From assembly GCF_006345805.1 (NCBI RefSeq), contig NC_043014.1, positions 11,718,001 through 11,782,000 on the forward strand: 64,000 nt of DNA, read 5' to 3'. Origin of the DNA: Octopus sinensis (lineage: Eukaryota). The position numbers and the translations under genes are program-made. Under the pieces are notes generated by a model. It was not told where the DNA came from, ran no database searches, and worked only from the letters and a program-made list of their open reading frames with translations. This document shows, piece by piece, positions 1-64,000 of this stretch. The first letter of the stretch is position 1; the number at the start of each line of letters is the position of its first letter.

Positions 1-198
1 TATCCTGGATGAGGCGTTGGTCCACCGCAGGATTACTTGTTTTTGCCAGCTGAGTTGACTGGAGCAATATGAAATAAAGAGTTTTACTGAAGAACACCAT
101 ACATCGCCCGGTCCAGGAATTGAAACCACAATCCTGCGATCATGAGTACAACATCCTAACCACTAAGCCACACGAAGTAACTTACGATTATGAGGACG

Positions 199-237
<39 letters not shown>

Positions 238-700
238 AGAAAGAAGAAAGAAAGAAAGAAAGAAAGAAAAAAAGAAAGAAAGAAGATAGAGTCGCAAAAA
301 TATATAAAAACTTACTGTTAACAAAAGTCGGGATGCGTGGTGACACCAAATAAGAAATGTTTAAGTATCTTCTGCTAATCTCCTATAGCCTCGGGCCGAC
401 CAAAACCTTTTGAGGGAAACTGAAAGAAGCTATCGTGTATAGGCTTCTGACGTACGCACATCCATCCATCCATCCATCCATCCATCCATCCATACAGACA
501 CACATATGTATGTATTACGTATGTATGTATGTATGAATGTATGTGTGTGTGTGTGCGCGTCTGTGTGTATGTATGAATGTGTGTGAGTGTGAGCGTGTGC
601 GTGTGTGTATGTGTGTGTGGTGTGTGTGTATGTGTGTTGTGTGTGTGTGTGTGTGTGTGTGTGTATGGTGTGTGTGTGTGTGTTGGTGTGTGTGTGTATG

Positions 701-742
<42 letters not shown>

Positions 743-901
743 TGTGTGTGTATGTGTGTGTGTGTGTGTGTGTATGTGTGTGTGTGTGTGTGTGTGTGGT
801 TGTGTGTGTGTGTGTGTGTGTGGTGTGTGTGTATGTGTGCGTGTGTGTGTGTATGTGTGAGTGTGAGTGTGTGCGTGTGTGTATGTGTGTGTGTGTGTGT
901 G

Positions 902-951
<50 letters not shown>

Positions 952-1635
952 TGTTCCTTGCGCTTGTCCCTGTTGTGTTTGTCCCTCACCGACGATTCAT
1001 AATCTGTGTTTTTACGTCCTCGAAAACTTAGCGGTTCGGCAAGGGGGGGGGGGCGGCGATAGAATGAGAACCAACAAGTACCAAAATTTAAAGTAAGTAC
1101 TGGAGTCGATTCGTTCGATTAAAATTCTTCATGGTGGTGCCTCAGCATGGCCGCAGTTGAATAACCGAAACAAGTAAAATATAAAACATACATACACACA
1201 TACATACATAAATACATACATACATACATACATACATACATACACATACATACATAAATACAAACATACATACATACAAACATACATACAAACATACATA
1301 CATACATACATACATACATACATACAAACATACATACATACATACATACATACAAACATACATACATACATACACATACACACACATACACACATACATA
1401 CACACATACATACATACATACATAAATACATACATACATACATACATACATACATACCTACATACAACTACACACACATACATACATACATACTGCATAC
1501 AAACAAACATACATACAATACATACATACATACATACATACTCCATACATACATACCCATACACACATACATACAACTACATACATACATACATACATAC
1601 ACATACATACATACATACATACATACATACATACT

Positions 1636-2445
1636 GGAGTGTCTGTGTGATAAGTAGCTTGCTTACCAACCACATGGTGCTGGGTTCCGTCCCACTGCGT
1701 GGCACCTTGGGTTAGTGCCTTCTACCATAGCCTCGGGCTGACCTTGTGAGTGGATTCGGTAGACGGAAACTGAAAGAAGCCTGTTGTATATATATATATA
1801 TATATGTGCGTGTGTTGTGTGTGTGTGTGTGTGTATGTTTGTGTGTATGTTTGTGTGTCTGTTTGTTCCCCCAACATCACTTGACAACCGATGCTGGTGT
1901 GTTTACGTCCCCGTCACTTAGCGGTTCGGCAAGAGAGACCCATAGAATAAGTACTAGGCTTACAAAGAATAAGTTCTGGGTCGATTTGCTTGACTAAAAG
2001 GCGTTGCTCCAGCATAGTTGCAGTCAAATGACTGAAACAAATAATAAAAAGATACAGGAGTGGCTGTGTGGTAAGTAGCTTGATAACCAACCACATGGTT
2101 GCGGGTTCAGTCCCACTGCGTGGCATCTTGGGCAAGTGTCTTCTGCTATGGCCCCGGGCCGACCAATGCCTTGTGAGTGGATTTGGTAGACGGAAACTGA
2201 AAGAAGCCTGTCGTATATATGTATATATATATATGTGTGTGTGTGTGTTTGTGTGTCTGTGTTTGTTCCCCCTAGCATTGCTTGACAACCGATCTGGTGT
2301 GTTCTACGTCCCCGCCACTTCGCGGTTCGCGCAAAAGAGACCGATAGAATAAGTAACTGGGCTTACAAAGAATAAGTTCCGGGGTCGATTTGATCGACTA
2401 AAGGCGGTGCTCCAGCATGGCCGCAGTCAAATGACTGAAACAAAT
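1636..2445 (+). mobile_element. Two tandem SINE family B copies (also a partial copy at ~385-1180 with a ~450-bp (TG)n expansion)
   Basis: Same head, body and tail as the 63253 copy. Confidence 0.85.
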
Positions 2446-2697
2446 AATAAAAAAATACATACATATCGAATTTCCTACAAGTCAACATGGGGTCCTTTGA
2501 CATCAATGTAAACTTCTTTTGATTAAGGTATCTTTGGCCCGACGAGGAGATAACGGATTATCTTCTCATTTGGATAATTACTACTTCCGAGGCTCTGCTA
2601 GCTATGTAAAATATGTAGCCTGGATTGTATCTATTCCATTCCCTAATTCTAGACACACACACACACACATACACACACACACACACACACACATGTA

Positions 2698-3264
2698 TTG
2701 GGTTGTCCGGAAAGTTCGCGCCGATTTTTAAAGGAAAGAAAAAGGTCAATAAATATTTGCCATTACATTTTTAATCAACCAAATATGAACCATTTTGTTG
2801 CACAATGCGTCTCCATTTTTCCTTTAACTCGAAAATACCCTCTTCCCAGAATTGAGGTGGTTTCAGGGCAAAGAATTCATCAAGGTATCTTTTTACATCA
2901 TCCAAGGAATTGAAATTTTTACCATTAAGACTATTCTGCAGAGACCTGAATATGTGGAAATCCGAAGGAGCAATATCTGGTGTATATGGAGGGTGGGGTG
3001 ACACATCCCAGCCGAGCTGCAGCAATTTTTGTCTTGGTTCCCAATGCATCAAGTGCCGAAAATGAACTTTCTTATCTTCCATTTTAAAGGGTTACAGAAT
3101 TAACACAGGTTATAGGAACATAAACCTTCTTCTTCGAAGAGATAGCTTAAACTGTGCTCTAAATGGAGATGTAGTGAAATCCTATTTTATGGACTCAACC
3201 ATGTTCTAAAATAAGTCGAAAGTCAAGCTACTATAAATCGGCACGAACTTTCCGGACAAACCAA
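2698..3264 (-). mobile_element. Internally deleted mariner element with ~30-bp TIRs and TA TSD
   Basis: TIRs ttgggttgtccggaaagttcgcgccgattt / aaatcggcacgaactttccggacaaaccaa, each flanked by TA. ORF 2771..3082 joins a transposase N-terminus (MEDKKVHFRHLM) to the C-terminus HPPYTPDIAPSDFHIFRSLQN...WRRIVQQNGSY (YSPDLAPSD motif). Confidence 0.92.
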
Positions 3265-3706
3265 TATATCTCTATGTGTGTGTGTGCCTTCGAAATTTAT
3301 ACCTCCCTTTGACTATTCCATATTTTCTCCCTATTTTCTCTCGTTCGCTCTATTAATACACCACCAAAACAAAAAAAAATCTCCCTTAACATAATTTCAT
3401 TATCTTTAAATAATTCTATATTATTTTGATACCCTAGAAAACACACAACGCTTAAAAGCCTACCCCTAATGTATACTAGACTTAACAATATGTATATATA
3501 TTCATTCAACCGTGCCGTAATTTCATTCATTCGATAAGTCCGTGAGAACGAGACAAAAAGCCTTTGTTAAGAATCATTTAAATTTAATAAATATTTATCC
3601 TCGGTCCGTAAAGTAAACCGCATCTTGATTTACATATTTGATAGTCGCTTCTAGTTTTATTCTTAGAACACAGAATACACACATACACACACACGCACGC
3701 ACACAG

Positions 3707-3766
<60 letters not shown>

Positions 3767-4202
3767 GTGTGTGGATATGGATAAATATGAACAAGTGTGT
3801 GCGTTTATATTTATTTATATTTATATTTACGTGATAATTTCTATGGTTGCATGCATACATACATATGTACATACATACCAACAGACAGACAAACATATAT
3901 ATGCATATATATATATATATATATATAATATATATATATATTTAGTGTGAGAATGTACAAAAAAACCCCAAAAGACTAAGACAGGTGGTGTAGACAACAA
4001 ACAGATGTATTAGTTTAACGCTCGGGAAGTGGAAAAGTCTTTAACGTTTCGAGCCTACGCTCTTCCACAGAAAGGAACACAGAAAATAAAGCATGTGTAG
4101 TGCCTAGCGATCCATCATGGACAAAAACAGTTTAGAAAGTACAAAAGAGTTAAGAAAAGTTCAAAAGGTTCAAAAAGCTTAAATATGAAGCATGAAGCAA
4201 GC

Positions 4203-4245
<43 letters not shown>

Positions 4246-4617
4246 CACTCGACCACATATTTACAAACACCGGGAACTCCCTTGATTCAAAAAGTCTTGT
4301 CGCATCGTTAGCGACCGGCTTAAACTTTTGTTTAAGAAGAAATTAAATAAAACTCAAAAGAAAAATCATGCATCCATATATACACGACTATATACACTCA
4401 CACATACATACAAGCAGAATACCCAGTATTCAGCTGGAAATGACCTAGAATCAGCTTCAATGAAGGTATATTTCGTTTAAAACAACACTATTGTATTAAT
4501 AATTTTGTCTTCCAACACATGTATAATAGCCTAGTGTCTGCTGATCTATGTTGTTGTTGTTATTATTATTATTATTATTATATTATTATTATTATTATTA
4601 TTATATTATTATTATTA

Positions 4618-4661
<44 letters not shown>

Positions 4662-4689
4662 GATAATACTCTTTACCCTCTTTTACTCT

Positions 4690-4967
4690 TACTCTTTTAC
4701 TTGTTTCAGTTATTTGACTGTGGCCATGCTGCAGCACCGCCTTTAGTCGAGTAAATCGATCCCAGGACTTACTCTTTGTAAGGCTAGCACTTATTCTATC
4801 GGTCTCTTTTGCCGAACCGCTAAGTTACGGGGAGGTAAACACACCAGCATCGGTTGTCAAGCGATGTTGGGGAGACAAACACAGACGCACAAACACACAC
4901 ACACACACATATATACATATACAAATATACGACACAGACACAAACATACACACACACACAACACCAC

Positions 4968-5050
<83 letters not shown>

Positions 5051-5215
5051 CAATATATTTTGACGGCCTTTTTTCAGTTTCCGTCTACCAAATCCACTCA
5101 CAAGGCTTTGGTCGGCTCGAAGCTATAGTAGAAGATACTTGCCTATGATGCCACGCAGTGGGACTGAACCCAGAACCATGTGGTTCGTAAGCAAGCTACT
5201 TACCACGCAGCCACG
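4690..5215 (-). mobile_element. SINE family B
   Basis: Reverse complement of the family B consensus. Other minus-strand copies lie at ~9330-9695, 10730-11125, 16095-16455, 26600-26975, 39800-40209, 46220-46535 and 57805-58180. Confidence 0.85.
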
Positions 5216-5269
5216 TTTTTAAATGCTTGTAAAAACACATACACACACACACTCATCTATTAACAAAAA

Positions 5270-5665
5270 AAGAAACAGTATGGAAGGGAAAGAATGTACG
5301 GACAGTTTGCAAGAGATAAGAACACCAAGGCAGGTATAGATGATCGGTGGTTATGGATGAGGAGGAGTGATCTGAAGATAGAGACTGAAGCACTCATATG
5401 TGCAGCTCAAGAACAAGCGTTAAGGACCAACTATGTGAAGTGCAGAATAGACAACGCTACCGACAGCCACAAATGTAGAAAGTGTGATGAGAGAAGTGAA
5501 ACAGTATGACACACCGTTAGCGAATGCTCGAAATTGGCACAAAGGGGATACAAAAGATGACATGAGAATATGGCAAGAATGATCTATCGGGAGCTCTGTG
5601 GAAATCACGACCTACAAAGAGCAATGGCATTGTGTAAGCAAATCCCAGAATGATAATGCGAATTG
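5270..5665 (+). mobile_element. R4/Dong-clade non-LTR retrotransposon fragment (CCHC zinc knuckle)
   Basis: MYGQF...LKIETEALICAAQEQALRTNY...CRKC...ETV*HTVSECSKLA...YKRRH is typical of the R4/Dong C-terminal region, with an in-frame stop. It is followed by (AAT)n at ~5668-5795. Confidence 0.75.
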
Positions 5666-5679
5666 CATAATATAATAAT

Positions 5680-5733
<54 letters not shown>

Positions 5734-5738
5734 TAACG

Positions 5739-5798
<60 letters not shown>

Positions 5799-5846
5799 TC
5801 GAAAACTACCTTAGGAATGAGAACCCAGGTTCGAAATTTCCCCCAA

Positions 5847-5892
5847 GACACCTGATGAAGGTTGGAGGGTATATCAGCCGAAACGTTGTGTT
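5847..5892 (+). ncRNA. Minimal type-I hammerhead ribozyme motif
   Basis: gacac-CTGATGA-a-ggttgg(agggtata)tcagcc-GAAAC-GTT-gtgtt: intact core, stem I gacac/gtgtt, stem II ggttg/cagcc, palindromic ACGT stem III, GUU cleavage triplet. Confidence 0.7.
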
Positions 5893-6999
5893 AACAACAA
5901 ACAAGATGAGGACAAATATCCATCGAATGTAAATAATGTAAATAATGTACATAATTCCTCATCTCTTAAATATAGAACGACATATATCCAATTCAAGCAT
6001 ATCAAGTGCTCCGATGTGTATTCAATGTACAAAACAACACTTTCTATATATGTAAATATAATAAAATAATATAATAAAGTATTAGATGAGGCGATGTTCT
6101 TGTAACTAGTGTAGTGTGCTCTTAAAGTTCTTCTGTTGTCCCCGATTCCTTGGAAAATACCAAAGTACCATTTATAAGAAAACTTCAGCTACAACTGTTT
6201 CATCCGATTCTCGTCTGCAAGATCTGGGGTTATTTTAAGCGTCCACATAATTAATCTGTTCTGAGACTCCGCTGCTATATAGGACATCAATGCAGTTGGA
6301 AGCCGTATTGAAGGCCATCTCATCCACTGACAGCGAGAAGGATTGTTATCTTATGATATGAATTATATACCTAGGACACCAGACGGTTGGCTAGAATTCT
6401 CATTTATTTATATAGAATATCCTTATAGATTTATGGTAAGGATTCAAGCCGCTAATTTCTAGATCTAAAATAACATTTAAGTTAACATTACTGAGTCTCG
6501 TAGCAATTAGCAGTAATTATTAATTAATACGCTGGAAGAATGTCATTTGATCTTAACTAAATCTATTTAGCTCACGATCGCTCATGTTATGGCTGATAAT
6601 CAACTCATTGTCTCTGTTTCATCTGCACTTAAGCTTGTGAAGCCTTTGAGCAAAGAATTCAGAATATATTCGCTTATGACTATATATAATTCGGTGTCGC
6701 CATATTCACTTATGGATACACCAAATGATTCTTCGTTTTTGTTGACTCAGATGGAATAGTATAAAAATATATATATAATCAATGATTACTTGGTGTACTG
6801 GATGATATATAAATGTTACTTAAGTGTGTAAGCGTTCGCAAACTCCAGGGTTTTAGAAGAGGTTTCGCATTAGCAATGCCATACATGAAACTTTCGGCGC
6901 TTTAGTAACCCTTAAAACTTTCTTCCGATCATAAACAATAAAAAGCTACACACACAGGTCTATATATTCTTTATTTGTTTCAACCATGCGACTGCGGTC

Positions 7000-7049
<50 letters not shown>

Positions 7050-7654
7050 ATATTAAAAGTAAAAAGTAAAAGAGTCAAAAGGAAGAGTAAGTATGGTTAG
7101 GCTGCTTTTTAGTTCTTACAAATGTTTCGATACATACAGATCCTCCTATATACGGGATTTAAATTAAATTATTTAACGATTTAACTGTGTAAGAAGAAAA
7201 TCTATATGTATCTCCTCGGGCGATACTCAGTTGCTGTCTCCATAAGTAAATCTAGATTTCCATGCTACAACATCCATGGCTTCTTCTTTGAAACAAACAA
7301 ACGCTGACGGTTTCAATTCGCTCGGTATGAGTGTGTCATCACGTTCGACATCATGAGCTGCAATGTACACGATGTCTGTTTATTTATTCAGTCTCAAAAT
7401 GTTATTCGGCACATGCCAAACTGTACCATTACGCAAAATAAATTCATCCATTAGCTCATACTTTTTACTTTTTACTTTTTATTTTCACACATGAGGATAC
7501 CTAAGACTAGAATTGGTAGCATACCATAAGAATACTACCGAGTATTTGGGAATTCTAAGGGTGAACGAGCTCTATTTGTACTCTTATACATTCTTAACAG
7601 AACACACATCAACTACATGTGTGTGTGTGTGTGTGTGTGTGTAGTGAATATATA

Positions 7655-7805
7655 CATCCTTGTTTCTTTCTGTGTTCCTTTCTGTGGAAGAGCATAGGCT
7701 CGAAACGTTAAAGACTTTTTCACTTCCCGAGCGTTATACTAAATACATCTGTTTGTTGTCTACACGACCTGTCTTTTTTTCTTTCTTTTTTTTGAATTCT
7801 CCCTA
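7655..7805 (+). mobile_element. ~150-bp short element in (TA)n with a hammerhead-like core (copies at ~3965-4090 minus and ~59850-59990 plus)
   Basis: Three near-identical copies carry cttt-CTGTGGA-a-gagc(rtag)gcty-GAAAC-GTT-raag. Confidence 0.6.
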
Positions 7806-7927
7806 TATATATATTTTTTTTTTCTCCGACCAGACGATCAGATGTTGCTAAACATCGCTGGTCACAATGCGTTTGCATTGTTTTAGCCTTCGAACGACGC
7901 CACCCCGCTGGGTAAGCGAGCAGGCCA

Positions 7928-7960
<33 letters not shown>

Positions 7961-9039
7961 ATATATATATGTATGTATACACACACATATATGTATATAT
8001 ATATATACATCTGATAGATAGATACATACATACAAACATAATACATACTCATAGACATATATGCATATATATATAATAACAATTTAATAAATAAAACATA
8101 TGCATACATACATACATATATGTACATACCTACATCTATATGTATATATACATGCATATATGAGTACAGGACACCACAAATAAACGTAGAACACAACGAG
8201 AAACGAAAACATAAAATCAAACAAGGAAACGGACTTTTTTTAACAACGAAAAACAGAGTACAAGACAAACAATACAAGGAACATTCCCCTTCTTCAGCTG
8301 CCCCTGTTTCGACTCAATGCGTGTTTCGAAGGTAAGGGCAGAACACGGCCAGACCGAAGCAGTCCTTCCCGCAAAATGAATTAGATAAAGTTTTTTTGCG
8401 GAGGAGTAAAAAAAAGTGACAAGAACAGGACGTAAAAGCAATACAAATGAAAAAAAAAAAAACAGTACAAATAAAGATAAAAACAGTAAAAGACAGGACA
8501 AGGAAACCAACAATAAGGGCTAAAAACATGGTATAATAATAAACAGGGTAAATTTTCGCCATTTCTTCGCAGACTGAAAATAATGATAAACAACCTTAAT
8601 CGATTTTCGAACCTTATTAGGTTCACATCAGAGGCGTCTACATCATTCTGACAGTCTCTAAAGAAACAAGCTGGTTTTAAGGATATTGCGAAAGCCTGGT
8701 TGGGCCTCCAATCAGAAGGCCCGACTTTCCGAGTTCTTTTACAGAGCTTAAGAACAACTGAAGGACCGCCGCCATAAATGTGTCAATCTGAGAGGGGAAT
8801 ATGTTGAATAAGATCATAATTAATTGATCCTCCTCTATTTTGTTTTACTTAAAGCCACTTACTTCTCCGTACCCCATCGTGTATGCGCGTTATGTTACTG
8901 AAATTGATATTTGCACTAATTTTCATTAATTCCTTATCCCTTAATATCAAATTGGAATTTGTAGTCCCGTCAAGTGGTATGATTAAATGATTATCTCCCC
9001 TGTATTAACTGTCTGCTAGATACTTCACACACATATACA

Positions 9040-9082
<43 letters not shown>

Positions 9083-9113
9083 GACATATATACATGATAT
9101 ATATGTATGTATT

Positions 9114-9181
<68 letters not shown>

Positions 9182-9194
9182 ATGTATGCATGCA

Positions 9195-9255
<61 letters not shown>

Positions 9256-9274
9256 ATGTATGCATGCATGCATA

Positions 9275-9326
<52 letters not shown>

Positions 9327-9822
9327 TTTTATACTTTTACTTGTTTATTTAACCGCGGTCATGCTGGGAAACCGCCTTAATAAATTTTTTTTAGTCGAAG
9401 AAATCGACCCCAGGAGTTATTCTTTGTAAGCCTAGTACTTATTTTATCGGTAAGATACGAGGACGTTAACACACTAATGTCGGTTGCCAAGCGATGGTGT
9501 GGGAAACAAACATAGACACAAAGATACACACGTATATACGATGGGCTTCTTTCAGTTTCCGTCTACCAAATCCACTCACAAGGCTTTGGTCGGTCCGAGG
9601 CTATAGTAAAAGACACTTGCCCAAGGTGCCATGCAGTGGGACTGAACCCGGAACCAAGAGGTTGGGAAGCAAGCTTCTTACTATACACCTACGCCTGTGT
9701 GTATATATATATATGTGTGTGTATATATATATATAATATATATATACATATATATGTATATACACACACATATATATGTGTATATATATATATATATGTA
9801 TATACATACATACATATATATA

Positions 9823-9863
<41 letters not shown>

Positions 9864-9905
9864 CATATATATATATATATATATTTATATATGTATGTAT
9901 TTATG

Positions 9906-9939
<34 letters not shown>

Positions 9940-10564
9940 TATATGTGTGTGTGTATAGGTATATAAATACGTACGTATATGCATACATGCATGCATATAT
10001 ACATACATACGTACATACATACATGCACAGACACTCACACACACATATATATATACACATATGTTTATGTGTATATACTTAAATGTGTATATGTGTATTG
10101 TGCATGTGTGCGTCTGTATGTGTCTGTCTGTTTGTCTGTCTGTATGTATGTCTGTCAGCCCAACACCGCTTGACCGATAGAATAATTACTCGACCTAATA
10201 AAAATAAAACATAATTACAAGAGACAAGATGTTCGACGAAACCCGTCAAAGTGGTGCTCCAGCATGGCCGATTCCAATGGCTGAAACAAGTAAGAGGGAA
10301 AAAAAAACATGGAAGCTGGCACTCAGCTCCTTCGTTCTCTCTCTCCTCTTTTTTCTATCTGTGCTTTTCTCTTTATGTGTCCAGCATCTTAATGTTTCTC
10401 TCTGTTGCTTTCACCGTGGATGTATTTCTCTTTGTTTAACATTTTAATATCTCTATGCGCATGCGCATATAAGTGTAAAGTTTCTGCGGGTCATTCGGTT
10501 CATTTTCAGTACATTTAAATATTCTATGTTCCGCTCTCTTTCTTTCTCTTTCTTGATAAACAAG

Positions 10565-12480
10565 GAGCGACCCAAAAGAAACCGGAATTTTGCAATATTA
10601 TTTCATTCACTCAGTTTTACATGTTTATACATTTGAAGCAATGCATGCGGCCAGACGCGTTTTCTGCTGTTCGAAGCACTGCTGGAACTTTGCGAAATGA
10701 TGCTTTTGAACGCCTCCGTCGTTTATATCTTTTACTTGTTTCAGCCATTTGACTGCGGCCATGCTGGAGCACCGCCTTTAGTCAAGCAAATCGACCCCGG
10801 GACTTATTCTTTGTAAGCCCAGTACTTATTCTATCGGTCTCTTTTTGCCGAACCACTAAGTGACGGGGACGTAAACACACCAGCATTGGTTGTCAAGCAA
10901 TGCTAGGGAGACAAACACAGACACACAAACATACATATTTATACATATATATACTATATACATATATACGACAGGCTTCTTTCAGTTTCTGTCTAGCAAA
11001 TCCACTCACAAGGCATTGGTCGGCCCGGGGCTATAGCAGAAGACACTTGCCTAAGATGCCATGCAGTGGGACTGAACCCGGAACCATGTGGTTGGTTAGC
11101 AAGCTACTTACCACACAGCCACTCCTATATATATATATATTTTTTTTTTCTTCAACTCTTCCACATCTTCAAATTCTGTAGTGCCAGCTTTTGTCCCCAG
11201 CAGTGGCGGCTCGAATAAAGGCACATTCAATATAATGAGTCCTTTTTCTTCGATTCTTTCTTTATACTTGTACTTTATACAATCCTTAAGCTTAATGTCA
11301 GTAGCCATTCCCTAGTTTATGAAAAAAATACAAAAATCCTTGTATAGAACTGTGCGCTTCGCAGTTCCAGCGACGCGGTGTTTGGTTGTTGTGCGCATGC
11401 TCACATGTCCGAGATAGGAAGATTCACACTAGGGAGAGAGAGCACTGCGTGAATGACAGTGCCAGGTGAAAGGTAGTGTTTCTTTTTGACCCCGAGTGTA
11501 TTATGCTTAAAAACGTGTTTATATTCTTGAATGTGATAACATGTAGAATTAGATTATTACCCTGCTTCCAGCTTCAGTGTTGCGACCAGGGTTGGAAAAA
11601 AGAGAGCACAGTCCCACTTATTTTGTGATTTAGGGGGAATCTTTTTTTTAAAAAGGGGGAATTCGCGGCGGTGTTCAGTAAACAAATTAAACACACTACA
11701 CGACAGTGGCTAAAACGAGAACCGATCAAGTTTATGTATAAATTTTCTTTTCATATGTTTGTTTCCTTTTGCATAATATTAAAACGACGGCTAAAAATTT
11801 TCTGAAACAGCACCCCAACTAATTTTATCTACGAACCGCCACTGGTCCCCAATGATGACCTTCGAAAATAGGTCCGGATTAACTTCACAACACGCATTCA
11901 GTCGTGACTACTTTTGATCTTCCGTGACCAAGTGGCGCACAAATTTTACTGTAACTCTTTTCATTCGCAATTTCTCGCTCAAAATTCGTTGGCAGGAGCT
12001 CCAGGACACACCAGTCATATCAACAAGTTTGTCAATTATTCGGTGATCAGTTCATGAATTTTTGTGATGTCTTTATTCATTCGGGAGGTCGACCAGCCTC
12101 GTCCAGGACGACCGTCGTCCTGAACGAGGTTGGTCTTCAAGTGACAAATAACTATTCCTAAAGCATGAAAATCACTCGTAAACTTATATTTTGCTCATGG
12201 CAGTGTCCTTGTAAGCTGTTGGAAGCATGACAAGTGTTTCGGCTGCCGTCGTCCCCAGCAGAAAACGGGAATTTTTTGGAAGCACGCTGTTTCTTCGTAT
12301 CAACAATCGCAAAAATCGACGAACAGAGAGAAGCACTGCAGAACAAAGATGCACCACGTGACAGTACGACATCAAAGGACGCCGCCGGTCGGCAGACGGA
12401 TGCCTGAGGGTCGCATCAAGAGGCTTCTAGAGGCGGAAGCCTGAACTACAACATGTTTGTCCCATAGAGAACATTTCCGG
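10565..12480 (-). mobile_element. Degenerate mariner transposon remnant interrupted by a SINE B and a hAT MITE
   Basis: N-terminal HTH-like FLLGTTAAETLVMLPTAYKDTAMSK (ORF 12184..12375). A VIIGDKSW-like (ITGDETW) segment spans the MITE junction. C-terminal remnant at ~10640-10720. Confidence 0.65.
11201..11844. mobile_element. hAT-type non-autonomous element (MITE) with 8-bp TSD
   Basis: TIRs cagtggcggctcg / cgaaccgccactg. TSD gtccccag (11193-11200) / gtccccaa (11845-11852). Confidence 0.85.
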
Positions 12481-13149
12481 TTGTATGTCTTTTATATGAA
12501 AATAATAGCTACAAACATTGTAAATACTGTTTTGAAACATTCAAAACCATCGTAAACAATATCTCCAGGCGAATACTGCAATATTTGTAATTAAGTATGA
12601 TACACGGATGTCTATTTTTATCTAATACTGCTTATGATGTAGATCATGGATTTTCATTTAGCCAGATGACAACTTGCAACAGTGGTGATAGATTTCGTCT
12701 AAGTTAGTTGGGAGTGTTCGAACACAATGAAAACGCCCAACGGGGAAGATGTTATCTTTCACATTCACCGCTGCTGGGACGAGTTTCGACTTCTTCCAAT
12801 ATATACATATTGCGTTTTAAAACACAGCTCATCTATAGAAGAAACTATTTCCTGACTAATACCGCAGTAATTTTTGCCTATGACGATATATTTACATCAA
12901 GTATGGTAATTAAAATGGCAATGACATATTTTAAAACAACTCATGTTTCTTTTAATCTAGTGTAGACACTAAACAAAGCACTATTTTAAATAACCTAACA
13001 GTCTGTGCTTCAAAATAGTTTCTAATTTTCTACACTTGTTTACCACTTAAGTATTTATGTCTCAAATTCGGTCTCACTTTCGTCCTCTGCACTCGAACAC
13101 ATCCGGCATCACATACAAATATGTAGCTCTATAACAGTAGTTCTCTATG

Positions 13150-13591
13150 CCGTTCAAGAATTTGGACCTGGAGATCTCCATTTCCAGCGACTTCGAGGGC
13201 CACCTCCCAGTGGTGTCGGGCGTCAACGAAGAGCCCTCAACTACAAGACGACCAAAGTTTTTTTTTTCCAAGGTCTGGGGTCCCCCACCCCTAAGCCCTA
13301 GACTATCACCTAATCACCCTTACTCGTCTTGTTGCTTAACAACAACAACAACAACAACAACAGCAGCAGCAGCAGCAGCAGCAGCCGTTCAAGAATTTGG
13401 ACCTGGAGATCTCCATTTCCAACGACTTCGAGGGCCACCTCCCAGTGGTGTCGGGCGTCAACGAAGAACCCTCGACTGCAACAAGACGACCAAAGTTTTT
13501 TCTCTCCAAGGTCTGGGTTCTCCCACCCCTAAGCCCTAGACCATCACCTAATCACCCTTACCCGTCTTGTTGCTTAACAACAACAATAACA
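13150..13591 (+). mobile_element. Tandem duplicated ~235-bp retroelement 3' end with (CAA)n tail and 16-bp TSD
   Basis: Two copies starting gccgttcaagaatttggacc. Flanked by acagtagttctctatg (13134-13149) and acagcagttctctatg (13592-13607). Confidence 0.7.
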
Positions 13592-13874
13592 ACAGCAGTT
13601 CTCTATGTCGGTGAAATAATGAAGGGCAACGTGGGAATCAACAGGAAACCAGATGTGTTCCACCAAAGATGCTCGAGAAGGGTTCAGAGAATGTACTGGT
13701 AAACCCACAGAACCAATGAAGACATTAAAAAAAACCCCAAAAAAACACTTAGCGAAAACCTTCTCAGAACAGATATTAGAATTAGCTTTCTGTTGGTCCC
13801 AACCGGATGGAAAAGGAAAGAGTAGAAGGTTTCATGGCGCAGAACATTCATTACAGACATTTATTTATGTATAC

Positions 13875-14093
13875 CAGTGCCTTTCAAACTTTTTGCTGGA
13901 GCGGAACCCCAAGGAAACATTCCACTGGCTCGAGGAACCCCTGTGCAATAATTTAATAGTCTTATGCACACATATCTGCACAGGAGAATTAAAAATTACT
14001 GCCGATTTTAGCAGTTTTGTTACTTCTTGCAGAACCCCTGGACTGTACTGGCGGAACCCTAAGGTTCCACGGAACCCTGGTTGAAAACCACTG
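13875..14093. mobile_element. hAT (Charlie-like) MITE with perfect 8-bp TSD
   Basis: TIRs cagtgcctttcaa / ttgaaaaccactg. TSD atgtatac at 13867-13874 and 14094-14101. Internal ggaaccc repeats. Confidence 0.9.
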
Positions 14094-14773
14094 ATGTATA
14101 CAGTTATTTTATGTTCACCGTTTATGTATCTATATCAGGAATATTTGGCAATAGAACCAGGATCCCTATATTCGACGTAAAAAGAAAAACACCAACCCAA
14201 GAATACAATTACATTTCACTAGAATATTGTTTGCGTCATCAAAGCATCTGACCACTCAAGGTTTCGTGTGGAACCGGATCTGACTATAATTTCAACTTCG
14301 GCGCGCTCTTTCTGAAGCAAACCATCCCTTTATGTTCAGTACATTTTAGCCACTACCATCAACAGACGGTGAATGGTAGGCTTCGGATCGGCCACAGAAC
14401 ATAACAATCATCAGACAGTAGCAAAATTAGCAGCTGGCCAGAGTGCTGCGACAACACAAAAACAATGGATAGACGGTAACCGCAACGCACAATGACCAGC
14501 GAACATCACTACAACAACTGCTTTCATACCTAGTCCAGAAACTATTAGTTTCGAACTATCTGGTTGTTTGTCGTTAGTAGTAATAACACTTTTTGTTTAC
14601 GATAAAAATAAACACTTTTTACTCAAAAATCTCAAACGGATTTCAATGTTCTTTTATCGTAACATATCCGTGTATACCTATTTCTTTATTACCCACAAGG
14701 GGCTAAACACAGAGGGGACAAACAAGGACAGACAAACGTATTAAGTCGATTACATCGACCCCAGTGCGTAACT

Positions 14774-15877
14774 GGTACCTAATTTATCGACCCCGAAAGG
14801 ATGAATGGCAAAGTCGACCTCGGCGGAATTTGAACTCACAACGTAACGCAGAGAGTTCAAATTCCGCCGAGGTCGACTTTGCCTTTCATCCGTGTATACC
14901 ATTTTTGTATATGGAACCTAATTTATCGACCCCGAAAGGATGAATGGCAAAGTCGACCTCGGCGGAATTTGAACTCACAAACGCAGAGAGTTCAAATTCC
15001 GTCGAGGTCGACTTTGCCTTTCATCCGTGTATACCATTTTTGTATATGGTACCTAATTTATCGACCCCGAAAGGATGAAAGGCAAAGTCGACCTCGGCGG
15101 AATTTGAACTCACAACGTAACGCAGAGAGTTCAAATTCCGCGAGGTCGACTTTGCCTTTCATCCGTGTATACCATTTTTGTATATGGTACCTAATTTATC
15201 GACCCCGAAAGGATGAAAGGCAAAGTCGACCTCGCGGAATTTGAACTCACAACGTAACGCAGAGAGTTCAAATTCCGCCGAGGTCGACTTTGCCTTTCAT
15301 CCGTGTATACCATTTTTGTATATGGTACCTAATTTATCGACCCCGAAAGGATGAAAGGCAAAGTCGACCTCGGCGGAATTTGAACTCACAACGTAACGCA
15401 GAGAGTTCAAATTCCGCCGAGGTCGACTTTGCCTTTCATCCGTGTATACCATTTTTGTATATGGTACCTAATTTATCGACCCCGAAAGGATGAAAGGCAA
15501 AGTCGACCTCGGCGGAATTTGAACTCACAACGTAACGCAGAGAGTTCAAATTCCGCCGAGGTCGACTTTGCCTTTCATCCGTGTATACCATTTTTGTATA
15601 TGGTACCTAATTTATCGACCCCGAAAGGATGAAAGGCAAAGTCGACCTCGGCGGAATTTGAACTCACAACGTAACGCAGAGAGTTCAAATTCCGCCGAGG
15701 TCGACTTTGCCTTTCATCCGTGTATACCATTTTTGTATATGGTACCTAATTTATCGACCCCGAAAGGATGAAAGGCAAAGTCGACCTCGGCGGAATTTGA
15801 ACTCACAACGTAACGCAGAGAGTTCAAATTCCGCCGAGGTCGACTTGCCTTTCATCCGTGTATACCATTTTTGTATA
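14774..15877. repeat. Tandem array of 8 x ~139-bp units, each with a 39-bp inverted repeat (15-nt loop) derived from SINE family A
   Basis: Unit starts at 14774, 14913, 15048, 15186, 15324, 15463, 15602 and 15741. Consensus: ggatgaaaggcaaagtcgacctcggcggaatttgaactc-acaacgtaacgcaga-gagttcaaattccgccgaggtcgactttgcctttcatcc plus a 46-nt linker. Confidence 0.95.
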
Positions 15878-16799
15878 CGTCACATATGTGTGTATTGATA
15901 TAAACATATAAATTGACTTCCTGCTTTGTAATTGCGTTGTTTGTAAGTACGTCATTGTGTTTGTTGATAATTTGGGTTTGGTTACTTCATCTCACCATAC
16001 GGGTATATAGCGAATTTTTTAATATGGCATTTCTTTCGGCTCATTGCGTTCTGAGTTCAAATTTTGCCTTTCATCCTTTTGATTTACTCTTTACTCTCTT
16101 TTACTCTTTTACTTGTATCAGTCATTTGACTGCGGCCATGCTGGAACACCGCCTTTAGTCGAGCAAATCGATCCCCGGATTTATTCTTTGTAAGCCTAGT
16201 ACTTATTCTATCGGTCATTTTGCCGAACCGCTAAATGACGGGGACGCAAACACACCAGCATCGACACACACACACACACACACACATATATACGACTGGC
16301 TTCTTTCAGTTTCCGTCTAGCAAATCCACTCACAAGGCTTTGGTCGGCCCGAGGCTATAGTAGAAGACACTTGCCCAAGGTACCACACAGTGGGACTGAA
16401 CCCGGAACCATGTGGTTCGTAAGCAAGCTACTTACCACACAGCCACTCCTGCGCCTTTCGTTAAAATAAAGTACCAGTTGCGAACTGGTGCCGATGTAAT
16501 CGATTAAATCCTCCTCCCAGAACTAATCGCCTTGTATCAAAATTTGAAAGAATTATAAGGTGAATAGTACAAATGCGGGGGAGCTGGTGGTATCGTTAGC
16601 AGGTTGAACAAAAATTCATAGCGGCATTTCTTCATGAAATACGTTCTGAGTTCAAATGACGCCGAGGTCAACTTTACCTTTCGTTCTTTTGGTGGGAGGG
16701 GTGGTGAGTAAAATAAAATACCAGTCAAATATTGGAGTTGATGCAATCGATATGCCCTTCTCTTCAAAATTGATGATCTTGTGCCAAAATTAGAAATAA

Positions 16800-18103
16800 T
16801 CTTTCCTAATCGAGGCACAAGGCCCGAAATTTTGGGAGAGAGGGCCAGTCGATTGGCTTGACTCCAGTAAACAACTGGTACTTAATTTTTCGACCACGAA
16901 AGACAAAGTCGACCTTGACGGAATTTGAACTCAGAACATAAAGATAGATGAAATACCTATTTCTTTACTGCCCACAAGGGGCTAAACCTAGAGGGGACAA
17001 ACAAGGACAGACAAACGGATTAAGTCGATTACATCAACCCCAGTGCGTAACTGGTACTTAATTTATCGACTCCGAAAGGATGAAAGGCAAAGTCGACCTC
17101 GGCGGAATTTGAACTCAGAACGTAACGGCAGACGAAATACCTATTTCTTTATTACCCACAAGGGGCTAAACACAGAGAGGACAAACAAAGACAGACAAAC
17201 GAATTAAGTCGATTACATCGACCCAGTGCGTAACTGGTACTTAATTTATCGACCCCGAAAGGATGAAAGGCAAAGTCGACCTCGGCGGAATTTGAACTCA
17301 GAACGTAACGGCAGACGAAATACCACTCAGCATTTCGCCTGGCGTGCTAACGTTTCTGCCAGTTCCACTTACAATACGTGTCACCTAGAATGAGTCAGAC
17401 ATACTTTTTTAATAGATTTTTTCCTTTCTTTGTTCTAATGAAATCCTGTCGTAATTGATTTACAATACGGTTGCAATTGTAATGTAATAATGCAATTGTT
17501 AATGTAATGAAATAATGTGCAATGGCTACAAAGTTAAATGTTATGAATGTGGAAACGAAGAGGATCGTATGGCACATGTATAATAGGGAAAAAAAATCAT
17601 ATTTAAAAGAAATTACATTTATTTATTAGAAGACTATTATTGGTAAGGGAATTAGGCATTTAGTGGAAGTAACTTTGGTAAGTATGGCTCTTATTTCTTT
17701 ATTGCCCACAAGGGGCTAAACATAGAGGGGACAAACAAGGACAGACAAACCGATTAAGTCGATTAGATCGACTCCAGTGCGTAACTGGTACTTAATTTAT
17801 TGACCCTGAAAGAATGAAGGGCAAAGTCGACCTCGGCGGAATTTGAACTCAGAACGTAACGGCAGACGAAATACATATTTCTTTACTACCCACAAGGGGC
17901 TAAACACAGAGGGAACAAACAAGGACAGACAAATGGATTAAGTCGATTATATCGACCCCAGTGCGTAACTGGTACTTATTTAATCGACTCCGAAAGGATG
18001 AAAGGCAAAGTCGACCTCGGTGGAATTTGAACTCAGAACGTAACGGCAGACGAATTACCGGTAAGCATTTCGCCCGGCATGCTAACGTTTCTGCCAGCTC
18101 GCC
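16800..18103 (-). mobile_element. SINE family A tandem multimers (trimer ~16800-17365, dimer ~17690-18103)
   Basis: Repeated body aagtcgacctcggcggaatttgaactcagaacgtaacggcagacgaaatac joined directly to the tail tatttcttta(c/t)tacccacaagggg of the next copy. Confidence 0.85.
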
Positions 18104-19166
18104 TGGTTAGTATGACTCTTGTCGACCGCAATAAGGGTACGCCTGCATCTCGGTAAGAATATAAGGAGTTTGTTACTTTTAAAAAATACTGCAGACGTTT
18201 TGCTAACAAGGCAATGTTGAATTTCGCTTTTAAATTTTTTTTTTCAAAATAAATAAATAAATAAATAAATAAATAAATTTTCTCTTTATTAAAAATAATA
18301 ATATGAATATGGCTAAATTTCAGAACTATTAACTATTAAGCTCTTCTGTTCAATTTTTCAAAAATATTTAAGAGAAAAAGGGAATATGTTCGAAGCATTA
18401 AGTTATACTCTAGGTTTTGGTTCCTGCTGCTGTTTATCTTCCCAAATGTCCCGACGGAAATAAACTTATGCTGCACGCCTCTGATATTTATCATAGTAAA
18501 AACAAAGTTCCTTCACAACATAATCTGACACTATACTCAAAGAATGGTACAGCTGGGTATTGACTGGAGGCCTCTGCGATAAGAGAAAACATTTTCTTTT
18601 TCTTTGCTTTCTTCTGGTTTATCTTTCGTTTCCCCTTTATCATGTTTTATTTTTCTAAAACATACTAAGAGGAAGTTATCTTTTTCATTTCAGAAAAAAG
18701 TAAAAGAAAGAAAAAAAGTGTTAAAATTGCAAGCGCTGCTAAATAGATTTGAATACCAAGTGAACCAAGATAAATTCATTTGTTTCACCATTTTATGTCA
18801 CGCATTCTCACCACGAATCTATTTATTCGTTGAACTCAAGAGAATGCGAATATTTCGAGCTGTTTTCGATCAAAATGTCCATTAATTAGTCCACATCAGA
18901 CATTGAAAATATGATAGCAGAGTGTTACAATCCTCTAAAAATGGAATAACAAATATGCCAAAACGTAACAGAACAAGTAGTAATTGAAATATTAGACAAC
19001 TTTAGAGTCACGTTAAAGAAAATAGGTCAGAACATATTTTTTCCCTCTGCTAAATTACACCCAAGTTTCAAACTGTTTTCTATAAGATTATATCGGATTA
19101 AAATACTACTGGTTAGTTATATAGCTTGGCTTCACTGATTCAAATAACATTTACACCCAGGAGCAT

Positions 19167-19212
<46 letters not shown>

Positions 19213-19237
19213 TATATGATGTAAGTTTTATAAAGGA

Positions 19238-19450
19238 CTGTATTTGATGGCATAAAAGACGCACGGTCATATTTGGCACACCCTAATTCCAGCAGTGCAT
19301 ATACGGGAAAATTTTGTTAGTGCATAAAGCATATAATTTAGGCCCGACTTTGAATATAGGACCCGGGGGTGATGTTTTTTGAAGACATTTTTTTTTTTCT
19401 GATTGGATGGTGTTGATGGCGAAGTGCGTCTTATATGCCATCAAATACGG
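19238..19450. mobile_element. Tc1/pogo-like MITE
   Basis: TIRs ctgtatttgatggcataaaagacgcac / gtgcgtcttatatgccatcaaatacgg. Confidence 0.7.
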
Positions 19451-19774
19451 TGTATTACGTGGCTGTGTGGTAAGTAGCTTGTTTCCTAACCACATGCTTC
19501 CGGGTTCAGTCCCACTACATAGTACCTTGAGCGAGTGTCTTCTACTATAGCCTCAAGGCAACCCAAACCCTTGTGAATGGATTTGGTAGATGGAACCTGA
19601 AAAGAAGCCCGTCGTTTATATATATATATATATATATAATTAATTAATAAGGGTGAGAGAATTAGATACTAATTTAATAGTATATCTATTCAACACCAAG
19701 TGGCCTAGTGCTCCGAGAAACCTGGATTATTATAATATTTTATAATATATTATAATATTTTTACAAAATAATAT

Positions 19775-19867
<93 letters not shown>

Positions 19868-19881
19868 GTGTGTGTGTCCAT

Positions 19882-20220
19882 GTGAAGGTGCATGGCTCAG
19901 TGGTTAGCGCGTCGAGCTACGATCTTGAAGTTGTGAGTTCGAATCCCGGACCGGGCTGCGTGTTGTGTTCTTGAGCAAGACACTTTATTTCACGTTGCTC
20001 CATTTCACTCAGCTGTAGAAATGAGTTGCGACATTACAGGTGCCAAGCTCTATCGGCCCCTTTGCCTTTCCTTTGGTTAACACTAGTGGCATGTAGAGGG
20101 GAGGCCGGTATGCATGGGCGACTACTGGTCTTCCATAAACAACCTTGCCTGGACTTGTGCCTGGGAGGATAACTTTCTAGGTGCAATCCCATGGACAGTC
20201 ATGACCGAAGGGGGTCTCAT
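19882..20220 (+). mobile_element. tRNA-derived SINE family C (CORE/V-like central segment)
   Basis: GCATGGCTCAGTGGTTAG (A box), GAGTTCGAATCCC (B box), then gtgttcttgagcaagacact. Related copies lie at ~1-175 (-), 24177-24455 (+), 32555-32895 (-), 45526-45740 (+), 53143-53400 (+) and 53403-53790 (+). Confidence 0.75.
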
Positions 20221-20449
20221 CTCAGCTCAGTGTGTGTCCATCATCACTTGACATCCGATGTTGGTGTGTTTACGTCTCGTAACTTAGCGGTTCGGCAATA
20301 AGGCCTGGTGTCTATTTGTTCAATTAAAAACTTTTAAGGTGGTGCTCCAGCATGGCTGCAGTCTGAAACAACTAAAAGAATAAAAAGCAGGGCAAAAAAT
20401 ATTTCATATAGAACTTAATACCTTCGCCTAATGGTAAATATGCTTGTTA

Positions 20450-21445
20450 TTGGTCTCAAATTTTGTCACAAAGCCTGTAGTTTCGAGGAAGGAGATAAGT
20501 CGTTTACATCAACCCCCAGTACTCAACTGGTACTTATTTTATCGACTTGCGAAAGAATGAGGCAATGTCAACCCCAGCGGTATTTTACTTAAAAACTTAA
20601 AGACGGACGAAATGCCACTAAGCATTCTGTCCGACGCGCTAATGATTCTTTTCTACTGTAGGCATTAGGCCCAGAATTTTCGGGGAGTGGGGCCAGTCGA
20701 TTAGATCGATCCCACCACGCAACTGGTCCTTAATATATCGATCCTGAAAGAATGAAAGGCAAAGTCGACCTCGGCGGAATTTGAACTCAGAAAGTAAAGA
20801 CAGACGAAATACCTGTTTCTTTACTACCCACAAGGGGCTAAACACAGACAGGACAAACAAGGACAGGCAAACGGATTAAGTCGATTATATCGACCCCTGT
20901 GCGTAACTGGTACTTATTTAATCGACCCCGAAAGGATGAAAGGCAAAGTCGACCTCGGCAGAATTTGAACTTAGAACGTAGCGGCAGACGAAATGCCGCT
21001 AAACATTCTGTCCGGCGTGCTAATGATTCTGCCAGCTCGCGGCCTTAAGATATGCTTATTATTATACCAAAAGTTAATGGCGGTGAGCTGGCAGAATCGT
21101 TAGCAAGCCGGGCGAAATGTTTAGTGGCATTTCGGCACTGAGTTATTGAAGCGGAAATTTCGCCGAGTTCGACTTCGTCTTTCATTCTTTCGGGGTCGAT
21201 GAAATCGACTTAATCCGTGTGTCTGTCCTTGTTTGTCCCCTCTGTGTTTAGCTCCTTGTGGGTAGTAAAGAAATATGTATTTCGTCTATCGCTACGTTCT
21301 GAGTTCAAATTTCTCTGAGGCCGATTTGCCTTTCATCCTTTCGGGGTCGATAAATTAAGTTCCAGTAAGACTCTGGGTTCAATGTAATCGACTAGTCCAC
21401 TTCCACCAAATTTTAGGCTTTGTGCTTTTAGTAGAAAGAATTATT
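20450..21445. mobile_element. SINE family A cluster: minus-strand copies (~20450-21047) head-to-head with plus-strand copies (~21078-21445)
   Basis: gccagctcgcggcc ends at ~21044 and ggcggtgagctggc starts at ~21079. Confidence 0.85.
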
Positions 21446-22425
21446 ATATCGAAAGCGCAGGAGTTTGCTTACCAACCACATGGTTCCGGGTTCAGTCCCA
21501 CTGTGTGGCAACTTGGGCAAGTGTCTTCTACTATAGCCTCGGGCCGACCAAAGGCTTGAGAGTGGATTTGGTAGATGGAAACTGAAAGAAGCCCGTCGTA
21601 TACATGTATATGTATATATATGTGTGTCTGTGTTTGTCCCCTCAACATCGCTTGACAACCGATGCTGGTGTGTTTACGTCCCCGTAGTTTAGCGGTTCGG
21701 CAAAAGAGATCGATAAAATAAGTACTAGGCTTACAAAGAATAAGTCCCGAGATCGATTTGCTCAACTATAAAGGCGGTGCTCCAGCAAGGCCGCAGTCAA
21801 ATGACTGAAACAAATAAAAGAGTAAAAGAGTAAAAAGAGTCTAATTTGAGTTTCGCCCCGAGCCAAGCTGTTCATGATTGTGGAATAGAGTAAATTATTT
21901 GCAATTTACTCAAGGTTGTGTTGGTCTTGGATGTGTGTGTGTGTGTGGTGTGTGTGTGTGTGATAAGTGTCTTGGAAAACTAATTTAAAGATGAAGAGAT
22001 TTGAAGAAACTCTTGTGCAATGAATGTGTGGGAACAATTCTACAGCATTGTTCATGTTTGCGTTATTAATGGATTTAACTGAAGTTATTAGAGGAGGATT
22101 AAATTATTCCTTATCGTTTATCTTTTAATTGTTCTGCTCATTAAATAGCGACCATGCTGGGGCACCGCCTTGAAGGGTTTTAGTCGAACAATATAGGTTT
22201 GAAGTGTCTGGGCTTTGTGTAAATATTCAGAGATTAAATCTTAATTTTTAAAAATAAATTAGAGTAAGAAGTTAGGATTCTAAGAGAATCATGCTTGCCA
22301 GAAAAGGGTTTTGAGAAGGAAATAAAAATTTCCACTTTATTTTGTAGGAGTCATTATTTTTATTTAGGGACCAGATATATTGTCACAAGGAGGTATCATT
22401 TCTCCTATTGGCATCCGGAATGCTG

Positions 22426-22427
<2 letters not shown>

Positions 22428-22457
<30 letters not shown>

Positions 22458-22730
22458 TGTATGTATGTATGTATGTATGTATGTATGTATGTATGTATGC
22501 ATGCATGCATGTATGTATGAATGTATGTATGTATGTATGTATGTGTGTGTATGTATGTATGTATGTATAATGTATGCATGCATGCATGTATGTATGTATG
22601 TATGTATGTATGTATGTATGTATGTATGTATGTATGTATATATATGTATATGTATGTATGTATGTAGTATGTATGTATGTATGTATGTATGTATGTATGT
22701 ATGTATGTATGTATGTATGTATGTGTGTAT
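22428..22730. repeat. (TATG)n microsatellite
   Basis: Seen directly. Other long tracts: (TG)n 541-953, (TACA)n 1186-1632, (TA)n 9044-9322 and 9700-9930, (TACA/TA)n 34635-34925, (TATC)n 62327-62585. Confidence 0.98.
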
Positions 22731-23099
22731 GCGCGGGGACATAGAAATAATCGGACTGAATACCCGATCGCGCGGTTAAACCATTGGGAGTGAAGGACTC
22801 CTAGACTTTGTTAGGGCATTCTTCTAGGAGAAGGTAACTCAGGTAACTAGGATAACTCCGACATAAAACCTGCGGCTCAGTGGTTACCGATGATGTTGAC
22901 TTGTTCTTCTTTTCGGGTTATGGCTGCTGTTGCCTAGTGAGTGGGATTGACTCAGTGCACAGCCTTTCCTCACTTTTAAAAAAAAATCTTCTTGCACAGG
23001 CATTGCACGATAACAACATTGATTAAGCTTCGTGCAATGGCCATACTCGATAACTCCTCCACAATGTGAAAGTCTTACCAACGAATTTCTCAGACTATG

Positions 23100-23800
23100 A
23101 TAATAGAACTAAGTAAGCTGTGCACCATATAGGAAGCACTCGAAGTCCACCCAGGTCGAACTTCTATAAAGGTAACTGGAAATCGGTTCAAAGAGAGATC
23201 TTGAAACAAAATTGGCCCGAAAGCCTCTATAAGCTAAACAACGGCAGGAAACTTATAGAATCTATGTCAATAATGCAAGCCTTATGCATTGAATTTCTCC
23301 CAGAAGGAAGAGCAAATACACATGGAAAGAATGTTCCTAGAGTACTTACGAGAGTAAAAATAAGGCTGAGGATCTCGAATCGTTTAAGTAAATAGCTAAA
23401 TGGAGCGAGGAATCTCACTTAACTTGGCACTTTCAGAGATCGAAAATAAACTCGATCTCTCCGATGAAAAGCATGGGGTGTTAGTGGGAGAAAGAGAAAC
23501 CAGGGTTGTTGAAAATATATAAACGAACCTTAAGGTCTTTCAAAAATTTGCAAGATAATCCGCCTTAGCATGAGACGTGATAGGGCTACTGTTTGAAGAA
23601 AGCAGATCATCGACTGCTGAGTCAATGAGGATAAGTCAAAACCTAAATAAACAATTCCAAAGTATTTTCACTCGCCTGCGGGAGATATGCAAACAAATAA
23701 AACCTGATGAGTTCATAAACACTGAAGATCATCCATACAGGGAAGATGAAGCTATCGGTTACATTGACATAATATGTGAAGATCAGCTATTCATGAGATA
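23100..23800 (+). mobile_element. Highly degenerate LINE (CR1-like) internal fragment
   Basis: NFYKGNWKSVQREILKQNW- and LNKQFQSIFT-like segments resemble the CR1 endonuclease-RT linker. Many stops. Confidence 0.4.
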
Positions 23801-24725
23801 AACTTGAATTCAGTATCAGGTGTAAATGTGGAAATATTCAAAGTACATATTTTTACCTCACATTCAAGATGAGCGCACATCACGACAGGAAACGCAAAAG
23901 GAAAAAAGCGACATTCTTTTGGTCCTTCATTCACACTAACAAACGTGAGGAGAAGGCCGTCGTATTAATAATCGAAATGACGTATCAATAATCAAACCAT
24001 TAGCAGTGCCCCAGCATGGTCAGCGCGTCCAGCTGAAACAAATAATTGTTAAAAGTAATATTTTACAAACACACACACACACACACACACACACTCTCTC
24101 TCTCTCTCTCTCTCTCAAACACACACACATATATATACGTGTGAGTATACATACATACATACGTACATAAATACATGTGGAGGCACATGGCCTAGTGGTT
24201 AAAGCATCGGACTCGCGGTCGAGGGACCGAGCGATGTATGCGTTTATGAGCGAAACACCTAAGTTCCCTGCGGCTCCGGCAGAAGGCAATGGCGAACTTC
24301 TGCTGACTCTTTCGCCACAAATTTCTCTCACTCTTTCCTCCTGCATCTTGCAGCTCACCTGCGACGGATCGGCGTCCCGTCCAGGTGGGGGAACACATAC
24401 GCCAAGGAAACCGGGAAACCGGCCCTTATGGGCCAAGCATCGCTCGTGAAGGAACATACATACATGAAATCAAACAGTATTTAAGTAGACGCAAAATATA
24501 TTCAATTCTTGAACACGAGACTGTGAATATCTGGAAACGTCAAATCTCGATGGAGGAATGTTCGTGTTCCAAACGAGCCGTTGATATAAAGAAATCTAAG
24601 AAAATACGAAAAATCAAAAACAGAAAAAGAGAAAAAGAAAAACTTGAACACATCCGTGTATATATGTAAATCATATATATGTGTATGCACATGTGTTTGT
24701 GCGTGCATGTATATATATATATATG

Positions 24726-24766
<41 letters not shown>

Positions 24767-24919
24767 TGTGTGTGTGTGTTTATGTGTGTGTGTATCATTA
24801 AAGAAAATATGTGCATATATTGATGTTTTTATAAATGTATGTGCGTGTCTCAATATTTGTGGCGCGCACCCACATGCTTGTATGTATGTATGTATGTTGT
24901 ATGTGTGTGTGTGTGTATG

Positions 24920-25004
<85 letters not shown>

Positions 25005-25178
25005 GTATATATGGGGTTATATGGTAGATATATATGTGTGGATATTCAAGTGTCTGTTTCTTTTCCTCTTCCTATTTTAGAATTAAGTTTCACCGGCCAC
25101 CTGCTCAATAGCACGGATGCGAAGGAAGGCATCTTGTTTGTTCATTTCCCTTTAAATTTATATGAAGCTCTTGCAGAT

Positions 25179-25232
<54 letters not shown>

Positions 25233-25250
25233 ATATATTATATATATAAT

Positions 25251-25286
<36 letters not shown>

Positions 25287-25466
25287 CTATATATATATAT
25301 AGGCGCAGGAGTGGCGGGGGTGGCTGTGTGGTAGTAGCTGCTACCAACCACATGGTTCTGGGTTCAGTCCCACTGCGTGGCACTTTGGGCAAGTGTCTTC
25401 TACTATAGCCTCGGGCTGACAAAGCCTTGTGAGTGGATTTGGTAGACGGAAAACTGAAAGAAGCCC

Positions 25467-25546
<80 letters not shown>

Positions 25547-26222
25547 ATTTTTGTCTGTTGTCCCCCCAACATCGCTTGACAACCGATGCTGGTGTGTTTA
25601 CGTCCCCGTAACTTAGCGGTTCAGCAAAAGAGACCGATAGAATAAGTACTAGGTTTAGAAAGAATAAGTCCTGGGATCGATTTGGTCGACTAAAGGCGGT
25701 GCTCCAGCATGGCCACAGGCAAATGATTCAAACAATTAAAAGAGTAAGAGTATATATATATATATATATATATATATGGTGTGTGTGTGTGTGTGTGCGA
25801 GTATGTGTATGAATATACCACACACACACACACACACACACAGAAGTATACACCCATTGATACGTATATAAATACCTACACGCATGCATAGTTTATATGG
25901 CATGGAATTTAGATTCAAATCCCACACCAAACATGCATACATACATATATGTGTATGCACACATGTATAAGTGCCAGGCGCACACATACAGATGTTTGTC
26001 CATGTGTACTGTATACATCTATGTATTTGTATAAATTCTGAGAGCCTTAAAAGATTGTGGTAAAGATAAGGAGTATGTCGTAAGCGTATCAAGGGCTAAC
26101 ATCTGAACACAAGGCTGTTTTTATTTTTTAAGCCCTAAATGAAAACGGCAAGGAACGAAAGACAATATTCTAGCAAGGGAACAACCTAATTAATTCCCTC
26201 AGATAAAAATGTGTAGGCGTAG

Positions 26223-26262
<40 letters not shown>

Positions 26263-26403
26263 TTCAGAAGTTCGCTTTGAGACCGTGTGTTTTCGGGTTC
26301 AATTTTACTCTCCTACACCTTGGATAAATGTCTTTAACTCCAAGCCAAAGCCTCGTGAGTGAATTTGGTAGACGGGAAGTGTAATTTCGCGCGCGTGTGT
26401 CAA

Positions 26404-26438
<35 letters not shown>

Positions 26439-26999
26439 GGGAGGGAGAGAGAGAGGGAGGGAGAGAGTGTTAGTGTGTGTGCGTGTGTGTGTGTGTGTGT
26501 GACAGAGAGAGAGAGAGTGGGAGAGAGAGTGTGTGTGTGTGGCTCAGGCATGGCCGTGTGGCTGTGTGGTAAGGCGGTGAGCTGGCAGAAACTTGTCTCA
26601 GTCATTTGACTGCGGCCATGCTGGAGCACTGCCTTTAGTCGACCAAATCGACCCCCAGGACTTATTCTTTGTAAGCCTAGTACTTATTCTATTGGTCTCT
26701 TTTGCCAAACCGCTCAGTTACGGGGACGTAAACACACCAGCATTGGTTGTCAAGCGATGTTGCGGAGTGGGGGTGGACAAACATATACACACACATACAT
26801 ACATACATCCATACGACGGGCTTCTTTCAGTTTCCGTCTACCAAATCCACTCACAAGGCTTTGGTCGGCCCGAGGCTATAGTAGAAGACACCTGCCCAAG
26901 GTGCCACGCAGTGGGACTGAACCCGGAACCATGTGGTTGGAAAGCAAGTTACTTACCACACAGCCGCTCCTGCGCTCATATATTAACCAAAATTACATA

Positions 27000-27793
27000 A
27001 AATTATGTTAAAATACTAAAGAGTTAATTTATTCAGTAAAATCGCCATTGGCTTCAACCACGGCACCCAGACGACTTCGGAGTCTTCTGCAACTCTTCTG
27101 AACAGTCTCCTTGTTGTTGGTGAATGCTGCCATAATCTTTGCCTTCAGTTCATCTTTGGTGTTACAAGGAGTTTTGTTGGTCTCTCGCTCAACTGCGCCC
27201 TACACATAATAATCAAAGGGATTGCAGTCTAGGGAGTTAGGTGGCCAGATGTTAGGGGTGATGTGGTCGCAGAAATTGCCTGACAGCCATGACTGGGATC
27301 TCTTGCTTTTGTGGCATGGTTCAGAGTCCCGTTGTCAGACATAGGGTCTTCCAGCAGCTACCCTCTTTATCTAGGTCAGCATTCCCCCCTCTAGGCACTT
27401 GATGTAGGCCTCCGTGTTGAGTCTGAGGCCGTGTGGGAAGATGAATGGAGGCATAACGTTGCCATCACTAGTGATCACTACAAACACCATGATGTTGACG
27501 GGATGTTTTATTTTTATCACTCCCGGTACATGTTTTGAGGATACGGCAAGCCAACGGTAGTTCTGCGTGTTCACCATCAGTTCGTATTGAAGCTTCCGAC
27601 GCGAGGGCCAAGCTGTACAGCATGTCGTTTCCAAATTTCTGGCAGAATGAACCGCGTCATGGTGCTGTTTTTCTCACAGGCAGTGCCCAACTGACCCTAC
27701 TATACTGTGTAGTCGGCAAAATCAAAAGTAAGCACTGCCCATGCGTGAAATTAAAAATATAAAGTGGTGACAGTTTACCCATCGCACTCTGTA
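27000..27793 (-). mobile_element. maT (DD37D)-like transposon remnant
   Basis: KHPVNIMVFVVITSDGNVMPPFIFPHGLRLNTEAYIKCLE and a downstream WPPNSxDCNPFDYYV motif, with stops. TIR-like end tttacccatcgcactctgta. Confidence 0.75.
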
Positions 27794-28058
27794 CTTATGT
27801 GTGTCTGTCTTTGTCCTCCCATCACTGCTTGACAACCGGTGTTGGTGTGTTTATATCCCCCTAGCTTAGCAGTTCGGCAAAAAGAAAAAAACCCGATAGA
27901 CTAAGTACTAAGCTTGTAAAATAAGTTCTAGGGTCGATTTGTTTGACTAAAACCCTGCAAGGCAATGCTCCAGCATGGTAGCAGTTAATGACTGAAACAT
28001 TATATATAAATTATATATATATATAATATATATATTATATATATATATATATATATAC

Positions 28059-28090
<32 letters not shown>

Positions 28091-28387
28091 AGAGAATATC
28101 AGGATTAAAATCACGTTAATGATTTTTATTAAGTAGTCAGCATGCTATAAAATTTTATAGGCAATTTATACATCAAATTAATAATAATGTACGCATATAT
28201 ATATAATTAAATTAAGGGAGCAAGGGCGAAAACGCCCTATTTCCAACATGCCTGAGGTGCCGATGCCTTCAAAAAACTATCAAAAACTCCAGATGAATAT
28301 ACACATGGCTGAAAGTGGGCTAGTGAAAGTCTTTTTAATTTTCTTTTTAATTTTCACTAGCCCGCTTTCAACCATGTTTTATATTTA

Positions 28388-28800
28388 TTACTCTTTTAAC
28401 TCTTTTACTTGTTTCAGTCATTTGACTGCGGCCATGCTGGAGCACCGCCTTTAGTCGAGCAAATCGACCCCGGGACTTATTCTTTGTAAGCCCAGTACTT
28501 ATTCTATCGGTCTCTTTTGCCGAACCGCTAAGTGACGGGGACGTAAACACACCAACATCGGTTGTCAAGCAATGCTAGGGGGACAAACACAGACACACAA
28601 ACACACGCACATACATATGTATATATACATATATACGACAGGCTTCTTTCAGTTTCCGTCTATCAAATCCACTCACAAGGCATTGGTCGGCCCGGGGCTA
28701 TAGCAGAAGACACTTGCCCAAGATGCCACGCAGTGGGACTGAACCCGGAACCATGTGGTTGGCTAGCAAGCTACTTACCACACAGCCACTCCTGCGCCTA
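28388..28800 (-). mobile_element. SINE family B inserted into the right arm of a palindromic element
   Basis: Full head-to-tail copy. The flanks rejoin to complete an inverted repeat. Confidence 0.85.
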
Positions 28801-28899
28801 TCTGGAGTTTTTGATAGTTTTTTTAAGGTATCGGCACTTCAAGCATGCTGGAGATAGATCGTTTTCGTCCTTACTCCCTTAATATATATATTCCTTTTC

Positions 28900-29885
28900 C
28901 ACCGCTCGTCTCTTTGACTGAACTGCAAACCTGGATTAAGCGTAGACCGAGGAAGGACGCTTGGCTCCTCGAGTGCCTTCAAGCGCACACAGCCCTCCGC
29001 CAGGCGGGCAATGTGGTCGGTAGTAGTTCCACTCTAGTGTTTTATACAAGGTTAATGGAGGGAAAGTGCGACCACGTTCTCGGGGAAACTCTGGACCTCG
29101 ACGAAGCTCAATTAACCGGTCTGTTTCAGATAACTTTCGGGCCTGGATAACTTCCAGAAATCCTTTGCCTGGCAGTGCTACTAAGAGGTGCTTCCTGTTC
29201 GGGATAAACTTTACAAGCATAGAAGTGCCGTCAGCTGGGCCTGCCCGAGATACGCACAGAGAGACGAAACCGTTCTGCATGCCCTCGTCCAGTGCTCGGG
29301 CATTGCTGACCTGTGGGTTTATGATGAGCACCTGCCGTCGCATATAGGACGGATCCGGCTATCAGCTGAGTCCATAGTGAAGATTGCTCCACCACCCTCC
29401 TCTGGCTGAGAGGGGAAGGCAATTTTAATTTGTCTGGTGGCTGTAGCGAAAGAGGTAGTATGTTGGACTCGTTTGAAAGGACTAAAGTCAGACACTTTCT
29501 TCTTTGGCCAAACCCTCATCAACTTCTTCAAGTTTCACTTGAAAAGTGAGGGTAGAGAGAGAAGTGTTGCCTTCTAACAAATTTGTTTAAAGGTGGGTGA
29601 ATGTTGGAAGAATGGCCAGTGTGAAAGGACCACTTCTGAGCATACACCAGAGAAAGTTAAGAGAAGGGCTCATACTCTGTTGATCAGACACCCGTGGAGT
29701 TTGTGGGGTTTTCCACGAGGACCTTTAAAGTGCCTCCCCATTTGGGGAGTTTTATATTCTTTAGATATCATTGTTATTTATTGTGTACACGCTGAAAACC
29801 TTTTGTCTTGTCTTGTGTTGCCTTTTAAGTTGTTGCATGTCCTTTAATATTGTTTTATGTAAGCCCTTGCGGCTAATAAAAGAAT
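28900..29885 (+). mobile_element. L1/Tx1-clade LINE 3' fragment (zf-RVT region)
   Basis: LAWQC..LPVRDKLYKH...ACPR...DETVLHALVQCSGIADLW zinc-binding motif with frameshifts. Ends at AATAAA near 29875. Confidence 0.7.
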
Positions 29886-29895
29886 TAATTATTAA

Positions 29896-30505
29896 GGCGG
29901 CGAGCTGGCAGAATCGTTAGCACACCGGGCGAAATACTTAGCGGTATCTCGTCTGCCGTTACGTTCTGAGTTCATATTCCACCGAGGTCGACTTTGCTTT
30001 TCATCCTTTCGGGGTCGATTAAATAAGTACCAGTTACGCACTGGGGTCGATGTAATCGACTTAATCCGTTTGTCTGTCCTTGTTCGTCCCCTCTGTGTTT
30101 AGCCCCTTATGGGTAGTAAAGAAATAGAAATAGGTATTTCGTCTGCCGCTACGTTCTGAGTTTAAATTCTGCCGAGGTCGACTTTGCCTTTCATCCTTTC
30201 GGGGTCGATAAATTAAGTACCAGTCACGACTTAATCGACTTAATCTCTTTGTCTGTCCTTGTTTGTCCCCTCTGTGTTTAGCCCCTTGTGGGCAATAAAG
30301 AAATAAGAATCGTTCGCACGCCAGGCAAAATGTTTAGCGGTATTTCGACCGTCTTTTTACGTTCTGAGTTTAAATTCCGCCGAGCTCGACTTTGTCTTTC
30401 ATCCTATGGGGAACGATATAATTAGTACCAGTTGATCACTGGGGATGATGTCATCGACTTACTCTCTCTACCCCGAAATTGCTGGCCTTGTGCCAAAATT
30501 TGAAA
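29896..30505 (+). mobile_element. SINE family A multimer
   Basis: Starts ggcggcgagctggcagaatcgttagc, followed by three B-box/body repeats. Confidence 0.85.
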
Positions 30506-30794
30506 CCGATGTGTGACGTAGGCAGATCTTCACGCTCAGAGTTGTTGAAGCATGGAACAAACTGCCTGCGCCAATTGTTGACTGCCATAACACTGCATCC
30601 TTTAAGGCCCTCATGCTTTCCGAAATCCGCCGAAACTACACCTGATTATACATACACTTTAGATGAGTTGTAGTGCACCTGAGCACTGTACACAATGTTT
30701 TATTATTATTTTATTATTATTATTATTCACCGTGCGACGACAAGGATTCAACTGCATGATAAACTGCATTACCTATTCCCGAGTTAACATATAT

Positions 30795-31216
30795 GTGGCT
30801 AATTTGTCCTACGAAGAAAGGCTGAGGACGCTCGACCTTTATTCTCTTGAAAAACGCCGCCGCCGTGGTGATCTCATTCTCGCCCACAACATCATAAGCG
30901 GAAAGTGTAACCTCTCGAAAGAGCTGTTCTTCACTCCTGCTCCAGAGCGTCGGCTGCGGGGTCATTCCGAAAAGCTCTACCTGCGACGATTTCATCTCAA
31001 TCGAAGGAGAGGAGCTTTCTCCGTCCGGGTTGCGGATCCGTGGAACAAGCAGCCAGACGAGATGGTGAAGATGCCGACGACCGCTTTGTTCAAAGCCTCC
31101 CTGGACCTCAAGTGGCCTGAACTCTTTACATGAACACCACCCTGTACTTAACTCCATGTCCCCCTACATGGCCTTGCTATTTGCTTTTGAGCCAAATTAA
31201 CTAACTAACTAACTAA
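30795..31216 (+). mobile_element. CR1-clade LINE 3' end with (TAAC)n tail
   Basis: LSYEERLRTLDLYSLEKRRRRGDLI...RLRGHSEKL...FSVRVADPWNK...FKASLD. A related fragment lies at ~58965-59200, and a second CR1-type 3' end at ~30510-30725 has a (TTA)n tail. Confidence 0.9.
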
Positions 31217-31410
31217 GGACAGTGTAATTCACGGATAGAATCAGCGTGACACCGTGTGTGATATAACTGTGCCTTTTGAATAGCAGATATATTCCACCAG
31301 ATCAGCTTCTTTAGCCAGGTTTTTTCACGCAGGGCATGGATTGACTGACTCGAAGCAATAAATAATTACATTTGTCCTAGAAGCTAGGCAGTAGAAGCGA
31401 GCTCCTTAAC

Positions 31411-31456
<46 letters not shown>

Positions 31457-32893
31457 GTACGTGATGATCAAGGTTGGAGGGCCTTTGATCTTAGATCTGT
31501 TCGATGACGGTTGATGAAAAAGAAATGAAAAAATCTCGTATTAAAAAATAAAGAAAAGACGGTTATCAAGACGAGTTCATATGCCAAGGGAAATAATTCG
31601 TGAAAGAAAATAAGTCGTAACGAAAGAAAACAAGTGTTAAAGGGGACATAATTCTAAGTCTCAGGGAAGCAAAAACATTAAATCGGTTGTTTTCGTTGAC
31701 TTCTAATCTGTTGAACAGGAAAAACCCAAGGAAATCTCGAAATAACAACCTGCTGTTTTTATAAATGGAAGCTGATGTGTCACAGCGGTTACTAACAATG
31801 GTTCCCAATCATTTTATTTAAATGAGTTTTCCCTATGTGTGTGTTTGTGTGTGTATATATAAAAATATTTATCAGTTAGAAAAAAAATACCTTTAATCAA
31901 TTCAATAATGAAGAATTAAATTATACCATTTAGAAAAAAATTACATCTTATAGATTAAATGTAAGATAAAACATATAATGATGATTAAGTAATGTACAAA
32001 ATAATAAATAAAACGTATATATTTGGTTTTATTTATTATTTTATACATTACATAATCATTGTTATGTTTTATCTTATATTTCATCTTTCTATAATATGTA
32101 TTTTTTCTAAATGGTATAATATAATTTTTATTATTGAATTGATAAAATTGTTTTTTTTCTAGTATATATATTAGGAGTGGCTGTGTGGTAAGTAGCTTGC
32201 TAACCAACCACATGGTTCCGGGTTCAGTCTCACTGCGTGGCATCTTGGGCAAGTGTCTCCTGCTATAGCCCCGGGCCGACCAATGCCTTGTGAGTGGATT
32301 TGGTAGACGGAAACTGAAAGAAGCTTGTCGTATATATGTATATATGTATATATATGTATGCGTGTGTGTGTTTGTGTGTCTGTGTTTGTCCTCCTAGCAT
32401 TGCTTGACAACCGATGCTGGTGTGTTTACGTCCCCGTCACTTAGCGGTTCGGCAAAAAGAGACCGATAGAATAAGTACTGGGTTTACAAAGAATAAGTCC
32501 CGTGGCTGCAGTCAAATGACTGAAACAAGTAAAAGAGTAAAGAGTAAATGTCTGAGACCCCCTTCGGTCATGACTGACCATGGGATTGCACCTAGAAAGT
32601 TACCCTCCCAGGCACAAGTCCGGGCAAGGTTATTTATGGAAGACCGGAAGACCAGCAGTCGCCCTTGTGTACCGGCTTCTGCTCTCCATACACCAGTGTT
32701 ATCCAAGGGAAAGGCAAAGGCCAATACAGCTTGGCACCTGTGACTTCGCAACTCATTTTTACAGCTGAGTGAACTGGATCAACATGAAATAAAGTGTCTT
32801 GCTCAAGAACACAACACGCAGCCTGATCAGGGATTCAAACTCACAACATCATGATCGTAAGCTTGACACTCTAACTATTGAGCCATGCGCCTT

Positions 32894-32951
<58 letters not shown>

Positions 32952-33089
32952 TTTGAATTTAGTTCACGGACTCCCTGAACTGCTTTTACGGACCACCAGG
33001 GATCTGCGAACGCCAGGCTGGGAACCACTGGGCTAGGATAATGTTGTCCTGGATGCTCTGTCTTGAGAAACTGAATGAATAAAGGCACA

Positions 33090-34090
33090 AGCGTTGCTGA
33101 GTGGTAAGAAGCTTGCTTCCCGGGTTCAGTCCCACTGCGTGGCACCTTGGGCAAGTGTCTTCTACTACAGCCCCGGGCCGAATAAAACCTTGTGAGTAGA
33201 TTTGGTAGATGGAAAACTGAAAGAAGCCTGTCGTATAAGTGTGTATGTGTGTGTGTGTATGTGTGTATGTGTGTGTGTGTGTTCACTACAGCCACTTGAC
33301 CAAAGGTGCTGGTTTGTTTACATCCCCGTAAGCTAGTGGTTCGACAAAAGAAAACTGATAGAATAAGCTAGTGTTTTCTATTGTAGCCCCGGGCCGAATA
33401 AAACCTTGTGAGAGGATTTGGTAGATGGAAAACTGAAAGAAGCCTGCCATATAAGTGTGTATGTGTGTGTGTGTGTGTGTGTTCACTACAACCACTTGAC
33501 AACTGGTGCTAGTTTGTTTACGTCCCCACAACCTAGCGGTTCGACAAAAGAAAACCGATAGAATAAGCATCAGGCCTTAAAGAAAATAAATACTGGGGGT
33601 CTTCACATTCAACTAAGAATTCATCAAGGCAGTACTCCAGCATGGCCACAGTCTAATTACTTAAACAAGTAAAAGATATTACTCTTTTACTCTTTTCTCT
33701 TTTACTTGTTTCAGTCATTTGACTGCGGCCATGCTGGAGCACCGCCTTTAGTCGAGCAAATCGACCCCGGGACTTATTCTTTTGTAAGCCCAGTACTTAT
33801 TCTATCGGTCTCTTTTGCCGAACCGCTAAGTAACGGGGACATAAACACAGCAGCATCGGTTGTCAAGCAATGCTAGGGGGACAAACACAGACACACAAAC
33901 ACACACACACATATATATATATATACATATATACGACGGGCTTCTTTCAGTTTCCGTCTACCAAATCCACTCACAAGGCTTTGGTCGGCCCGAGGCTATA
34001 GTAGAAGACACTTGCCCAAGGTGCCACACAGTGGGACTGAACCCGGAACCATGTGGTTGGTAAACAAGCTACTTACCACACAGCCACTCC
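33090..34090. mobile_element. Tail-to-tail SINE family B copies (plus ~33090-33680 with internal duplication, minus ~33680-34090)
   Basis: Tails meet at aagtaaaagat/attactcttttac near 33680. Other plus-strand copies lie at ~21458-21840, 25301-25750, 32173-32545, 53971-54428 and 59215-59520. Confidence 0.8.
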
Positions 34091-35152
34091 ACCACCAAGA
34101 ACCACCACCACACACACATGAAGTGTGTGTGTGTGCATGTGTGTGTGTGTGTGTGTGTGTATAATACATATATATATATATAAATTAATAAATGAATAAA
34201 TAAATAAAAGATTGAATGATCAAGGGTTAGTTTTTTATTTTTGCGAAACAGAGGTTGTTTTGGAGTTAAACAGCAACCGAAATAATAATGAAATACAAAT
34301 AATAAAAAAAATTTAATCAAATATATATATATATATATAAAGGCAGTGCTCCAGCATGGCCGCAGTCAAATGACTGAAACAAGTAAAAGAGTAAAGAAAA
34401 TATTTGTAGGATATCTTCCCTTTGAAAAAAAAGTTATAAATATACAAATAAATTTTACAAATGTATTTATAAACTACATTTTATAAACACAGAGGGTAAT
34501 TTTAGTTTAGTTTTGGTCAAATTCTTTATAATGTCGAAAAAAAAAAGCAAAAAAAATTCTCAAGAACCACCACCACACACACATAAAGTGTGTGTGTGCA
34601 TGTGTGTGAGTGTGTGTGTGTGTGTGTGTATAATACATATATATATATACATACATATACATATATATATATATATATACATACATACATGCATACATAC
34701 ATACTTACATATATACATACACATACATACATATATATATATACATACATACATATATATACATACATACATATATATACATACATACATACATATATAC
34801 ATACATACATATATACATATATATACATACATATATACATATATACATATATATACATACATATATACATATATACATATATATACATACATATATACAT
34901 ATATACATACATACATACATATATATTGGTAAAAACGGTAAGATAACAAAAGGAAGAAAGAGACCTCAATATTATGTAAATAGAGGAATTCATCTGTAAA
35001 ATAATATGTGACAATTATTCGGTAGCCAAGATAAAACTCTAAGTTTCAGATGCCGAGGGGGAAATCCACAACACCATCTCTTCGGTTATCTGGCATCCGA
35101 AACTCAGAGTTTTATCTTGGCTACCAAATAATTGTCACATAATATTTTACAG

Positions 35153-35192
<40 letters not shown>

Positions 35193-36013
35193 ATGTATAT
35201 ATATCACATGGTGCTATTAATTTGACATAGTTAGGGCCAGTCTTTAGTTGAAACATATCTATGTCATATATATATATATATATATATACTTTATTTAAAG
35301 CAGCAGAAAATTCTTTAATTCGGCAACGCGAAACTCAGAGTAACAGGTTTTGTGGAATTTTCTGCTGCTTTAAATAAAGCATATTACTCTACCACTGGTA
35401 TTTGAGTACTCTTTTTTCCACCTTGTTTCACATTTATGTATTTACTCCGATATATATATATATACTCAGAGTCCATAAAAAAAAATGTATACACACTTCA
35501 GGAAAGTGTTATTGCAAATTATTCGGTGTTGCCACAATTTAATAAAACATCGAAAAACTATTTATATTTATAGGGGTACTTATAAAAGTTAGTAATTTGT
35601 TTTTCACAGTTTAAACTCAAAGGGAAAAAGATATAAATAACAGCAGGTAATATTTGGGTTAGACCGCCCCCCCCCCCACGACCACCACCACTTCAACTTT
35701 TTCTGTCCAAAAAAGGGTTGTTTAATCCAATATTGACAAACTATTGTTTATAGATTTTGAGTCCCACAGTTTGAAATGAATATAATAATTCACTTCCCTG
35801 TTTTGTTCGAAATTTAAATATCATCAAATACATACTTATTTACTTTTGGTGTTGGTTGGTCGATGCCTTTAAATTCTATATCATTTGGAGAATTCCAAAA
35901 AAATAGAAAAGAACAAATTTTAAACTGTACCTCTGTTTTTATGGAAGTTCTTTTATAATTGATGTAAATTAAGTGTGAGAACAGAGCACAGGTCGAATGA
36001 TGAACCAATTCCA

Positions 36014-37114
36014 TTAGATAAAATCATTTTCAAATTGAATATGCTTTTGGAATTCTGTGTAAATTTTCAATTCTTTTGGTTGCAATAATTCCAAACAATC
36101 TTTGACAAAATCAACCACTGTTGGAATATGTCCATTTAATGAAAGCGTTTGCCATTTATTTCCAAAAAGTTTAAAGAATTCTTTGTTTTCTTGCATCAAA
36201 TTTTGCGATTCCATCCAAAATTGGTTACTTTGTACAAGAAGTTCTATTATTTCGACATAATCATTATTCAAAGAAAGCCATCGTCTTGAGACAATTATTG
36301 AATGGAAATTTTCATTCTGTGATAAATTAGAATGTTGTTGAATATAATTACCGAACTGCTGAGAAGGAAAATACTTACCAAACAACGTCTTTGATTCTTT
36401 GGTTAAATCAATTTTGAGCTGTTTCATTTTGAAATTTCTTAAGAGATAAATTTTTTGAGCTGCCGCAGTTTGGAGCAAAAGTTTCAATGCTTCCATCCTG
36501 GAATCATTAAAATGGCCAATTTTACCCAAAAACTCGAAGGTAGTCTGAAAAAATGTTACTACAGAATTATGGGGTACTCGTTCTTCTTCCATTCTATGGC
36601 CACACATAATATACCACATTGCGGACATCAAATTCAAAAACTTTTGAGCTGCTGGCTGCATTATTTTAGCCTGGTCTTTCAGATAATTGGCCCTTGCATT
36701 GTAAGAACCTGAATCATTGAAGCAGTGGGTTTCTAACAACCCAGATCCTAACAAGTGTGTATTTGTGTTGAATAGGCCCTCACTCTTTATTCTCCTGTGC
36801 TTCTGAGGATATGGATCTGACCTTAAAGTTTTAATGTCTTTCTGAATACAACAATATGGTATTTTATGAAGTAAAATAGTTTTTATTTTCACCATGATGG
36901 ATATATTCCAATTTTTTCTACTAAAATAGGAATGCTGCATTCTCTTTTTATAATTCTCATCAAATTTAGACTTCATTTTTATTTTTAGTTTGCTATCCAA
37001 TAAAGTCAATGGAATTTTGATGACCAATTTCTTTTCCCTTTGAGTCAGAGAATAAATAGGGAGTCTCAGAAGTGAGCATCTGTGATTGAAGATGTCAAAG
37101 GGCTGACTTTGTAT
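36014..37114 (-). CDS. AF4/FMR2-like protein, C-terminal part (AF9/ENL-binding motif + C-terminal homology domain)
   Basis: The frame is open from 37114 to the stop at 36014. KLVIKIPLTLL matches the LxVxIxLxxL AF9/ENL-binding motif. ARANYLKDQAKIM...AMWYIMCGHRMEEE...FFQTTFEFL and QSNQFWMESQNLMQENKEFF...LSLNGHIPTVVDFVKDCLELLQ align by eye to the AFF CHD (EAKxLKHKADAM...FIECGNAME...ELWEQAExLxKENKEFF...LxxxxxMxxLVxYxxxGLxWLR). Confidence 0.75.
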   Translation of the reverse strand: MQSQPFDIFNHRCSLLRLPIYSLTQREKKLVIKIPLTLLDSKLKIKMKSKFDENYKKRMQHSYFSRKNWNISIMVKIKTILLHKIPYCCIQKDIKTLRSDPYPQKHRRIKSEGLFNTNTHLLGSGLLETHCFNDSGSYNARANYLKDQAKIMQPAAQKFLNLMSAMWYIMCGHRMEEERVPHNSVVTFFQTTFEFLGKIGHFNDSRMEALKLLLQTAAAQKIYLLRNFKMKQLKIDLTKESKTLFGKYFPSQQFGNYIQQHSNLSQNENFHSIIVSRRWLSLNNDYVEIIELLVQSNQFWMESQNLMQENKEFFKLFGNKWQTLSLNGHIPTVVDFVKDCLELLQPKELKIYTEFQKHIQFENDFI

Positions 37115-38985
37115 TTAGGGGAAGAAAAAATCAAAGCAGCTGATATATCTTTTTCTATATTGAGACAGGGCCTCAAGCTCTTTTGATAAGTTCCAGTTGC
37201 ATAAGGTTTTACAAATTCCTGCGTATCAACCATCTGTCTCAGATGACCATCTTTTGAAAATTTATTCTCCAAGACTTTTTCACTAGAAAATGTAATTTTA
37301 AGTGGAGACATTTCAGAGGTATTTGCAAAAGATATTTCATGGGAAGGTGACTGGTGTTCAGTTTTGTACTGATATTTGTAGCTCAGTTCTTTCAAAGGAC
37401 TTTCTTTGGCAATGATCTTAATACTCTTTTCATCTTGTATCTCATTTATGTAAGTGTATTTCGTCTGTTTTATGTATTTATTTTCATCCGCAGCATTAAC
37501 ATGTGGTACAACCTGATGCACAGTCATTGAACACTTTTGCTCCTTTGACATGTTAAAGTTGTATTCCATCATATTCGTTAAGCCCTTTTTCCTTTCGTTC
37601 ATAACAGATTTGTCACTTTTTATGTAGTTAAAACCTTGTGGCAAATCTTTTCTTTCTTTAGGCAATGAACAGTTGGCTATATTATCCAAACTTGAAAGAT
37701 ATTTTTCTGTTTTAGTCATTATTTCGACACTATAGGAATCACTTCTAGGGTAATACAATTTTTTATTAATTTCTTCAATTCCATATTTAATCTTTTTATC
37801 ATATATTGGAGCAGTTGGAGATGTGTGGACAGAAACAACCGAAGTGTTTTTATTATCGGACACATAACCTCCTCTTGAACTCTGCTTTACAACAGAGAAT
37901 TGTGAATACTGAGGTTCTAAAATATGTCTTTCTTTCCATTCTTTCACATTTTCAGATTTCTGTTTTATGTTAAGCTCATCAACAAGAGGAGGCCAGACAT
38001 CATTCAATCCAACATCTTCTGTACTAGGTTCCGAATCATTATTTTCAGTGTTTTTAAATGTTGGACTTTGAATAGGACTAATCGGCTTTAAATTGGCAAT
38101 AATTTCAGAGAATATAGTCTGTAGGGAAATGATTGGTTTATTGCTAACTGGCCTTGACAATCTTTGATCCGGTTGCTTAGAATTTTCCCATTCATTTACG
38201 GGTGAAGAAATCGGGGAGAGGGGAGGCTCAAGAGCTGATTTTACAATTGTCAGCCTAAATATTTCTTCAACACTTTTGTTTTTCAATGAATCCTTTCTGA
38301 TGTCAGTAATCAGAGATTTACCATTTCCTATCTCCTGTTGTTCTGGTTTACAATGCATATCCTTACTGACTCCATTCTTTTGAAGGGTCGTTGCTTGACC
38401 AGATGCTGGTAAAAGAGATGATTGTGTAGGCCCATGATTGTCTGTTGGTATTTCTATATTTAAATCTATGGATTTTACTGGATCAAAATTAATAGGGGTT
38501 GAAGTGTTCTCTGCCTGGTTAAAAGAAGTTAGAACAGTAGAAGGAACAAGTGTTTGTGGAGGCTCTAGGGTCTGGCTGTGTATTTTATTATGATTGCCAT
38601 TACTGTGTATATTTACCTTACATTCATTATTATGGGTTTCTAAAGAGTGTACAACAGATTTAGACTTTTTATTTGCAGAAATAAGTGAAGATGTTGTTTT
38701 CTGATGCCTCATTGGGGGAACCTTAACATCTGGTTGCATATTTTTAGTGAAAGGGCCGATTCCTCTGTATGAAACATCAAGTCTGCGATCTGGGAAATTG
38801 TGTAGAATTTCAGGACGTTCTTGTGAGGAGATGTATATAAAATCAGAAATAAAGTTCTGCATAAGTTCATAGTTTCCAAGAATTCTTTTACACTTTCGGT
38901 TTATTGGATCCTCATTCATCTCAAATATACGACACGGGGAACCAAATACTGGAATGTTTTTCATAGATTCTTCACTATCTGCCAT
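37066..38985 (-). CDS. AF4/FMR2 (AFF/lilliputian)-like protein, N-terminal part (ORF1 of a split single-exon gene)
   Basis: Track ORF 37066..39147 (693 aa) is a long, non-repeat ORF. PVFGSPCRIFEMNEDPINRKCKRILGNYELMQNFI resembles the AFF N-terminal P-TEFb-binding motif (LFGEPYK...RIQxMLGNYEEMKxFI). SVEEIFRL...EPPLSPISSP resembles the ALF/ELL-binding motif ([22 protein letters not shown]). The likely start is the ATG at 38985 (aagatcATGG context), just downstream of a polypyrimidine tract + CAG acceptor. Confidence 0.75.
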   Translation of the reverse strand: MADSEESMKNIPVFGSPCRIFEMNEDPINRKCKRILGNYELMQNFISDFIYISSQERPEILHNFPDRRLDVSYRGIGPFTKNMQPDVKVPPMRHQKTTSSLISANKKSKSVVHSLETHNNECKVNIHSNGNHNKIHSQTLEPPQTLVPSTVLTSFNQAENTSTPINFDPVKSIDLNIEIPTDNHGPTQSSLLPASGQATTLQKNGVSKDMHCKPEQQEIGNGKSLITDIRKDSLKNKSVEEIFRLTIVKSALEPPLSPISSPVNEWENSKQPDQRLSRPVSNKPIISLQTIFSEIIANLKPISPIQSPTFKNTENNDSEPSTEDVGLNDVWPPLVDELNIKQKSENVKEWKERHILEPQYSQFSVVKQSSRGGYVSDNKNTSVVSVHTSPTAPIYDKKIKYGIEEINKKLYYPRSDSYSVEIMTKTEKYLSSLDNIANCSLPKERKDLPQGFNYIKSDKSVMNERKKGLTNMMEYNFNMSKEQKCSMTVHQVVPHVNAADENKYIKQTKYTYINEIQDEKSIKIIAKESPLKELSYKYQYKTEHQSPSHEISFANTSEMSPLKITFSSEKVLENKFSKDGHLRQMVDTQEFVKPYATGTYQKSLRPCLNIEKDISAALIFSSPKYKVSPLTSSITDAHF

Positions 38986-39005
38986 GATCTTAATACGAAA
39001 TACAA

Positions 39006-39084
39006 CTGGAAGAAAAAAAAAATAGAAAAGAAAAAAATTACTGAAAACTGTTAAAATACTAAACTGATAATTCTCTTTACTCAC
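39006..39084 (-). promoter_or_regulatory. Candidate short 5'-UTR intron of the AFF-like gene
   Basis: On the minus strand, GTGAGT donor at 39084-39079, then a long T-rich tract ending TTCTTCCAG at 39006, 20 nt upstream of ATG 38985. The acceptor is better supported than the donor; other possible donors lie at 39090, 39097 and 41643. Confidence 0.45.
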
Positions 39085-40393
39085 ATACACCTGGTACCTT
39101 GAAGATCCACCTTGACACCTGATAACAATGCTTTTATCCTTTTCCATCCTGACCCCATCACCTTCTCTTCTAAAATGTCTATATTCATATAGCTACACTA
39201 CAGCAAGAAACCTGTTCTGCCCTGGCCCTTTTCTCTCATACTAACCCCTCTTATACCTATTTCTTTACTACCCAGAAGGGGGCTAAACACAGAAGGGACA
39301 AACAAGGACAAACAAATGGATCAAGTCAATTATATTGACCCCAGTGCGTAACTGGTCCTTAATTTATCGACCCCGAAAGAATGAAAGGCAGTATCGACTT
39401 TGGCGGAATTTGAACTCACAACGTAGAGGCAGACACAATACTGCTAAGCATTTCGCTCGGTGTGCTAACGTTTCTGCCAGCTCAATCCTTCTCTACTCCT
39501 TATTCTCCTAACATAAATACTCCCCACTTTACTTGGGTTTTTCAGTCTTGTAAGCAACATGGTAACTTCACCAGTGCTGGTTACACAAAGAAAAAAGGAA
39601 AAAAGAAACAACCAGTACATACTATAAAGTGGTTGGTATTAAGAAGTGCATCCAGCCATTGAAACCATGTCAAAGCAGAGACTCTGAAGCATGGTGTGAC
39701 CTTTAGGTACATCAGATCCTATCAAACTGTCCACTTATGTCAGCATGGAACACGGACATAGGAATAATGATGATGATAATGCTGAAGACTTACTATCTCT
39801 CTTTCTCTCTTTTACTTGTTTCAGTCATTTGACTGCGGCCATGCTGGAGCACCGCCTTTAGTCGAGCAAATCGACCCCGGGACTTATTCTTTGTAAGCCC
39901 AGTACTTATTCTATCGGTCTCTTTTGCCGAACCGCTAAGTGACAGGGACGTAAACACACCAGCATCGGTTGTCAAGCAATACTAGGGGGACAAACACTGA
40001 CACACACACACACATACATACATATATATATATATACATATATACGACAAGCTTCTTTCAGTTTCCGTCTACCAAATCCACTCACAAGGCATTGGTCGGC
40101 CCGGGGCTATAGCAGAAGACACTTGCCCAAGATGCCACACAGTGGGACTGAACCTGGAACCATGTGGTTGGTTAGCAAGCTACTTACCACACAGCCACTC
40201 CTGCGCCTATGATTGTAAAGAATAACACTTCCTTCTTTCTACACAGCATTTTGATCAATTTGACTTTCAGTTGTTTTCAGGTATCTCACTCCATCGTTTA
40301 GAAATATGGGTTCCAAGTTGAAATCCATTTAGGTGTGAGGTCAAGAAGCTTGCTTTGCAATCACATGGTTTTGGATTCAGTCCAACCACACAG

Positions 40394-40955
40394 CACAGAA
40401 TGTTTTCACCTCAATAGACGGTCATTGATTGGTTGAAATTGCCGAAATGCAAGAAATTAAAGACCAAATATTTTACAAACTATAGAATTTTCTCAATAAA
40501 GCCAAGAGAAAAAGATGTTTTATAAACACATTCTACCAGTATACAAAGTTTAAAATGTTTTAGTTACCTAGAAATTATGTTAAAAACTGCCGTTCAAACC
40601 GAAAAGATCCGAGAGGGAAATTAAAACTGCATATGTTGTGAATATGTGTTTATTAATAAAAGTTTAATAACGATAATCTTTTATTCATACGAACGTAACT
40701 GATAGGAAATATGTCATAAATAACAGGGACAAATTGATATGACACCGCCAGAAAATGTTGTCGACAAAATACGGCAGATATTGTATTCACTTCAATAGAC
40801 GGTCATTGATTGGTTGAAATTGCCGAAATGCAAGAAATTAAACAACAAATAGCTTACAAACTACAGAATTTTCTCAAGAAAGCCAAGAGAAAAAGATGTT
40901 TTATGTAACACATTCTACCAGTATACGAAGTTTAAAAGTGTTTAGTTACAAAGAA
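40394..40955 (+). repeat. Unclassified interspersed repeat with internal direct duplication; family copy at ~63740-64000
   Basis: tcaatagacggtcattgattggttgaaattgccgaaatgcaagaaatt occurs at ~40411 and ~40792, and a related sequence occurs at ~63947. Confidence 0.6.
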
Positions 40956-40961
40956 ATTATT

Positions 40962-41308
40962 ATCCGAGCGTGGCCGTCTGCCAGCCTCGTCTGGCACCTG
41001 TGTCGGTGGCACATAAAAAACACCATCCGAGCGTGGCCGTCTGCCAGCCTCGTCTGGCACCTGTGTCGGTGGCACATAAAAAACACCATCCGAGCGTGGC
41101 TGTCTGCCAGCCTCGTCTGGTACCAGTGTCGGTGGCACATAAAATCACCCACTACACTCTCGGAGTGGTTGGGGTTAGGAAGGGCATCCAGCTGTAGAAA
41201 CACTGCCAGATCTGACTGGCCTGGTGCAGCCTTCGGGCTTGCCAGACCCCAGTTGAACCGTCCAACCCATGCTAGCATGGAAAGCGGACGTTAAACGATG
41301 ATGATGAA
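40962..41308 (+). mobile_element. Retroelement 3' portion with 3 x 63-bp internal tandem repeat and (GAT)n tail
   Basis: atccgagcgtggccgtctgccagcctcgtctggcacctgtgtcggtggcacataaaaaacacc repeated three times, then ttaggaagggcatccagc...aaacgatgatgatg. Degenerate relative at ~39550-39780. Confidence 0.65.
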
Positions 41309-41365
41309 GTTTAATCGAGCCCTTTCGATCGTAGCAGTCCGTGGAAACACACTAACCACAGGACC

Positions 41366-41599
41366 TATTTCTTCATTACCCACAAGGGGCTAAACACAGA
41401 GGGGACAAACAAGGACATACAAACGGATTAAGTAGATTATATCGACCCCAGTGCGTAACTGGTACTTATTTAATCGACCCCGAAAGGATGAAAGGCAAAG
41501 TCGACCTCGGCGGAATTTGAACTCAGAACGTAGCGGCAGACAAAATACTGCTAAGCATTTCGCCCGGCGTGCTAACGATTCTGCCAGCTCGCCGCCTTG
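41366..41599 (-). mobile_element. tRNA-derived SINE family A, full-length copy with 14-bp TSD
   Basis: Sense strand starts GGCGGCGAGCTGGCAGAATCGTTAGC (A-box-like) and carries GAGTTCAAATTCC (B box). The TSD ctaaccacaggacc is at 41352-41365 and 41600-41613. Confidence 0.9.
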
Positions 41600-42823
41600 C
41601 TAACCACAGGACCGCATTTGCTTCCCTCTACCAGCCAACTCACGCTCTAGCATCAACCTAGAGTATTTCTATCAGCTAAGCTGCCTCCCTGTGCCCGTTT
41701 CTGTGTATTGTGTGCTGCATGCGTCAGCCAGCCTCTTATTTCTAGTCCATTCTATTTTTTCGCCTTCCGATAACAAACGCCTTTGACAGCCTGTTGCTTT
41801 CTCTTTTCCACAATTCTTGCAAGGATAGTCTTGGTAAATGACTCGCGGAGTCTTCTACAGCCAAAATTACGAATGGACTTTTTTAAAAGATAAACGAAAT
41901 TTTGAAGAAACATTTGATTTAATTGTAAACACGTAACCATCCCAGAGTGGGGACGAGGTGGCCGTCTCATCTTCATGAGTACAAATCCGTGTCATTCATT
42001 TTTCATGTTATATATCTCCACATGTTTTGTTTGCCCCATCATCGTGGCCCCCTTGCGGGTAATAAAAAAAATCAGCGTCTTCTAAAGCCTATATATATAT
42101 ATAAAGGTAAATAACAAACATATTTATTCATTATTATTCAAATAAAATGGAACAACGTGATTGGTTGAATAAATTACTATATTTGCATACGACACGGTGT
42201 AACGCCTATAAATAAATATATTTCTGTCCTTATTAGACATATTTGCATGAATCGGATTTTTACTCTCTAAGGAAATTGTAATGAGAACAAACAAGACAAA
42301 AAAAAACCGTGACAATAATCTACGAAAGAGAACGAGGAATAGATTTGTGACAATTTTCATTGAAAAGATTCGTGCGGAATAATTGTTTTACACCCAGAAA
42401 TGCATTTAAATTTCTTCTTAGGGGTACAACAAAACTTCTCAGTTCTGGGGGTTGAAGTTATTTTTGGCGTCCCAAAATTAATAGGCATTATAAACCAAAG
42501 AAAGCGTTGCGTTTCTTCACCTCTGCGCCTGGTTAAATCGTTTTCTCTTTTTCCTTGCTACACTTCTGATGTGTATCTTCTACCAAGTTTGAAATTTTGG
42601 ATTAGCAGTTTTTCCATTTCACCCAATTAACTGGGAATTTTTTTTCTATTTGGCTCATTCTGAGATTCTTTGCAAGCATCACAGACATTCCCCCACCTCT
42701 TTTCAGTTGCTTAGCTACGCACACACACACACACAGTCAAATCAAATAAACGAACATTAAAAATAACAATAACAAGAAGACATGCACAAGGAATATATGA
42801 GTTTGACGTTCAGTAAAAAAGGG

Positions 42824-42860
42824 CTTTTGACGTTTCGAGCATGGCTCTTCATCGGAAAGA
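42824..42860 (-). ncRNA. Minimal hammerhead-like motif (U4C variant), Penelope-type
   Basis: Minus strand cttt-CCGATGA-a-gagc(cat)gctc-GAAAC-GTC-aaaag. Stem I is short. Confidence 0.5.
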
Positions 42861-44704
42861 AAAAGGGAAAAGTCCAAAGAAGGAAAAAAAAAAAGAATCA
42901 ATAACAGCCGCATGAGTCCAGTTCCCAACACAAGACTTTCCCTGAACGGGGCGCCGATCCGTTGCAGATTTCAAGGTCAGTGATTTTTAAGGGACGGAAC
43001 AAGTCGACTGTATAGATCAGCACTATTTCACAGGCACATACTTTATCGATCCCAAAGGAATAAAGGGCCAAGTTGATTTCGGCGAGATTTGAAACCAGAA
43101 GTAAGGAGCTCGAAGAAATGACAAGCATTTTGTCCGACGTGCTAACGATTCTCATTTCTTTATTGCCCACAAGGGGCTAAACATAGAGGAGACAAACAAG
43201 GACATACAAAGGGATTAAGTCGATTACATCGATCCCAGTGCGTGACTGGTACTTATTTAATCGACCCCGAAAGGATAAAAGGCTAAGTCGACCTTGGCGG
43301 AATTTGAACTCAGAACGTGCTAACGATTCTGCCAGCTCAGTGCCTTATGTATTTTCAAATAGCCGTTTAATAATCTTGAACTGCTTTCTTATTACCGCCC
43401 ACCATACCACAGGACTTAAAGCTATCACCCATAGCTAAAAAACAGAAAATGCTTTTTTATTACAATGCTGCTGCTACCCAAAGTAATGAAATTAACCATC
43501 CATCCGTACACGAGATATAGATCATCAGCTACCATCTCATCATTTTTTAAAAGAGAATTTGTGTCCTATATCAACGGGGATAATAGAAGCGTAGAAATGG
43601 TGTGCGTGTGATTTGAGTGCCGCCAAGGGAGACGCTTTTTATGGAGCGGCCTTTTGGATTTGTTGTATAAACCAGTATAAGCTTGGAAAACCAGAGGAGG
43701 GGTTCGACAAAATCAAGGGATGTCGTGGATGGTACTAACTATAGCTAAGCTACTGACTAACAAACTGTTTCTCTGAGCCAACGGAGGATCCTCTTCGCAG
43801 TGAGAAATAGTAACTATTAGAAATAGCAGCCAAAAATCTCTGAAATCAAACATTGCCATTATGAAGTAAAATGAAAGACGCATTGAATAATGAAGTCCGG
43901 TATACACCATTCCAATCCAGTTAATCAGTGCTGGAATTTCATTGATCGTCTGGATCAAAGTCGATCTCGGACAGTCTAAACAACAACAATTTATTTACTT
44001 GGTTGAAAAAATTGATTCTATCTATTTGAACATATTTTAACGTTCCATTGGGTCTACAGTTAACATCTCATTTCAGGAGTATTTTTTTTTATTGTATCGA
44101 CATGAGCCAGAAAAGTGTGAGAAAAGCAAAGATGATCGTAAAATTTGAATTCAGAACTTAAAGGTCTTATAAACACCAACGTATTTTATCCAGCCGGGTC
44201 TTAAACTTCTCTTCTAAATCTGAGTTAAACGAGTATTAAAAAAAAAATCATTCTTTTAATTGTTTCTGCTTTAAAGCAGTCATGCTGAGGTACGACCGTT
44301 GTGAATATAAACATTTGAAGAGTAGCAATGTGACTAAGAAAAGAACTGGTAATAAACTGAGTTTATTAGAATATAAACTACCACCATCATGCTCTGTGCC
44401 AATGAAGGGGTCTCTACGTGGTCACACGATCTGCTAGAAATAAGTGATATTGCCATCATATCAAATACCCGTGATAAAAAAGAAAAAAATGTGAGGTACA
44501 TTGGGTAATACCTCGATATACTATACCTGGCTTTCATTGTACAGCAAGAAAACTGCTAAGAGGCCGAAGAATATGTGAACTGAGATTTGTATTATCGACC
44601 GGCAGAAAAAGTGCCATCTTGTATTCTGAGATGATTTTTAAAATGAGGATATCTGAAATAAACTCGACTGCTCTCACAAATGAGAATGCTTAAAATGAAC
44701 ACGA

Positions 44705-44958
44705 CCGCTCTCAAAAATTAAGTGAAAAAAACAAAAAAAAAAAAACAAAAACAAAAAAAAACAGGAAAAATAATCCAGAATCCTTGTTCGGTACCGGATC
44801 GATCCCAAATCTAATCAGTTCGTGCCAGCTACGAGGCCAAACATCTGAATCCATCCAGCGGTTCTTGAGATATCTTGTCCACGGACAAACGAACAAACAA
44901 ACAAACAAACAAACACGACTGAAAACAATACCTCCGCCTAGGCGAAGGCGGAGGTAAT
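44705..44958 (-). mobile_element. Helentron-associated / DINE-1-like non-autonomous element
   Basis: Minus strand begins with the subterminal hairpin attacctccgcc-ttcgccta-ggcggaggtat, then (GTTT)n and gatatctcaagaaccgctggatggatt. Confidence 0.6.
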
Positions 44959-47177
44959 AAACGGGATGGTCACAACTAGAAGGTCCTTGACTATAGATCT
45001 ACTCAATCATGGTATGAATTTATTACTTGTGCTTATTAAATTCAATCCTTTTTTGTTGTCGCACCTTGATCACATTCGCCGGGAAAATATTGAGAAAAGA
45101 CGCAGCGTGTGTTCTACTTGGCCATTTGCATCTCAACATAAGTCTACCTTGGCGAAGGCGGATGTAATAAACAGGATGGTCACAACTGGAAGGTCCTTGA
45201 CTATAGATCTACTCAATCAGAACTGACTTGGTGCTAAAGAGCGTCAACGCCCGTCTTTCATAAACCTGAGTAAATTCTCTTGAACTAGACACCAAATGCT
45301 TCTTATAGTGGAGCACCGAAGACTACGCATTTGCATTCACTCGTGTACAAATTGTGAAGAAACCATTTCTTTCGTCTTTTACTTACGACCCAAATTCGGT
45401 TTGATTTATGACGAAACTATAGACACTTGACCATGTTTCCGAAGTTAATTACAGTCCAAAGGTACAAGGCCAGAAATCTGAAGAGATGGGTTAGCCGATT
45501 AAATTGATTTCACTACTTGACTGGCGTGGAGGCGCATGGCTCAGTGGTTAGTGTGTTGAACACATGATCGTAAGATAGTGGTTTCGATTCCTGAACCGGG
45601 CGATGCATTATGTTCTTGAGCGAAAACCTCATTTCACGTTGCTCCTGTCCATTCAGCTGGTACAAATGAGTGATCCTGCGACGGTCCGGGGAATATATAC
45701 ACCAGGGACCCCGGCCCTGTGATCCTTACAGAGTAATGTGGACTAACCAACCACTTGATTGGTGCTTTATATTATCGACCCTTGCGGTTGACAACGGCGG
45801 AATTTGAACCCGAATGATTTCTAATATAAGCTCAAGGCCAGAAAAGCAAGAGCGGGAGAGGGTACAATTGATTAAATCGAAACTCCCTAGTAAGTGATTT
45901 TATGCATTTTACTGCCCCTCATCTCACTCGGAAAAAAAACCCCAAGAGTAAACTCGGCTGCGTTACGATTCGAACTCGCAATGAGAGAGACTATCAAAGG
46001 TTAAATCGAATTTCAAAAACGTGTCATTTATTTATTTTATCTGCTCTGGTGGGATTTGAACTCAAATGATTAAGGTACGTTAGCTAAATACCACAAGGTA
46101 AGTTAATCATAAATTACTCTTTACGCACATCCTTATTTAATACTGAGAATATGTAATGCTTTTACTTATTTCACTCATTGGACTACGGCCATACTGGGGC
46201 ACCGCCTTGAAAGGTTTAGTCGAATAAATCTACCCCAATATTTATTTTAAAGTCTGGTACTTATTCCATCGTTCTTTTTTCTCGTACTGCTACGTTAGGA
46301 GGACGTAAACAACCCAACACCGTTTGATAATCAGTGGTGGGGAGGCAAGTAACACATACACGCACATTATATACAAGGCGGGCTTCCACACAGTTTTCGA
46401 TTACCAAATTGACTCGTAAGGAACTGGTCGGCCCTGGGCCATAATAGGAGACAGTGGACCAATGTGCCACACAGGGAGACAGAACCCGAAGTCATGCGTT
46501 TGCAAAGCAACCGTCTTCACCACATAGCCATGGCTGTGATATAAACGTGGAATATAATATCACAACGGGTTTTAAAAAATATTTAAAATATTTATTCGTA
46601 TTGAAATTGCATATGCAATGTGCCCGACGGAGGTAAAGAATATGCGGACCACCCGTTTTCGGCGTAACCCTAAACGCCGAAAACGGGTGGTGCGCATATT
46701 CTTTACTTTCACCCTGTGTCCTGTAAAGGTTGGACTCTTATCTTGTAAATTACAAATAAAGCGTGTGTCCATAGATTATGAGACACACTGTGTGTGTGTT
46801 GCCGAATCTTTTAGAAATATAATTTCAAATTGACGAGAAGATCGGGTGTCACTTCAGTGTGCGTTATTCCACATCATCCCCTCTCCCATCCGTAAAATAT
46901 ATGTAAATCCATCTGTCTTTTCATCTTGTATATAAGAAGCGTGTATGTATCCTACATGACCCTTGTCTGTCCTTGTAACGTCCCCTCTATGTAAACCTTT
47001 TTATAGGTAAATAAAGAAATGTATTCCACAGCATCTCTGGTCTACACTGTGCAATGATCTCAATCGGTTCGGTGGCCCTTCATGGTATGAATTTATTACT
47101 TGTGCTTATTAAATTCAATCTTTTTATTGTCGCACCGTGATCACATTCGCCGGAAAAATACTGAAAAAAGATGCACA

Positions 47178-47635
47178 TTTCTTTACTACCCACAAGGGGC
47201 TAAACACAGAGAGGACAAACAAGAACAGACAAATGGATTAAGTCGATTATATCGACCCCAGTGCGTAAATGGTACTTATTTAATCAAACCCGAAAGGATG
47301 AAAGGCAAAGTCGACCTCGGCGGAATTTGAACTCAGAACGTAACGGCAGACGAAATACCGCTAAGCATTTCGCCCGGCGTGTTAACGTTTCTGCCAGCTC
47401 GCCGCCCTATTTTTTAGTACCTATTTCTTTATTACTCACAAGGGGCTAAACACAGTGGGGACAAACTAGGACAGACATAGGTATTAAGTCGATTACATCG
47501 ACCCCCAGTGCGTAACTGGTACTTATTTAATCGACCCCGAAAGGATGAAAGACAAAGTCGACCTCGGCGGAATTTGAACTCAGAACGTAACGGCAGACGA
47601 AATACCTTTTAGCATTTCGCCCGGCGTGCTAACCT
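47178..47635 (-). mobile_element. Two SINE family A copies within a duplicated target site
   Basis: Flanked by atactgaaaaaagatgca and atactgagaaaagacgca. An uninterrupted paralogous site lies at ~45010-45140. Confidence 0.8.
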
Positions 47636-49760
47636 TATACTGAGAAAAGACGCAGCATGTACTCTACCTGGCCATTTGCATTTCAACATGAGGTTTTTCC
47701 TGGATGTGCAGTCTACCTTCGCTGCAGGGACTTGATACTGCAGGAGGATTACAAACGAGTTGAGTGATGTTGAATAATGATTTATTATTAGCGTAGCCTA
47801 CGGATACTGCGGTAGACACCACGCTAAAGTAGCACCGAAGATCGAATTAAAATGTCTATATTAAAAAATTAAAGACGCAATCCCAAACTTGGAAAGTAGA
47901 AATGGATTTTGGAACTTTAAATTACAACCAACGAATTGGGGGTGGGGTGGGGAAAGGCGGGAGACAGGATAAAAACATGATAAACATGGGGAAAATAATT
48001 TCGAAATAAAAGAGAAAGAAATACTGGAACTAAATCTGATTAGTTTGTAGAGTTGAAAAACAAAGAAGAGAATGGTGTCGTAGCCAACGAACCTGGAAGA
48101 GTATTTCAAAATGCCGGTAACTGCAAATCTTAACTGTTGTGCTGTGTATTTGCTTAAACAAGCTAACCGTTGACTATTCGGTCTGGTACAGAGGAGCAAG
48201 CAATATGATAATGTGCAGTGATTCGGCGCATGCCTGCCTCCAATGATTAAGACCAAACGTAGACTTTGTTTCTCCATAAGCGTTTAAAAAAAAATTATGT
48301 AAGAATTGTTCTTGGCCGTTTGGTAGAGACAAATAGTCATGCTTTAATTTGCCAATTTTTGTTGACGAAATTACTGCAAACTATTTGCAGTATTTTTTTT
48401 TTAACTTAAATTTGAGCTCAAGAATTTTTTCATCGTGAGCTTATAGTATCGGACCAACATTTTTGTTGGTCCGATAGTCTAAGCTCGCGAACGAGATATT
48501 TTATCAACAACTAATATTTTCCTCGGCTCTTATACAGAAGAGGGTGGCGAGCTGGCGGAGTCGTTAGCGGTCGGACAAAATGCCAAGCAGCATTTCTTTC
48601 GGCTATTTACATTCTGAGCTCAGACGCCACCGAGATCGACTTTACTGTTCATCATTTCAGACTCGATAAAAGTACCAGTTGAACACCGAGGTCGATGTAA
48701 TCCACCTCACCCCCGCCCCTTAAAATTGATAGCATTTTGTCAAAATTTGAAACCATTGCATAGGAGAAAGAAAGAACATTTCGAATAGCGAATTCCAGGA
48801 TCTAAATTCATAGAAATATCGTTGTTTTTCATGTTATTAATCGGCAGACATTTTAAATCTATAGACATTTTACCCACAACTATTTTTCTCTATATAGAAG
48901 CCAAAAAAAAAAAAAAAATTTAAATCGTATGATAAACTTATTGTTCTGGTAGCTGAATTTATGGAAATATGGTTTTTGTTTAAACATTAAATTGGTTTTA
49001 TTGTAATAATCATACGTTGTGAGGACAGTGGAACAATAAAACTTGTATATACGGTTTTGTGACTGTGGTTTATTCCCCTTAAAAGTATTGCACTTAACAT
49101 ATAATGATGGTTTCAAATTTAAGCACAAGACCAGCAGTTTTCAGGGAGGGGGCAAAGTCGATTACATCGATTCCCGGATTCAATCAATATTTGAACTCTC
49201 AAGGGATGAAATGCAAAGTCGTTCTTCGCCTAAGGATCCAGAACGTAAAGACATGGAAGAAATGCCGTAAAGATACTTGGTCCGACTCGCTAACGATTCT
49301 GCCAGCTCGTCCGTCTTCACTTATGATCCAGTCAACCAACACGGCAAAAGACGATTGGATCCTATGTTGTTGTTCGGTCAACTTCAAGTAGCAGCGAAAT
49401 CTCAGTAAAATCACATCTTTCAGCATCTTTTTTTTTTTTCAAACTGGGATCCAAGAGACCCCAGGGGACAGTAAAAATTTTTTTAGGTTCTGCGAAATAG
49501 TCTTTAATTTTTGTTTAAAATTTTATTTTATAAAACGAGAACTATTTGCCATTTTAAAAATCAATGTCATATTTCTATCTTTTACTGGTTTCTTTTATTG
49601 GATTGCGGCCAAGCTACAGCAGTGCCTTGAACGGTTTAGTCGAACAAATCCATTCTAGTAAATTTTTTTAATATATAGTACGTATTCTATCGCCCTCTAT
49701 TGTTGAACCACTAGGCTACGGGGACTTAATCAGACCAAACCGATAGCTTAAGAGATGGTA

Positions 49761-49797
<37 letters not shown>

Positions 49798-50204
49798 ACG
49801 GACTTCCACTCAGTTTCCGTCTATATGGTTTATGCACATCAGGAACCTGGTGATTTGACGAGAGCGAAGAGGTGATGTTGAAGTGGTAATGCCTTTCCAG
49901 AGAGCGACACGGAGGATGGCTGAGCCGAAGGCTTGGCACGTCCCTATCACTGATTCATAAATTGTGTTCAAGGTATTTAACTGTCATCGGCCGAGTCCAC
50001 TTGGGTCCTGTAAATAGGTTCCGCAAGTTGGTCTCGCTAAATACACAAAAGCGGTAGTATTTCGTTAGCTTGCAATTCTGAGTTCGAACCTATCTTCCTA
50101 CATGAAGTAGTCTTCAGTTGTACTTCAGCCACTCAGTGGAGTCACTGGGCAAACCATTATTATTATCGCCAACCCCATTTCCTCACTCTATATCATTCAT
50201 TAGC

Positions 50205-52630
50205 TGGTACTTACTTAATCGACCCCGAAAGAATGAAAGGCAAAGTCGACCTCGGCAAAATTTGAACACAGAACGTGACGGCAGTTGAAATACCCATTTC
50301 TTTACTACCCACAAGGGGCTAAACACAGAGAGCACAAACAAGGACAGACAAACGGATTAAGTCGATTATATCGACCCCAGTGCGTAACTGGTACTTATTT
50401 AATTGACCCCGAAAGAATGAAAGGCAAAGTCGACCTTGGCAGAATTTGAACACAACGTAACGGCAGATGAAATATCTATTTCTTTACTACCCACAAGGGG
50501 CTAAACACAGAGGGAACAAGCAAGGACAGACAAACGGATTAAGTCGATTACATCGACTCCAGTGCGTAACTGGTACTTATTTAATCGACACCGCAAGGAT
50601 GAAAGGCAAAGTCGACCTAGGCGGAATTTGAACTCAGAACATAACGGTAGACGAAATACCTATTTCTTTACTACCCACAAGGGGCTAAACACAGAGGGGC
50701 CAAACAAGGACAGACAAACGGATTAAGTCGATTATATCGACCCCAGCAACATAAGTGAAATGAACTGATTATACTTGGAGAATCGAAACCGTATCAGTTA
50801 CTCAACCTAGTTAAAGAGATTGTTAGGCAGGACGAGAAATACGTTTTGGCATATTACATGTACGTACAACACCGATTCTTCAGACATTTATGGTCTGGAA
50901 CTTCTTGTAGTCCGCATTAATTAACACTAATGTACAGGTACATGTATTTCATTTGGGTGGATTTAATATTTGAATTTTAAGGATGTGAGCTGATGGAAGA
51001 ATTAGCACGCTGGGGAAAATGCTTAGAACGTAAAGAACAGACGAATTGTCACAGAGGCTAACTTTGCCTTCCATCCTTTCGGAGGTCGATAAATTAAGTA
51101 CCAGTGAAACACTGGGGTCGGTGTATTCGACTAGTTTCTGCCCCCAAAATTTCAGGCCTTCAACCTTTAGCAGAAAGGATTATCATTATTACGGCAGTGA
51201 ATGTGGCGAGCTGGCAGAATCGTTAGCACGCCGGGCGAAATGCTTAGCGACATTTCGTCTGCCGTTACGTTCTGAGTTCAAATTCCGCCGAGGTCGACTT
51301 TGCCTTTCATCCTTTCGGGTCGATTAAATAAATACCAGTTACGCACTGGGGTCGATGCAATCGACTTAACCTCTTGTTTGTCCTTGTTTGTCCCTTCTGT
51401 GTTTAGCCCCTCGTGGGTAGTAAAGAAATAGATATTTCGTCTGCCGTTACGTTCTGTGTTCAAATTCTGTCGAGGTCGACTTTGCCTTTCATTCTTTCGG
51501 GGTCGATTAAATAAGTACCAGTTATGCACTGGAGTCGACCTAATCGAATTAATCCCTTCCCCCAAATTTGAGGCCTTCTGCTTACAGTAGAAAGAATTAT
51601 TAAGACAGCGAGCTGGCAGAATCGTTAAGACACCGGGTAAAATGTTGAGTGGCATATCGCTCGTCTTTACGTTCTGAGTTCAAATTTCACCGGGGTCAAA
51701 TTTACCGTTCATCCTTTCGGGGGTCGATAAAATAAGTACCAGTTAAACACTGGGGTCGATATAATCGCCGACTTACCCCCTCCCCCGAAATTACAGGCCA
51801 AAATTTTAAATCGATAGTAGTTTAATTTAAAATATGTTGATCAAGATGACCATCCCTTTAATTGCCTGTACCATGTACTCACACAAGAATTTTATTTGGC
51901 GTGAAATGAGCTCTCTAAGGAGTATAGATTCAAATAAAGGCCAAGATCTGCTATCGATTCTGGGTTTAAGAGCAGACCCTTTCATTTCGTTAATACCTCT
52001 TTGGAAAATTATAGAGGTATAACACGGATTTTCCCGAATCTTTCGTTTCAAATCCTTTCCAGAGTACTGATTTTTCCGAACCAAGTGTAGCCACCTTGAT
52101 TAGCACATTCTAAATTAAACATTCTTTTCTACTTTAGGCACAAGGCCCGAAATTTTGGGAGGAGGGGACCAATCGATTAGATCGACCCCAGTACACAGCT
52201 GGTACTTAATTTATCGATCCTGAAAGGATGAAAGACAAAGTTGATCTCGGCGGAATTTGAACACTGCCCGGCGTGCTAACGTTCCTGCCAGCTCGCCGCC
52301 TTAAATTAAACATAGTTTAAATTTACTTAAATACAGGAATTAAATACACTCAATAATAATAATAATAACGATAATACATTTGTAAATTTTGGCGCAAGGC
52401 CAGAAATTTTGAGGGAAAGAGAAATCAATTGCATTCAACTGGTACTTATTTCCTCGACCCCTGAAAACTTTGAAAGGCAAAATCGACCTCCTTTGAACTC
52501 AGAACGTAAAGCCAGAAGAAATGCCGCTAAGCATTTTTCTCCGGGTTGCTAACGATTCTGCCAAATTGCCGCCGTATTGATAATCCTCATTAATATAGGT
52601 ACAAAGCCTGAAAGTTTGGGGAAAGGGGCC
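50205..52630. mobile_element. Dense SINE family A cluster (minus ~50205-50745, plus ~50985-51800, minus ~52125-52630)
   Basis: Many near-identical body/tail repeats. Further family A copies lie at ~39258-39483, 42960-43340, 48543-48750, 49100-49310 and 57710-58310. Confidence 0.85.
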
Positions 52631-54142
52631 AGTCGATTTTTTTGTTTTGTTTGTTCCTTCTCGAGCCATGCCTGGGTCATAAGGGCCGGTTTCCCGGTTT
52701 CCTTGGAGTATAGGTTCCCAACCTGGACGGGATGCTGGTCCATCGCAGGTGAGCTGCAAGATGCAGGAGGAAAGAGTGAGAGAAAGTTGTGGCAAAAGAT
52801 TCAGCAGAAGTCTTGCCATTACCTTATCTTCTTTAAAATGGACGGATCCACTGGATAATACTGACTGGGGTAGGATGAAGATAGCCATATTAGTGCGTCT
52901 TTGGTAAGGAATCTAATGATTTAGTTCTGGGCACAAAAACAATTGCAGGAACAGAGTAAAGACGAGACAGCAGACGATAGACAAGAAAGTTGAATTTTAA
53001 AGGGACATAATTGCAGCTAGTAAACTGGTGTAAGGTAATGGTTATCTCCCTTTACCTATAAATTGCTCATCGTAAACTTTTATGGTAGACTTTTAGAATC
53101 GGGAATGTTGAACAAAATGCCCATACACGTACACACACACTGTGTGAAGGCGTGTGGTTTAGTGGTTAAGGTATTCGGTTTACGATCGTAAGGTCGTGGG
53201 TTCAATAACCGGCGGCGTGTTGTATTTTTGAGCATAGCACATTATTTGACATTGTTCCAGTCCACCCAACTGGCTAAAAATAAATTGTACCAGTAATTTC
53301 AAAGGGCCAGCCTTGTCACATTCTGTGTCATGCTGAATCTCCCTGAGGTCTATGTTAAGGGTATGCGTGTCAGGGGAGTGTTCAGCCACTTACACGTTAA
53401 TTTGTGGAGGCGCAATGGCCCAGTGGTTAGGGCAGCGGACTCGCGGTCATAGGATCGCGGTTTCGATTCCCAGACCGGGCGTTGTGAGTGTTTATTGAGC
53501 GAAAACACCTAAAAAACTCCACGAAGCTCCGACAGGGGATGGTGGTGATACCTGCTGTACTCTTTCACCACAACTTTCTCTCACTCTTACTTCCTGTTTC
53601 TGTTGTACCTGTATTTCAAAGGGCCGGCCTTGTCACTCTCTGTGTCACGCTGAATATCCCCGAGAACTACGTTAAGGGTACACGTGTCTGTGGAGTGCTC
53701 AGCCACTTACACGTTAATTTCACGAGCAGGCTGTTCCCTTGATTCGGATCAACCGGAACCCTCATCGTCGTAACTGACGGAGTGCTTCCATCCACACGTT
53801 AATTTCACGAGCAGGCTTTTCCATTGGTCGGAACAGCTGGAACACCCATAGTTGTAACCGTTAATGTGTGAGTGTGTGTGTGTGTACATCCAGAACGACG
53901 CTAATTGCTTAGGAGTGAAATTTAAGATTTCTTGCTTTTTCTGTGAATCGAGTTTGATAAAACTTTTCCCAGGCGCAGGAGTGGCTGTGTGGTAAGTAGT
54001 TTGCTTACCAACCACATGGTTCCGGGTTCAGTCCCACTGCATGGCACCTTGAGCAAGTATCTTCTATAGCGTCGGGCCGACCAAAGCCTTGTGAGTGGAT
54101 TTGGTTGACGGAAACTGAAAGAAGCCCGTCGTATATATTTAT

Positions 54143-54210
<68 letters not shown>

Positions 54211-54429
54211 TTGCGTGTCTGTGTTTGTCCTTCTCCGCAACATCGCTTGACAACCGATGCTGGTGTGTTTACGTCCCCGTAACTTAGCGGTTCGGCAGAA
54301 GAGACCGATAACTATAAGTACTAGGCTTACAAAGGATAAGTCCTGGGGTCAATTTCCTCGACTAAAGGCGGTGCTCCAGCATGGCCACAGTCAAATGACT
54401 GAAACAAGTAAAAGATTAAGAGTAAAGAG

Positions 54430-55760
54430 CTGGTTTGCACACTACGGCAACACCTTTGTTCTGCTTTCATTATTCTGTGTAACGTCCTTTCTTTTTTATT
54501 TCAGATTCTTCCGTTTTGAATGAAAATATCCCATCAAGACAGCTTTTTCAGTGAATATGATGGGTAATTATACATATCGAGCATACATTAAGTATATATT
54601 TAACAGAAAACCATAATATCATAACAGTTATTGACATAATGAATTATTTATCCACATGAACACCTAGGAAGAAACGATCCGATTGTGGGACCTCCAAGAC
54701 TGTGGGAGTAATGGATTTAAGGAATATTGGCTGCAAGTTATGTGGGAACCCTGGACAAACAAGCAATGCCATTTTCATTACCTCCGGACTTCTTCACGTA
54801 CCGAAAACCACCAGAAATCGCATCCTCGAGACCATGGCTTCCGTTTGAGAACTCCTGAATCTCCCTCCTCACAGGAGTTTGAGACTTCAATGGGGCCAAA
54901 AGTACGCGACGTTAGACATGAGTCGTGTTCTTTTCACTGACGAAACCAGGGCAGCCCTTGATGAACCCGACGGTTGGCCAAATGGTTGGGTCTGTTTTGG
55001 AGGTGAGCGTCACCAACGTTTACGACGTCAACAACAGGGTGCAGGAGTCATACTGTGGGCTGGTATCATTGGGGACAGATTTGTTGGCGCAGTCAGGGTG
55101 CCTGAAATAATTAAAATGACCGTATTTGCCTACTGCAATTTCCTGAGGGAAGTCTTGAATCCCTGGCTAGATGACATACTACAGTCACTTCTAAGGAATC
55201 TCATATTCATACATAACAACACTCCCTCCCATTCTGCTAGGGCCACCTAAATATTCCTTGGGTCTTATGGCATACAAGGTGAAAGGTTGATGTTGTGGCC
55301 GCTAGCATCTCCGGATCTCAATCCTATCGAAAATCGTGGGTCCATCATTAAACAAAATGCCTATGCCGATGGACGCTAATTTAAGTCGAAAGATGTCTTA
55401 TGGGCAACCATCAAAGCTGCTGTAGAGGTAATCCAACCTTTTAGTATTGACAGATTCCATCAGTAATAGGGATTTTGAAGTTCTCTGTCGAAATGGCGCT
55501 CATGTGACTAAATAATTCAGTATGTCAATAAATGTTATAGTATTATGGTTTTCTGTTGAATATACACTCAATGTATGCTTAATATGTATAATTTCTCATC
55601 ATTTTCTGATTAAAAAAATGTCTAAATGAGCTATTTTCATTGAAAAACGATTAGCTTGGTTCACCCCCAAATTGAAGAATCTGAAATAAAAAAAAAAAGA
55701 AAGGGTGTTACATAAGATAATGAAAACATAACAATGGTGTTGCCAGACTGTGCAAAAGAG
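54430..55760 (+). mobile_element. Tc1-family transposon remnant with ~200-bp TIRs
   Basis: VLFTDE...GVILWAGI...FIHNNTPSH...WPLASPDLNPIEN. 54430-54650 is the inverted repeat of 55510-55760. A second transposase fragment lies at ~57100-57450. Confidence 0.85.
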
Positions 55761-55843
55761 ATGGAATAAAAATTTTTTTATCAAAATCGATTTACAGAAA
55801 ACCGAGAAATCCTAAATTTCAATCCTAAGCTGTTACTGTGTGT

Positions 55844-55880
<37 letters not shown>

Positions 55881-58800
55881 TAAGAAAGAAAGAAAGTTAA
55901 TTGCTATGCCCGGTCGTAGTGTGATCATTGGTTTTGCACCTATGAAGTACTTAGAAGTATAGGCAACTCCTTAGACTCAAATAGCCGAAGGTGTATATAT
56001 ATATATACAGAGAGAGAGAGAGAGCAATAAGAAAATGGAGGGGGATCAATAGGTGGTATTCATCAACTTTTAGACATTATATTATGTCAGTTTATTTAAT
56101 TACTAAAATGACAATTACAACAATATACATACATGTCTCTTTACCCTCACCCCTTTAGTACACTTGGTAATGTAATTGCAATGCAATAAAAAACCACTTG
56201 TGTATTAATAATTGGGTATTCTACCAGCAGTATATTGGATAGATATTATCCCTTAGTTGGTTGGATTCACAAGCTCTAACTTTCTGGGAATATACATACA
56301 TACATGCATGCATGCATGCTCACACATACAGTCATGCTTGGCGTTTACAGTTATACTGTTTGTGGTATTTAGCACACTAGAAAACCTTTGGTAAGACCTC
56401 GACTGAGTTATAGAAATCTACTTCACCATGTTTAGAATTCTAAGTTTCTCCCAACCGCTATAAGTATTTCAAATTTTCTATAAGTATTTCGGATGTAATT
56501 TTTTAGACAAGAAAAAAGCGAAAACATGAAAGCGATTTTCGTCATCAACATGCAAAGCCATATGAGCACCATTTCGACAGAGAACTTCAAAAATAATAAT
56601 CTGGTAAAAAATTTGAAAATGATTGGATGGATTTTAACAAGATTCCATGTTTACAGAAAATTCTCCGTTTAAGCATTTCCTTCCTGGTTTTGGTTGCAGC
56701 TATTACTGTGTGTGTGTGTGTGTGTGTTCAGGCGAGCGATTCTTCTGGTTATCATCTTTATGACCGAACACATCTCTTATCTGTTACTCTGTGCGCGCGT
56801 GTGTGTGTGTGTGTGAGAGAGAGTTGTATTTAGCATTTTTCATGTAATCCAAAGGAGTTTTCCAAATAGTGATTATGACGTCATAACATCAATGACATTT
56901 GTCTGGAGCTTTCGTTTCAGAAATCTAATTTCGGTGAAGTTTTACCTGTTACAAATTATCATTATGACGTCACAATATCCGTAACGTTTTCTGCAGTAGA
57001 ACCTACATTTCAGATCATTTTCAAACTCTTTTAACATTCTGAAGTGATTAAAGGCGAAACTATGAGTGTCTAACATGCTGGTTGGTACCATAACATAACT
57101 GTTTTGGAGGTGAGCGTCACCAACCTATTCGGCGTCAACAACAGGGTGCAGGAGTCATGTTGTGAGCTGGTATCATTGGGGACAGATTTGTTGGTCCAGT
57201 CAGGGTACCTGAAATGATTAAAACGACCGTAGCCGCCTACTGCAATCTCCTGAAGGAGGTCTTGGATCCCTGGCTAGATGACATACCGTTGTCACTTCGA
57301 AGGAATCTCGTATTCATGCATGACAACGCTCCCTCCCATTCTGTCAAGATAACCTAAACATTATTAGTTTTACGGCATAAAAGTTGAAAGGTTGATGGTG
57401 AGGCCTATCGAAAATCTTTGATCCATCATTAAACAAGATGTCTACGCCAAGGTGTTCGGTATTGTACCTGTATCTCTATGAACTCTCAACTGGGCAATTT
57501 TATTTCATGAGAAGAGCTAAAGGGCGCTCTAAAAATGACATAGCGAAGAGAGACAAGAAGTGAGAAGCAGCTGGAATGAGACAAGCACAGTGAAAGTAAA
57601 CCAAGCTGGTTGGAGAGATTGTGTTGTGGCCTTATATACCTTATGGCACGGTGAGAACTATCTCCACTCCCGACATGCATTTTGTGTGTGGTTACTTGAG
57701 TGTGTTTCTTATTTCTTTATTGCCCACAAGGGGCTAAACATAGAGGGGATAAACAAGGACAGACAAAGGGATCAAGTCGATTACATCGACCCCAGTGCGT
57801 ATACTCTTTTACTCTTTTATTCTTTTACTTGTTTCAGTCATTTGACTGTGGCCATGCTGGAGCACCGCCTTTGGTCGAGCAAATCGACCCCAGTACTTAT
57901 TCTATTGGTCTCTTTTGCCGAACTGCTAAGTTACAGGGACATGAACACACTAGCATCGGTTGTCAAGCGATGTTGCGAGGACAAACACACACATATCTAT
58001 ATATACATATATACGACGGGCTTCTTTCAGTTTCTATCTACCAAATCCACTGACAAGGCTTTGGTTGGTCCGAGGCTATAGTAGAAAACGCTAGCCCAAA
58101 GTACCACGCAATGGGACTGAACCCGGAACCATGTTGTTGGCAAGCAAGCTACTTACCACACAGCCACTCCTGCGCCTATCTGGTACTTTATCTATCGACC
58201 CCTAAAGGATGAAAAGCAAAGTCGACCTCGGCGGAATTTGAACTCAGAAGGTAACGGCAGATGAAATATCGCTATGCATTTCGCCCGGCGTGCTAACGTT
58301 TCTGCTTGCTTGAGTCTGTTTCTGTGTGTTCAACAAATCTCATGTATCTACATAAAATGTCTAAAAACCTACAAAGGTATACCTACATTTTAGCTAGACA
58401 TGGCTAACATAGCAACTCAGTCTCCTTCCAATCACAGCCCATTAGCGTAACTTGGGGGAAGGGGAGAGAAGGCGAGGATGGCGGTGAACCCCGGGCGAAG
58501 CCTTTATTGGAGTGATGCTGTATGGGCCTCTATTGGCTTATACGACGGATGGGCGGTGACAGTAAACTCAAGGACTACCCCGGGTGGAGGACACTCTGGT
58601 TACGCCACTGAACCCAAGAGAGCCACCAGCCATGCAACATTGTAAGACACATGCGAAAAACAGGAATTCCGGAGTTTAAGTTTCAGTGGACAGGAAGGCG
58701 ATGTTGAGCAACATTGCTGTGGGATGCATATATCAGGGCTCAGTGACCCCTTGCATTCCTGATATGTCCCCAGTCACTTTGAACAAGGCTTACCACTAAA

Positions 58801-59983
58801 CCAGAAAATTAGACAAGTGAGTGAGGCCGGTCGTCTAATACTTTTATCTCTCAATGTAATTAGTCTAGTGCAAGTGGAGGCTTAATATAACAAGTCAAGA
58901 CTCAAATACGCCTGGCGCAAATCAAGACACAAATTTCTTCACGGGCATAACAAGAAAAGCACACCGAAAAGCTCTATCTGCGACGATTTCATCTCAATCG
59001 AAGGAGAGGGGCTTTCTCCGTCCTGGTTGCGGATCCGTGGAATAAGCTGCCGGACGAGATAGTGAAGATGCCGCTCGGTTCAAAGACTCTCTTGACCAGA
59101 AATGGCCTGAACTCTTTGCATGAACACCCTCCCTGTGCATAACTTCATGTCCTCCTACATGGCCTTGCTTTTGCTTTTTGAGCCACAAAATTAACTTAAC
59201 TTAAGACATAAATGCATGGCTGTGAGGTAAGAAGTTTGTTTCCCAACCACATGCCTTCAGGTTCAGTTCTGCTGTGTGGCATATTGAGCAACAAGTGTGT
59301 GTGTGTTTTTTTTTTGCAGACGGAGCTGAAAGAATGTGTGTATGTGTGCGTGCGTCTTTGTATTAGTATCCTGCCGCCGTTTGACAAACAGTGTTGGTTT
59401 GTTTACGTCCCTTTAATTTAGCGGTCCGGCAAAAGGTTCAATAAAATAAGTACTGGTCTTTAAAAACAAGTACTGGGACCGATTCTTTCGATTAAAACCA
59501 TTTAAGGTGGTACCCAAGCATAACCGAAAATATACAAAGCTTGAAAGAGTGTAACGTTGAACGGCCTACTTATGAACATCTTGTGGCGATCTTAAGCAAG
59601 ATGTTCTCTGCGTACTCTGAAGTACAGCACTCAGAATCAGAAATGATAAAAAAAACTGAAGGGAGGAGGGCTGCACAGAAAGGAAGAGTCCTACAAGGTC
59701 ATCATACTGTTATTGCGTGCTCCCACTAAAGACGTGGATTTTATGCTAATATTGGTCAAATAAACCATTTGAGGACCCACACAGAGCAAAGCTGCTAACC
59801 TGGTCATTTTCAGGAAAAAAGAAGAATGAACGTTATATATATATATATCGCCTTGTTTCTGTGTTCCTTTCTGTGGAAGAGCGTAGGCTTGAAACGTTGA
59901 AGACATTTTCACTCCCCGAGCGTTATACTAATACATCTGTTTGTTGTCTACACCACTTGTCTTCGTAATTTTTTGTGAATTCT

Positions 59984-60031
<48 letters not shown>

Positions 60032-60810
60032 CACCAGAGTGTACCTACGCAGCTATATATATATTTTTTTGTATATAAAAAATAGAAAAATGGGACAAGA
60101 ACGCAAAACATCCAGACAGGTTATACAAAAAAGGGATGTTTTGTTATCCCTTTTTTGTATCACCTATTTCGATGTTTTGCGTTCTTGTCGCATTTTTGTA
60201 TTTTACATATATATATATAACTCGAAGTAAAGGAAGGGAGATAAACACGAGCAGATCTAATGACAGTAATGACATGGAATACAAATAGACAAAAGGAATG
60301 ATGTAATAGCTGTAAATGCACTCATTAAGTCTGATTGTATTAGTCTGCTTTTTTGTTACTTCTACACCCGCTCGACGAGTATCGTTCTTAAAGTCGACTT
60401 TCTACACTCGGAACCACTCGCCCTGGACGACGGATTTGGAATTTAAATTTTCATTTACCTGACCACTACTTGGTAAATATCTATAGCACCCTTGCTTTAG
60501 CGTTCTCCAATACACGCACACACATCTGTTTATTTTATTAATGTCACAGTTTTGCTTTTGTTTTTTTTATTGTGAAAGTGTTCAATTCTTGAGTATCGCC
60601 TCTTATTATTGGGTTGTCAGATAAATTCGTTCGTCTATATATATATTAATTTTTTTCCTATTTAGCATTCCTTCGTCATATAGCTGGAGAGAGGTAAAAA
60701 TTTATTCAAATTTCAAAAACTATAAACATAAGTGGGAGAGAAAAGACAGAACCACAAAGAAAAAAAAAATATGAAAATCTTTTTCGTGTTAATTCAAATA
60801 ATTAATTAAT

Positions 60811-61730
60811 GGGAAGCGGGGACAAAATCAGTAAACGGGGTAAAATGAGTAATTTCTGGTTTGTCGTTATTTTCTCCCTACCCGTTTCAAATCATTACAT
60901 TGCAAGTACTGAATTACCATTTTGTACTCTTGCATCATTTTTTGAAGTAAAAATTGTTGAAGTTGAGTCCGAAGCAAAGTCAGGTGACAGGTTTGTTTGT
61001 TTGTGTCTTTTTTTTTTTAGAATTTCTTTTTTTTTTTTTTTTTTTTTTTTTAGAAATTTTTACTCAACTTCGACCAGATTGTGATTGAGATTGCTAACAA
61101 ACTATCTGGATATGTTTTGGTGTTTAATGTTCAATATTCCTTTCTCTGGATTTCACGCCAATCTGATAATTTTCAAGTTTCAAAAAGTTATGCCTAAAAC
61201 GGGGTAAACTGAGTAATGACTAATTTCAATGGTCTCTTCCTTTTTACCGCATGGTGCGTAACTATATCGGGAGAACAGACACTCCAGCAGATCGCAAAGA
61301 AGCTACAGAGAATATTTTGAGATTCAGTCGAGTTTCGTTAATTTCATACTAGGTGCCACTTTTCCATGATCCTCTTTCACTTGATCTAAATATTAAAACT
61401 TATTTTTTACATTTCCGATCTTTCTGGCGTCTACGGATGGATATTGATGTGTATGAGACTTTTCAAATGCGATTCTGGAAAACTGAAAAGACAAATTCAC
61501 TTTATCTTGGCTTACTCATTTTGCCCCGCCTAAATTTTTCTTATAATACTCGGAGAACGGCGATAATTTTCTGAAATAGTTATATAAGATTGTTAAAATG
61601 CTTCTAATGCATTTCGGGAAGACCATTTTTTTTGCTGCTATAGTTTTCGTAAGGTAGTGAGCATTTGTAAAATATATATTTTATCTCAGTCCAAAAGGCA
61701 GTAAAAACTCATTTTTGTGGCCCGCCCCCA
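60811..61730. mobile_element. Possible DNA-transposon remnant with repeated cggggtaaaatgagtaa terminal motifs
   Basis: cggggtaaaatgagtaa (~60836) and cggggtaaactgagtaa (~61200) are inverted relative to ttactcattttgccccg (~61512) and actcatttttgtggcccgcccc (~61708). Confidence 0.35.
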
Positions 61731-62667
61731 GTTGTAAAAGATCAAAATAAAATGGGACGTGGGGTACGAACGAACAAATTTAGCTAACAACCTGTTTAGG
61801 AATCAAATGTCACTTGTGATATCTGGATGCAAGGTTTTAACGTATGTACGTTACGGGACTGACTCCGTTGCTTTAGGCCCTCTGCAATGTGATGTCAGCG
61901 TTTTCAATTGCTACAGAAATATCATGTGTCGCCTTGGTCAGTTGGCAGAATTGTTAGAACGTCGGACAAATGTTTCGCGATAATTATTCCAGCTCTTTAA
62001 GTTACGAATTCAAATCATATTGTGGTTGCTGACTTCACCTGTCATCCCTCTGCCGCCGACAAAATACCAAACCGACAAATACACCCGGTCGATTCTTCCT
62101 TCCTGCCTCTTCCTCCTGTCCCTTTCAGAGGTTACACGGTGAGAGAGATGAGATGGGAAGCATTCACGGAAAACCTTTCGTCCAATAAATGTGGTGGAGG
62201 GGGCTGGGGGAGGGAGAAGTAAGCCCTTCTCACCTAGAATGTTACACAAAGCCTCCAAAGAAACCAGAGAACATGGTGGGCACAGATGGATTAATTTGCT
62301 GCCTATCTATATATGTGTGTGTATGTCTATCTATCTATCTATCTATCTATCATCTATCTATCATCTATCTATCATCTATCTATCATCTATCTATCATCTA
62401 TCTATCATCTATCTATCTATCATCTATCTATCTATCATCTATCTATCTATCTATCTATCTATCATCTATCATCTATCTATCATCTATCTATCATCTATCT
62501 ATCATCTATCTATCATCTATCTATCTATCTATCTATCTATCTCTATCTATCTATCTATCTATCTATCATCTATCTATCTATCTATATATATATATATATA
62601 GGAGAGTATTGTAGTTCGCTTGAAGCCTTGTGTATTGTTTCAAGCGAACTACATTCCTCCCTCCCCC

Positions 62668-62699
<32 letters not shown>

Positions 62700-63252
62700 T
62701 TATGTGTGTGTGTGTGTATACTCACACACGACGGGCTTTACTCGGCCCTAGGCTGTAATAGTACAAGGCAGTCACCCAAGGTGTCACGCAGTGGTTCTGA
62801 ACGCGGAACTACGTGGTTAGAAAGCAAGCTTCTTACCACACAGCCATCCATGCCTGCGCCTATACCTTCATTTTTTTTTTCTGGAAAATAAAGATAAAAG
62901 CAGAAAAGTGAAACCGAGAAAATATGAGAAAAAAGAAGGGGAAAAAGAATAAACAGAAAAGGCAGACTTCCCCACCGAAAAAGACGAGGAAGAAAAAGAC
63001 AGAAGAAAGCAAAAGACAAAGCCTTACTTCCGTTAAGACCATTGTTTACTAGGTTTTCAAAACTAAGTGTTTTTTTTCTTTTCTTTTTTTAATAACCTGT
63101 CTAGCGGAAAGTTTCGACAATTAACTCTCGATAAAGGTACATAATAGGCACGAGAGTGGCGGCGCAGAGGAGGTGGGGGGTGGGTGTGGGGGGGGGAGAA
63201 TAAAGAACAAAACAGAATAATAACTCTCACCACTAATAAAATATATACATAT

Positions 63253-63417
63253 AGGCGTAGGAGTGGCTGTGTGGTAAGTAGCTTGCTTACGAACCACATG
63301 GTTCCGGGTTCAGTCCCACTGCGTGGCACCTTGGGCAAGTGTCTTCTGCTATAGCCTCAGCCGACCAAAGCCTTGTGAGTGGACTTGGTAGACGGAAACT
63401 GAAAGAAGCCTGTCGTG

Positions 63418-63454
<37 letters not shown>

Positions 63455-63655
63455 ATATGTTTGTGTTTGTCCCCCTAGCATTGCTTGACAACCGATGCTG
63501 GCGTGTTTACATCCCCGTCACTTAGCGGTTCGGCAAAAGAGACCGATAGAATAAGTACTGGGCTTACAAAGAATAAGTCCCGGGGTCGATTTGCTCGACT
63601 AAAGGCGGTGCTCCAGCATGGCCGCAGTCAAATGACTAGAACAAGTAAAAGAGTA
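63253..63655 (+). mobile_element. tRNA-derived SINE family B (~400 bp, internal (TA)n(TG)n, AAGAGT-type tail), representative copy
   Basis: Head AGGCGYAGGAGTGGCTGTGTGGTAAG (A-box-like), GGTTCAGTCCC (B-box-like), CORE/V-like cttgggcaagtgtctt, an internal microsatellite, and a 3' end gcagtcaaatgactgaaacaagtaaaagag. Confidence 0.85.
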
Positions 63656-64000
63656 TATAAATAGATAGGCTGTGTGGTAAGGAATTGGCTTCCAAACCAC
63701 ATGGTTCCGGGTTCAGCCCACTACGCGGAAACTTAACTCTAGTGTCGGATCTTTTCAGTTTTTTCTAGCGGTGACACATGAAATTGTCACCCATAATTAA
63801 GACCCTAGTATCGATCCATTGCATTTCAATCTGTTTTAGGGTTAGTTAGGGGTGGGGGGAAGGGTATCTTTTTTTTCTTCAGAAATGTAAATAAACCCAA
63901 TCTGTTGCTTAAATGAGGGACATATACGGCACAGAATGTTTTCACCTCAATAGACGTCATGGATTGGCTGAAATTGCAGAAATTGAAGAAAAAAAACAAC

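Follow-up and report, generated by a model that had tools for sequence, protein, structure and literature searches.

How does one SINE insertion become a row of eight hairpins, and does such a row serve a function or record an accident? Both questions are raised by a tandem array in Octopus sinensis (assembly GCF_006345805.1, contig NC_043014.1). The window analyzed here is the whole stretch of 64,000 nt at positions 11,718,001 to 11,782,000 of that contig, and all coordinates below are counted from its first letter. The answer that we consider probable is that the array is a by-product confined to a single locus: SINE cDNA would have snapped back on itself at insertion and later DNA-level tandem duplication would have multiplied the product, probably with no dedicated function.

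Architecture of the array

TRF reported a single array, located at 14773-15877, with a period of 139, 8.0 copies, 98% matches, 1% indels and a score of 2133. Both the array and its copy number are known from one assembly. TRF, unit alignment and blastn to a SINE reference (a 233-nt full-length copy at 47176-47408 of the same window) delimited eight tandem units of 135-139 bp (139, 135, 138, 138, 139, 139, 139 and 138 bp for units 1-8 respectively). Each is made up of SINE positions 59-144 in minus orientation, a 15-nt loop, a 39-nt inverted arm and a 20-bp linker, and ~119 of the 139 bp per unit align to the reference (positions 59-144 and 75-113). With head-to-tail repetition and a unit built from a portion of a SINE, the array is a SINE-derived minisatellite, a known class.

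The units differ from one another in a few places: an A>T change is common to units 1 and 2; unit 2 has, in addition, a 4-bp deletion in its loop and two substitutions, three changes that are private to it; a single base is missing, within a short run, from each of units 3, 4 and 8, and these 1-bp deletions could be consensus errors. The central units 5-7 (15323-15739) are identical, each with a perfect 39-bp stem that folds at -54.0 kcal/mol with no mismatch, while the stems of the remaining five units have one mismatch or a 1-nt bulge. These are inverted repeats of the long, perfect or near-perfect kind that defines hairpin RNAs. Folded as DNA, a unit reached -54 kcal/mol (z of -16.5 versus shuffles); folded as RNA, two units reached -170.3 kcal/mol (z of -22 versus shuffles).

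The string GAGTTCAAATTCC, which resembles the B-box consensus, occurs exactly 16 times in the array (14825-15832), in strictly alternating orientation (-/+); at up to one mismatch it has 37 matches in the whole window, versus 0.12 expected from shuffles. Missing from the SINE copy of the array is the tRNA-like head (reference positions 1-58), the part expected to hold the A box; the copy itself thus has neither that box nor a full internal pol III promoter. The Rfam search returned only sub-threshold generic miRNA-precursor hairpins (the best being mir-3150, at 50.4 bits versus a gathering score of 100), and ARAGORN found no tRNA. A hammerhead retrozyme or circular RNA, considered as the origin of both the SINE multimers and the array, was rejected, as no hammerhead was detected in 14000-18500 at E up to 1.

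An earlier note, made from the letters alone, had described most of this architecture, and its description proved accurate: the near-identical 139-bp unit of hairpin plus flank repeated eight times, the SINE lying on the minus strand from 14679, the 16 B-box motifs in alternating orientation, the intact CpGs (10-11 in each unit) and the return of unique DNA from 15878. The 39-bp inverted repeat that it saw in every unit is likewise present as 39-nt arms around the 15-nt loop, with a perfect stem only in three of the eight units.

A 5'-truncated SINE with an inverted 5' segment

The SINE landed at, or just past, the end of an older interspersed repeat that makes up the left flank (14200-14670). 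Against the genome, 14380-14680 had 42 matches at 68-83% identity, and in the four best copies of this repeat (L032-L035) homology starts from ~14200 and ends at ~14664-14671. The left flank of the array is repeat DNA, not unique sequence. In the ORFs adjoining the array (12169-14084) no Pfam match was found, and a protein search at 'near' lengths gave no match.

The left copy of the TSD, (ATCC)GTGTATACC, lies on the plus strand at 14666-14678, and the same 13 bases (ATCCGTGTATACC) end every unit and recur at 15854-15866. Directly after it comes the 5'-truncated SINE (14679-14852, minus strand, reference positions 59-232), whose tail abuts the TSD; by blastn, 14680-14852 on the minus strand is 91.4% identical to reference 59-232. 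Next, on the plus strand, SINE positions 75-113 recur in inverted orientation as a 39-nt snap-back piece (14853-14891; 100% identity by blastn), which pairs with 14799-14837 and ends in ATCC. Since these four letters are common to the SINE arm and to the target, the end of the fold-back is a 4-nt microhomology. The first linker (14892-14911, plus strand) consists of 9 bp of TSD (GTGTATACC) and 11 bp of right-flank DNA (ATTTTTGTATA), and directly after it stands the duplication junction, TATA joined to TGGTACC. At the far end, the right and last TSD copy occupies 15854-15866 on the plus strand, and unique flank runs from 15867/15878. Thus the locus has the marks of a snap-back insertion: a TSD around the whole insertion, an intact SINE 3' end and an inverted 5' segment joined with microhomology.

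Uniqueness of the locus and its presence in relatives

The 2.72-Gb assembly was searched at up to two mismatches with a 32-mer across the linker junction and a 31-mer across the loop junction, the latter a search that the earlier note had proposed; all seven matches of each fell at the array locus. Because both junctions are unique to this locus, the array traces to a single-locus event and a dispersed mobile family is excluded. A MITE or fold-back transposon was rejected on the same ground, there being no dispersed copies and the loop and linker junctions being confined to one locus in 2.72 Gb.

The insertion itself is lineage-restricted. Three runs of closer relatives, representing organisms A, B and C, carry the filled left junction between flank and SINE, and short-read contigs cross from left-flank DNA into the SINE, reaching 14695-14699, in X1 (628 nt, 2 differences), X3 (623 nt, 3 differences) and X4 (321 nt, 2 differences). 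In organism D, a related species, the site is empty: record 25 of run X7 (3938 nt) aligns to 14303-14636 and 15854-16064, with only ~19 letters between the aligned pieces versus 1217 bases in the window, and one TSD copy. Over 15854-15883 organism D has no listed difference, so that the linker is genuine ancestral flank DNA. An empty allele, suggested as a check by the earlier note, was not found in the assembly, the sole near-match of the predicted empty-site string (2 mismatches) being the array's own right edge, with no haplotig without the insertion.

Contig cover of 15276-15641 has zero depth, probably from the identity of the units, and bin 15947-16007 has no X1, X3 or X4 cover; neither proves anything. 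The organism D runs have an indexed-word share of 0.32, that of the generic-SINE class (0.316), from 111 sampled words. Runs X15-X20, guessed to be RNA, contain 0.06-0.18 of the indexed words, which is no evidence either way. The RNA raw-read runs come from organism D, where the insertion is absent.

Other fold-backs and arrays of the same SINE

Two inverted 16-nt B-box motifs 0-30 nt apart were used as a fold-back pattern, which occurs at 45 places in the genome: five in the array and 40 elsewhere, with different loops. The pattern admits only loops of up to 30 nt, so it gives no ground for claiming that fold-back points gather near the head/body boundary. In ten of the 15 fold-back loci fetched, the inverted-repeat arms were shorter than 80 nt; one arm is then a tail-less internal fragment, which cannot be an independent insertion. 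Some of the 40 others, above all where the arms span 95-160 nt, could instead be pairs of SINEs that inserted independently head to head. All 15 of the other fold-back loci examined were unamplified.

Arrays are also common. Three GTTCAAATTCC motifs spaced 105-135 nt apart had 126 matches, and the 100 matches listed represent 30 loci including the array; at least 29 other loci therefore have evenly spaced SINE motifs. All 14 of these that were fetched are SINE-derived tandem arrays, with periods of 116-146 and 3.6-21.3 copies. At least six of the 14 have 13-38 nt of the unit unaligned to the SINE reference, and the units of several consist of internal SINE DNA only. In the window, moreover, the SINE body forms head-to-tail multimers; at seven places the tail is joined to reference positions 50-52, perhaps a trace of template jumping. 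With SINE arrays and fold-backs of this sort common in the genome, the locus stands out less than the earlier note supposed. In the open-access literature searched we found no description of multimers or fold-backs of the octopus SINE, and three SINE strings searched in full text returned none; in PMC9795677, a search for 'SINE' matched only 'sinensis'.

Probable origin by snap-back and growth by tandem duplication

The structure suggests the following course. Target-primed reverse transcription would have started from the plus-strand end ...GTATACC-3', and synthesis along the SINE RNA would have come within 9 nt of the head/body boundary. Next, the cDNA may have snapped back at its 3' end and copied 39 nt of itself; a second priming event on the RNA could give the same inverted piece, but is less likely. 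The new end, ...CATCC, would have paired with ATCC in the staggered overhang of the target, and fill-in would have left a TSD of 9-13 bp. Later, a 139-bp segment that begins within the SINE (TGGTACC) and ends 11 bp past the TSD would have been duplicated, with no microhomology at the junction, and further growth may have come from unequal exchange or replication slippage, possibly with the help of the hairpin.

Precedents exist for the first part of this course. For R2, target-primed reverse transcription yields a 'snap-back' class of 5' junctions, in which the 3' end of the cDNA primes synthesis complementary to the cDNA (PMC11371274); in L1 twin priming, 5' ends are joined by microhomology and the junctions show only 1-10-bp deletions or duplications (PMC11702581). 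As described in these two sources, the octopus locus resembles both in having an inverted piece at the 5' end of a TSD-flanked, 5'-truncated insertion with a microhomology join. Unlike the L1 junctions described there, its 39-nt inverted piece is wholly duplicated in the direct arm, and snap-back is therefore preferred over twin priming.

The earlier note had proposed a recent origin by template switching followed by rolling-circle or slippage amplification. The fold-back at the 5' end of a TSD-flanked insertion, the ATCC microhomology, the empty site, the ancestral flank DNA in the linker and the fold-backs at ~40 other places bear out its account of the origin in outline. A single rolling-circle burst is disfavored: the variant shared by units 1 and 2 and the uneven divergence of the units favor several DNA-level steps. 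As the duplication junction is without microhomology, the mechanism of amplification cannot be read from the sequence. Unequal exchange between TSDs, as in the bivalve TSD1-(SINE-TSD1)n model, was rejected for the array: its unit is not bounded by TSDs, and such exchange cannot explain it.

Alternative explanations

Three other explanations would account for the locus differently. The array is seen in a single assembly, and it, or at least its copy number, might be an artefact of long-read assembly, the real locus holding one SINE, fold-back and flank unit, or fewer units. The scattered 1-bp deletions do resemble consensus errors, and the linker or loop junction is in none of the listed X1, X3 and X4 contigs (contigs show presence, not absence); the X1 indexed-word share of 0.53 equals that of generic-SINE plus left-flank words (0.316 + 0.214), as would be expected were array-specific words missing from its contigs, a suggestive figure that is drawn from 111 words and is not evidence of absence. 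We nevertheless regard an artefact as unlikely: the left junction was confirmed in three runs, De Bruijn contigs are expected to break in SINE-rich repeats, and the differences among the units are structured (a substitution shared by units 1 and 2, private substitutions plus the 4-bp deletion in unit 2), unlike those of mechanical over-expansion. Moreover, the general structure is shared by all 14 other arrays fetched from the assembly, and by arrays in other molluscs (PMC11481361). Somewhat more doubtful is an origin of the whole array in one retrotransposition event, by rolling-circle synthesis or repeated template switching and with no later DNA-level duplication. In each unit the TSD is followed by 11 bp of chromosomal DNA that organism D has only once at its empty site; the enzyme would need to run on into target DNA and, seven times, come back to one and the same SINE position. 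One event would fit the exact likeness of the two junctions in all units, the template jumping and snap-back documented for non-LTR reverse transcriptases (PMC11371274) and the head-to-tail body multimers formed by the same SINE, maybe by template jumping, but the variant that units 1-2 have in common and the unequal divergence of the units indicate more than one step, and the several other arrays built of internal SINE DNA only fit DNA-level duplication.

The third alternative is that the array is functional, as a hairpin precursor of endo-siRNAs against the SINE, a strong ADAR substrate or a TFIIIC boundary with 16 B boxes. Eight tandem hairpins with perfect or near-perfect 39-bp stems and extreme fold z-scores, the 16 B-box-like motifs and an architecture like that of the Drosophila hp-CG4068 hpRNA cluster (PMC10317233) would all suit such a role. 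It is nonetheless very unlikely. The headless SINE copy provides neither an A box nor a complete internal pol III promoter, the generic miRNA-precursor matches in Rfam are weak (some 50 bits or less versus gathering scores of 100) with no tRNA by ARAGORN, and the locus, missing from organism D, is very young. Moreover, the same dsRNA would come from ~40 further fold-backs and from many inverted pairs of SINEs, and similar arrays without hairpins are common, which argues for a mutational by-product. Slimmer still is the prospect of a newborn hairpin-RNA locus, in which read-through from either strand would yield 39-bp dsRNA stems and thence siRNAs or ADAR hyper-editing against a SINE that ranks among the most abundant in the octopus; were it true, the array would be to cephalopods what hp-CG4068 is to Drosophila, seen at its very start. 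Snap-back followed by DNA-level duplication thus stays the probable explanation, and the locus by itself is probably neutral.

Comparison with known SINE arrays and hairpin clusters

SINE-derived arrays and palindromic SINE structures have been reported in bivalves (PMC11481361), and SINE-derived satellites (sSats) in squamates (PMC10702118). Like the squamate sSats and the bivalve TSD1-(SINE-TSD1)n and TSD1-(SINE)n-TSD1 arrays, the octopus array repeats portions of a tRNA-derived SINE head-to-tail, sometimes with target-site DNA between them, and arrays of this kind have a few to tens of copies and arose independently at many loci (PMC10702118, PMC11481361). As far as those arrays are described in the two sources, the octopus unit differs in starting inside the SINE and ending 11 bp past the TSD, and in holding an inverted SINE copy, which makes it a hairpin; it also stands at a single locus and is not a satellite family. 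The palindromic SINEs of bivalve introns are likewise inverted SINE copies capable of forming dsRNA if transcribed, and a possible link to Dicer was raised by the authors (PMC11481361). In that description, the bivalve palindromes are alternating insertions of whole elements (PMC11481361), whereas one octopus arm is a 39-nt internal fragment, probably made during a single insertion.

Among hairpin clusters, hp-CG4068 comprises 20 tandem copies in D. melanogaster and nine in D. simulans, all from one transcript, and its copy number shifts quickly between close species (PMC10317233). It shares with the octopus array many tandem copies of one hairpin in the same orientation (PMC10317233). As presented in that source, hp-CG4068 is transcribed and gives Dicer-2-dependent siRNAs with known targets (PMC10317233). 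The stems of the octopus array, of 39 bp, are SINE-derived and very young in evolutionary terms.

Significance

The locus is a clean, datable case in which one accident of retroposon insertion seeded a minisatellite, with its steps still legible in the sequence: the TSD, the microhomology, the captured flank and the empty site of a relative. If transcribed, the array would form dsRNA. Beyond this locus, the frequent SINE fold-backs and arrays of SINE parts in the octopus genome are relevant to repeat annotation and to quality control of assemblies, and they bear on searches for the dsRNA substrates of cephalopod RNA editing or RNAi.

Structure of the hairpin array

A tandem array occupies window positions 14773-15877 (8.0 copies, period 139, 98% matches, score 2133). 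Cut at a recurring motif, its units measure 139, 135, 138, 138, 139, 139, 139 and 138 bp: units 5-7 are identical to one another, one base is missing from a short run in each of units 3, 4 and 8, unit 2 carries two substitutions and a 4-bp deletion in the loop, and an A>T change is common to units 1 and 2. Per unit a 15-nt loop lies within a 39-nt inverted repeat, the stem being free of any mismatch in units 5-7 and carrying one mismatch or bulge in the remaining five. The array holds 16 copies of the B-box-like motif GAGTTCAAATTCC, strictly alternating in orientation, and the entire window 37 (up to one mismatch; 0.12 expected from shuffles). The computed fold of a single unit as DNA was -54 kcal/mol (z -16.5) and that of two units as RNA -170.3 kcal/mol (z -22). 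The period, units, stem and loop, and 16 alternating motifs described in the earlier note were thus borne out in all details checked.

A single locus with a lineage-specific insertion

Junction words were searched with up to two mismatches in the 2.72-Gb assembly (13,516 contigs). The 31-mer across the loop junction, whose genome search the earlier note had proposed, gave seven matches, as did the 32-mer across the linker/unit junction, and all of them were inside the array. Since both junctions are confined to it, a MITE, a fold-back transposon and a dispersed satellite are excluded. The predicted empty-site string had no match in the assembly except the right edge of the array itself.

Contigs from four public sequencing runs were compared with window 14300-16100. 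The runs X1, X3 and X4 (organisms A, B and C) each yielded one contig that crosses from left flank to SINE (14300-14699, 14300-14695 and 14379-14699; 2-3 differences), by which the insertion is common to these three close relatives. From the more distant organism D (run X7), a 3938-nt contig aligned to 14303-14636 (25 differences) and 15854-16064 (11 differences) with only ~19 letters between the two pieces; therefore its site is empty of both SINE and array, and the insertion postdates the separation from organism D (flank divergence 5-7%). The right piece begins precisely at the first base of the target-site duplication (TSD), and the comparison tables list no difference over 15854-15883, so the linker found in each unit is truly ancestral flank DNA.

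Among the contigs of X1, X3 and X4 that were listed, in tables dominated by SINE matches, none carried a linker or loop junction. When 31-mers of the stretch were assigned to classes, generic SINE made up 0.316, the left flank 0.214, the linker 0.209, the loop 0.136 and the right flank 0.126 of them. The share of indexed words was 0.32 in the organism D runs and 0.53 in X1, the latter equal to SINE plus left flank, a pattern expected if array-specific words are absent from the X1 contigs, to be read with caution given the fragmentary nature of repeat contigs and a sample of only 111 words. The array and its copy number are known from one assembly, the copy number being the main reservation.

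Origin and amplification

The SINE reference was a full-length copy from within the window (47176-47408, minus strand, 233 nt). The copy at the array (14680-14852, minus strand) covers reference positions 59-232 at 91.4% identity, without the tRNA-like head (~50 nt), and is followed by the inverted arm (14853-14891, plus strand; reference positions 75-113, 100% identity). The last five bases of this second arm are CATCC, and at the target one reads ...ATATCC GTGTATACC ATTTTTGTATA CGTCAC...; both carry ATCC, which is thus a 4-nt microhomology. The TSD, (ATCC)GTGTATACC (9-13 bp), lies at 14666-14678 and again past the fold-back. The unit spans from TGGTACC within the SINE to 11 bp beyond the TSD, and at the duplication junction between TATA and TGGTACC microhomology is absent. 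The left flank (14200-14670) is an older interspersed repeat with 42 genome matches (68-83% identity), and homology among the four best copies compared stops at most ~10 bp from the SINE insertion point.

Two inverted 16-nt B-box motifs 0-30 nt apart were found 45 times, five times in the array and 40 times elsewhere with many different loops. At 15 fetched fold-back loci the arms reach 16-160 nt, and in ten they are shorter than 80 nt, so that one arm, an internal fragment with no tail, cannot be a separate insertion. None of the 15 showed tandem amplification; at one, a 33-bp x 2 duplication adjoins the hairpin. In the snap-back 5' junctions described for R2 proteins, the cDNA 3' end primes cDNA-complementary synthesis before target joining (PMC11371274), and the array fold-back would be of the same class. 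For L1, PMC11702581 describes 5' joining that relies on microhomology, and twin-priming inversions with internal breakpoint deletions or duplications of just 1-10 bp; the 39-nt full overlap fits snap-back better than twin priming.

In the history that we propose, ...GTATACC-3' would have primed reverse transcription, which would have halted 9 nt before the head/body boundary; the cDNA would then have snapped back over 39 nt, its end annealing at ATCC and the TSD being filled in. A tandem duplication of the 139-bp segment would have followed, and then more rounds, by unequal exchange or slippage, the latest giving the three identical central units. The earlier note had offered rolling-circle amplification or slippage. 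A single rolling-circle burst is disfavoured, because a variant is common to units 1 and 2, unit 2 has private changes, and chromosomal DNA from past the TSD is present in every unit, which together favour several DNA-level steps; slippage is kept as a possible later step.

Other SINE-derived arrays and multimers

Three GTTCAAATTCC motifs at 105-135-nt spacing were found 126 times; the 100 matches listed represent at least 30 loci, and 12 of them, on both strands, belong to the array. All 14 other loci fetched, chosen for at least two overlapping matches each, are SINE-derived arrays (periods 116-146 bp, 3.6-21.3 copies). Both-strand matches, i.e. a hairpin in the unit, were confined within this sample to the array at 14773-15877. 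In at least six of the 14, 13-38 nt of the unit could not be aligned to the SINE reference, resembling the captured flank of that array. The units of L049 (C2:140699387-140702158, 21.3 x 130 bp) and L060 (C6337:17489-19575, 17.4 x 120 bp) consist of SINE head, B-box region and a 14-18-nt non-SINE spacer, while that of L061 (C6359:2941-4800, at least 13.8 x 136 bp) aligns to the SINE along its full length (reference positions 8-143); these three may have arisen by amplification of 5' SINE halves, or may be arrays of the small-RNA gene from which the SINE descended. Two tandem duplications in the window, at 13149-13594 (238 bp x 1.9, with AAC/CAG microsatellites, in an open frame without family match) and 40962-41144 (63 bp x 2.9), are unrelated.

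The 184-nt SINE body forms head-to-tail multimers at seven places (16847-17365, 17693-18103, 20695-21044, 21079-21402, 29896-30464, 50205-50746 and 51205-51558), each with a single tRNA-like head and 2-4 body copies, the tail running straight into reference positions 50-52 (GGTATTTCG). They match the TSD1-(SINE)n-TSD1 structure described for a blood clam (PMC11481361); either template jumping or master copies that are themselves multimeric might account for them. The last five target bases before the array's SINE (ATACC, 14674-14678) are complementary to GGTAT, the start of the next multimer body unit; more speculatively, the template may have been a multimeric SINE transcript, with reverse transcription primed at one of its unit junctions. 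A second abundant SINE type (16800-16957) has the 5' part in common as far as about reference position 168-178, beyond which another 3' module (...GGCCCGAAATTTTGGGAGAG...) takes over. Many short-read contigs diverge from the window at 14742-14744, the 3'-module switch point, and mosaic subfamilies are thus suggested.

Function and significance

With the tRNA-like head missing, the internal pol III promoter of the array's SINE copy is incomplete. The Rfam scan returned only generic, sub-threshold miRNA-precursor hairpin matches and no hammerhead, ARAGORN found no tRNA, and the ORFs adjoining the array have no family match; across promoter, Rfam, ARAGORN and neighbouring ORFs, no positive indication of function was found. 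The nearest recognisable gene, of the AF4/FMR2 family, is ~20 kb away on the opposite strand. Two long open frames (366 and 708 aa) lie there at 36014-39192 on the minus strand; in the 366-aa frame Pfam recognises the AFF4 C-terminal homology domain (E 4.2e-11), and this frame shares 99% identity with a 990-aa protein that bears the label Octopus vulgaris at NCBI, putting the window in or close to that species group. Among functional systems, the Drosophila tandem hairpin-RNA cluster hp-CG4068 (PMC10317233) would come closest, and that the array is such a hairpin-RNA locus appears very improbable.

The array looks like a real single-locus, lineage-specific hairpin minisatellite, probably neutral, which a SINE snap-back insertion would have seeded. 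Comparable tandem and palindromic SINE structures, some arrays with TSDs between units, are described in bivalves (PMC11481361), SINE-derived satellites in squamates (PMC10702118), and further SINE-to-satellite cases are tabulated in a review (PMC9659126). SINE-derived arrays are thus already a known kind, and among the loci inspected both fold-backs and arrays of SINE parts are common in the O. sinensis genome.

What the first reader, a model, noticed from the sequence alone, without database searches (positions are those of the whole stretch)
36014..38985. Intron-poor, highly divergent AF4/FMR2 (super elongation complex scaffold) paralog, likely a retrogene
Seen: about 3 kb of coding sequence with no TE or microsatellite insertion in a window otherwise saturated with them, and only one frame break. 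Four AFF hallmarks occur in the right order: P-TEFb-binding N-terminus, ELL-binding ALF motif, LxVxIxLxxL AF9/ENL motif and CHD. Established: invertebrates usually have one multi-exon AFF gene (lilliputian). Inference: this is a retroposed, rapidly diverged second AFF that gained a 5'-UTR intron. It could be a lineage- or tissue-specific (e.g. germline) SEC scaffold. No SIAH degron (PxAxVRPMDGQD) is recognisable, which could make it more stable.
Basis: partly seen in the sequence, partly recalled or inferred. Interest (0 to 1): 0.8.

Follow-up and report, generated by a model that had tools for sequence, protein, structure and literature searches.

The report
Octopus's two intron-free AFF elongation scaffolds
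This is a real, old and fast-changing second copy of the gene for the scaffold that helps RNA polymerase II resume after pausing; its one frame break is an assembly error, the octopus's only other copy found also has no introns in its coding region, and the intron-rich ancestral gene has likely been lost.

Summary
Window 38985-36014 (minus) encodes a 990-aa AF4/FMR2 protein (AFF-B). The frame break is a missing base in an A-run: 3 of 3 runs bridging it carry the base, and the O. vulgaris protein is whole. The C-terminal CHD passes Pfam and folds like AFF4-CHD. The cyclin-T motif and two AF9/ENL boxes score above shuffles; the ELL box is degenerate. Listed C-terminal variants are 13 synonymous to 1 non-synonymous.

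The expected multi-exon parent was not found. The only other AFF (AFF-A, 1912 aa, same scaffold, 30.6 Mb away) is also one open frame. A and B form one clade, and each has orthologs in a distant unnamed lineage (likely other coleoids). Both carry doubled AF9 boxes and a CHD signature absent from other animals here. Best reading: a cephalopod ancestor's AFF lost its coding introns and doubled its docking motifs, then duplicated; B shrank and evolved faster. Degron absence is not B-specific. Expression and tissue are not shown. Retrogene replacement and invertebrate AFF pairs have precedents; this case was not found in print.

The parts
36014..38985 (-). AFF-B coding sequence, single coding exon, 990 aa in the living gene
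37097..37099 (.). A-run one base short in the assembly; cause of the apparent frame break
   Evidence: table 4: extra A in X1, X3, X14; intact orthologs
39006..39040 (-). Polypyrimidine tract and AG: predicted acceptor of a 5'-UTR intron, 20 nt before the ATG
   Evidence: sequence; splicing not shown
38842..38964 (-). Cyclin-T (P-TEFb) binding motif, aa 8-48 (AFF4 L34/F35/P38/L56/G57/Y59 positions = V/F/P/L/G/Y); the preceding basic helix (AFF4 3-21) is absent
   Evidence: 24.2 bits vs shuffle max 5.4; contact residues from PMC8022399 and PMC3589825
38710..38853 (-). B-specific conserved segment, aa 45-92, shared with distant B orthologs; partner unknown
   Evidence: alignment
38200..38271 (-). 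ELL-box-like segment 1, aa 239-262, degenerate
   Evidence: not above shuffles; aligns to a KEM-bearing box of P0032/P0034
38062..38124 (-). ELL-box-like segment 2, aa 288-308, degenerate
   Evidence: aligns to the P0032 box that does score (1 of 100 shuffles as high)
36998..37027 (-). AF9/ENL-binding box 1, aa 654-663
   Evidence: 0 of 100 shuffles as high (scored on P0003)
36857..36898 (-). AF9/ENL-binding box 2, aa 697-710
   Evidence: 5 of 100 shuffles as high in P0003, 0 of 100 in P0004
36074..36712 (-). C-terminal homology domain (CHD/THD), about aa 759-971; dimer-core aromatics kept (Y847, Y910); internal Ser/Pro loop deleted
35500..36013 (-). Probable 3'-UTR, repeat-free; candidate poly(A) signals ATTAAA at 35726 and 35543
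   Evidence: one X1 contig runs about 196 letters beyond 35700; end not shown

Best explanation
AFF-B is an intact, single-coding-exon AF4/FMR2 gene kept under purifying selection, and it likely works as a second, compact scaffold of the super elongation complex. Predicted mechanism: aa 8-48 dock on cyclin T, two LxVxIxLxxL boxes recruit the AF9/ENL AHD domain, the CHD dimerises (possibly with AFF-A), and ELL binding is weakened or altered. Inferred history: in a cephalopod ancestor the AFF gene lost all coding introns through a reverse-transcribed copy and doubled its AF9 and ELL boxes. The intron-rich parent disappeared, and the intronless gene duplicated, probably at DNA level on the same chromosome, into AFF-A (1912 aa) and AFF-B. 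B lost about half its length, the N-terminal helix and the CHD loop, and evolved several times faster. Shown: intact ORF, family identity, two loci, both without coding introns, selection, deep orthologs. Inferred: loss of the parent, order of events, partner binding, taxon of the deep orthologs.
For: Intact. Identity: Pfam; AF2 model pLDDT 87.5, pTM 0.82, whose only PDB hits at E<=0.001 are the three AFF4 CHD structures. Selection: of 38 coding variants listed, aa 625-990 hold 13 synonymous to 1 non-synonymous against 20% synonymous sites (binomial p 9e-9, no transition correction); aa 1-629 hold 9 to 15 (p 0.053). P0003 vs P0004 identity is 86-89% in motif/CHD blocks and 66-70% in spacers. 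No parent: PF18876, fish CHD and Solemya CHD find only A and B as credible hits. The Solemya query still picked up B at 27-29% identity, and the same tool found ELL's domain split into 47- and 56-aa exons. No cephalopod-named protein is among the 120 listed of 186 relatives of the Solemya CHD. A is one open frame with an in-frame stop just before its ATG. Ancestral state: fragments of bivalve AFF clusters stop at one shared residue (852 in 8 of 10 tested, 827 in 3 of 4), as exon ends would; human AFF2 has 22 exons (PMC2651778). Common origin: A+B clade 99/98 in 44 rows, 98 in 50 rows. The IG[HCY][YF] CHD signature occurs in 21 of 312 stored proteins, all A- or B-type. Two AF9 boxes at <=5 of 100 shuffles in 3 of 4 A-type and 3 of 4 B-type proteins, one in 14 of 15 outgroups. 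Linkage: both on C18 here; the O. vulgaris A and B records both list a 73,562,531-base contig. C18 is 2% of the genome. Heterodimer: A-CHD x B-CHD score 0.67, best control 0.01, runs share >=38% of contacts, partner pLDDT >=77; the mark was reached by 51 of 78 solved and 2 of 108 mismatched pairs (eukaryotes 39 of 65 and 2 of 126). The interface uses Y847, Y910, V911, equal to AFF4 F1014, Y1096, V1097.
Against: Expression is not shown. With the Ser/Pro loop removed and 21 rows, A+B falls to 75/97 and the AU test against 'A with other molluscs, without B' is only p 0.045; both stems are long, so attraction is possible. The ELL boxes of Octopus B do not beat shuffles, and with the gapped HMM the AF9 boxes of A and B did not beat the best shuffle either; they pass only with the ungapped matrix. 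The heterodimer pass may be from memory of the solved AFF4 CHD dimer; close relatives tend to pass, so it shows likeness, not that this pair binds. Absence of a parent rests on one assembly and capped candidate lists (6, 14 and 8 candidates); a gap or very short exons could hide it. The deep orthologs are unnamed. Saccostrea also gave a second borderline AF9 hit.
Confidence: 0.65

Rival explanations
1. One copy is the original locus, which lost its coding introns in place by recombination with its own cDNA and kept only 5'-UTR introns; the other is its duplicate. No parent was lost.
For: Both genes have predicted acceptors upstream of the ATG (B; A: acceptor and donor motifs at L006 about 9158 and 8972). 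It needs no separate loss.
Against: It needs a 4-6 kb conversion tract removing every coding intron (inference). Synteny could not be tested; no neighbouring gene was recognised among 110 flanking frames.
Confidence: 0.2
2. AFF-B is a retrocopy of AFF-A, or A and B are two independent retrocopies of a lost or unassembled multi-exon parent (closest to the first reader's view).
For: B is intronless, short, AT-rich (GC3 0.28-0.33 vs 0.45 in A) and fast; LINE reverse-transcriptase fragments lie nearby; an intronless parent leaves no trace that would separate the routes.
Against: Same scaffold for A and B in two species, about 2% by chance; no multi-exon locus found.
Confidence: 0.1
3. AFF-B is not a working activator but a dampener: it dimerises with AFF-A and binds cyclin T and AF9/ENL while failing to bring ELL, so it titrates SEC activity.
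For: ELL boxes degenerate in Octopus B; N-terminal helix and CHD loop lost; dimer core and cyclin-T motif kept.
Against: Distant B orthologs keep a scoring ELL box (P0032, P0034); AFF4 32-67 alone binds P-TEFb only 3.6-fold weaker (PMC3589825). This rival concerns function and is compatible with the history above.
Confidence: 0.25
4. It is a processed pseudogene disabled by the frameshift.
For: The break in the assembly; no run on record as RNA could confirm a transcript.
Against: Reads carry the missing base; whole orthologs; 13:1 synonymous excess; well-folded CHD.
Confidence: 0.02

Closest known systems
AF4/FMR2 (ALF) family: human AFF1-4, Drosophila lilliputian, single-copy mollusc AFF4-like
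   Same: Order of modules (cyclin-T motif, ELL box, AF9/ENL box, CHD); CHD fold and dimer-core aromatics.
   Different: No coding introns; 990 aa; CHD only 21-24% identical to fish, bivalve and AFF-A CHDs; two AF9 boxes; degenerate ELL boxes; N-terminal helix and CHD Ser/Pro loop missing; B-specific segment aa 45-92 and extra C-terminal helix.
Octopus AFF-A (P0006 = XP_029647915.1; G000:C18:42349846-42355584)
   Same: Single coding exon, doubled AF9 and ELL boxes, IG[HCY][YF] signature, no degron, same scaffold.
   Different: Twice as long, Ser-rich, keeps the N-terminal helix and CHD loop, 39% identical to the bivalve CHD, much slower.
Retrogene replacement / orphan retrogenes (amphioxus SYCP1, PMC5803294, abstract read; human orphan retrogenes, PMC3548309, search listing only)
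   Same: Single coding exon of about 3 kb, multi-exon parent absent, 5'-UTR exons.
   Different: Here the intronless gene was then duplicated and both copies kept; in-place intron loss is not excluded.
C. elegans affl-1/affl-2 (bioRxiv 10.1101/817833, passages read)
   Same: An invertebrate with two AFF paralogs, one needed for heat-shock transcription and one without a phenotype.
   Different: Independent duplication; the passages read say nothing on intron loss or doubled boxes.

Membership tests
AF4/FMR2 (AFF) | C-terminal homology domain (PF18876) and its fold | tested here: met
   Atlas structure hit TM 0.72 to AFF1
AF4/FMR2 (AFF) | N-terminal cyclin-T binding motif (AFF4 34-66) | tested here: met
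   sequence motif only, binding not tested
AF4/FMR2 (AFF) | Pfam AF-4 (PF05110) above cut-off | tested here: inconclusive
   22.8 vs 26.9 bits; AFF-A and several named bivalve AFFs also lack it, so it does not define invertebrate members
AF4/FMR2 (AFF) | ELL-binding box | tested here: inconclusive
   not above shuffles in Octopus B; aligned boxes score in P0032/P0034
AF4/FMR2 (AFF) | AF9/ENL box LxVxIxLxxV/L | tested here: met
   two copies by ungapped matrix, weak by gapped HMM; consensus from PMC8022399
AF4/FMR2 (AFF) | CHD dimer core (F1014, Y1096) | tested here: met
   Y and Y in 5 of 5 B-type rows shown; model
AF4/FMR2 (AFF) | Assembles SEC and stimulates elongation in cells | not testable with these tools
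   needs pull-down and reporter assays
Vertebrate AFF1-4 subfamily | SIAH degron KPTAYVRP | tested here: not met
   absent from A, B and the named molluscs and nemerteans shown (that output was partly cut)
Classical retrogene | Coding region without the introns of orthologs | tested here: met
   ancestral exons inferred and PMC2651778
Classical retrogene | Intron-containing parent in the same genome | tested here: not met
Classical retrogene | Poly(A) remnant and target-site duplication | not tested
   not expected to survive at this age
Orphan (replacement) retrogene | Located away from the ancestral syntenic position | not testable with these tools
   no related genomes are held for G000

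The most novel reading that the evidence does not exclude
Coleoid cephalopods rebuilt their elongation scaffold: the multi-exon AFF was replaced by two intron-free genes whose products heterodimerise and carry doubled AF9/ENL and ELL docking sites, with AFF-B a tissue-restricted subunit lacking the CHD regulatory loop. This would be a lineage-wide change in how Pol II pause release is wired, in the animals with the largest invertebrate brains.
Probability: 0.2. Interest if true: 0.75.

Novelty: new variant of a known kind. Interest (0 to 1): 0.52.

Why it matters
AFF is a core, usually single-copy and multi-exon transcription gene in invertebrates. Finding both octopus copies without coding introns, the parent apparently gone and partner-binding boxes doubled points to an old rearrangement of a basal transcription machine in cephalopods. 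It offers a natural test of scaffold valency (one vs two AF9 and ELL sites) and of AFF heterodimer function. It also corrects this assembly, where the gene looks broken. The ingredients (retrogene replacement, invertebrate AFF pairs) are known, and function is untested, so interest is moderate.

Tried and rejected
A small intron at the break: rejected, reads show a single missing base. Expression: no RNA holder listed. One X1 contig (run kind not on record) covers 35700-39007 and X14 (RNA only a guess) covers parts of 35764-38110; lack of cover over the predicted intron is not usable, since the tool skipped 39008-39040, and no splice joint was listed. Single-sequence AF2 fold failed (pLDDT 39). 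An own-genome search with a 42-aa Patella N-terminal stretch found nothing, not even A or B, so it is uninformative; PF05110 missed A. Weak own-genome hits L005 and L018-L020 (E>1, mostly with stops) were dismissed. Whole-protein P0013 searches failed twice on the machine. A co-duplicated SEC: ELL C-domain and AHD were each found at one locus only; cyclin T, CDK9 and EAF were not searched. Host or neighbouring genes: 110 of 169 candidate flanking frames were scanned; only two RT-related fragments and the AHD control hit. Codon-level dN/dS between species could not be run (no ortholog DNA). Literature searches: 'super elongation complex'+cephalopod, octopus+AF4+FMR2, squid+lilli+AFF gave 0 papers; searches listed nothing on cephalopod AFF by title or abstract start. 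Supplementary gene tables of cephalopod genome papers were not searched and could list these genes.
Full report
Observation. The window lies at G000:C18:11718001-11782000 of a 2.72-Gb genome; the second AFF protein of this genome is identical to a record named Octopus sinensis. Two minus-strand frames cover 38985-37066 and 37114-36014. ATG to TAA is 2972 nt, one base short of 990 codons plus stop. The region is the longest stretch of the window without an internal repeat match (3867 nt vs 2091 for the next) and narrowly the longest without tandem repeats.

The break is an assembly error. The O. vulgaris protein P0003 (CAI9737402.1, 990 aa) matches 608 of 629 and 358 of 360 residues on the two sides and reads through. 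Of four runs laid, the three whose contigs bridge the site all carry one more A behind 37096. P0004 and P0005 (979 aa, unnamed, 79% identical) are also whole.

Identity. PF18876 scores 43.3 bits against a cut-off of 24. An AF2 model on a 35-row alignment has pLDDT 87.5 and pTM 0.82; its only PDB matches at E<=0.001 are the three AFF4 CHD structures, TM 0.58-0.64. A profile from 103 non-cephalopod N-termini scores aa 8-48 at 24 bits against a best of 5.4 in 500 local shuffles. The cyclin-T contact positions named in PMC8022399 (passages) are mostly kept or conservatively changed. The AFF4 3-21 helix is missing in B, but adds only 3.6-fold to affinity (PMC3589825, passages). Two AF9/ENL boxes at aa 654 and 697 reach 0 and 5 of 100 shuffles with an ungapped matrix but were weak with a gapped HMM. 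The ELL-type segments at aa 239 and 288 do not beat shuffles in Octopus; they align to boxes of distant B proteins, one of which does. The CHD lacks the Ser/Pro loop kept in the other animals shown; that this loop is a CDK9 target is recalled, not read.

Selection. One search listed 40 of 67 variant rows; I dropped 2 in the 3'-UTR and classed 38. In aa 625-990, 13 are synonymous and 1 is not, where 20% of sites are synonymous (p 9e-9, transition bias not corrected). In aa 1-629 the count is 9 to 15 (p 0.053). The variants mix runs of two organism labels, and two codons carry two changes each. Against P0004, motif and CHD blocks are 80-89% identical and spacers 66-70%.

The parent. PF18876 finds a second locus at C18:42.35 Mb. 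It is one open frame of 1912 aa with a stop directly before its ATG and a full N-terminus: AFF-A has no coding introns either. A fish CHD finds only A. A Solemya CHD finds A strongly, B weakly, and three hits at E>1. The same tool found ELL's C-domain as two exons of 47 and 56 aa, so exons of that size are visible. None of the 120 listed of 186 relatives of the Solemya CHD is named as a cephalopod. Fragments in bivalve AFF clusters end repeatedly at the same residue, as exon ends would, and human AFF2 has 22 exons (PMC2651778, passages). So the multi-exon gene is likely ancestral and likely absent here; an assembly gap is not excluded.

Age and kinship. A profile of the A and B CHDs gave 235 hits at E<=0.001, 150 listed. 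Unnamed B-type proteins (P0032, P0034, P0027, P0070) are about 40% identical to B in the CHD and share B-only segments. P0034 spans N-terminus to CHD as one called ORF on a 626-kb contig, which suggests it is intronless too. Unnamed A-type proteins are 61-65% identical to A. In a 44-row CHD tree (6 unnamed non-cephalopod rows left out; restored with the same result) A (98/96) and B (100/99) are sisters (99/98), each split into an Octopus group and a deep unnamed group; that split is about four times deeper in B. That the deep group is squid or cuttlefish is my inference. With 21 rows and the loop removed, A+B drops to 75/97 and the AU test gives p 0.045. Independent of the tree, an IG[HCY][YF] signature is found in 21 of 312 stored proteins, all A or B, and doubled AF9 boxes are shared by A and B against single boxes in 14 of 15 outgroups. 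A has two ELL boxes above the shuffle maximum in 4 of 6 proteins, outgroups one. The degron is absent from A, B and the named molluscs shown, so it says nothing special about B.

Route of duplication. A and B share a scaffold here, 30.6 Mb apart, and the two O. vulgaris records list a contig of the same length. C18 is 2% of the genome, which favours DNA-level duplication of an already intronless gene over a random retro-insertion (inference). Both genes have splice-site motifs upstream of the ATG, compatible with gained UTR exons or with in-place intron loss.

Mechanism. B most likely acts as a compact SEC scaffold. The dimer-core residues F1014 and Y1096 of AFF4 (PMC7026398, passages) map to Y847 and Y910. 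A predicted A-CHD x B-CHD complex scores 0.67 against a best control of 0.01, with runs sharing at least 38% of contacts and partner pLDDT at least 77; the mark was reached by 51 of 78 solved and 2 of 108 mismatched pairs (eukaryotes 39 of 65, 2 of 126), and my alignments were not used. Because the AFF4 CHD dimer is solved, this shows likeness, not binding. ELL and AF9/ENL domains were each found once in the genome, so B would share partners with A. Whether it activates or dampens depends on ELL binding, which is open. Expression is not shown.

Comparison and verdict. It is a member of the AF4/FMR2 family by CHD, cyclin-T motif, AF9 boxes and dimer core. It fails the classical retrogene test of a parent in the same genome. 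Retrogene replacement is known (PMC5803294, abstract and outline), as is an invertebrate AFF pair (bioRxiv 10.1101/817833, passages). Searches found no paper on cephalopod AFF; the proteins exist only as automatic annotations. New variant of a known kind; interest 0.52.

Noticed in passing
G000:C18:42349846-42355584 (L006:2846-8584, minus): AFF-A: a 5.7-kb single-exon AFF coding region with two ELL and two AF9 boxes, annotated only as 'serine-rich adhesin for platelets-like'; candidate 5'-UTR exon at about L006 9157-8975.
   Followed up: yes
G000:C17:45051433-45053442 (L022:5433-7442, plus): The AF9/ENL-like gene has a 669-codon open frame ending in the AHD, apparently one very large last exon starting after an acceptor-like motif; no YEATS domain in this frame.
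   Followed up: partly
G000:C2:51675349-51676393 (L012, L013): Single ELL C-terminal domain, split over two exons.
   Followed up: partly
P0009, P0019, P0027, P0034, P0173 (unnamed ENA/JGI records): Shortened or internally repeated A- and B-type proteins (343-1113 aa); may be extra copies, decaying copies or misassemblies in the deep lineage.
   Followed up: no
window 40946-41150: About three tandem copies of a roughly 57-nt unit within a common octopus repeat.
   Followed up: no
window 2774-3091, 27374-27673, 54849-55247: Short frames resembling Tc1/mariner transposase fragments by eye; those scanned had no Pfam hit at E<=0.001.
   Followed up: partly
L024:4589-5191 and window 30663-31130: A reverse-transcriptase fragment just beyond the window (PF00078) and a LINE-like C-terminal fragment inside it (by eye, no Pfam hit).
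   Followed up: partly
window 36480-38974: DNA run X3 differs from the assembly at 23 of 2496 bases in the gene, indicating high allelic diversity or mixed species labels.
   Followed up: partly
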